Below are positions 1-26,381 of a stretch of 26,381 nt of DNA, one piece after another (position 1 is the stretch's first letter; each line of letters opens with the position of its first letter). Origin of the DNA: a virus (lineage: Duplodnaviria > Caudoviricetes). Both the position numbers and the translations under genes were made by a program. Location: the IMG/VR virus record IMGVR_UViG_3300032225_000825, positions 1 through 26,381 of that record. The stretch is one strand, 5' to 3'. The notes below the pieces were generated by a model. That model saw only the letters and a list, made by a program, of their open reading frames with translations. It had not been told where the DNA came from and ran no database searches.

Positions 1-1721
1 AGAGTCGCGGTAGGAGTCCCAGGCTGAGCACTGCTGTATTGGTTTGTCCAGTAACTTTTTACTGTAAAAGTCGTTTCGGTGTCTGGGGACCCAGTCCCCC
101 CGCCGATAGCAGTAATTCTAACGGATTTGAGGTTAAGAACGTCAGTTCTTGATGTAGAGGAGTTGGCGTCATTTTTAACCCCAGTTACGGTTATGAAATC
201 TCCCGCCTTAAACCCATGAGCTGCGCTAGTTTCATACGTAATCAGACCATTTCCAGTAGTTACATTCTGAATAGTTGCAGTTATCGTCGCTGTTGTGTTT
301 GTAATTACCTGATTAGTCAAATTAAAACCAGCGTTTGCAGCCCCAGTGTCTGTACTAGCACTCTTAATTCTGCGAAGAGTTACATAGTCTCCTGCAGCAA
401 ACTGCTCACTTACGTAGTATGTTGCGTTATCATGACCGCCAACGCCTCCAGAAGTCTTTGCGCGACTTACTGCGGCTTCAACGTACTTGACTGCTTGAAC
501 AGCAACGTTGGTTAAGTTGTATCCAGAGCCCGCAGTACCTCCAGAATTATTGGCGCTCTTTACACCTGTGACTGTAACGTTTTGCCCAACAGTAAACCGC
601 TGTCCAAAACTAGCGTCGTCCCATAGCGAGTAGCGGAATACGGAGCCATTATCTAAAGCTTTTGTAATCTTTGGGGAAGACCAGGAATCATTTACAGATA
701 CATGGATCTTAGTTCCTACCGTATCTGTTGCGGGAGTAAATGCAAAAATAGGCCATGTGCCATTAAATGTGTTCCCCGTGTTAGTCACACCTTGAAGGAG
801 AATCTTTTGGTCAGGCAGAGGGTAGAGCTTTCGGGTTGATTCATTAAGAGTAATAGTGAACCCAGTGTCAGTTACTGTTCCAGCTCCACTAGCAGTGCCA
901 CTAACAGAGCTTAGTACTGTAAATTGGGTAGAGCTGGCCGAATCAATAAGCGCGTTAGTCAGGTTAAAGGAAGTAGTACTAAAACCTGTAATGTTAACCC
1001 TTTGCCCCTTAAGAAACTCGTGGTTACTAAAGTAGGTAACCGTAGTCCCGTCCCCACTAGCCGAGGAAATAGCAGCGCTTCGTACTGAAATGTTTGTAAC
1101 AGCAGCATTTGGACGGTACCAAACAACGTTATTTCCGATAGTGTCGTACCCTACAAAAGCCACATCAAAAGTACCGTTAAATACGGAAGTAGCGTAAGTA
1201 ACGTCTGTGTCCGCGACCTTTCCCGTAGCAGAACCAGGAAAACCACTGATTTTGATGGTGTTGTACAGAGAGTTACTGGTGCTAAAGGGGTTGTCATTGG
1301 CAACAATAACCTTGCAGTAATTTTCGTAAGTAGACCCGATTTCATTCAAGAGATCGTCTTCAATGATTGCTGCACCAATAGCGCTTTGGTAACCAATTTG
1401 GCTAGAGATAGTCAGTGTAGTTGTTGCACTTACGTAGTTCGCGGGCTTGTAGCCGAACAAAGCGGCAAGATTCAACAACGACTCTCGTTGAGTTGCCGTA
1501 AGGATGTACGACTCATTCGCTACACGGTCAATGTAGTAGTTGACAAGGTCGCCCATGTAGGCGAAAGCCTCAATAATGGCAAGACCAAAGTCGCTAGGGT
1601 CATCGCCCTTCCAGTCCTTAACACGAGCTTGTACACGCGCAATAAGTTGCTCACGGATAGAGAAGTAATCCCTGCCCGTGTAATCTACAGAAAGAGTGGT
1701 TGTATTTGCTGGCGCGGTCAT
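1..1721 (-). CDS. Baseplate wedge protein (T4 gp6 / P2 gpJ-like) with inserted beta-rich repeats; 3' end beyond window
   Basis: Not in the ORF track. Manual translation from the ATG at 1721 (ATGA overlap with the gp25 stop) gives MTAPANTTTLSVDYTGRDYFSIREQLIARVQARVKDWKGDDPSDFGLAIIEAFAYMGDLVNYYIDRVANESYILTATQRESLLNLAALFGYKP, a typical wedge N-terminus. The frame stays open to base 1. Confidence 0.9.
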   Translation of the reverse strand, partial: MTAPANTTTLSVDYTGRDYFSIREQLIARVQARVKDWKGDDPSDFGLAIIEAFAYMGDLVNYYIDRVANESYILTATQRESLLNLAALFGYKPANYVSATTTLTISSQIGYQSAIGAAIIEDDLLNEIGSTYENYCKVIVANDNPFSTSNSLYNTIKISGFPGSATGKVADTDVTYATSVFNGTFDVAFVGYDTIGNNVVWYRPNAAVTNISVRSAAISSASGDGTTVTYFSNHEFLKGQRVNITGFSTTSFNLTNALIDSASSTQFTVLSSVSGTASGAGTVTDTGFTITLNESTRKLYPLPDQKILLQGVTNTGNTFNGTWPIFAFTPATDTVGTKIHVSVNDSWSSPKITKALDNGSVFRYSLWDDASFGQRFTVGQNVTVTGVKSANNSGGTAGSGYNLTNVAVQAVKYVEAAVSRAKTSGGVGGHDNATYYVSEQFAAGDYVTLRRIKSASTDTGAANAGFNLTNQVITNTTATITATIQNVTTGNGLITYETSAAHGFKAGDFITVTGVKNDANSSTSRTDVLNLKSVRITAIGGGTGSPDTETTFTVKSYWTNQYSSAQPGTPTAT

Positions 1722-2125
1722 TTAGAAAGCTCCTCATAAGGCGGGTTAGCATTAGAAACAACCATGACACCCGCCGCAGTTGTTTGTTCGGTTTTGTTGG
1801 GAAGAAGGTACCTTATCTCAGCAATAAGTGTATTCTCTTTAATGTTTTGTGTGGTGGTAACGTCGATCAGTTCAAGAAGAGGAAACTGCTCAATAAACAA
1901 CTTCGATGTTTCTCTACGAACAGTATCTTCCATATTAGTTAGCGTGTTAAACACCGCTTTAGAAATATCAACACCATAGGTAGGGCGCATGACTCTTTCC
2001 CCAACGAGTGTTTCCAAAGCCATTCTTACTCGGTTGTTCCAAATAGTAGCTTGGTCGCTAGTCGATACGATGGACCCCGTGTTAGGGTCCAAACTAAAAG
2101 GAAACCTCAGTGCTACTTCAGCCAT
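1718..2125 (-). CDS. Baseplate gp25 / GPW-like sheath initiator
   Basis: Motifs LRFPFS and LETLVGERVMRPTYGV, and position between hub and wedge. The likely start is the ATG at 2125 (MAEVAL, with GAGG upstream) rather than 2137. Confidence 0.9.
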   Translation of the reverse strand: MAEVALRFPFSLDPNTGSIVSTSDQATIWNNRVRMALETLVGERVMRPTYGVDISKAVFNTLTNMEDTVRRETSKLFIEQFPLLELIDVTTTQNIKENTLIAEIRYLLPNKTEQTTAAGVMVVSNANPPYEELSK

Positions 2126-3404
2126 TTGATGCCTCACTCTTCCACCTCTTTGGGCTAGTTAAATAGCCCTGAAGAGATTCAGAATTAATCGGGGTGTAAT
2201 CTTTAAGTGCAACGTCAGAAAACTCAAAGGACAAACTAGAAATCTGTCCGCTAATAGACGCTTCATTTAAGTTTACCGTGCCAGCTCCGTCTACGCTCCT
2301 AGTTCTAAAAGGAGTTTCTACAACGGCGTCTCCTACACCATCGGTAGAAACCGAAAGGTCGATCATATAATCCCCGATTTTATGGAACTTATGGCGAGCT
2401 TCGGTGACCATCCAGTACCCATCGGTAGTGACGCCAGTCCCAGCTACATAGATTACGCCAAAGGGGCGAATACGCGGGTCTCCTTGACCCATAATTGTTG
2501 CAGGGATACCGAATCGGGCCATTGCTGCCGCAGCTAAAGCCGCTTGGTCAGAGGCTACTCGGCTGTTGATTACTCGGTCAGTACGGAACTCGTCGAATAA
2601 AACGGGGCTAACTGTTTCCCGCAAAGGATCGGACCCTTCTGCTGGGCTAGACTTAGAAAGGAACAACTCACTTGTCTCGGGGTCCACACCGCCCACATTC
2701 TTTACCGCTCTCCAGTTAGACGAAGCCTCTACGTTATCTCCAAGAATAATTTTAAACTGGTCAAGAGTACGGTCTAGGTACTGGGTATTAAAAGGTGCCC
2801 CCGCATTACCTAAAGACATTACGGGCGCATTAGAAAACGTCATGTTAATAAGTTTGTCGAGCGGACGGAAAACAAAGTTCATTCCGTCTACAATGACCCC
2901 GTAACCAATACGTTTTGCCTGCTCGTTTATCCACTCCCAATAGGAATTGCCTGTAATTGCAAGCTGGTCAAAAACTTGAGGGTGCGAGTCAGTAAGCACG
3001 CTGAACCCAAACCCCTCAGCAATTAACTGGACTACTTGCGGAATAGTTTTGTTCTCAAAAATTCTAGTAACACGCTGCTTCATGGGAAAGGTAGCCCCAA
3101 CACAAACAACCTGCATAATGTTGGTTCTTTGAGGAGCGTTTACTTTCTGTATTGAGGATACGTATCCAATCCAGTTTTTTACAACTGTCTCTTGCCGCCA
3201 AGTAAATGACACGGGGGTTCCCGTTTTAAGAGTGTCAATCCACAGCGGACTTTCGGAACGGTACTCAAGAGTCAGAATATCGTGCTGGTATTGCTTTTGG
3301 TAAAGGTCAATCATTGCAGGTTGCGTCGTTAAAGACGGCAATGAGGGAAACTGCACATTAGTTGCTGTTCCCCTACGGTATTTATTTGATACGAGATTAG
3401 ACAC
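2118..3404 (-). CDS. Baseplate hub protein (T4 gp27 / P2 gpD-like, N-terminal VgrG-type domains)
   Basis: 428 aa. Motifs NSYWEWINEQAKRIGY and GQGDPRIRP...DGYWMVTEARHKF. Lies after the gpX-like gene. Confidence 0.8.
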   Translation of the reverse strand: MSNLVSNKYRRGTATNVQFPSLPSLTTQPAMIDLYQKQYQHDILTLEYRSESPLWIDTLKTGTPVSFTWRQETVVKNWIGYVSSIQKVNAPQRTNIMQVVCVGATFPMKQRVTRIFENKTIPQVVQLIAEGFGFSVLTDSHPQVFDQLAITGNSYWEWINEQAKRIGYGVIVDGMNFVFRPLDKLINMTFSNAPVMSLGNAGAPFNTQYLDRTLDQFKIILGDNVEASSNWRAVKNVGGVDPETSELFLSKSSPAEGSDPLRETVSPVLFDEFRTDRVINSRVASDQAALAAAAMARFGIPATIMGQGDPRIRPFGVIYVAGTGVTTDGYWMVTEARHKFHKIGDYMIDLSVSTDGVGDAVVETPFRTRSVDGAGTVNLNEASISGQISSLSFEFSDVALKDYTPINSESLQGYLTSPKRWKSEASNG

Positions 3405-3672
3405 TAGGTATCCGTAGCTGTGTTCCGATAGGGATGCTGAACGGGTCTAGGATCTCTGGGTTAAAGTCCATGATTTTCCACCAAAAAGCAGGGTTGCCGA
3501 GAAGTCTAGATGCAACAATGTCAATGCGATCACCTTGCACCCAGCTATACCAGTAAAATTGAGCTCGAGCACTAGGGAACGTCCTGTAAACACCAAGGCG
3601 ATAGGTCCCGTTTCGAGGATCTTCGGCCTTAATTACTTTTCCTTTAGCGTATCTACTATCTGAATAGATCAT
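3397..3672 (-). CDS. Tail protein X / LysM-like baseplate protein
   Basis: VQGDRIDIVASRLLGNPAFWWKIMDFNPEILDPFSIPIGTQLRIP is a LysM/gpX-type signature. Confidence 0.85.
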   Translation of the reverse strand: MIYSDSRYAKGKVIKAEDPRNGTYRLGVYRTFPSARAQFYWYSWVQGDRIDIVASRLLGNPAFWWKIMDFNPEILDPFSIPIGTQLRIPSV

Positions 3673-3675
3673 GTG

Positions 3676-4932
3676 TTAATTCCCTCGGAAGCCGTATGGG
3701 CGAGTGTTCGATGTATTCGGGGTTGTGTTGCTTGGGGGGTAGTCTGGAAGTCGTGCAAACCCAATATCCATCGTAGTGAATAGCGGCACCATTCTTGAGT
3801 CAAAGATAATGTGGTTCAAGTTAATGTTGTTGACTGTGCCCAAATACCGCAAGTTATTCCCCAAGTGAAGCTCTACGGGGATGGCAGGAAGCCATCCCAT
3901 ATCAGCAGTTCTTTTACCCCGAAGATAGCTGCTCATGGTAGTCCCCATTAGAACCCGCAGCAAATACTCGACGTCGTACATAGTTCCGTGCTCGTAAATA
4001 TCTTGCCCATCCTGCGTATATTTAGGAGGTACAGGATAAATGTCCCTAAAGTTATAGCTGTCTTTAAGAGAGCCGTCACTTTTGTAGTACTGCATATCAA
4101 ATATTCGGTTAATAATAACCTGGAAAGAGACCGATCCCTGAGAGCCCGAAACTCCCGCAAGGTTAAACATCTCCGTGCCACTTGTGATCATTGTGACGTC
4201 GACGTTAGGAGAGGTGTAGTACGACATGGACACATTGCCAGGGTTGTATTGGAATTGGAAACCGTAGTTGTGGTGGTCAAGACTGTTGGAACTAGTTGCA
4301 GCATTTGACCCAGAGTTCCAGGCTTTTAAGACCTGCTCAGAAGTAACAATCATTCCTTTACTGCCAGAAGCAGCTGTCCATAGTTGATTGGCCTGGGTTA
4401 TAGACGCAGGTAGGTTATCTGGCGACTGGATACCTATGCGCTCACGGTTTGCAGTTTGGCTGGAGACTCCCTCAAGAAAACTGGTTTTAGTACTAAAGTA
4501 CGCTTCCTTAACCGCACTTGCGTTGTATTTAAGCTCTTTTGCAGTGGGGTTGGGGTTAGCAGACAGCGCGGTTGAACTAAGCGCCGTCACGGTCCGTGCT
4601 AATGCGGTAGTAACATTTCTAGCGTTAGAGTCCTTACCAGCCTTGATTTCAACACTACCTAGTTGGGCTGAGATCAAAGCTGCGTTTACAGTTGAGCGGC
4701 TACTTTGAGCAGTAGCTAGGCCTTTTTTAGCAGCATCAAGCTGTTCTGGAGTACCAGCCGACTCTACCGCTCTTTGAAGCACAGCGATCTGGTCATCCAA
4801 AACGATTAGCTGAGTTGACAACTTTTGAATCTCGTCATCAATACTTTTTACCAAAGACTGGTTACGAGTAACAGCCGCTGCCTGTTTTCTGCTTTCAATA
4901 AGCTTGTCTCTTTGAGTTTTTGGGGCTGCCAT
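3676..4932 (-). CDS. Tail tube initiator-like protein with N-terminal coiled coil
   Basis: Motifs YGFQFQYNPGNVSMSY and YLGTVNNINLNHIIFDSRMVP resemble CIS tube-initiator proteins. Lies between tape measure and gpX. The first ~100 aa show a heptad-like pattern. Confidence 0.65.
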   Translation of the reverse strand: MAAPKTQRDKLIESRKQAAAVTRNQSLVKSIDDEIQKLSTQLIVLDDQIAVLQRAVESAGTPEQLDAAKKGLATAQSSRSTVNAALISAQLGSVEIKAGKDSNARNVTTALARTVTALSSTALSANPNPTAKELKYNASAVKEAYFSTKTSFLEGVSSQTANRERIGIQSPDNLPASITQANQLWTAASGSKGMIVTSEQVLKAWNSGSNAATSSNSLDHHNYGFQFQYNPGNVSMSYYTSPNVDVTMITSGTEMFNLAGVSGSQGSVSFQVIINRIFDMQYYKSDGSLKDSYNFRDIYPVPPKYTQDGQDIYEHGTMYDVEYLLRVLMGTTMSSYLRGKRTADMGWLPAIPVELHLGNNLRYLGTVNNINLNHIIFDSRMVPLFTTMDIGFARLPDYPPSNTTPNTSNTRPYGFRGN

Positions 4933-4934
4933 AG

Positions 4935-7745
4935 TTACATGCTTCCTGTGTTAGATGTAAGTGTGTTGCTGTCCAGGTACTGCTTAACCAGCTGTCCAAA
5001 TTTAATTGCGTCCGCAGAAGTTACGTCGGGAACCTGGACTGTAATGCTCACGTTGTTGTTGATGGGGGTACCACCAGCAGGGTTAGGGGGCCTAAAGCCG
5101 CCAGGGGGAGCTGTTGGGCTGGAAGGAAGAGCCCCAGTGTTCCCGTTCATGTACTTGTTCCAGTCGGCCCCAGACACTCCCATATTGGCAGCGATCTGTT
5201 TCATAGCCGAGGTAACACTGCTTTGGTTACCTGAGTAAAGTCCTTGCAAAATTTTCATTGCTCCAGTAGCAGCTGCAGGGGTCTTTTGGTAGCCCTTGGC
5301 TTCTTCTATAGCAGCGGATGCGGCCGAGATGTTGTAGCTAGATGCTCCTTGCACACTAGACCCCGAGTTACCCCATGACGAGCCATCCGAGTTAGTTCCA
5401 TTAGTAAGCATTCGCCCAGCATCACTCATAGACATTGTGGCACCGCTGAGCCCTTCTCCCTCTCGGAACTCCAAGTGAAGGTGGTTTCCTGTGGAGTGGC
5501 CTGTGCTGCCTACAAGGCCGAGCACATCGCCCTTTGCAACTTGCTGACCTACGCCTACTTGAATAGAGTCATCCAGCATGTGCGCGTAGATACTTGTAAT
5601 TACGCGGCCGTTACTTCCATAGTGGGCAACTGCAACCATGTTTCCATACCCACCGTTGGGGCCTGCAAACACGACTTTACCATTACCCACGGACTTAATC
5701 GGGGTGCCTCCAGAAAGACCGAAGTCCGTTCCTCCGTGAGGGTTGGAGTGGTCTCCATCAACAACGCCGTACTGGGTTGTGATGTTAACACCACTAAGCC
5801 AGTCAAAGTTAAACATTGGCTGAGGACCAGCTGAGTTAGTAGAGCCCATTCCAGAAAGATCTCGTGCATCCGAGAACCCGTTAGGTCCACCAGAACCTGC
5901 TTTTGAAGAAAGTCGGGTTGTCGACATCCCCATACCGCCGCCAGCTGTAAAGGATTGGCCAGAGGATTTCCTGCCTCCCATAACTTTTTTTCCACTAGAA
6001 ATGGCCATTGAGCCCTCAGGGCCACCGCCACCCATATTGGAAATGCCCATGACAGCACCGCCAATGGCTGCAGCAGAACCCAGGCTTGCCCCCATGCTTC
6101 CAGCAATCATTCCAGCCTCTAAAAGAGCGGGCATTGTTGAGTAGGGGGGCATAGACATATCCATACCAGCAATTGCGTCACCAATTCCTGACACACCCTT
6201 ACTGGCAAAGTCGACTACGGTGGTGAGGCCTTCAGTAAGCCCCTGCACTCGCTTGTTTCCAAACAGTGTCTGGATCATTGCAGACGCAGACCCAAGAGCC
6301 TTTACGAGGCCTCCAGACACGTCTGTCAAAAGTCCAAGAGCTTTAGTGGCCATGTTGATGCCGCTAATGTACGGGGTTTCGGCCCCGTTCATTGCCCCTG
6401 TTTCTTTTTGAGTCAGCTCATACTGAGCATTAAGGGGGTTACGGTTGCCTTCTGGCTGGGCCACCATGCTGTTCTGGGAAAGATCCATCTTCTTTCCACC
6501 AGCTCGTTCAATCATATACTGCTTGAACATTTGAGCGCCCTGCTGGTCTCCTTTAAAAAAGGAGTCAATAGTAACGCCTAGGGCACCTCGGCGGATTGAC
6601 GACTGAGTCTGCTCCACAGTGGCCTGACCACGTCCAGCGGTGAGTCGCTGAGCAAGCTCTTCAAAAATCTGGGATTGAGTCTTTTCTTTCCCTGTGTTAA
6701 GGTCTGCTGTGTAGATGCCGAAGTTACGAAGCATCTCAGCCGAGCCCCTTGCAGAAGTCAGGCCTTCAACAGAGGCCACTGCATCTTGGTTAGAGATGTT
6801 CATGTATCTACCCGCGTTAGCTACAGTACGCAAAGTTTGCTGGTAGGTACTGTTTGTGTTTTTAGAGGCAGACATTCCACGGCTTGCAAGGAACTGGGCT
6901 ACTTGAGCATCCGATCCAGGAGAGGTAATCCCCTGAAGAGCAGCCATTGTTCCATAAGTCATGTCACGGGTATCCGCACGACTTCTCTGATTGCCCCCGT
7001 ACAACGTAGCATTGTAATAGCCCGTAGCACGGTTCATTACGTCTCCTACCCCAGGTAGGAAGGAGTTAGTGGCATTAGACACCCCTCGTAGCAAAGAAAC
7101 CGTGTCGGATATCCCGTACATACTTGAAGAGATTCGGGCCTGGGATTCAGGAGGGAGACTGTTAAAAGACATCGCCCCAAACGTGCCGCCACTCTTGGCA
7201 AAAGCGTCCATGCTTCTAAGTCCAGTCTCAGCCCTGCCCGCCACCCGACCCATAAAAGTATCCTGGGTAAGAACTTTATCTCTAAGCGCTCTTTCACCAA
7301 GTTTGTCAGCCATTTTTGGAAGAAGACCATATGCAGAGTTGAAAGCTCCTGCGACTCCGCCAATGGGGCGACCAAATGCGTCGAATTTACCTGCGTAGGT
7401 ATTCCCCTCAGCATCTTTGCGGGTTCCCGCAGCCCTAGCTAAAATTTTTGGGGATAAAGCTTCGGGATGCTCGTTCATCTTAGTGTGGAGGATCGGCTTC
7501 CCGAACTCCATCATTCGCTTTGCTTTACGGAAATCGCTTTCCGCATCTGATACAGCTGCCTGAGAGCCGTCCATGACTGCACGGCTTTTGCCGTGGCCTC
7601 TCTGTCCGCCAGTACCTCCGACACCGCCACCAGACTTTGCGGCTTTAGTCATGCTGGATGCAATATTACGCCAATGTTCTTCGGTGGATTTGGCGTAAGA
7701 TTCGATCCGCTTCATAGCGGCTGTAAGCTCATCAAATTCTGACAT
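4935..7745 (-). CDS. Tape measure protein with C-terminal M23 metallopeptidase domain
   Basis: 936 aa, Ala/Gly-rich, directly after the chaperone pair. M23 motifs HGGTD (HxxxD), GGYGNMV, YAHM and STGNHLHLE (HxH) at about 5460-5800. Confidence 0.85.
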   Translation of the reverse strand: MSEFDELTAAMKRIESYAKSTEEHWRNIASSMTKAAKSGGGVGGTGGQRGHGKSRAVMDGSQAAVSDAESDFRKAKRMMEFGKPILHTKMNEHPEALSPKILARAAGTRKDAEGNTYAGKFDAFGRPIGGVAGAFNSAYGLLPKMADKLGERALRDKVLTQDTFMGRVAGRAETGLRSMDAFAKSGGTFGAMSFNSLPPESQARISSSMYGISDTVSLLRGVSNATNSFLPGVGDVMNRATGYYNATLYGGNQRSRADTRDMTYGTMAALQGITSPGSDAQVAQFLASRGMSASKNTNSTYQQTLRTVANAGRYMNISNQDAVASVEGLTSARGSAEMLRNFGIYTADLNTGKEKTQSQIFEELAQRLTAGRGQATVEQTQSSIRRGALGVTIDSFFKGDQQGAQMFKQYMIERAGGKKMDLSQNSMVAQPEGNRNPLNAQYELTQKETGAMNGAETPYISGINMATKALGLLTDVSGGLVKALGSASAMIQTLFGNKRVQGLTEGLTTVVDFASKGVSGIGDAIAGMDMSMPPYSTMPALLEAGMIAGSMGASLGSAAAIGGAVMGISNMGGGGPEGSMAISSGKKVMGGRKSSGQSFTAGGGMGMSTTRLSSKAGSGGPNGFSDARDLSGMGSTNSAGPQPMFNFDWLSGVNITTQYGVVDGDHSNPHGGTDFGLSGGTPIKSVGNGKVVFAGPNGGYGNMVAVAHYGSNGRVITSIYAHMLDDSIQVGVGQQVAKGDVLGLVGSTGHSTGNHLHLEFREGEGLSGATMSMSDAGRMLTNGTNSDGSSWGNSGSSVQGASSYNISAASAAIEEAKGYQKTPAAATGAMKILQGLYSGNQSSVTSAMKQIAANMGVSGADWNKYMNGNTGALPSSPTAPPGGFRPPNPAGGTPINNNVSITVQVPDVTSADAIKFGQLVKQYLDSNTLTSNTGSM

Positions 7746-7748
7746 GCC

Positions 7749-7913
7749 TTACAATCCCATCATGGTTTTTTTAAAATTTGAAGATAAAGTAAGCCAGTTT
7801 TGTCGTTCTCTTGGGCTTAGGTCTTTTATCTCTGCTAATGACCAGCCTGGAAACATATTGGACAATACAAGCCAGTCCATCATTAATATTTGATATTTTG
7901 TCAAACTAGAATC
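7749..7913 (-). CDS. Tail assembly chaperone second part (gp51 / 'T'-like), probably expressed by frameshift
   Basis: YQILMMDWLVLSNMFPGWSLAEIKDLSPRERQNWL matches the short W-S-L-x-E-I...ER chaperone pattern. It overlaps the upstream gene end in the +1 frame, and the ATG at 7883 has no SD. Confidence 0.7.
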   Translation of the reverse strand, partial: DSSLTKYQILMMDWLVLSNMFPGWSLAEIKDLSPRERQNWLTLSSNFKKTMMGL

Positions 7914-8712
7914 GAAACAACGCTCCGAGATTAAACGGAACCACGACCTCTCCATCACATTGGTCGCAAGGCAAAAAGAGGTCATCAAATTGTGGTCCAG
8001 GAAGTCTATTAGAAAGCTCTAAAGCAACTTTATTTCTATCCATAATTCCCAAACTTTGAATCTGGGCCTTGCCTAAAACAGGCTTTCCATCAATCTCTAA
8101 AATGCTGTTCTTTAGGAGAAGAGTATTCTTTTCTCCGTTATTGTTTTCATCGATAGAGGCAATCTCTTTTTGAAGTATTCCTGTAGGAAGAGTTACAAGA
8201 AATTTGTGGGTTTTTCCTTCAACCTCAAAGGTTCGATCTTTAATTGGGTCTACCAATACTTTGATAGGAACGTCTCTGTCAATGTCTATTGCAATGCTCT
8301 TAAACTCACTGCACTGTCCACAAAAACCTGGAAGCTCTACGTTATTTCCAAAGGTTGCTTTGTAAATACCGAGGACAATAGCATCTCTATCTCCAATGAT
8401 TAAGGAGTCAAGAATTTGCTCAGTTACGGGTTCTCCTCCAATAGAAACTGTCGCTTGGCGAAGAATAGTAGCATAGGCTTTAATTGCCCCTCCTCCTTTA
8501 CCAATAAGCTCTTCGTCTTTACCAGTAAGTTCTCGAACCTCTGCGGTACGGGCGACCTCCCCGCTAGCCATTACGTAGCCAGCGGGAAGGTTTACCGTAG
8601 TATCCGAAGGAGAGGTTAGTTGTACGGGTTGTTCAGGTTCTTCTACAGTTGCGTTTAGCACCTGCTCAATAATCTCGTTATTAAGCTGGGCTGCTTTTAC
8701 TGTGTTTTCCAT
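7906..8712 (-). CDS. Tail/baseplate-hub assembly chaperone (T4 gp26-like, two CxxC pairs)
   Basis: Motifs VRELTGKDEE, IGDRDAIVLGIYKATFG, CGQC and CDQC. Lies between tube and tape measure, with SD AGGAG. Confidence 0.75.
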   Translation of the reverse strand: MENTVKAAQLNNEIIEQVLNATVEEPEQPVQLTSPSDTTVNLPAGYVMASGEVARTAEVRELTGKDEELIGKGGGAIKAYATILRQATVSIGGEPVTEQILDSLIIGDRDAIVLGIYKATFGNNVELPGFCGQCSEFKSIAIDIDRDVPIKVLVDPIKDRTFEVEGKTHKFLVTLPTGILQKEIASIDENNNGEKNTLLLKNSILEIDGKPVLGKAQIQSLGIMDRNKVALELSNRLPGPQFDDLFLPCDQCDGEVVVPFNLGALFRF

Positions 8713-8735
8713 ATTTATTCTCCTAGTTTAGTTTG

Positions 8736-9368
8736 TTACGCGAACTTTGGTGCCGAGCCGCCTGCAGTGAGGTCAGTTCCCCATGACATGTCAAAGCCTT
8801 CATGAACCAGAGTCATCTGCTCCACGAACAAAGCATTGTCACCAGCATTCAGATCCGAATACGCGATTGAGGTCGGCCATGCGTTGTAGACCTGGAAACG
8901 AGCCGAAACATGGTCATTATAAGTTGCAGCGGTCAGCTCTGTGTTGTTACCTCCCGAACCAGCAATTGGGTGAGTGAGCACCTCAATCTCCACGTCAGCG
9001 CGGAAGTTCTCTCCAACTGTAGCGGTTGTACCATTCTGAACGGTTGCAAAAAGCTTGCGCATCCAGTTCCAGTGCTGCGGGGTGCCAAGAACAACACCAC
9101 GCTGCAGAGTGATTGGGGAGAATGTGGTCTGACCAGGAATCTGGTGAACCGTCGTGTTGTAGCCGCCTTCACGGTACGGGATGCTGTCGGTGTTAACCGA
9201 CAGACCCGAAACCGAAGTAAAACCAACAACAAACTTGTTAGTTTGCAGCCAAGAGTCGCCACCCTGTGCCCCGCCAGGAAGCGGCTTAAACGTGACCAAG
9301 AATCTAAAGTTCCTGATCGGATCCGTCTCGAGAGTCGAGCGGTTATTGATAATAGTTGGACCAGCCAT
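8736..9368 (-). CDS. Tail tube protein (T4 gp19 / eCIS tube family)
   Basis: Motifs DPIRNFRFLV, GFTSVSGL, YREGGYNTTVHQIPGQTTFSPITLQRGV and YNAWP...SDLNAG...LVHEG. Confidence 0.95.
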   Translation of the reverse strand: MAGPTIINNRSTLETDPIRNFRFLVTFKPLPGGAQGGDSWLQTNKFVVGFTSVSGLSVNTDSIPYREGGYNTTVHQIPGQTTFSPITLQRGVVLGTPQHWNWMRKLFATVQNGTTATVGENFRADVEIEVLTHPIAGSGGNNTELTAATYNDHVSARFQVYNAWPTSIAYSDLNAGDNALFVEQMTLVHEGFDMSWGTDLTAGGSAPKFA

Positions 9369-9387
9369 TTACTATTTTCTCCTTCGG

Positions 9388-11190
9388 TTACTCAGCGGTC
9401 TTTTGGCTGAGGTTAATGACCACAAACTCAGCAGGGTACTCGAGGGCCACACCGACTTCGATGTGCACCTCACCAGCAGCGATTGTAGCAGCGGTATTGT
9501 TTTCAGCGTCACACTTGATGTAGTAGGACTGCTCGATAGTGGTTCCTCGCAGACCACCCTGGTTACGGTACTCGTTAAGGAACGTACCGATCGTGGTGGT
9601 AAGTCTGGCCCATAGGCGCTCAGTGTTGTTCTCGAACACCGCAAAAGTACAAAGGTCATTAAGGCGCTTTTCCAAGTACGTGAGCGAGCGACGCATGTTG
9701 ACGTAGCGGTTAGCAGTTCTGTCCTGCTTAAGCGTACGTCCACCCATAATTACGATTCCTGCTCCAGGAACGTTTCTAATGGCATTAACCGCATTCATAT
9801 TTGCGGTAAGTCCTGTAGTAGTTACAGCCGAGTTAAGAGCGTCAAGCTCTGCGGGGCTAAATGCACGCTCAATGGCCACAGCGTCCGTAATCTTGGCATC
9901 AATACCCGCAGGAGTCTTGAATGGACCCACCATGCGGTCTGTGTTGAGGTAGGTACCTACAACCGCACCCGACGGTCCAATACGGCGAACTGACCCACTA
10001 GAACGTCCCGCAGGGTCTTGAATATAGATGTGCGGATAGTAGACAGCTGCACGGCTTGACTTAGGCGAAAGGTTTCCCGATGCCGTCAATGCCTCATTGG
10101 CGGAGAGTCCGCTTGCAGTTTCAACAACCACAAAGTGGCGACCATTGTTCTTGGGGGCTTCAACCCACTCAATAAGCGCGCTATACACAAACTTGGCCGT
10201 ACTCCAACCAGCTGGAGTAGAGGAGGCCGTGTTTGCTACCTTAGCAATAACATCTGGTAAGAAGAACACCAGAGGGCGGTCAATCTCCTCAAACTTCGTG
10301 AAGTTGAGGCAATCATCCACTTTAAACGTTCCGATGTTGCCTGATGATCCAACAGGGTCGTAACCGCTTTGGGGAGAGCTAACAAAGTAGTTGCCCGTGT
10401 AGTCACCGTAGGTCAACGAAACCTCTGGGGAAGGAGCTCCTGAAAGCGGATAGATCGTGTCAAGTTTTGGTGCCGTTGCCGTGGCGTGCCCCGACCAGAT
10501 GTCGCCAACAATGTAGGTCGTAGTTGTGGAAGTAAGAGTCCCGTTATTCAACGTATACTCAACAACAGGCCCTTCAAGAATCTTGATGTAGGCGGAACCA
10601 AAACCAATGACAGTTGGGGCGTAATCACTGGAGAGAGCATCATCAAAGACAACTCCAGTAAACTGCTCCACAATAACGTCGTCTGCAGCATTAGTTTGAC
10701 TAAAAACAGTAGAGCCTCCTACGGTTGCATAGTCGTAAGTCCCTGCTTCATAGTACACAGTGATGTCGTAGTAGTTAGATTGACGTACAGCTGTTGACTG
10801 AGTGATTTTTACACGGATGTTGTTTCCATCAATACCACGGTATTTAGCAGCAATCGTCATGAACGAGTGGCCTGCATCCTCCGCCGTGTTAGGGATAGCT
10901 ACCTTAGCGACAGGCTTAGCGAGCGCAGGAAGAACGCGCAAAACGTAAAGTTCAGTTCCGCCGTTAATAAAAAATGAGCGAACCGAGTAAGTGGCGGGGT
11001 ACTTTGCGCTGACTCCACCAAATTTCTGAGAGAAATCATACCACGAGGTAACTCGGGTGACGGTATCAGCGGGACCTTGCGGAAAGGCTGCGATAACAGC
11101 GCCTGCCGCAGTAGCTGCAAGTGCACCGTTGATAGGTGCTGCAGCAAGCGGGAGTTCATTCACATAAACTCCAGGACGATTATACGTCAT
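9388..11190 (-). CDS. Contractile tail sheath protein
   Basis: N-terminal YNRPGVYVNE. C-terminal GPFKTPAG, GGRTL...RYVNMRR, FAVFENN, CDAENN and GVALEYPAEFVVI. SD AAGGAG. Confidence 0.97.
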   Translation of the reverse strand: MTYNRPGVYVNELPLAAAPINGALAATAAGAVIAAFPQGPADTVTRVTSWYDFSQKFGGVSAKYPATYSVRSFFINGGTELYVLRVLPALAKPVAKVAIPNTAEDAGHSFMTIAAKYRGIDGNNIRVKITQSTAVRQSNYYDITVYYEAGTYDYATVGGSTVFSQTNAADDVIVEQFTGVVFDDALSSDYAPTVIGFGSAYIKILEGPVVEYTLNNGTLTSTTTTYIVGDIWSGHATATAPKLDTIYPLSGAPSPEVSLTYGDYTGNYFVSSPQSGYDPVGSSGNIGTFKVDDCLNFTKFEEIDRPLVFFLPDVIAKVANTASSTPAGWSTAKFVYSALIEWVEAPKNNGRHFVVVETASGLSANEALTASGNLSPKSSRAAVYYPHIYIQDPAGRSSGSVRRIGPSGAVVGTYLNTDRMVGPFKTPAGIDAKITDAVAIERAFSPAELDALNSAVTTTGLTANMNAVNAIRNVPGAGIVIMGGRTLKQDRTANRYVNMRRSLTYLEKRLNDLCTFAVFENNTERLWARLTTTIGTFLNEYRNQGGLRGTTIEQSYYIKCDAENNTAATIAAGEVHIEVGVALEYPAEFVVINLSQKTAE

Positions 11191-11227
11191 TTTTGTCTCC
11201 TTAATTAGAGGTTAGTATTTCAGGGGG

Positions 11228-11932
11228 TTACGAATTTGGTTCCGTGATTACGAACTCACCAATGCCATCGAAGCTAGCCTCGCGGCCACCAGAAGGCATT
11301 TCTACGTGAAGTTCGCGTACCTTATACAATGCTCGGTATGCAGTCTGAGAAATTTCTGAGGAAACTCGCAGGCTTATTGCATTAACAAACAGACGCTTTG
11401 CCTGTTCGGTAGCGTCGCGTTTAGCGACGTTAAGGAGGTCCATGCGTCTAAAAGTAGAAGTGATTGTTTCAGTGTCTCCACTTATCACCTCTTTCTCTAC
11501 GATTTCTAGAACTCCAAATCTAACTAAACGTGAACTAAGTAGTTGAGCTAGAATCTGTCGATCATGACGAGGATGCCTTGACCAAGTAGTTATTTGATAA
11601 TCAATATTCACAGGAATGGGAAGATCTACAGAGAACTCAGTGGGAGGGGTAAGGTTTTGGGGGGTACCTGCGGAAACCACACTTCCAAAGTTTGCGGGTT
11701 TTAAGTACTCCGCGTTTGTAATTCCGCGCATTTCTCTTTGGGTATCCCGTTGAAGATCAATCATGTCAATGGTGATGTAGGGATAGTTTTGCGCACGAAG
11801 TTCTTGATCGGGTTGACCAAACCATACGCCTACTTGTCTGGGAATTTCTTGCCCATCAGCTTTTTGGTCGTATACAACAATCCCCTGAAGTTTTTCGCGT
11901 AGAGCTTTATCTTCTGAAAGTAAAAACGTCAT
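11228..11932 (-). CDS. Tail terminator / sheath-capping protein (gp15 / Pvc16-like)
   Basis: Motifs YPYITID and PIPVNIDYQITTWSRHPRHDRQIL. Immediately upstream of the sheath gene. Confidence 0.65.
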   Translation of the reverse strand: MTFLLSEDKALREKLQGIVVYDQKADGQEIPRQVGVWFGQPDQELRAQNYPYITIDMIDLQRDTQREMRGITNAEYLKPANFGSVVSAGTPQNLTPPTEFSVDLPIPVNIDYQITTWSRHPRHDRQILAQLLSSRLVRFGVLEIVEKEVISGDTETITSTFRRMDLLNVAKRDATEQAKRLFVNAISLRVSSEISQTAYRALYKVRELHVEMPSGGREASFDGIGEFVITEPNS

Positions 11933-12246
11933 CGTTTCTTCAGCTCCTTAACCACGTAAGCTTCAAATAACTCGCTAAATCTATCTAGAGGTTCACGGGT
12001 ATTGTTTTTAAAACGGTGGATAGTTCCTTTTCCACTTTGTTCCTGAGTACCAAATTCCAGATCAAAAACAACAGTGGCTGCACCCTCTGCGTGACCTACA
12101 GACATGCCATTTTCCCCGTAACCAACGGTAAGGGCATAAGAAGCTTGCCCCCAACCTTCTTGGGCGGCACTTTCACGCAGCTTTGTTTCCATCTCCCTAG
12201 AGATTTGTTTAGCTGCTTTTTTATATGCGGTAGTAAAAGCCTTCAC
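11929..12246 (-). CDS. Hypothetical protein, possible neck/tail-completion protein
   Basis: 105 aa, with 4-nt stop/start overlaps on both sides. The DLEFGT motif resembles the EFGT motif of HK97-gp10-like proteins. Confidence 0.5.
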   Translation of the reverse strand: MKAFTTAYKKAAKQISREMETKLRESAAQEGWGQASYALTVGYGENGMSVGHAEGAATVVFDLEFGTQEQSGKGTIHRFKNNTREPLDRFSELFEAYVVKELKKR

Positions 12247-12440
12247 TGCTTCCTGCCTGTAAAGGATTGCGGCTTCTCAAAAGAGTTGTTTACGTAACCT
12301 GAGCTAAGCATACCCATCATGACATTGAGAGGGAGGTTGGGCCTGAGACCGTTTGCCCCTTGGGTAAACTCTTTTCGTTCCTCGAATGAAAGATAGTCAT
12401 TAACTTTTTTCCACCAAGGCGTAAAGTCTGGAGAAGACAT
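12243..12440 (-). CDS. Hypothetical protein (65 aa), first gene of the tail operon
   Basis: ATG at 12440 (MSSPDFTPWW) is preceded by AAAGGA. The track start at 12509 falls in the predicted leader. Confidence 0.6.
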   Translation of the reverse strand: MSSPDFTPWWKKVNDYLSFEERKEFTQGANGLRPNLPLNVMMGMLSSGYVNNSFEKPQSFTGRKQ

Positions 12441-12508
12441 CGCAAATATCCTTTTTACAGGCGCAGGTTCTACGTAAACGTAGGTGAGAATCCGCACGGA
12501 GACCCACA
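12441..12508 (-). ncRNA. Candidate structured 5' leader RNA
   Basis: Hairpin GUGGGucUCC-GUGC-GGAuuCUCAC, hairpin CUACG-UUUA-CGUAG, and a downstream CUGCGC complementary to GUGCGG. Confidence 0.4.
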
Positions 12509-12513
12509 CTTCA

Positions 12514-12542
12514 AGGATAGAGGCTTATGGAGCAGTGGGCTG
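12514..12542 (-). promoter_or_regulatory. Putative late promoter CAG-N20-TATCCT
   Basis: Same geometry as the motifs at 18843-18871 and 20150-20178. Heads the tail operon. Confidence 0.55.
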
Positions 12543-12905
12543 GCTAAACTTATTAGACATCCAGTCCTGATTCATTGCTGTCTTATAGGCATGACAATTA
12601 GCACACAAAGTTTGTAGGTTGCTGATGTCGTTGTTTTTTTTATTACCATCAATGTGGTCTACATGAAGTTGGGATGGGTGAAGTGCTTTAAACCCACACT
12701 TTTCACATGCATCTTTTTTGTATTGCCGCCAAGGGGCACTAGCGTTTAAAGTAGCACGTCTATGTGCAATTTTACACCGCCAGTAAATTTCCCCAGAAAC
12801 TTTAAATTTACCCGTAGGAACGATCTTTACTAGCGTCTCGCATACTGAGCAGTAGGCAAGCAAATCTTGCTCATCAATCTCGGTAAGTAAATGGCGTTCT
12901 TTCAT
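12525..12905 (-). CDS. Free-standing HNH endonuclease with zinc-binding Cys pairs
   Basis: CEKCGF...LHVDHIDGNKKNNDISNLQTLCANCH, plus an N-terminal CSVC. Confidence 0.9.
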   Translation of the reverse strand: MKERHLLTEIDEQDLLAYCSVCETLVKIVPTGKFKVSGEIYWRCKIAHRRATLNASAPWRQYKKDACEKCGFKALHPSQLHVDHIDGNKKNNDISNLQTLCANCHAYKTAMNQDWMSNKFSQPTAP

Positions 12906-12911
12906 TTCTGT

Positions 12912-12940
12912 AGCATAGCATTAGGCCCCCTGTCAAACAA
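12912..12940 (-). promoter_or_regulatory. Housekeeping-sigma-type promoter giving a leaderless HNH mRNA
   Basis: TTGTTT-17 nt-TATGCT with extended TGn, then 6 nt to the ATG at 12905. No SD. Confidence 0.55.
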
Positions 12941-12951
12941 GGGGCCTAATG
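12919..12951 (-). terminator. Stem-loop, probable terminator after the basic-protein array
   Basis: Perfect 11-bp inverted repeat CATTAGGCCCC/GGGGCCTAATG, extendable to 15 bp with one G-U pair on the minus strand. Lies 10 nt after the stop at 12962. No clear U-tract. Confidence 0.6.
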
Positions 12952-12961
12952 TTTGTGTTGG

Positions 12962-13105
12962 TTATTTACTTTTAATTGTGGTTTTGCCTTTGGCCACAGC
13001 CTTAGCTTTTTGAGCAGTGGTCTTGCGACCTTTCTGAGAAGTAAGCTTTTTGCCTTCTGCGTTGGTTTCTGAACGCTTGGTCTCTTTACCAAACTTGATT
13101 GCCAT
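12962..13105 (-). CDS. Small Lys-rich protein (47 aa)
   Basis: Not in track. MAIKFGKETKRSETNAEGKKLTSQKGRKTTAQKAKAVAKGKTTIKSK. TAATG overlap with the upstream gene. Confidence 0.75.
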   Translation of the reverse strand: MAIKFGKETKRSETNAEGKKLTSQKGRKTTAQKAKAVAKGKTTIKSK

Positions 13106-13356
13106 TACTTCTTCCCCTTAGCCATGACTTTCTTACGCGCAGCGGCGTCTTTCTTCATGTCTTCCTTCTTGGAGATACCAGGCTTGTCGTGCTTGGCGTC
13201 TTCCTTCTTGAACTTGGCCTTCTGAGCAGGGGTCATGCCACGCATTTCCTTCTTATCCTGGGCCTTGTCTTCTTTTGAATTCAGCCAAGCAGGCTTCTTG
13301 CTGGCTTCTTTACGCTTCTTACAAGCAGCGCACTTACCGCATTTACATGTTGCCAT
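13105..13356 (-). CDS. Small Lys-rich protein with N-terminal CxCxxCxxC (83 aa)
   Basis: MATCKCGKCAACKKRK. TAATG overlaps at both ends, SD AAGGA. Confidence 0.8.
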   Translation of the reverse strand: MATCKCGKCAACKKRKEASKKPAWLNSKEDKAQDKKEMRGMTPAQKAKFKKEDAKHDKPGISKKEDMKKDAAARKKVMAKGKK

Positions 13357-13397
13357 TATTTCTTTTCCTTACCACAGGTGCAATTTCCATTACACAT
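13356..13397 (-). CDS. 13-aa Cys-rich micropeptide
   Basis: Not in track. MCNGNCTCGKEKK*. TAATG overlaps at both ends, and TAAGGT lies upstream of the ATG. Confidence 0.55.
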   Translation of the reverse strand: MCNGNCTCGKEKK

Positions 13398-13555
13398 TAT
13401 TTTACCTTAGTCATTCTTGTCGAAGTGTGCCCTTTTGACACAGCTTTTCCTTTACGCTTTCGCTCCTGAAGGTCCTGTAAACGTTCCATGTTGGAGTTTT
13501 TTCCACGAGTTTTCTTAAACTTATCAAGAGGGCCCTTAGGCTTAGGAGCAGTCAC
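13397..13555 (-). CDS. Small Lys-rich protein (52 aa)
   Basis: Not in track. GTG start in a TAGTG overlap. MTAPKPKGPLDKFKKTRGKNSNMERLQDLQERKRKGKAVSKGHTSTRMTKVK. Confidence 0.7.
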   Translation of the reverse strand: MTAPKPKGPLDKFKKTRGKNSNMERLQDLQERKRKGKAVSKGHTSTRMTKVK

Positions 13556-13731
13556 TATCGTCCCCGTTTTGCAAGGGTCGCCATCTTTTTAACGCCATGC
13601 TTTTTACGACCAACTGCAGCGGCAATAGCCTTGGCTTGCTCAGGACTCTTTCCGCTTTTTTCAACGCTTTTAACTACAGCAGCAAAGCGGCCACCCTGAC
13701 CTAATTTAGCTTTTTTATTTGGCTTTTCCAT
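13555..13731 (-). CDS. Small Lys-rich protein (58 aa)
   Basis: Not in track. MEKPNKKAKLGQGGRFAAVVKSVEKSGKSPEQAKAIAAAVGRKKHGVKKMATLAKRGR. TAATG overlap. Confidence 0.75.
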   Translation of the reverse strand: MEKPNKKAKLGQGGRFAAVVKSVEKSGKSPEQAKAIAAAVGRKKHGVKKMATLAKRGR

Positions 13732-14027
13732 TACTTTTTACCTGCTCTTCGCTTATTCTCTTTGGCCGTATTCTTACCGTGTGCCAGGGGGCGAAGGTTT
13801 GAATCGCGGTCATCTGAGTGCTTATTATTCTTGTGATCCACGTCAGTTCCTTTAGGAAGCTTCCGTCCAGATTTTTGTTCGTAATCTTCTCGAGCTTTGT
13901 TCTTAGATTCAGTTTTCCATCCCGTCGAGGTTTTTACTTTCCAAACGTAGATCTCTCTCCCACCATTTTGAGTTGAGCCTTTATAGGGCCCAAACTTCTT
14001 TCTGGTGCCTATCTTTACCTCAGCCAC
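13731..14027 (-). CDS. Small basic HNH-motif protein (98 aa)
   Basis: Likely GTG start at 14027 (GAGG upstream, 8-nt overlap). Motif DVDHKNNKHSDDRDSNLRPLAHGKN. Confidence 0.7.
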   Translation of the reverse strand: MAEVKIGTRKKFGPYKGSTQNGGREIYVWKVKTSTGWKTESKNKAREDYEQKSGRKLPKGTDVDHKNNKHSDDRDSNLRPLAHGKNTAKENKRRAGKK

Positions 14028-14271
14028 GTCGATGCCTCGCAGTCTTCTTAGCAATCTTTTTGGGCTGGGCAACAAACTGCTTACCAGGCTTGCCTCCATC
14101 TCCCTTAGCCTTTGCACGATTAGTTGCAGCTTTTTCTGCAGGAGTCAGATCTTCCCAAGCTTTTTTAGGAAGATAGCGTTTTTTTCCTTTAGACGGTTTA
14201 CCATCCGAGGTAGTCCACTCTTCCTTAGTCCATTTGTCCAATGAACGCTGAGATTTTGCTTTGGTCGTCAC
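14020..14271 (-). CDS. Small basic protein resembling the C-terminal half of DUF5872-like proteins
   Basis: SQRSLDKWTKEEWTT...RYLPKKAW...GKQFVAQP. GTGA overlap. Confidence 0.7.
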   Translation of the reverse strand: MTTKAKSQRSLDKWTKEEWTTSDGKPSKGKKRYLPKKAWEDLTPAEKAATNRAKAKGDGGKPGKQFVAQPKKIAKKTARHRRG

Positions 14272-14465
14272 TTGTAGCCCCCACCAGCCTTCTTGTATTC
14301 TGCCGCGAGGAGCTGGGCTTTACGGGCCGACCATTCGCCAGGATCTCCGCCTTTGGTTCCAGCTTTGATCTGCTTAAAAAGCCGCTCTCTAAGAGCAGGC
14401 TTGGTGTAATTGCCTGCCTCGTTTACTCGCGACTTTGACTTGGCCGCTGGTTTCTTAGTAGCCAT
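14268..14465 (-). CDS. Small basic protein resembling the N-terminal half of DUF5872-like proteins
   Basis: NYTKPALRERLFKQIKAGTKGGDPGEWSARKAQLLAAEYKKAGGGY. TAATG overlap. Confidence 0.75.
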   Translation of the reverse strand: MATKKPAAKSKSRVNEAGNYTKPALRERLFKQIKAGTKGGDPGEWSARKAQLLAAEYKKAGGGYK

Positions 14466-14680
14466 TACTTAATCCTTGGGTGCTCTCGGTGAAACTTCTT
14501 AGTATCTTTGACGCCTTGCTTAACAGTCTTGGCCCCAGACAGTTTGGTCAGGTTCATGCGTTCTTTTTTTCCTGACTTGCTGTTCTGCTCAACGATAATA
14601 TCGCCTTTGCTACCAGCGCCCTTGTCAACCTTCTTCTTAGTAACAGTGTGTTTTTTGCCACCAGCCGTAATTCGGGCCAT
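14465..14680 (-). CDS. Small Lys-rich protein (71 aa)
   Basis: ATG at 14680 in a TAATG overlap. MARITAGGKKHTVTKKK. Confidence 0.75.
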   Translation of the reverse strand: MARITAGGKKHTVTKKKVDKGAGSKGDIIVEQNSKSGKKERMNLTKLSGAKTVKQGVKDTKKFHREHPRIK

Positions 14681-14970
14681 TACCACTTCACCTTGTTGGC
14701 CCAGTAAGCAGCAGACATCTTGCCTTTAGCAATGTTCTTGGCGTGGCGAGCCTGAAAAGACTCGCGACGCTTGCGGTAGGCCTCAGACTCGCCCTCTTTC
14801 TTGGGGGAGCCTTTTACGCCATGCTGTCCAAAACGAATTAGCTTAACCTGGTCACCCTCTTTAGCAACAACTACGTGAGAGTGCTTGGGGTCGTTAGGGG
14901 TAGCCTTAGGCTTGTTGTAGCCAGACACTCCAGCTCGTGCAAGTCTGGGGTCTTTCTTTTTTTCTGCCAT
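14680..14970 (-). CDS. Small basic phage protein (KLIRFG...RH...AYWA type)
   Basis: 96 aa, SD AAGGA. Motif KLIRFGQ...RRESFQARH...MSAAYWANKVKW. Confidence 0.8.
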   Translation of the reverse strand: MAEKKKDPRLARAGVSGYNKPKATPNDPKHSHVVVAKEGDQVKLIRFGQHGVKGSPKKEGESEAYRKRRESFQARHAKNIAKGKMSAAYWANKVKW

Positions 14971-15005
14971 TATATTTCCTTTGTTCTTTTAGCTTGTTTG
15001 GTAGT

Positions 15006-15221
15006 TTACCATGCGCTCAAAGCAGTTCTTTTCCAGGTGTTCGTTGCAACACAGACGTAGAAAAAACCTGAAGCGTACGCTACCTGACCTGCAACTCCTG
15101 CAGAAGTAGCGGTTGCTGGCGCTGCTACCCAGGGACCCACCTTTGTGTCTAGGTAATCTAGCGCGGTGTTGAGGGTGGTTCCCCAGCTCATTGCATTAAT
15201 GGTTGGTTTAATAAGGGGCAT
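15006..15221 (-). CDS. Small virion fibre/whisker-like protein (71 aa)
   Basis: WGTTLNTALDYLD followed by PATATSAGVAGQVAY...FYVCVATNTWKR, a module typical of phage fibre proteins. Confidence 0.6.
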   Translation of the reverse strand: MPLIKPTINAMSWGTTLNTALDYLDTKVGPWVAAPATATSAGVAGQVAYASGFFYVCVATNTWKRTALSAW

Positions 15222-15223
15222 GT

Positions 15224-15826
15224 TTACTCTCCGTAAGGATCTGCTCCGAAGCCTGCTGCTCCGTAGCCGTATGTTCTGCTCTCCGATTTAGATGGAGAAG
15301 CTTGAGTTTGGAACTGCGGGTCATTGACCAGCTCTTCAGGGTTAACCTGGTTGAAGTCTACCGTAACAACAGCCCAGCGGTATCCAAATGAACCGCGAGG
15401 CAAAACTCGTGTAGGAACGTATACTTCACCACGATAAATAATGCGGTCTTTAATGTGAGTGTTGGGATCTGTGATAAGCCCAGGCAGCATACGCTGAACA
15501 TCGCCTACATTCATAACAAGACGGAGAGTATCTGCAACATAGTAACCGCGTTCGTTCATGACGTTTGTACCGCGAATAACTTGGGCCATAACCACAGGCA
15601 TTTTGAACGGAAGCATCCAGCGCTTACCTTTGCCAGGAACCGAGCTAGAGACGTCGTAAATGTCATCGACAATGTCCGTATAGTTAGCTGTCAAGAAATA
15701 GTCCTGCCAACGGAACCAGTCAACCTCAACACCAACGGTGCCTCCGAGGTCTTCGGCAATTCCCTCATACATAGACTTACTTTCGTAATCCATGTTGAAT
15801 CTGCCCTGAAGCTTAGTTCCGCGCAT
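15224..15826 (-). CDS. Probable neck / head-closure protein (gp14-like)
   Basis: 200 aa with VDDIYD and KDRIIYRGEVY. SD GGGAG. Function inferred from size and from its position upstream of the tail genes. Confidence 0.5.
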   Translation of the reverse strand: MRGTKLQGRFNMDYESKSMYEGIAEDLGGTVGVEVDWFRWQDYFLTANYTDIVDDIYDVSSSVPGKGKRWMLPFKMPVVMAQVIRGTNVMNERGYYVADTLRLVMNVGDVQRMLPGLITDPNTHIKDRIIYRGEVYVPTRVLPRGSFGYRWAVVTVDFNQVNPEELVNDPQFQTQASPSKSESRTYGYGAAGFGADPYGE

Positions 15827-15844
15827 AGTTATCTCCCTAGACTT

Positions 15845-16894
15845 CTATTTTCCCTTATAGAAGACCAGATTGTTTGCCAATCGCTCGTCAGTTGGGTCGA
15901 GTTCAGCCGCTTTAGTTCCCAGCTCCAGTGCTTCTTTAAGGAGCCCTAAGTAGTAGGCCGAAATAGCTGCAAGATCCCAGGGCAATGGGCCCCAAGCAAA
16001 CTCTTCGCAGAGGTAATCTAAGGGCTTGTCTAAAATGTTTAGCGCGCTATTTGCAGCTTCATAGCATTTAGCCCATTCTGATTTCTGATAGTAAAACTGA
16101 GCAAGATCTACCCAGGGCTCGCGCCTTGCTTCATCCTCAAGAGTAGCTGATATAAGCCACTTCTCAGCGTTATCGAGCTCACATTTAGAAAGGTAGCGCA
16201 TAGACGCTGCACGTTCTGGCCGCCACTTTGCTGTAGGAAGATCAAGGTGTCTCCTAAACTCCTTTGCAGCCTCTTCTCGCTGACCATAAAAGTACAGTTC
16301 TCGAGCGTAATAATACGCGTTGCGATCATCATAGGGGTCTTCTTTTACAGATAGAGCTAGTAAAGGAAGGTAGCTTGAGCGCGGTTTAGCCGTATCTGGG
16401 TGGTGGTGAATCTCAAGCCCGCACCAGCCCTGGACCTCCTCGATGCGATCAGCAATGATAACCTCATGTACGGGGTGCTTCCATACGTACCCTTTACGGG
16501 TATGAATTTTATCTCCACCATATTGAAGGCCAGGAGTGCCGTCTTCTTTCCAAGACCAGGTGTATTGGTATCTAGGTCGGGTTATGCCTGATTCAAAAAG
16601 TCTTTCAAGCTCGGGACGCCATCCTTCTTGCAAAGTTTCATCCATATCCAGTGCAACACAATAATCAATGTCCAAAGGAAGGGCAGCAAGAGAAGTGTTA
16701 CGAGCAACATCGAAACGCCAAGGATTAACCCCAATAGAAACCACGTTAATTCCAAGATTTTTTGCTTTCTCAATAGTGTTGTCTGTAGATCCAGTATCAG
16801 CAATCAGCAGATAGTCCGCTTCTTTAGCTGAGTTATACCATGATTCTACAAACTGTTCTTCATTTAGTGCAATAGTGTATACGCCGATTTTCAT
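15845..16894 (-). CDS. Family 2 glycosyltransferase with C-terminal TPR repeats
   Basis: Motifs IALNEE, IADTGSTDNT, FDVARN, DxD motif LDMDE and PVHE. The helical C-terminal half is TPR-like (YYYAREL, WVDLAQFYY, AAELDPTDERLANN). Confidence 0.92.
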   Translation of the reverse strand: MKIGVYTIALNEEQFVESWYNSAKEADYLLIADTGSTDNTIEKAKNLGINVVSIGVNPWRFDVARNTSLAALPLDIDYCVALDMDETLQEGWRPELERLFESGITRPRYQYTWSWKEDGTPGLQYGGDKIHTRKGYVWKHPVHEVIIADRIEEVQGWCGLEIHHHPDTAKPRSSYLPLLALSVKEDPYDDRNAYYYARELYFYGQREEAAKEFRRHLDLPTAKWRPERAASMRYLSKCELDNAEKWLISATLEDEARREPWVDLAQFYYQKSEWAKCYEAANSALNILDKPLDYLCEEFAWGPLPWDLAAISAYYLGLLKEALELGTKAAELDPTDERLANNLVFYKGK

Positions 16895-16904
16895 TATGCT
16901 CCGT

Positions 16905-18326
16905 TTAACTTAGTGGTCTCCAGTGGCTTCCAGCTGCGTCAGTGTAGGAAGGGTCGTAGACTCTCATGAATGCATTGACCCATGAGGTGCCGTTATAAAC
17001 TTTAGGCACTCCTCTAGAGTAGTACTTTTTAAGAGTTCCAGTTACTGATCCAGAACCAGTTACCGATGTAGGAACAAGAATAGTCAAACTAGTAGAGCTC
17101 GGGATGCCATACACCGAGGTATCTCCATTTAGTGAGGCATAGGTGCCCGTGATCCCCGAAATAGTTATGGGCTGGTTTGCCTCAGTAATTCCGTGAGTTC
17201 CAGTAGTGAGTGCGGCTATATTGTAGCTGGAATTAAATGTAGTGATAACAACGTTAGTTACGTTTACTCCTGTAGGAGAAGCGTTTGTGTACACCCAAGG
17301 GCCAGCTGCACCTATAGAAAAGCTCTGTATCGATGAGACCGCAGTTCCTCCAGGGCCTGTGGCCGTAAACACAGCCGAAAAAACACCTGGTACTGTAGGG
17401 GTGCCACTAATAGTCAAAGTGGTTGTACCTGAGGTAGTTGAGGAAGACGTACTTAGCCCGTTAGGAAGACTTCCCAGACTAACTGAAATCGATGTGGAGT
17501 TTGTGGCCACCACTGTTCCTGTATAGGCCACAGAAAATGTGCCGCTATCAGGAAGAGTCGTAATGTTGCCGTTCACATCTACATTTGTAAACGCAGGAGC
17601 GGGGTAAGCAGTAGCGGAATTAGACCAGTTACTAGGCCCTTCAGTTGACTTTGCTCTGGTTTGATACTGATACGCTGTAGTTAGACTAAGGTTGGTAATG
17701 GATGTGGCGGAATCAGGAGCTCCAACCATAGTAATCGGCGTAGCTGACCAAGAGCTCCACGTTACCCCATTATCCGTGGAAGATCTTACTTGATATTCAT
17801 AGGAAATTGAAGGGCCCACAGGAGACAGGGGCGCAGAAACAGCCGTTGTTAAACTGAGCGAAGTGCCATTACGTACAATAGTGGGTGTACCAGGCGTATT
17901 GGGTAGGCGAACAAAGTCATTCAGAGCAATAGTTGCGGTTCCAGCACTACTTGACCAGGATGCTCTAGTAGCGGGGTTTGGATCTTGGTCACCATAATTT
18001 CCAGAAACAACAATAGATTTAGACCCGTTAGCATCATGCGTTACTTCTCGTGATGCGGTAATAATTGTTACTGTTATTGTAGGAGTTAAACTCCAACTTT
18101 CATTGGAGTAGCTGGTGGTGTACCCATCTATTGTTATGGAGCCACCAAACGTGCTACTGTAGGTAGTACTACCAGAGGACTTTGTGACTACGAGAGAAAC
18201 TGTTACTGTTGACTTATTAGCTGCTTGTTGCGCATCAGTAGCAGTGTCAGACCAGGCCCAGTAGCCCGACATGCCAAAACCATTGACAGCAGCGGTAAAA
18301 GTACTAGAAACAGTTAGTGTCGCCAT
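16905..18326 (-). CDS. Minor virion protein with FN3/Ig-like domains
   Basis: Ser/Thr-rich. VTHDANGSKSI, an FN3-like ITNLSLTTAYQYQTRAK...GPSNWS, an Ig-like GSLPNGLS...ISGTPT, and a C-terminal KVYNGTSWV. Confidence 0.75.
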   Translation of the reverse strand: MATLTVSSTFTAAVNGFGMSGYWAWSDTATDAQQAANKSTVTVSLVVTKSSGSTTYSSTFGGSITIDGYTTSYSNESWSLTPTITVTIITASREVTHDANGSKSIVVSGNYGDQDPNPATRASWSSSAGTATIALNDFVRLPNTPGTPTIVRNGTSLSLTTAVSAPLSPVGPSISYEYQVRSSTDNGVTWSSWSATPITMVGAPDSATSITNLSLTTAYQYQTRAKSTEGPSNWSNSATAYPAPAFTNVDVNGNITTLPDSGTFSVAYTGTVVATNSTSISVSLGSLPNGLSTSSSTTSGTTTLTISGTPTVPGVFSAVFTATGPGGTAVSSIQSFSIGAAGPWVYTNASPTGVNVTNVVITTFNSSYNIAALTTGTHGITEANQPITISGITGTYASLNGDTSVYGIPSSTSLTILVPTSVTGSGSVTGTLKKYYSRGVPKVYNGTSWVNAFMRVYDPSYTDAAGSHWRPLS

Positions 18327-18330
18327 TTAT

Positions 18331-18813
18331 TTACGACCAGGCAATCCAAATATCCCCAGCAACAGGGGACGTTGGAGCTCCATTACTTAAAGAACTAGCG
18401 TACAACTTTGTAAAAGACCCACTGCTATTTACAACTCCGTTAGTAACTGACTTTCCATAAATAACGGGACCAATTGCAATAGGAGCAGCCCCAGTAAAGG
18501 AAGCACCATTAATATTTACAGCAGTATTCAGAGCTTTTGCTGTGTTAGCGACAATGGTATTGCTTGTTGAGTTAATGCCCAAAGAGACATCAGCTGTGCC
18601 GTTGTAGTTGGCAGTTGCAGTAAAGTCAGAGCTAAAAGTAATCGTTCCCGACTTTAAATATGGAAGAGCAGTAAAACTTGCGCTGCCATCTCCAACCTTA
18701 AGGACTTTGTTGGTAGTGTCTAGCCCCAACTCACCAACGTCAAGAACTGCGTCATTTAACGCCCAAGAACCAGTTCCAGTAGCTGGTCCTCTTCTAACTT
18801 GAATTTTAGGCAT
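18331..18813 (-). CDS. Short fibre protein with Mtd/hyaluronidase-type N-terminal domain
   Basis: IQVRRG...GELGLDTTNKVLKVGDG, ALNTAVNING and a C-terminal PTSPVAGDIWI. Confidence 0.75.
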   Translation of the reverse strand: MPKIQVRRGPATGTGSWALNDAVLDVGELGLDTTNKVLKVGDGSASFTALPYLKSGTITFSSDFTATANYNGTADVSLGINSTSNTIVANTAKALNTAVNINGASFTGAAPIAIGPVIYGKSVTNGVVNSSGSFTKLYASSLSNGAPTSPVAGDIWIAWS

Positions 18814-18842
18814 AATACATCCTTCTTTTGAAACCTAGGTTA

Positions 18843-18871
18843 ATTATAGGACAGATCAGTAGGCATAACTG
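18843..18871 (-). promoter_or_regulatory. Putative late promoter CAG-N20-TATAAT
   Basis: Directly after the endolysin terminator and upstream of SD AAGGA and the ATG at 18813. Confidence 0.6.
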
Positions 18872-18873
18872 CC

Positions 18874-18910
18874 AGAAAACCCCCCACAGTAATCTGCGGG
18901 GGGCTTCCTG
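18874..18910 (-). terminator. Intrinsic terminator after the endolysin
   Basis: Minus strand CCCCCCGCAG-ATTA-CTGTGGGGGG followed by TTTTCT. Confidence 0.85.
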
Positions 18911-18919
18911 TAATTAGGC

Positions 18920-20113
18920 TTACTTCTTGGCGTTTGCGATAGCAAGAGTCGTAAAGGGAACCGCAAGGTTTCCTACGACCGCGCTGGTTACAATGAGCCA
19001 GATCGGAGCTTGAGTTCCGCTAGCCATAACGGCAACGGAGATGTTGCTGACAATCAATGCAGCAAGGCCGTAGAGAGCGTATGCAATCTTGCGGTTCTTT
19101 GCTTTAGGAATCAAGATTCCAAGTGCATCATTAGCAGCAGTGTTAGCGTCCTGGGGAAGGGGCTGAATTTCGGGCATTACAGGATCCTTTACAGGTTCAG
19201 TGGGTTTTACAGGAACAATAGGCAGCGGTGGCTCAGTGGGCTTTACAGGCACAACAGGCTTTGCAGGAACAACGGGAGTAGGAGCATTAATAGGAGCGGG
19301 TTTTGGAACACCTTGGCGAAGAGCAGCAGTAGTCTTAGGACCAACAACTCCATCTACCTCCAAGCCGTGCTTAGACTGGAAGTCCTTAATTGCTGCAAGC
19401 GTCTTAGGACCAACAATTCCATCGACTTCAAGACCGTATCCAAAGGCATTGAGAAGTTGTTGAATTTCAGCCGAACCAGCAACGTCTCCTCCAGAGTTAT
19501 TGCCTGCCTGAAGAGCGCCCATAGTCTTAGGACCAACAATTCCATCGACTTCAAGCCCGTGCTTACTCTGGAAATCTTTAATTGCAGCCAACGTTTTAGG
19601 GCCAACAATTCCGTCAACGTCAAGCCCATAACCAAAGTTGTTAAGAAGCTTTTGAATCTCAGAGCCTTGAGCAGCTGAAGACCCTCCTCCGCCAAGAGCA
19701 ACATGCCACGACTCTGACGGAACTGTAAAGGAAAGTCCCAGGGACTCAGCAATGCTGCGAACAACAGAGTTGTTGCGTCCAGGGTTAATATCGGCAGCCA
19801 TACCCCAACCATGTGAAGAGGTTCCAGGAGTACCTGCTGACGGAGTTTCGCCCCTGTGCATGCGACCAATTTGGAACCACTGGTTTGACCCTCCAGTAGA
19901 GGTGTCGCTCTCAGAAGTTACAAACTGATCACTGGGAATACCGAGAGGACGGTAGCCCTCGTTAATGTGGATGTCTACGCCTTGCGCAGCAGCTTGATTA
20001 ATAAGGTTAACCATTACCTGGAACATGGAGGGCTCAAAGTATTGCCCTTGAAGCTCCTTCATTGCGGATAGCGGGATCTCGCCATTTGCGAAACCGCCCC
20101 ATGCGTTTACCAT
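18920..20113 (-). CDS. Endolysin: M15-type Zn peptidase, two peptidoglycan-binding domains, Pro-rich linker, C-terminal 2-TM holin-like domain
   Basis: EGYR, SSHGWGMAAD (SxHx6D) and ESWH (ExxH). Four DG(I/V)VGPKT motifs, PVKP repeats, and two hydrophobic helices at the C-terminus. SD AAGGAG. Confidence 0.9.
   Translation of the reverse strand: MVNAWGGFANGEIPLSAMKELQGQYFEPSMFQVMVNLINQAAAQGVDIHINEGYRPLGIPSDQFVTSESDTSTGGSNQWFQIGRMHRGETPSAGTPGTSSHGWGMAADINPGRNNSVVRSIAESLGLSFTVPSESWHVALGGGGSSAAQGSEIQKLLNNFGYGLDVDGIVGPKTLAAIKDFQSKHGLEVDGIVGPKTMGALQAGNNSGGDVAGSAEIQQLLNAFGYGLEVDGIVGPKTLAAIKDFQSKHGLEVDGVVGPKTTAALRQGVPKPAPINAPTPVVPAKPVVPVKPTEPPLPIVPVKPTEPVKDPVMPEIQPLPQDANTAANDALGILIPKAKNRKIAYALYGLAALIVSNISVAVMASGTQAPIWLIVTSAVVGNLAVPFTTLAIANAKK
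19331..19660 (-). repeat. Tandem duplication encoding two peptidoglycan-binding domains
   Basis: Near-identical repeats EIQxLLNxFGYGLxVDGIVGPKTLAAIKDFQSKHGLEVDGxVGPKT. The DNA string gtcttaggaccaacaa recurs near 19332, 19401 and 19524. Confidence 0.85.
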
Positions 20114-20149
20114 ATTTCTCCTTAAAGATTGTTGATGCCCTCTTATAAA

Positions 20150-20178
20150 AGTATAGCTTCCACAAAGAAGAGATGCTG
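20150..20178 (-). promoter_or_regulatory. Putative late promoter CAG-N20-TATACT
   Basis: Intergenic, upstream of the endolysin, with the same spacing as the other two copies. Confidence 0.6.
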
Positions 20179-20215
20179 AGTGAAGCCCGCCATTAACTGA
20201 GTGTTTGGTTAAAAA

Positions 20216-21214
20216 CTAGATGTTGTTATAGCCAAACACTGAAATAGTTCCGCTCATATAATTGCTGTAAAGGGTTGTATTAAATAAAATCAATCCATCA
20301 GCAGATGCTGTCCCCGTAAAAACCCCTCCCCAGCGCCCTGTGTTCCCCTCAAAGCTAATTGTCTCATCTTGAAACGTAGTTTCTACCTGCTCAAAAGGAT
20401 ATTGAAACTCAAAAATATTTCTTTTAGGAAGATTTAGGGTATTCCATGCCCAGCTCGTCGCGCTATCGGTTACTGCTGAATCCTCTATATTTCCAGTTGA
20501 TTTTAGTATTCGGTAGTAGGTGCTTTTATACGCATTGTTCGCGGTAATTTGGTTGGATACTGCATTGGGGTAAGTAAAGCTACTTGGAGTGCTGCTGTTT
20601 ACTAGCCCAATACCTACGGATGTAGAGCTGCTAGTAAAGTCAAGAAGTACTCGATAGTGGCTATATGCCGACGTAAAAAGGCCCCCAATGTTTACGTAGT
20701 AACAGGCAGCAAATTGAACTTTACTAGTTGTAGGAGTGCTTGTAATCCAAGTAACTGTGTCTCCAACTGAGGGGAAAGTAGTCACTCTGGAAAGTCGTGT
20801 AGGGATAATAGGAACTAGCCCCGCACCAGTGGTCGAGCCTGTACCTCCTTTGGACTCAGGAAGGTTTCCCGTGATGGTTGACCCACCGAGATCGTGAGTA
20901 TGTCCAAAGCCTGCGGTACCAGACAAAGCCGTGTCAAGACCAGTTACTTGAGCAGTAGTAATGGTAATCGGGTCAGTACCAGAGGCTCCGTGAGTAGACG
21001 CGTGGGCCGTAGGAACTCGAGCATTAGTAAGGCGGGAGTCAGAGGGCAGCACTGTTGCATACTTTAGAGTATTCCAAGCAGTGCTTCCATCACCAATCTT
21101 AATGTAATTGGTGTCAGTCTCATACCCGATCTCACCAGAAGAAAGAGTGGGGTTAACGGAGGACCAGTTACTGGCTGTGTCTCTGCGAAGTTGTATTCGT
21201 GTTTTTCTTGGCAT
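20216..21214 (-). CDS. Fibre protein with Mtd/hyaluronidase-type N-terminal domain
   Basis: RIQLRRDTASNW...GEIGYETDTNYIKIGDG, PTAHASTH, HTH and LPESKGGTG fibre motifs, and a beta-rich C-terminus. Confidence 0.8.
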   Translation of the reverse strand: MPRKTRIQLRRDTASNWSSVNPTLSSGEIGYETDTNYIKIGDGSTAWNTLKYATVLPSDSRLTNARVPTAHASTHGASGTDPITITTAQVTGLDTALSGTAGFGHTHDLGGSTITGNLPESKGGTGSTTGAGLVPIIPTRLSRVTTFPSVGDTVTWITSTPTTSKVQFAACYYVNIGGLFTSAYSHYRVLLDFTSSSTSVGIGLVNSSTPSSFTYPNAVSNQITANNAYKSTYYRILKSTGNIEDSAVTDSATSWAWNTLNLPKRNIFEFQYPFEQVETTFQDETISFEGNTGRWGGVFTGTASADGLILFNTTLYSNYMSGTISVFGYNNI

Positions 21215-21223
21215 GTATTAGTC

Positions 21224-21382
21224 CTAACTTATTGGGGCCGAGGTAGGGGTAATGTCTGTGATCTCTGTACCACATGGACCACATACTACGTTTATTGGGG
21301 TGATTTCATCTGTAAGAATTGTAATTGGCATACCAGAATTTTGGCAACCAGCTACACGACAGACAACAGTAGATTCATTCAT
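21224..21382 (-). CDS. Small Cys4 (zinc-binding) protein, possible fibre chaperone (52 aa)
   Basis: Not in track. MNESTVVCRVAGCQNSGMPITILTDEITPINVVCGPCGTEITDITPTSAPIS. SD TAAGGA, and it fills the gap between its neighbours. Confidence 0.8.
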   Translation of the reverse strand: MNESTVVCRVAGCQNSGMPITILTDEITPINVVCGPCGTEITDITPTSAPIS

Positions 21383-21394
21383 ATTTTTTCCTTA

Positions 21395-23395
21395 TTACCA
21401 GTAAAGGAGTACGCATCCGTTGCCCCCGTTGCCACCTAAGAAATTAGCGCTATCGGGGCTGCCCCCTCCACCACCGCCACCAGTTCCTCCAGCACCACCA
21501 CTGGCTCCACTCGAAGTAGTTGCAGCTGTTCCATTCCCTCCTGCTCCTAGGTATCCTCCACCTCCGCCTCCACCGCAGTATTTAGTAGATGCTGTTCCTG
21601 ATGAAAGAGACGGTCCAGTTCCTCCAGAGTAAACTCCCGAACCTCCTGCTCCTCCAAATGCGTCGGCAATGTTAGAGACAGTCATTCTTGCAGCACCGCC
21701 ACCACCACCAACAAAACCAGAGCCACCTACTCCTCCTGTAGCAGTGCGGGCTGCACTTGATGTTCCGCTTTGGTTTGCTCCCCCTCCACCCCCACCAGAG
21801 GTTCCCGCTCCACCACCAGAAGCTGTAGCAGCGCCTGTAGAGCTACTTGCGGACGCTCCACCACTGCCTCCTATAGAGTACAGTAAGTTAGTTCCAGATG
21901 CTGTAGTTCCAACAGTTCCCGAATTACCTGCGCCATAAGTTAAAGATGGGGGTGTTGTGGCACCGCCAATTCCTCCAGCGGCATAAAGAGTGCCATAGAT
22001 GCTTGGGTCTCCATTACTTGTATACGGGTAATAGCCACCACGACCAATGGTTACGGCAGTAGAGCTAGGAACAAGTCCCCAAACAATTGCACCGCCTCCA
22101 CCTCCAGATCCCTGAGAAATGTTTCCTCTTCCACCGCCGCCAACAACAACTGCAAAAACCACTTGTGGAGGACTACCAAAACTACTCATAGAAAGAGCTG
22201 TCATGGCAGAATTCGTTTTTACAATACTTTGATAATTGGCATCTCCTTGCCAAGAGTTAAACTTTCCACCAACAAGAATTTCACCACTAGATAACTCAAT
22301 TGCAGTAAAAACTTTTCCATCTGAACTATATGCTGAAAAACTTTGGTCTACATAACCATTAAGAGTGTATCGTACAAGACTAGCTCCTCCTGTTGTATCA
22401 GTTACAAGAGCTTTTCCATTAGATAAAATAGTAATAGAGGTTGGGTAGTCTTGACCAGCAGTATTAGTCTGACTATCAAAAAACGTATCAACAGTCCCAT
22501 TAGAATTAAGACGAACAAGCCCATTTGCAGAGTCATTACCATTCCATGCATCAAAAGACCCTCCAACAATAATTTTTCCATCACTTTGTATAGCGACACA
22601 AGTTGTACTTCCCGTGCTATTCGACTCACCATCAAAATATGTTGGACCATCCCCTAACGCACTTATAAATGCAGTATCTAATGTTCCATCAGAATTAAGA
22701 CGACATAACGATGGGACATAGGTTCCAGAAACTAGATCACGAGATTGACCAGCAAGAATAATTTTTCCATCACTTTGTATAGCGATATCATTAATCGGAG
22801 TATTAGGACCAGAATCATACGTACGAGTAAAGGAAGAATCCATAGTGCCATCAGAATTAAGTCGAATGATTGAAGAGCGATAAGCTCCATTCCAATAATT
22901 GTTGCCGCCTAAAAGTATCTTTCCATCAGATTGAAGAGCTATCGCATAAGGTACTCCATTTAATGAGCCAATATTATTTTTAAATGCAGTATCTAATGTT
23001 CCATCAGAATTAAGACGAACAAGCCCTGTTGTACTGATGCTGTTAAAAGCATACATCTGTGCTGTAACAAGGATTTTTCCATCATTTTGTAAAGCTACAT
23101 CCGTTAAAACAGGACTTGGGTAACTAGCTTGAAAGCCAATTCCAAGATTTTTAGAAAAACTAGTATCTAAACTTCCATCAGTATTAAGTCTTACAATAAA
23201 TCTTGAAGTTAGTGGAACACCGCACCACTTATCAAAATCTCCTATGATAATAACTTTGCCATCAGGTTGTTGAACAATTTTTCTAACAGTATTGTACTCT
23301 TCAGAAGCTGTAATGCTTGTTCGAATATTTATCTTGGTGTATGAAGAATCAGACATTTGATGTCTAAGTACAAAGTCTTTAGGAATAGGAATCAT
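21395..23395 (-). CDS. Adhesin-like protein: delta-60 (DUF5122-type) beta-propeller repeats plus Gly-rich C-terminal domain
   Basis: Likely start is the ATG at 23395 (MIPIPKDF), 4 nt after the upstream stop. Repeats of QxDGKIxxxG...RLNSDGTLD. The Gly-rich tail ends GGNGCVLLYW. Confidence 0.85.
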   Translation of the reverse strand: MIPIPKDFVLRHQMSDSSYTKINIRTSITASEEYNTVRKIVQQPDGKVIIIGDFDKWCGVPLTSRFIVRLNTDGSLDTSFSKNLGIGFQASYPSPVLTDVALQNDGKILVTAQMYAFNSISTTGLVRLNSDGTLDTAFKNNIGSLNGVPYAIALQSDGKILLGGNNYWNGAYRSSIIRLNSDGTMDSSFTRTYDSGPNTPINDIAIQSDGKIILAGQSRDLVSGTYVPSLCRLNSDGTLDTAFISALGDGPTYFDGESNSTGSTTCVAIQSDGKIIVGGSFDAWNGNDSANGLVRLNSNGTVDTFFDSQTNTAGQDYPTSITILSNGKALVTDTTGGASLVRYTLNGYVDQSFSAYSSDGKVFTAIELSSGEILVGGKFNSWQGDANYQSIVKTNSAMTALSMSSFGSPPQVVFAVVVGGGGRGNISQGSGGGGGAIVWGLVPSSTAVTIGRGGYYPYTSNGDPSIYGTLYAAGGIGGATTPPSLTYGAGNSGTVGTTASGTNLLYSIGGSGGASASSSTGAATASGGGAGTSGGGGGGANQSGTSSAARTATGGVGGSGFVGGGGGAARMTVSNIADAFGGAGGSGVYSGGTGPSLSSGTASTKYCGGGGGGGYLGAGGNGTAATTSSGASGGAGGTGGGGGGGSPDSANFLGGNGGNGCVLLYW

Positions 23396-23399
23396 GTTA

Positions 23400-26381
23400 T
23401 CACCAGTAAACCAATACTGCGCCGCCACCGCCAGCTCCACCAGTACCACCAGAGCAAGCTCCTCCGCCTCCGCCGCCGCCAGAGCCACCAGCTCCACCAT
23501 TTCGGTTAGTAGCACCAGTACCCTGTCCTCCTGCTGCTCCTGCTCCAAGGTATCCAGTGCCTCCTGAACCACCAGCGTTTTTTCCAAGTGTAGATGTTGC
23601 CACGGTTGCAGAACCAGCAGTTCCAGCACCAAAATACCCAGCTCCACCTGCTCCACCTGTTGCTACACCAGTTGTTGTGCTATTGATTGCGGCAGCTCCA
23701 CCGCCCCCACCTACCTGCCCAGAACCACCAGTACCTCCAGTGGCTGAAAGTGTTGTTGATGTTGTCATTGCTGATCCACCACCTCCACCAGATACTGCAG
23801 TAGCAGGAGCTGCAGGAGCCACAGCAGCAGTACCTGCCGTTGACGTGCCACCAGCACCACCAACAGAATAGGCAAGCGTTGAGCCAGATGCACCAGTAAT
23901 AGAACCCGCGGTAACGGTACTACCCGAGCCTCCCGAGCCAGCACCGTTAGTTGAGGCTGTACCAACAGCAGATTGACCTCCAGCTGCCCCACCTTGAGCG
24001 TATAAGCCCGAATACGTTGTTGCACCGCCAGAACCTGCTGCAGTAGAGCCTGTAGCTCCTGTTCCACCAGTTCCGATAGAACACACGGTAGAAGCAGAAA
24101 CCCAGCCAGAAACAATAGCACCTGCACCTCCACCTCCACCAGTTTGATAGTTCACGTTTGTTCCATTACCCCCACCACCACCTGCGCCAATGACAACGGC
24201 AAAAACTACAGAGGGAGCACCAGTAGTGTCAACAGTTGTTCCTGAAGTAATGGTTTGGCGAAGTTGAGGTCGTGTAGCGGTATAAACGCTATTAGAAGTA
24301 GCTGCTTTAGTAGTGTCACCACTTGTGGGGGTATCGTTAAGTTGTACCGCACCCTTTACCGAAGTTGTTGCATCCGCAATAAAAAAGGAGGCTCCTGTAG
24401 GTCCTGACAAAGATAGCGGAGAGTTAGCAACTGTAATTCCCTTAGGACCCGTAGGACCTGTAGGACCTTGATCACCAAGCGCATAAAATTCAGCAACAAT
24501 TTCTTCACCATTAGTAAAGTACGCTCCAGCGCTACTCAGGTAAGTAACATTAAAACTATACCAGTCGGTAAACTCACCAATATTTAGACCACCACTATTT
24601 AGTGCAAACCATACCTGAGACGCATCAGAGTTGCTATTGCTGCGTAACCTTAAGTAACCTTTAACTGAAGAGGTTGATGACAACCAGGTAGCTAAATACG
24701 GAAATAGGTAAGTGTTGTACACGTCATAAGCACCAAACTGCACAATATTCATGGATGAAAATCCAGTTGCAGAATCGTTGTCTCTTACTTGACCACTCGG
24801 AACCTCTCCAGAACCTAAAGTACTGAATGTCATTTTTATTCCAGGACGGTCGCCTTGAGCACCTGTAGGCCCTGTGACTGTAGAAGCAGCGCCTGTGGGG
24901 CCAGTGGGTCCAGTAGGACCAGTTACAGTACTTGCCGCACCTGTTGGACCAGTGGGTCCTGTAACAGTACTCGCTGCCCCTGTAGGGCCCGTAGGGCCTG
25001 TCGGACCAGCTACTGTTGATGTGGCTCCTGTTGGGCCAGTAGGTCCCGTAACTGTGGAAGCAGCTCCTTGAGGACCAGTAGGCCCAGTTGGTCCTGTGAC
25101 TGTAGAAGCAGCGCCTGTGGGGCCAGTGGGTCCAGTAGGACCAGCTACAGTACTTGCCGCACCCTGTGGACCCGTAGGTCCCGTAGGACCAGTGACAGTA
25201 CTGGCAGCACCTGTGGGACCAGTCGGCCCAGTGTTACCCAGCACTCCCTGGATACCTTGAGCACCTGTTGGTCCCTGAGCACCTGTCGGCCCTGTAGCTC
25301 CTGCTAGTCCTGTGGCTCCTGTTGGGCCTGTTGGTCCCGTAACCGCAGATGCCGCTCCTGTTGCACCTGTAGGACCAGTTGGGCCAGTGACTGTTGAAGC
25401 TGCCCCTGTTGCACCTGTAGGACCCGTCGGACCAGTAACCGTTGACGCAGCACCAGTGGGACCTGTAGGACCTGTTACAGTGCTGGCCGCACCTGTAGCT
25501 CCAGTTGGGCCTTGAGATCCCGTAGCCCCAGTAGGGCCTGTCGGCCCTGTGGCTCCAACGGCACCCGTAGGTCCAGTAGGTCCCGTGACTGTTGAGGCTG
25601 CGCCAGTAGGTCCTGTGGGTCCTATAGGGCCTACATTTCCTACTGAAACAATAATAAAAAGAACAGAATGATTGTTCGGGAAGTTTGTTGTACCTATACC
25701 GCTAGAGGAAACAAGAGTTACAGGAAACTCGTCATAGGTAGCGTTGTAGGTCGGTGTACCCGACACTTCCCACTTCTGGTAGTTTGCAGCAACATTTTCG
25801 TCCTGAATAATGAGCACGTCATTTTGGTTAATCAAGTCAAGGAAAACAGAGTTGTCTTGATTATCCGCGTCTAGGTGGTTCACTCTTAGGGTGGTTGAAT
25901 TAATTTGAGTTGTGTTGTTCCAACCAAGTTGGTTTGCGGTAGGGTCGCCGCTTGTTGTGTTAGTTCTAGTGGCGTAGTGGTAGTGGGACGAACTATCCCC
26001 TGAGGCACCTTGTGGACCAGTAACACCTTGGGCTCCCGTGGGGCCCGTTGAGCCTACGGCACCAGTAGGTCCTGTGGGGCCTGTAACTCCTTGGATACCA
26101 GTTGACCCCTGAGCGCCTGTTGGTCCTGTTATTCCTTGAATTCCCTGCGCACCCGTTGGCCCAGTAACTCCTGGGATTCCTTGAGTACCCTGAGGTCCAG
26201 TGGGGCCTGTGACTGTAGAGGCTGCCCCTGTTGGGCCAGTAGGTCCCGTAGGTCCTGTAACTGTTGAGGCGGCTCCTGTAGGACCAGTTGGTCCTACAGC
26301 TCCTGTTGGGCCCGCTACTGTTGAAGCGGCTCCAGTGGGGCCCGTGACTCCCTGGTTTCCTTGGATACCTTGCGCACCCTG
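23400..26381 (-). CDS. Long collagen-like fibre with two globular inserts, a fibre repeat and a Gly-rich tip; 5' end beyond window
   Basis: The frame stays open upstream of the track start (25883) to the window edge ([14 protein letters not shown]). Contains GPT triplets, [12 protein letters not shown], and ends [10 protein letters not shown]. Confidence 0.9.
24871..25163. repeat. 71-bp direct repeat (24871-24941 and 25093-25163, one mismatch) within the collagen-coding array
   Basis: cctgtgactgtagaagcagcgcctgtggggccagtgggtccagtaggaccag[t/c]tacagtacttgccgcacc occurs twice, 222 bp apart. Confidence 0.85.

What the first reader, a model, noticed from the sequence alone, without database searches (positions are those of the whole stretch)
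12962..14970. Chain of ten translationally coupled, highly basic microproteins between the neck and tail genes
Seen: ten ORFs of 96, 71, 65, 83, 98, 58, 52, 13, 83 and 47 aa tile 2 kb with no gaps. They are joined by TAATG (six junctions), GTGA, TAGTG and one 8-nt overlap. All are Lys/Arg-rich (15 of 47 residues in the last one) and differ from one another in sequence, and a strong hairpin closes the array. Four are absent from the ORF track. Inference: a co-expressed set of nucleic-acid-binding peptides, such as protamine/histone-like internal capsid proteins that condense or protect DNA, or co-injected effectors. Their position in the morphogenesis region favours packaging into the virion.
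Basis: partly seen in the sequence, partly recalled or inferred. Interest (0 to 1): 0.75.

Follow-up and report, generated by a model that had tools for sequence, protein, structure and literature searches.

The report
Swappable basic mini-protein cassette in phage
An uncultured tailed phage carries ten back-to-back genes for tiny, mostly lysine-rich proteins, drawn from a shuffled pool shared by many aquatic phages; they likely ride inside the phage head bound to the DNA, but no function has been tested.

Summary
A shuffle null never exceeds five chained ORFs. ORF1-5 are under strong purifying selection (dN/dS 0.01-0.03). All 65 distinct arrays recovered at this locus (window included) hold 4-14 small basic genes, with heavy turnover. 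Cultured BRock, the closest relative checked, has none.

The members are not protamine-like filler. ORF1 and ORF2 are predicted folded. ORF5 keeps an HNH nuclease motif. ORF3+ORF4 are halves of a protein that is a single chain in many bacterial chromosomes. ORF1 and DUF6321 never share an array (20 / 37 / 0 both) and swap repeatedly.

In other phages the same modules are fused to each other, to a portal found in purified virions, and into polyproteins after prohead-protease-like motifs. Best reading (0.45): non-essential internal head cargo that binds the genome, working like T4 internal proteins but lacking their targeting leader. Packaging of these stand-alone proteins is not shown.

This scan has already reported the same gene pool on other DNA (e1-6077497, e1-3506896 and others). 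I found no paper describing it.

The parts
14680..14970 (-). ORF1, 96 aa, net +15; phrog_7595; predicted folded alpha/beta module; remote relative of DUF5754; alternates with DUF6321 in related arrays
14465..14680 (-). ORF2, 71 aa, net +15; no catalogued family; predicted small beta-sheet plus C-terminal helix; in 37 of 65 arrays
14268..14465 (-). ORF3, 65 aa; phrog_17747; N-terminal half of a split protein, always with ORF4 in these arrays (30 of 30)
14020..14271 (-). ORF4, 83 aa (GTG start); phrog_14910; C-terminal half of the split protein
13731..14027 (-). ORF5, 98 aa (GTG start); HNH (beta-beta-alpha-Me) motif D64 H65 N77 N86 invariant in 37 of 37 aligned; predicted nuclease; in 38 of 65 arrays
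13555..13731 (-). ORF6, 58 aa; weak phrog_2423 match; found fused to the ORF4 module elsewhere
13397..13555 (-). ORF7, 52 aa (GTG start); fast-diverging basic peptide (best relatives 37-42% identical)
13356..13397 (-). ORF8, 13 aa Cys micro-peptide (three Cys); identical in L085; possibly metal-binding (inferred)
13105..13356 (-). ORF9, 83 aa, net +18; CxCxxCxxC N-terminus plus Lys/Asp-rich body; commonest family (57 of 65 arrays), usually last or near last
12962..13105 (-). ORF10, 47 aa; fast-diverging basic peptide (best relatives 31-42% identical)
12919..12951 (-). 15-bp hairpin closing the array; equivalent of the hairpin+U-tract terminator of relatives, U-tract lost here
14971..15005 (-). 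35-nt spacer; likely the 3' remnant of a deleted eleventh array gene that is intact in L085 and L086
15224..15826 (-). upstream anchor gene (200 aa), homolog of BRock gp142; likely neck/head-closure (inferred from position)
11228..11932 (-). downstream anchor gene (234 aa), homolog of BRock gp139, directly before the tail sheath gene

Best explanation
This is a conserved, translationally chained cassette of small basic genes at what is likely the terminator-closed end of a late head/neck transcript, and its products are likely non-essential internal head proteins that would bind the packaged DNA and leave the head with it. Shown: the genes are real and selected, the locus is shared by all 65 arrays examined, its content is reshuffled, and the modules recur fused to portal and head-type polyproteins. 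Inferred: coupling gives roughly matched late synthesis, and the proteins enter the prohead or are drawn in with the DNA by charge. Also inferred: each folded member fills a defined slot (ORF1 or DUF6321; ORF3+ORF4 as one unit; the HNH protein), while short Lys- and Cys-rich members add charge and metal binding. The likely benefit is handling and protecting the genome in the particle and at entry, not bulk condensation.
For: Real genes: dN 0.014-0.041 against dS 1.0-1.9 for ORF1-5 versus L086; ORF8 identical in L085. Locus: 82 loci held both anchors, giving 65 distinct arrays, each with 4-14 basic ORFs; 249 of 400 basic-basic junctions overlap by 1 nt. A strong hairpin follows in 45 of 65. Head link: for 56 ORF1 loci (96 of 122 large neighbours scanned), 28 have terminase, portal, capsid, head closure, scaffold or head protease as nearest large gene on at least one side. 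Phage MEP402 has DUF6321-ORF3-ORF4 directly before terminase and portal. Fusions: the ORF1 module is in 1662 longer proteins, with portal, InPase, kinase, ADP-ribosyltransferase, Zeta and cytidylyltransferase domains. CL131 gp012 is portal + ORF1 module + InPase + MuF. It was found in CsCl-purified virions with 59 peptides and 42.6% coverage, more than the portal domain's 26% (PMC6293099). S-SZBM1 virions hold gp139, which bears a module found in 11 of 65 related arrays, and the cytidylyltransferase gp140 (PMC9146016 Table 1). Joints: a candidate protease motif precedes the fused ORF1 module in 58 of 78 proteins against 16.4 expected, and [ILVFM]-x-E in 40 against 9.9; T4 gp21 cuts after L/I-X-E (PMC9026906 s2.5). 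An xxGG motif precedes the ORF2 module in 11 of 12 long fusions inspected. Slots: ORF1 20, DUF6321 37, both 0, neither 8; 6 independent pairs go the opposite way, median p 0.03. Also 0 of 80, and 7 vs 19 with 0 both, in two other locus sets.
Against: No stand-alone member was seen in any virion proteome I could read; the mass-spectrometry evidence is for fused relatives and does not name peptides from the module itself. The ten proteins share no leader or capsid-targeting sequence. The junction motifs were chosen after looking at the sequences; the module's own N-terminus often holds an E; the R/Y/F-x-D motif was not enriched (4 vs 5.1) and the K motif only weakly (5 vs 1.8). 28 of 56 ORF1 loci lack a named head gene next door, and in P12053L the ORF1 relative lies three genes after the peptidoglycan-binding protein, at the end of that gene arm. 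The fused ORF3-ORF4 protein sits among housekeeping genes in bacterial chromosomes, with net charge from -11 to +52 (one over-long ORF call aside), so its job need not involve a capsid or charge. BRock has both anchor genes and no array. DNA binding is inferred from charge only.
Confidence: 0.45

Rival explanations
1. Late proteins that act inside the infected cell and are not packaged: packaging cofactors (ORF5 as an HNH partner of terminase, a role recalled for HK97 gp74), binders of host or phage nucleic acid or ribosomes, or lysis-timing factors.
For: No leader sequence. HNH motif intact and selected. Position near lysis genes in P12053L. Chromosomal ORF3-ORF4 fusion in bacteria. No stand-alone member in the virion lists I read.
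Against: Fusion to a virion-detected portal/MuF protein and into polyproteins after protease-type motifs. Those virion lists were tryptic where stated, which is poorly suited to 25-35% Lys/Arg proteins (inference).
Confidence: 0.22
2. Packaged, co-ejected counter-defence or host-takeover effectors, each with a specific host target, like T4 IPI.
For: Heavy gene turnover (15 state changes on a 65-row tree for the ORF1/DUF6321 slot). Small folds. Fusion partners are InPase, ART, kinase and MuF, which PMC5512222 describes as packaged conflict domains. IPI precedent (PMC9026906).
Against: ORF1 is 60-75% identical in phages of Roseobacter, Celeribacter and Synechococcus and has dN/dS about 0.01, which fits a universal ligand such as DNA better than an arms race with host proteins.
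Confidence: 0.2
3. Protamine/histone-like bulk condensers that neutralise the genome.
For: Summed net charge +132 over 666 residues; median +106 in relatives. 14 of 65 arrays have an acidic micro-ORF that could be a chaperone.
Against: Lys exceeds Arg. ORF1 and ORF2 are predicted folded (pLDDT 85, 89). Invariant Trp/Gly/His residues. Slot-like exclusivity. 300 copies of each (22 MDa) would cover only 22% of the phosphates of a 90-kb genome. BRock lacks the array.
Confidence: 0.08
4. Nearly neutral passenger genes spread by the HNH member or by recombination at a tolerant spot.
For: Members are gained and lost freely; deletion scars in the window, L090 and L140; HNH motif in ORF5.
Against: Strong purifying selection; no array-less locus among 65; strict ORF3/ORF4 linkage and ORF1/DUF6321 exclusion.
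Confidence: 0.05

Closest known systems
T-even internal proteins IPI, IPII, IPIII (PMC9026906, sections 2.3 and 2.5 and passages read)
   Same: Small, basic, variable between relatives, individually dispensable; IPs bind DNA in low salt and are ejected. Fused relatives of ORF1 follow an L/I-x-E-type motif like gp21 sites.
   Different: No sequence match reported in Pfam, PHROGs or PDB searches; no capsid-targeting propeptide; BRock-like rather than T4-like phage; ten coupled genes in a late neck operon; members shared across podo-, sipho- and myophages and bacterial chromosomes.
PHROG families 7595, 17747, 14910, 2423 and Pfam DUF6321, DUF6496, DUF5754, DUF5872
   Same: ORF1, 3, 4 and 6 match these PHROGs; related arrays hold DUF6321 and DUF6496 above cut-off; ORF1 resembles a DUF5754-bearing cluster (Atlas 0.95, 47% of members).
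   Different: All are of unknown function and catalogued singly. ORF1 is below the DUF6321 cut-off and had no DUF5754 hit; ORF3 and ORF4 had no DUF5872 hit.
Phage polyvalent / MuF-portal fusion proteins (PMC5512222, 12 of 23 passages read)
   Same: The ORF1 module occurs inside portal-InPase-MuF and ART-bearing proteins proposed to be packaged and injected.
   Different: In this window the modules are solo genes with no enzyme partner; the passages I read do not mention these modules.
HNH (beta-beta-alpha-Me) endonucleases, e.g. PDB 1u3e
   Same: ORF5 keeps DH..N..N, aligning to 1u3e residues 72-100 (E 0.11).
   Different: Only 98 aa, under strong purifying selection, and fixed inside the array, unlike the sporadic HNH gene next door (16 of 65).

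Membership tests
T-even internal proteins | small, basic proteins at a variable locus | tested here: met
T-even internal proteins | 10-19-residue N-terminal capsid-targeting propeptide cut after L/I-X-E | tested here: not met
   No shared leader in the ten ORFs; the motif is seen only before fused relatives in other phages.
T-even internal proteins | packaged at hundreds of copies and ejected | not testable with these tools
   Only fused relatives are seen in published virion lists.
Protamines / histone-like condensers | arginine-cluster, low-complexity, unfolded chain (recalled definition of protamines) | tested here: not met
   K>R in all ten; ORF1 and ORF2 predicted folded.
Protamines / histone-like condensers | histone or HU/IHF fold | tested here: inconclusive
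   No such Pfam hit for nine ORFs; only ORF1 and ORF2 were modelled and neither gave a significant fold match.
HNH endonucleases (ORF5) | catalytic His with metal-binding Asp/Asn and structural Asn | tested here: met
   D64, H65, N77, N86 invariant in 37 of 37; HNH_3 24.0 bits against cut-off 24.8.
HNH endonucleases (ORF5) | DNA cleavage | not testable with these tools
   needs an assay
DUF6321 (ORF1) | Pfam gathering score or profile homology | tested here: not met
   14.4 bits against 28.5; profile-profile probability 3.9%, only an RRxSFxAR stretch aligned.
DUF5754 (ORF1) | Pfam match | tested here: inconclusive
   No direct hit; Atlas 0.95; the ORF1 profile hits three proteins that carry a precomputed PF19058 label.
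DUF5872 (ORF3+ORF4) | Pfam match | tested here: inconclusive
   No hit for ORF3 or ORF4 or for five fused chromosomal forms at 1e-7; P0368, made of ORF1+ORF3+ORF4 modules, carries a precomputed PF19197 label.
Polyvalent proteins | several conflict domains in one polypeptide | tested here: not met
   Window ORFs are solo genes; met only by relatives such as CL131 gp012.

The most novel reading that the evidence does not exclude
Aquatic tailed phages of many unrelated families share an undescribed, modular 'virion chromatin': a kit of small folded DNA-binding proteins with fixed interchangeable slots (ORF1 or DUF6321; ORF3+ORF4; an HNH protein; Cys metal-binding peptides). The kit is delivered either as coupled solo genes or as protease-released pieces of portal and head polyproteins, and it protects the genome in the particle. 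One component is the same protein that many bacteria keep on their chromosome.
Probability: 0.2. Interest if true: 0.8.

Novelty: new variant of a known kind. Interest (0 to 1): 0.52.

Why it matters
These modules are very common in aquatic phages: about 6700 stored IMG/VR stretches for ORF1 and 494 GenBank phage records for DUF6321. All are annotated 'hypothetical'. If they are internal head proteins, tailed phages use DNA-associated cargo far more widely than the T4 example suggests, and trypsin-based virion proteomics may have missed it. The ORF1/DUF6321 swap and the split ORF3/ORF4 pair give sharp, testable predictions, and cultured carriers exist (P12053L, HMO-2011, MEP402, S-CBS2).

Tried and rejected
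Chance ORFs from the A-rich strand: rejected. Fold searches: no significant PDB match for ORF1 (Foldseek none at 1e-3; best VIA Z 2.4, rmsd 4.0, 52 aligned; sequence search none) or ORF2 (best Z 4.8, rmsd 3.1, 54 aligned); this shows neither a new fold nor a different one. ORF3-ORF4 complex prediction: no verdict (score 0.01). Sequencing runs: no RNA holder listed. Rfam: no match in the window. NCBIfam: nothing. Atlas for ORF2: only unnamed viral clusters under 0.9. No convincing sigma-70 promoter before ORF1 (7 sites vs 9.6 expected). ORF1 and DUF6321 as homologs: not shown. Other exclusions (ORF4 vs family F9; ORF5 vs DUF6496) did not pass the independent-pairs test (p 0.06-1). The 'Peptidase_S78_2' label on GR7B_00016 was set aside: the gene is 124 aa with no Pfam hit. 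ICP1 ORF125, a putative head protease (PMC8096241, passage), is a fold hit at E 0.06 only. A stress-island context for the chromosomal ORF3-ORF4 fusion was not found: neighbours vary, with one UvdE and two RecQ (62 proteins scanned). S-CREM1 and S-SCSM2R virion lists gave nothing usable; I read passages and part 1 of 4 of one supplement. Literature: ten searches found no paper describing the array; DUF5754/DUF5872 appear only as gene labels in the one passage read. Subscription papers and bioRxiv supplements were not searchable.
Full report
OBSERVATION. The ten ORFs, their lengths and their nine junctions are as stated, on the minus strand. K+R is 23-35% against 3-15% in 19 other genes of the window, and lysine exceeds arginine in every one. 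ORF8 is better called a Cys micro-peptide. The hairpin at 12951-12919 is real (z -5.0) but lacks a U-tract. In 1000 shuffles the longest chain of overlapping ORFs was five. Against the orthologs in L086, ORF1-5 have dN 0.014-0.041 and dS 1.0-1.9. ORF9 has dN/dS about 0.27, ORF8 is identical in L085, and ORF6, 7 and 10 have only distant relatives (31-59% identity).

SETTING. The window is the late region of a contractile-tailed phage: fibres, lysin, glycosyltransferase, then the array, then sheath, tube and baseplate genes. The closest cultured sheath proteins are those of Streptomyces phage BRock and its kin (39% over the C-terminal 44%). BRock has homologs of both anchor genes in the same order but no array between them. 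An actinobacterial host is therefore an inference only. The longest related contigs reach 90-95 kb.

THE LOCUS IN RELATIVES. Searches with the two anchor genes gave 39 and 80 loci. 82 held both anchors, window included, and these reduce to 65 distinct arrays; some near-copies remain. All 65 hold 4-14 small basic ORFs by my filter, which also counts an occasional flanking gene. 249 of 400 basic-basic junctions overlap by one base, and 14 arrays include an acidic micro-ORF. A hairpin, mostly with a U-tract, follows in 45 of 65, so the array is likely the end of a transcript. Content is shuffled: 48 clusters with two or more members and 96 singletons. A frame-independent check gives ORF9's family in 57, ORF5 in 38, ORF2 in 37, ORF3 and ORF4 together in 30 and never apart, and ORF1 in 20. 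Relatives also use DUF6321 and DUF6496. The 35-nt spacer before ORF1 matches the 3' end of a gene that is intact in L085, and L090 and L140 carry an ORF1 start joined to the end of the upstream gene. Short-homology deletion is the likely route of turnover.

SLOTS. ORF1 and DUF6321 never share an array (20, 37, both 0, neither 8). The ORF1 state changes 11 times on the tree, and six independent pairs go opposite ways (median p 0.03). The pattern repeats in two other sets: 0 of 80 ORF1 loci hold DUF6321 within the DNA held, and 80 ORF3 loci split 7 against 19 with none holding both. None of 439 fetched proteins has both. The two are not shown to be homologous. A possible exception is phrog_727, which matches both DUF6321 and, weakly, ORF1-bearing proteins; I did not resolve it. 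ORF3 and ORF4 are one polypeptide in 51 of 80 genome loci, including Myxococcus, Corallococcus, Fibrella, Rubrobacter and Acidobacteriaceae records, among housekeeping genes and with variable charge; they are separate genes in 25.

WHAT THE PROTEINS LOOK LIKE. ORF1 (pLDDT 85) and ORF2 (pLDDT 89) are predicted compact alpha/beta folds without a significant PDB match. ORF5 keeps D64, H65, N77 and N86 in 37 of 37 sequences and aligns weakly to an HNH homing endonuclease. ORF1, 3, 4 and 6 belong to PHROG families of unknown function. ORF1 occurs in 49 GenBank phage records, among them SIO1, P12053L, HMO-2011 and S-CBS2; ORF3 in 19 and ORF4 in 17.

LINK TO THE HEAD. Of 56 ORF1 loci whose nearest large neighbours were scanned (96 of 122 neighbours; near-duplicates dropped), 28 have a named head gene next door, 4 more a 'virion structural protein', and 24 neither. 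The ORF1 module is part of 1662 longer proteins, at the C-terminus in 170 of 206 examined. Partners include portal, InPase, kinase, ADP-ribosyltransferase, Zeta and cytidylyltransferase domains, and other array members. Among the best 120 ORF4 fusions, 16 are ORF4-ORF1, 2 are ORF1-ORF3-ORF4 and 4 are ORF4-ORF6. CL131 gp012 joins portal, the ORF1 module, InPase and MuF. It was found in purified particles with 59 peptides and 42.6% coverage, which exceeds the portal domain alone, but peptide positions are not given (PMC6293099, passages and Table S5 row). S-SZBM1 particles contain gp139, which bears a module present in 11 related arrays though not in this window (PMC9146016, Table 1 and section 3.4). 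A candidate protease motif stands just before the fused ORF1 module in 58 of 78 non-redundant proteins (16.4 expected): hydrophobic-x-E 40 against 9.9, xxGG 9 against 0.3, K-type 5 against 1.8, D-type 4 against 5.1. These motifs were chosen after inspection. T4's head protease cuts after L/I-X-E (PMC9026906). The ORF2 module follows xxGG in 11 of 12 long fusions inspected.

MECHANISM. Shown: selected genes, a fixed locus, coupling-type junctions, a closing hairpin, swapping, and fusion to head proteins elsewhere. Inferred: late co-translation, entry into the head, DNA binding and ejection. I put packaging of at least some members at about 0.7 overall. Within that, general genome handling and protection (0.45) ranks above specific counter-defence (0.2), because ORF1 is 60-75% identical across phages of unrelated hosts. 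Bulk condensation ranks low (0.08): 100 copies of each protein would cover about 7% of the phosphates of a 90-kb genome. An unpackaged late role stays open (0.22), since the proteins lack a targeting leader and no stand-alone member was seen in a virion list.

COMPARISON. It works like the T4 internal proteins, which are small, basic, variable, dispensable and DNA-binding in low salt (PMC9026906). It is not a member of that family, because the targeting propeptide is missing. It is not a protamine set. Several members are catalogued singly as PHROGs or DUFs. Ten literature searches found no description of the array; subscription papers are mostly outside the library. This scan has noted the same pool on other DNA, once in the same neck-tail position; those notes are not independent support.

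VERDICT. A real and widespread feature, a new variant of the variable internal-protein cassette idea, with function untested. Interest 0.52.

Noticed in passing
window 12435-12525, minus strand: Conserved -10-like TAnnnT box followed by a structured leader before the next gene: a hairpin with a conserved TGCG loop and a stem covering the likely ribosome-binding site. 9 of 14 predicted pairs show two-sided changes in 35 sequences; no Rfam match. Possibly a translational control element of the tail operon.
   Followed up: partly
window 12525-12905, minus strand: A second HNH gene lies between the terminator hairpin and the -10-like box; present there in 16 of 65 arrays, like a homing endonuclease.
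   Followed up: partly
window 12243-12509, minus strand: The listed 88-aa ORF probably starts later, near 12440; relatives have a 57-69-aa protein with a PWW motif.
   Followed up: partly
L183:4984-5109, L192:4906-5028, L194:3735-4085, L201:4876-5013: Very acidic micro-ORFs (net -20 to -40) at the head of the basic array; 14 of 65 arrays have an acidic micro-ORF; candidate chaperones or DNA mimics.
   Followed up: no
L232:2364-3435, L234:2469-3405, L239, L240: Chthoniobacterales contigs carry DUF6321 directly before the fused ORF3-ORF4 gene, the same pairing as in phage MEP402.
   Followed up: partly
L272:3013-4598: Fused ORF3-ORF4 gene directly followed by a UV-endonuclease UvdE gene; L265 and L279 have RecQ next door. 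Isolated cases.
   Followed up: no
window 15845-16894, minus strand: Glycosyltransferase with TPR repeats (phrog_13126) inside the structural region, two genes before the array; may modify virion proteins (inference).
   Followed up: no
window 21395-23656, minus strand: Fibre-region protein with a DUF5122 beta-propeller and a Gly-rich tail.
   Followed up: no
BFVD hits of the ORF1 model: Weak fold hits to proteins labelled ChaB and XkdF, to ICP1 ORF125 and to a 95-aa Tunisvirus protein (E 0.04-0.9); possible link to giant-virus DUF5754.
   Followed up: no

Follow-up and report, generated by a model that had tools for sequence, protein, structure and literature searches.

An endolysin gene fused to a holin-like membrane tail carries a conserved in-frame internal start and may encode two lysis proteins in phages

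An endolysin gene found in a 26,381-base virus record (IMGVR_UViG_3300032225_000825; hereafter the window) ends in a two-helix membrane tail, and an internal ribosome-binding site (RBS) followed by an in-frame start codon is conserved just before this tail. The best explanation as a whole, to which we assign a probability of roughly 0.64, is that the gene makes both a membrane-tethered endolysin and a free holin-type subunit acting in lysis. The preliminary description of this DNA proposed that one gene yields two products, and comparative codon evidence strongly supports that part of the proposal.

The anatomy described earlier, that is, an M15 peptidase, two peptidoglycan (PG)-binding domains, a Pro/Lys linker, and two hydrophobic helices within 397 aa, was confirmed (Table 1). 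Pfam recognizes PG_binding_1 twice (E 7e-37) and VanY at E 2.4e-5 with 24.6 bits, just under the cut-off of 25. The peptidase domain possesses both SxHxxGxAxD (aa 99) and ExWH (aa 134), which we take to be the M15 zinc-site pattern. By hydropathy, there is no signal or SAR-like hydrophobic stretch at the N-terminus of the endolysin, and the sole hydrophobic windows in the whole protein start at aa 346 and 374. Both hydropathy and AlphaFold2 predict two transmembrane (TM) helices in the tail, aa 313-397; the AlphaFold2 model, of modest confidence (pLDDT 69), has two long helices at tail residues 26-53 and 59-83. Basic residues are present at both ends of the hairpin and absent from its loop, so that an N-in/C-in topology is predicted by the positive-inside rule. 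In the 85-aa tail, 30 residues with 7 charges precede helix 1, and there is a single Met. The ATG at 19177 is indeed in frame, corresponds to residue 313, and yields 85 aa beginning with MPEIQPLPQ. The Shine-Dalgarno (SD) sequence AAAGGA at 19190-19185 precedes it with a 7-nt spacer, as had been noticed. The statement that the genes starting at 12440, 14970, and 18813 use the same type of SD holds only in part: GAAGGA precedes the gene at 18813, and the start at 12440 turned out to be an ATG inside an ORF listed from 12509.

Table 1. Features of the endolysin-membrane fusion gene and its 3′ flank in the window
Feature	Position	Strand	Remarks
Endolysin-membrane fusion gene, 397 aa	18920..20113	-	Own RBS TAAGGAG before ATG 20113
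M15/VanY-like zinc peptidase domain, aa 1-141	19691..20113	-	Pfam VanY; motifs at aa 99, 134
First PG_binding_1 domain, about aa 150-204	19502..19666	-	Pfam
Second PG_binding_1 domain, about aa 213-267	19313..19477	-	Pfam
Pro/Lys/Val-rich linker, aa 268-312, 36% Pro	19178..19312	-	
Internal Shine-Dalgarno AAAGGA	19185..19190	-	Long frame reads it Val-Lys-Asp
In-frame ORF of 85 aa within the fusion gene, predicted to yield a two-helix membrane protein as second product	18920..19177	-	
Predicted TM helix 1, aa 343-365, KAKNRK before it	19019..19087	-	Hydropathy, structure model
Predicted TM helix 2, aa 371-394, AKK after it	18932..19003	-	Hydropathy, structure model
Terminator-like 17-bp G+C hairpin	18873..18910	-	Directly past the stop codon of the fusion gene

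The sheath, tube, baseplate, and tail-fibre genes of the window are on the minus strand, which makes the phage myovirus-like. Since its 92 kb relatives are rated 85-96% complete, the window probably misses most of its genome. The host would be an actinobacterium, likely one of the Microbacteriaceae. Among cultured phages, the endolysin is matched best by those of Curtobacterium and Microbacterium; the latter account for 201 of the 309 records matched, a share that also reflects sampling. A WhiB gene carried by the relative G001 is evidence for an actinobacterial host. The membrane proteins encoded after the endolysins of Curtobacterium/Microbacterium phages were considered and found not to be homologous to the tail. 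Two Mtd_N tail-fibre-type genes bracket the fusion gene, and no other real minus-strand gene shorter than 420 aa in this 26-kb fragment has a hydrophobic window, in agreement with the earlier remark that no separate holin flanks the endolysin. Further hydropathy matches on the minus strand proved to be off-frame ORFs nested in long genes. Between the tail-fibre and sheath genes, small ORFs, two HNH-type genes, and a glycosyltransferase (phrog_13126) are inserted (window 12243-16894).

Upstream of the endolysin, an AT-rich gap (window 20113-20216) has GCTATACT on the minus strand and is a possible phage promoter. The promoter/terminator scan gave nothing above chance, and the sigma-70 scan made no call at this gap. 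Contigs from two other runs match the gap and then diverge where the endolysin gene begins, which suggests that the endolysin slot is exchanged. The hairpin past the stop codon does not meet the rule of the terminator scan; comparable hairpins were seen by eye, without a shuffle control, in 17 of 24 fused loci. TATACT/TAAAAT-like words are also present 3′ of the hairpin in several relatives.

The fusion is shared by a family of phage proteins. A search with the tail found 57 fusion proteins of 260-428 aa, the protein of the window included, among 176 candidates. Their catalytic domain is M23 in 48 and VanY in 6, and 3 have no listed catalytic domain. This domain is swapped among the fusions, while the tail remains 59-95% identical. 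DNA searches gave 57 loci, which, after addition of the window and removal of one non-homologue (L057), correspond to 26 distinct close loci. All 26 are fused or cut by a contig end. Sixteen stand-alone gene calls of 86-106 aa with sequences very close to the tail, known as proteins only, were therefore rejected as split genes. L114 and L141, flagged as fusions by frame length, were reassigned as stand-alone because no lysin is seen in the upstream frame. No short relatives of P0058 and no relatives in bacterial genome contigs were found, and cultured phages searched by tblastn with the tail and with P0119 yielded no match. Since split homologues exist, as described below, a stop codon lost through an assembly or gene-calling artefact has to be considered. 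However, the fusion is common to 56 other clusters and to every distinct close locus that is not cut by a contig end, and a contig, whose run may be the source, bridges the joint without differences. The independent fused loci refute the artefact, and its probability is negligible.

The internal start is conserved together with its SD. Among the 25 distinct loci having upstream DNA, from which the L018 group was dropped as lacking it, 24 possess AAGGA, a spacer of 7 nt (17 loci) or 10 nt (7 loci), and ATG (18) or GTG (6). The other one, L050, has at best AAAGAG before GTG. The Lys of the motif is written AAG in 24 of 24 cases; elsewhere, AAG is used for 241 of 440 Lys overall and for 5 of 22 before Asp/Glu. 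Similarly, all 6 Val residues at the start position are encoded by GTG, a codon used for 55 of 643 Val elsewhere. The pattern of an SD with an in-frame start was found at none of the 7993 other codon positions of these genes. The 24 loci are not independent and form 16 clusters at 80% identity. Four-fold sites are only 37% identical among these clusters (958/2583), so that inheritance alone does not preserve the SD. Invariant residues of the tail are written with mixed codons. On the tree, ATG and GTG interchanged 3-4 times, at least twice on supported branches. At the protein level, a trace of the site, K[ED]x2-3[MV], is found in 53 of the 57 fusion proteins, and several distant fusions show no clear motif. 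The distant fusions L100 and L104 retain AAAGGA with GTG; in L104, AAAGGA is in another codon register, read as Glu-Arg, and takes the only AGG among 15 Arg codons. In the window gene, the SD shows the best anti-SD pairing among 10 internal in-frame starts, with a moderate strength of -5.5 kcal/mol, and the internal site ranks first among internal starts in 16 of 24 loci. mRNA structure at the internal start is low in all 24 loci, to which little weight is given because the A/C-rich linker could cause it. From this codon evidence, the internal start is judged to be under selection at the nucleotide level, and the start at 19177 is very probably used.

These observations also bear on the idea that the full-length protein alone matters. 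The tail would then serve as a membrane anchor or self-export module, as in the endolysins M4Lys and Enc34 ORF39, and the SD and start would be left over from a once separate gene. Split cassettes (L093, L094, and that of phage LuckyBarnes) already hold an SD in the last codons of the lysin gene, so a fusion inherits it for free. Trees require 3-4 changes between the fused and the separate state, but a single clade, that is, one fusion origin, is not rejected (AU p = 0.21), and the motif is absent from 1 of 25 loci and from 4 of 57 proteins. M4Lys lyses without a holin through its TM domain (TMD) (PMC7143992). A leftover site is nevertheless hard to reconcile with an SD codon fixed among neighbouring synonymous sites that are near saturation. 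Selection at the nucleotide level is also indicated by the alternation of Met with Val(GTG), by the occurrence of two spacer lengths, and by the shifted register in L104, and no SD with a start was found at the domain boundary of Enc34 ORF39. We consider this idea improbable.

The fusion may also be a precursor: cleavage within the proline-rich linker would free the head as an ordinary soluble endolysin, and the internal start would only increase the amount of membrane protein. The linker is long, of low complexity, and poorly conserved, which would suit cleavage, but no conserved cleavage motif is evident in the 57 linkers and proline-rich linkers usually resist proteases. Cleavage has been raised for the TpeE-type fusion (PMC9527704); in the present family, we regard such processing as very unlikely.

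The tail can be assigned to a large 2-TM family without a name, the members of which are fused to M15, M23, or CHAP lysins or are free-standing. A HMMER search of 1.84 billion representatives gave 150 matches, 144 of them new. Among the new ones, 119 are no longer than 200 aa, 23 have 200-500 aa, and 2 are repeat proteins. The 23 carry M23 (8), CHAP (3), VanY (1), only wall-binding domains (LysM/PG-binding; 4), or no Pfam domain (7); the domain scan omits the two repeat proteins of more than 500 aa and one 48-aa fragment. Twenty loci were obtained, and 9 distinct new close loci remained after setting aside 9 of the clade already analysed and 2 duplicates. Split versions of the gene do exist, as 7 of these 9 loci are split and 2 are fused. 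In the split loci, the start of the 2-TM gene is located at -8 to +7 nt relative to the stop codon of a gene of lysin type (M23, CHAP, amidase, VanY-like, or LysM). For example, the lysin of L101 is 56% identical to aa 1-142 of the window protein. In 33 more distant loci (24 distinct), the members stand alone, and a different small membrane gene often comes before them. The stand-alone member of L113 sits after a gene that is itself Phage_holin_2, which means that the 2-TM family need not be the pore-former.

A link to named holins is given by Brevibacterium phage LuckyBarnes. A profile of 85 stand-alone members scores the tail of the window at 84.1 bits and the annotated holin of LuckyBarnes at 61.9 bits, with shuffled sequences at most 2.4. 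The protein through which LuckyBarnes was initially picked up is itself part of this profile; with the profile of the close family alone, the score is 12.1 bits. In LuckyBarnes, the 2-TM gene is in the reading frame of lysin A, starts 3 nt past its stop, and has its SD within the last lysin codons, an arrangement from which fusion is easily reached. No other gene is annotated on this strand after lysin A. The best stand-alone match by Foldseek is a 107-aa 'Holin' (43% identical, E 4.6e-5). A weaker kinship was seen with Gordonia/Rhodococcus phage holins, matched at 90% probability in a profile-profile comparison, and in the ESM Atlas, a cluster without a name (0.94) and one called 'Holin' (0.92-0.93) came up as leads only. 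The annotated holins of LuckyBarnes, of Gordonia phage GMA6/cluster DJ, and of Rhodococcus phage ReqiPepy6 are distant sequence kin of the tail, and each is encoded right after a lysin gene. Unlike the tail in the window, they are separate genes, and their function is known by annotation only.

The tail, aa 313-397, matched no holin family of Pfam or PHROG at significance, that is, nothing at E 0.01, and the holin phrog_29195 appeared only at E 0.017. Only 8 of 114 stand-alone members match PHROG holins (E 8e-5 to 9e-4), and Phage_holin_3_6 was seen under its cut-off in 1 of 141 members. Every 'holin' name matched is a database annotation. The preliminary description had regarded the short product as a stand-alone holin. 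Its role as a lysis membrane protein is supported by the split homologues and by LuckyBarnes, but it may be neither self-sufficient as a holin nor the only one. The short product may be a partner of the LysF1a type rather than the sole pore-former, since several relatives encode a separate 1-TM holin-like protein and no curated holin family was matched.

In F1 mycobacteriophages, LysF1a/LysF1b form a system in which a 2-TM protein of about 80-88 aa depends on a partner with one TM helix, the gene of which may be distant in the genome (PMC13056207), and the same two-protein model was given for LysA2a/LysA2b of D29 (bioRxiv 10.64898/2026.08.27.747656). Like LysF1a, the tail in the window is of this length and has a charged N-terminus, and two TM helices with N-in/C-in topology are predicted for it; the likeness is one of anatomy. 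LysF1a differs in having a shorter N-terminus of 13-16 aa and in being a separate gene accompanied by a soluble Lysin A (PMC13056207). The split locus L110 (amidase, 2-TM member, and DUF2746, the last above its cut-off) resembles the LysF1a/LysF1b layout, whereas PF10874 matched nothing in five long fused records, their 1-TM proteins included. The 1-TM proteins of the fused phages match the DUF2746 protein of L110 weakly (14 bits). A separate 1-TM holin-like gene is present in 3 of these 5 records, at a distance of 5-9 kb; of the other two, G003 is 45% complete and G004 has a separate 2-TM protein (see below). None was seen in the window fragment. Counted by fused locus group, a separate 1-TM protein is found in 6 of 26. 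Examples are G001:C1:70148-70534, G002:C1:34095-34436, G005:C1:52649-52951, and L142:2664-2978. The C-terminus of these proteins is helical and charged; they possess an N[GS]G[ST][ST][IL]KD-type motif, belong to no Pfam family, and are LysF1b-like in anatomy. The same NGGS/NSGS-[ST]-[IL]-KD 1-TM protein is also encoded by Glutamicibacter phage BIM BV-113.

The short form could, on the other hand, be an inhibitor or timer (antiholin-like or a decoy), with the lesion made by the separate 1-TM protein or by the fusion itself. The charged 30-residue segment before helix 1 is consistent with such a role, as it was argued that an N-terminus of this kind keeps TMD1 embedded, and LysF1a is inactive without LysF1b (PMC13056207). 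The 1-TM proteins in the 6 locus groups and the recognized holin adjoining the stand-alone member in L113 would also fit. However, LysF1a is not a pure antiholin, and point mutation can make it lysis-competent (PMC13056207); the LuckyBarnes cassette, where no same-strand gene other than the member is annotated after lysin A, points the same way. An inhibitory role thus seems rather unlikely.

Further membrane and lysin-like genes were noticed in the relatives. A C-terminal-TM gene follows the fusion directly in L031/L035, as it does in several split cassettes. G004:C1:3786-4028 encodes a separate 80-aa 2-TM protein that matches phrog_26427, labelled nuclease, at E 7e-25, and phrog_443 holin weakly, at E 2e-4; the nuclease label looks doubtful. 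Homologous membrane proteins of 88-92 aa with no family match are encoded far from the endolysin at G001:C1:36206-36484 and G004:C1:45799-46065. A 4-TM DUF2637-like protein recurs at G001:C1:80983-81606, G002:C1:14779-15441, and L076:16376-17119. Near the fused endolysin, another M23-like gene is present at G001:C1:81632-82384 and G002:C1:42392-43006, the product of which, as judged by eye from the translation, has a hydrophobic stretch at its N-terminus; in G002, it directly precedes the fusion gene.

The elements of this arrangement have counterparts in other phages. The endolysins CTP1L, TP712, and phi2638A reportedly have an in-frame internal start and appear as two polypeptides. In Staphylococcus phage 187, a holin-like gene is said to be located inside the endolysin gene but out of frame, hence no fusion protein is formed. 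Two-polypeptide (iTSS) endolysins use an in-frame internal start with its own RBS and a shared stop codon (Pinto et al., 2022, PMC9430671), and the window gene is similar as far as sequence and conservation tell. In those enzymes, the short product is the C-terminal, mostly wall-binding part (PMC9430671), whereas both PG-binding domains of the window protein are upstream of the internal start and its short product would be a hydrophobic membrane hairpin. The word 'transmembrane' is absent from the main text of PMC9430671.

An N-terminal catalytic domain with a C-terminal TMD, as in the window, is found in Enc34 ORF39, BSPM4 M4Lys, and Siskin (PMC8943055, PMC6498227, PMC7143992). The TMD of Enc34 and Siskin also consists of two helices, and the route of the enzyme to the wall is unexplained there too. 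These phages have Gram-negative hosts, a PHA02564 catalytic domain, and separate holin and spanin genes beside the endolysin. The window family differs from Enc34/M4Lys in its M15 or M23 domain and tail-fibre-type neighbours, and its tail also exists as a free gene. A natural translational fusion of a TpeE-family holin to an endolysin is known from Clostridium sporogenes, for which anchoring or cleavage was proposed (Brueser and Mehner-Breitfeld, 2022, PMC9527704). In that fusion, reported from six isolates, the holin comes first with one TM and an amphipathic helix, and no free holin is said to be made, whereas the window has a C-terminal two-helix module. Finally, class II pinholins of the S21 type resemble the tail in having two TMDs and, by prediction for the tail, N-in/C-in topology. 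They have a very short N-terminus, a dual start, and a SAR endolysin as partner (PMC13056207); the tail has 30 residues and a single Met there, and the endolysin is not SAR-like.

How the products of such a gene could act may be outlined as follows. Translation would begin both at ATG 20113, giving the 397-aa fusion, and at the conserved site at 19177, giving the 85-aa membrane protein. The latter, for which an N-in/C-in topology is predicted, likely accumulates in the membrane as a holin-type component and contributes to its opening at lysis; in this, it probably cooperates with a 1-TM protein from a separate gene, much as LysF1a and LysF1b act together. As the fusion lacks an export signal, its catalytic and wall-binding head would remain cytoplasmic, with the same hairpin as its tether. 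Having this hairpin in common, the two forms would assemble with each other, which would place the enzyme in advance where the lesion is to form. Once lysis is triggered, the proline-rich linker of 45 residues would let the head extend to the wall.

Internal starts of endolysins (PMC9430671), endolysins with a C-terminal TMD (PMC8943055, PMC6498227, PMC7143992), and an N-terminal holin-endolysin fusion (PMC9527704) are each known singly. In the main texts of the open literature, an endolysin with a nested in-frame membrane lysis gene was not found; the supplement of PMC9430671 could list cases. No such fusion is mentioned in the parts of two papers on actinophage cassettes (PMC9671378; bioRxiv 10.1101/2025.05.26.655371) that were consulted.

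If both products are made, both halves of the cell-bursting machinery share one reading frame. It is possible, and we propose it tentatively, that this is a distinct lysis strategy widespread in uncultured actinobacterial phages: an endolysin covalently joined to a holin subunit, free subunits from the same frame, two ribosome-binding sites setting the enzyme-to-holin ratio, and the enzyme delivered via its own lesion. How signal-less endolysins gain access to the wall in Gram-positive/actinobacterial hosts and what small 2-TM cassette proteins do are open questions (PMC13056207, PMC8943055). As the same catalytic domain occurs in nature in fused and in split form, silent point mutations in this gene family would allow both to be tested. 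The comparison also defines an unnamed holin-like family of more than 100 clusters at 50% identity, and it indicates that annotation overlooks a likely lysis gene hidden in frame within dozens of phage endolysins.
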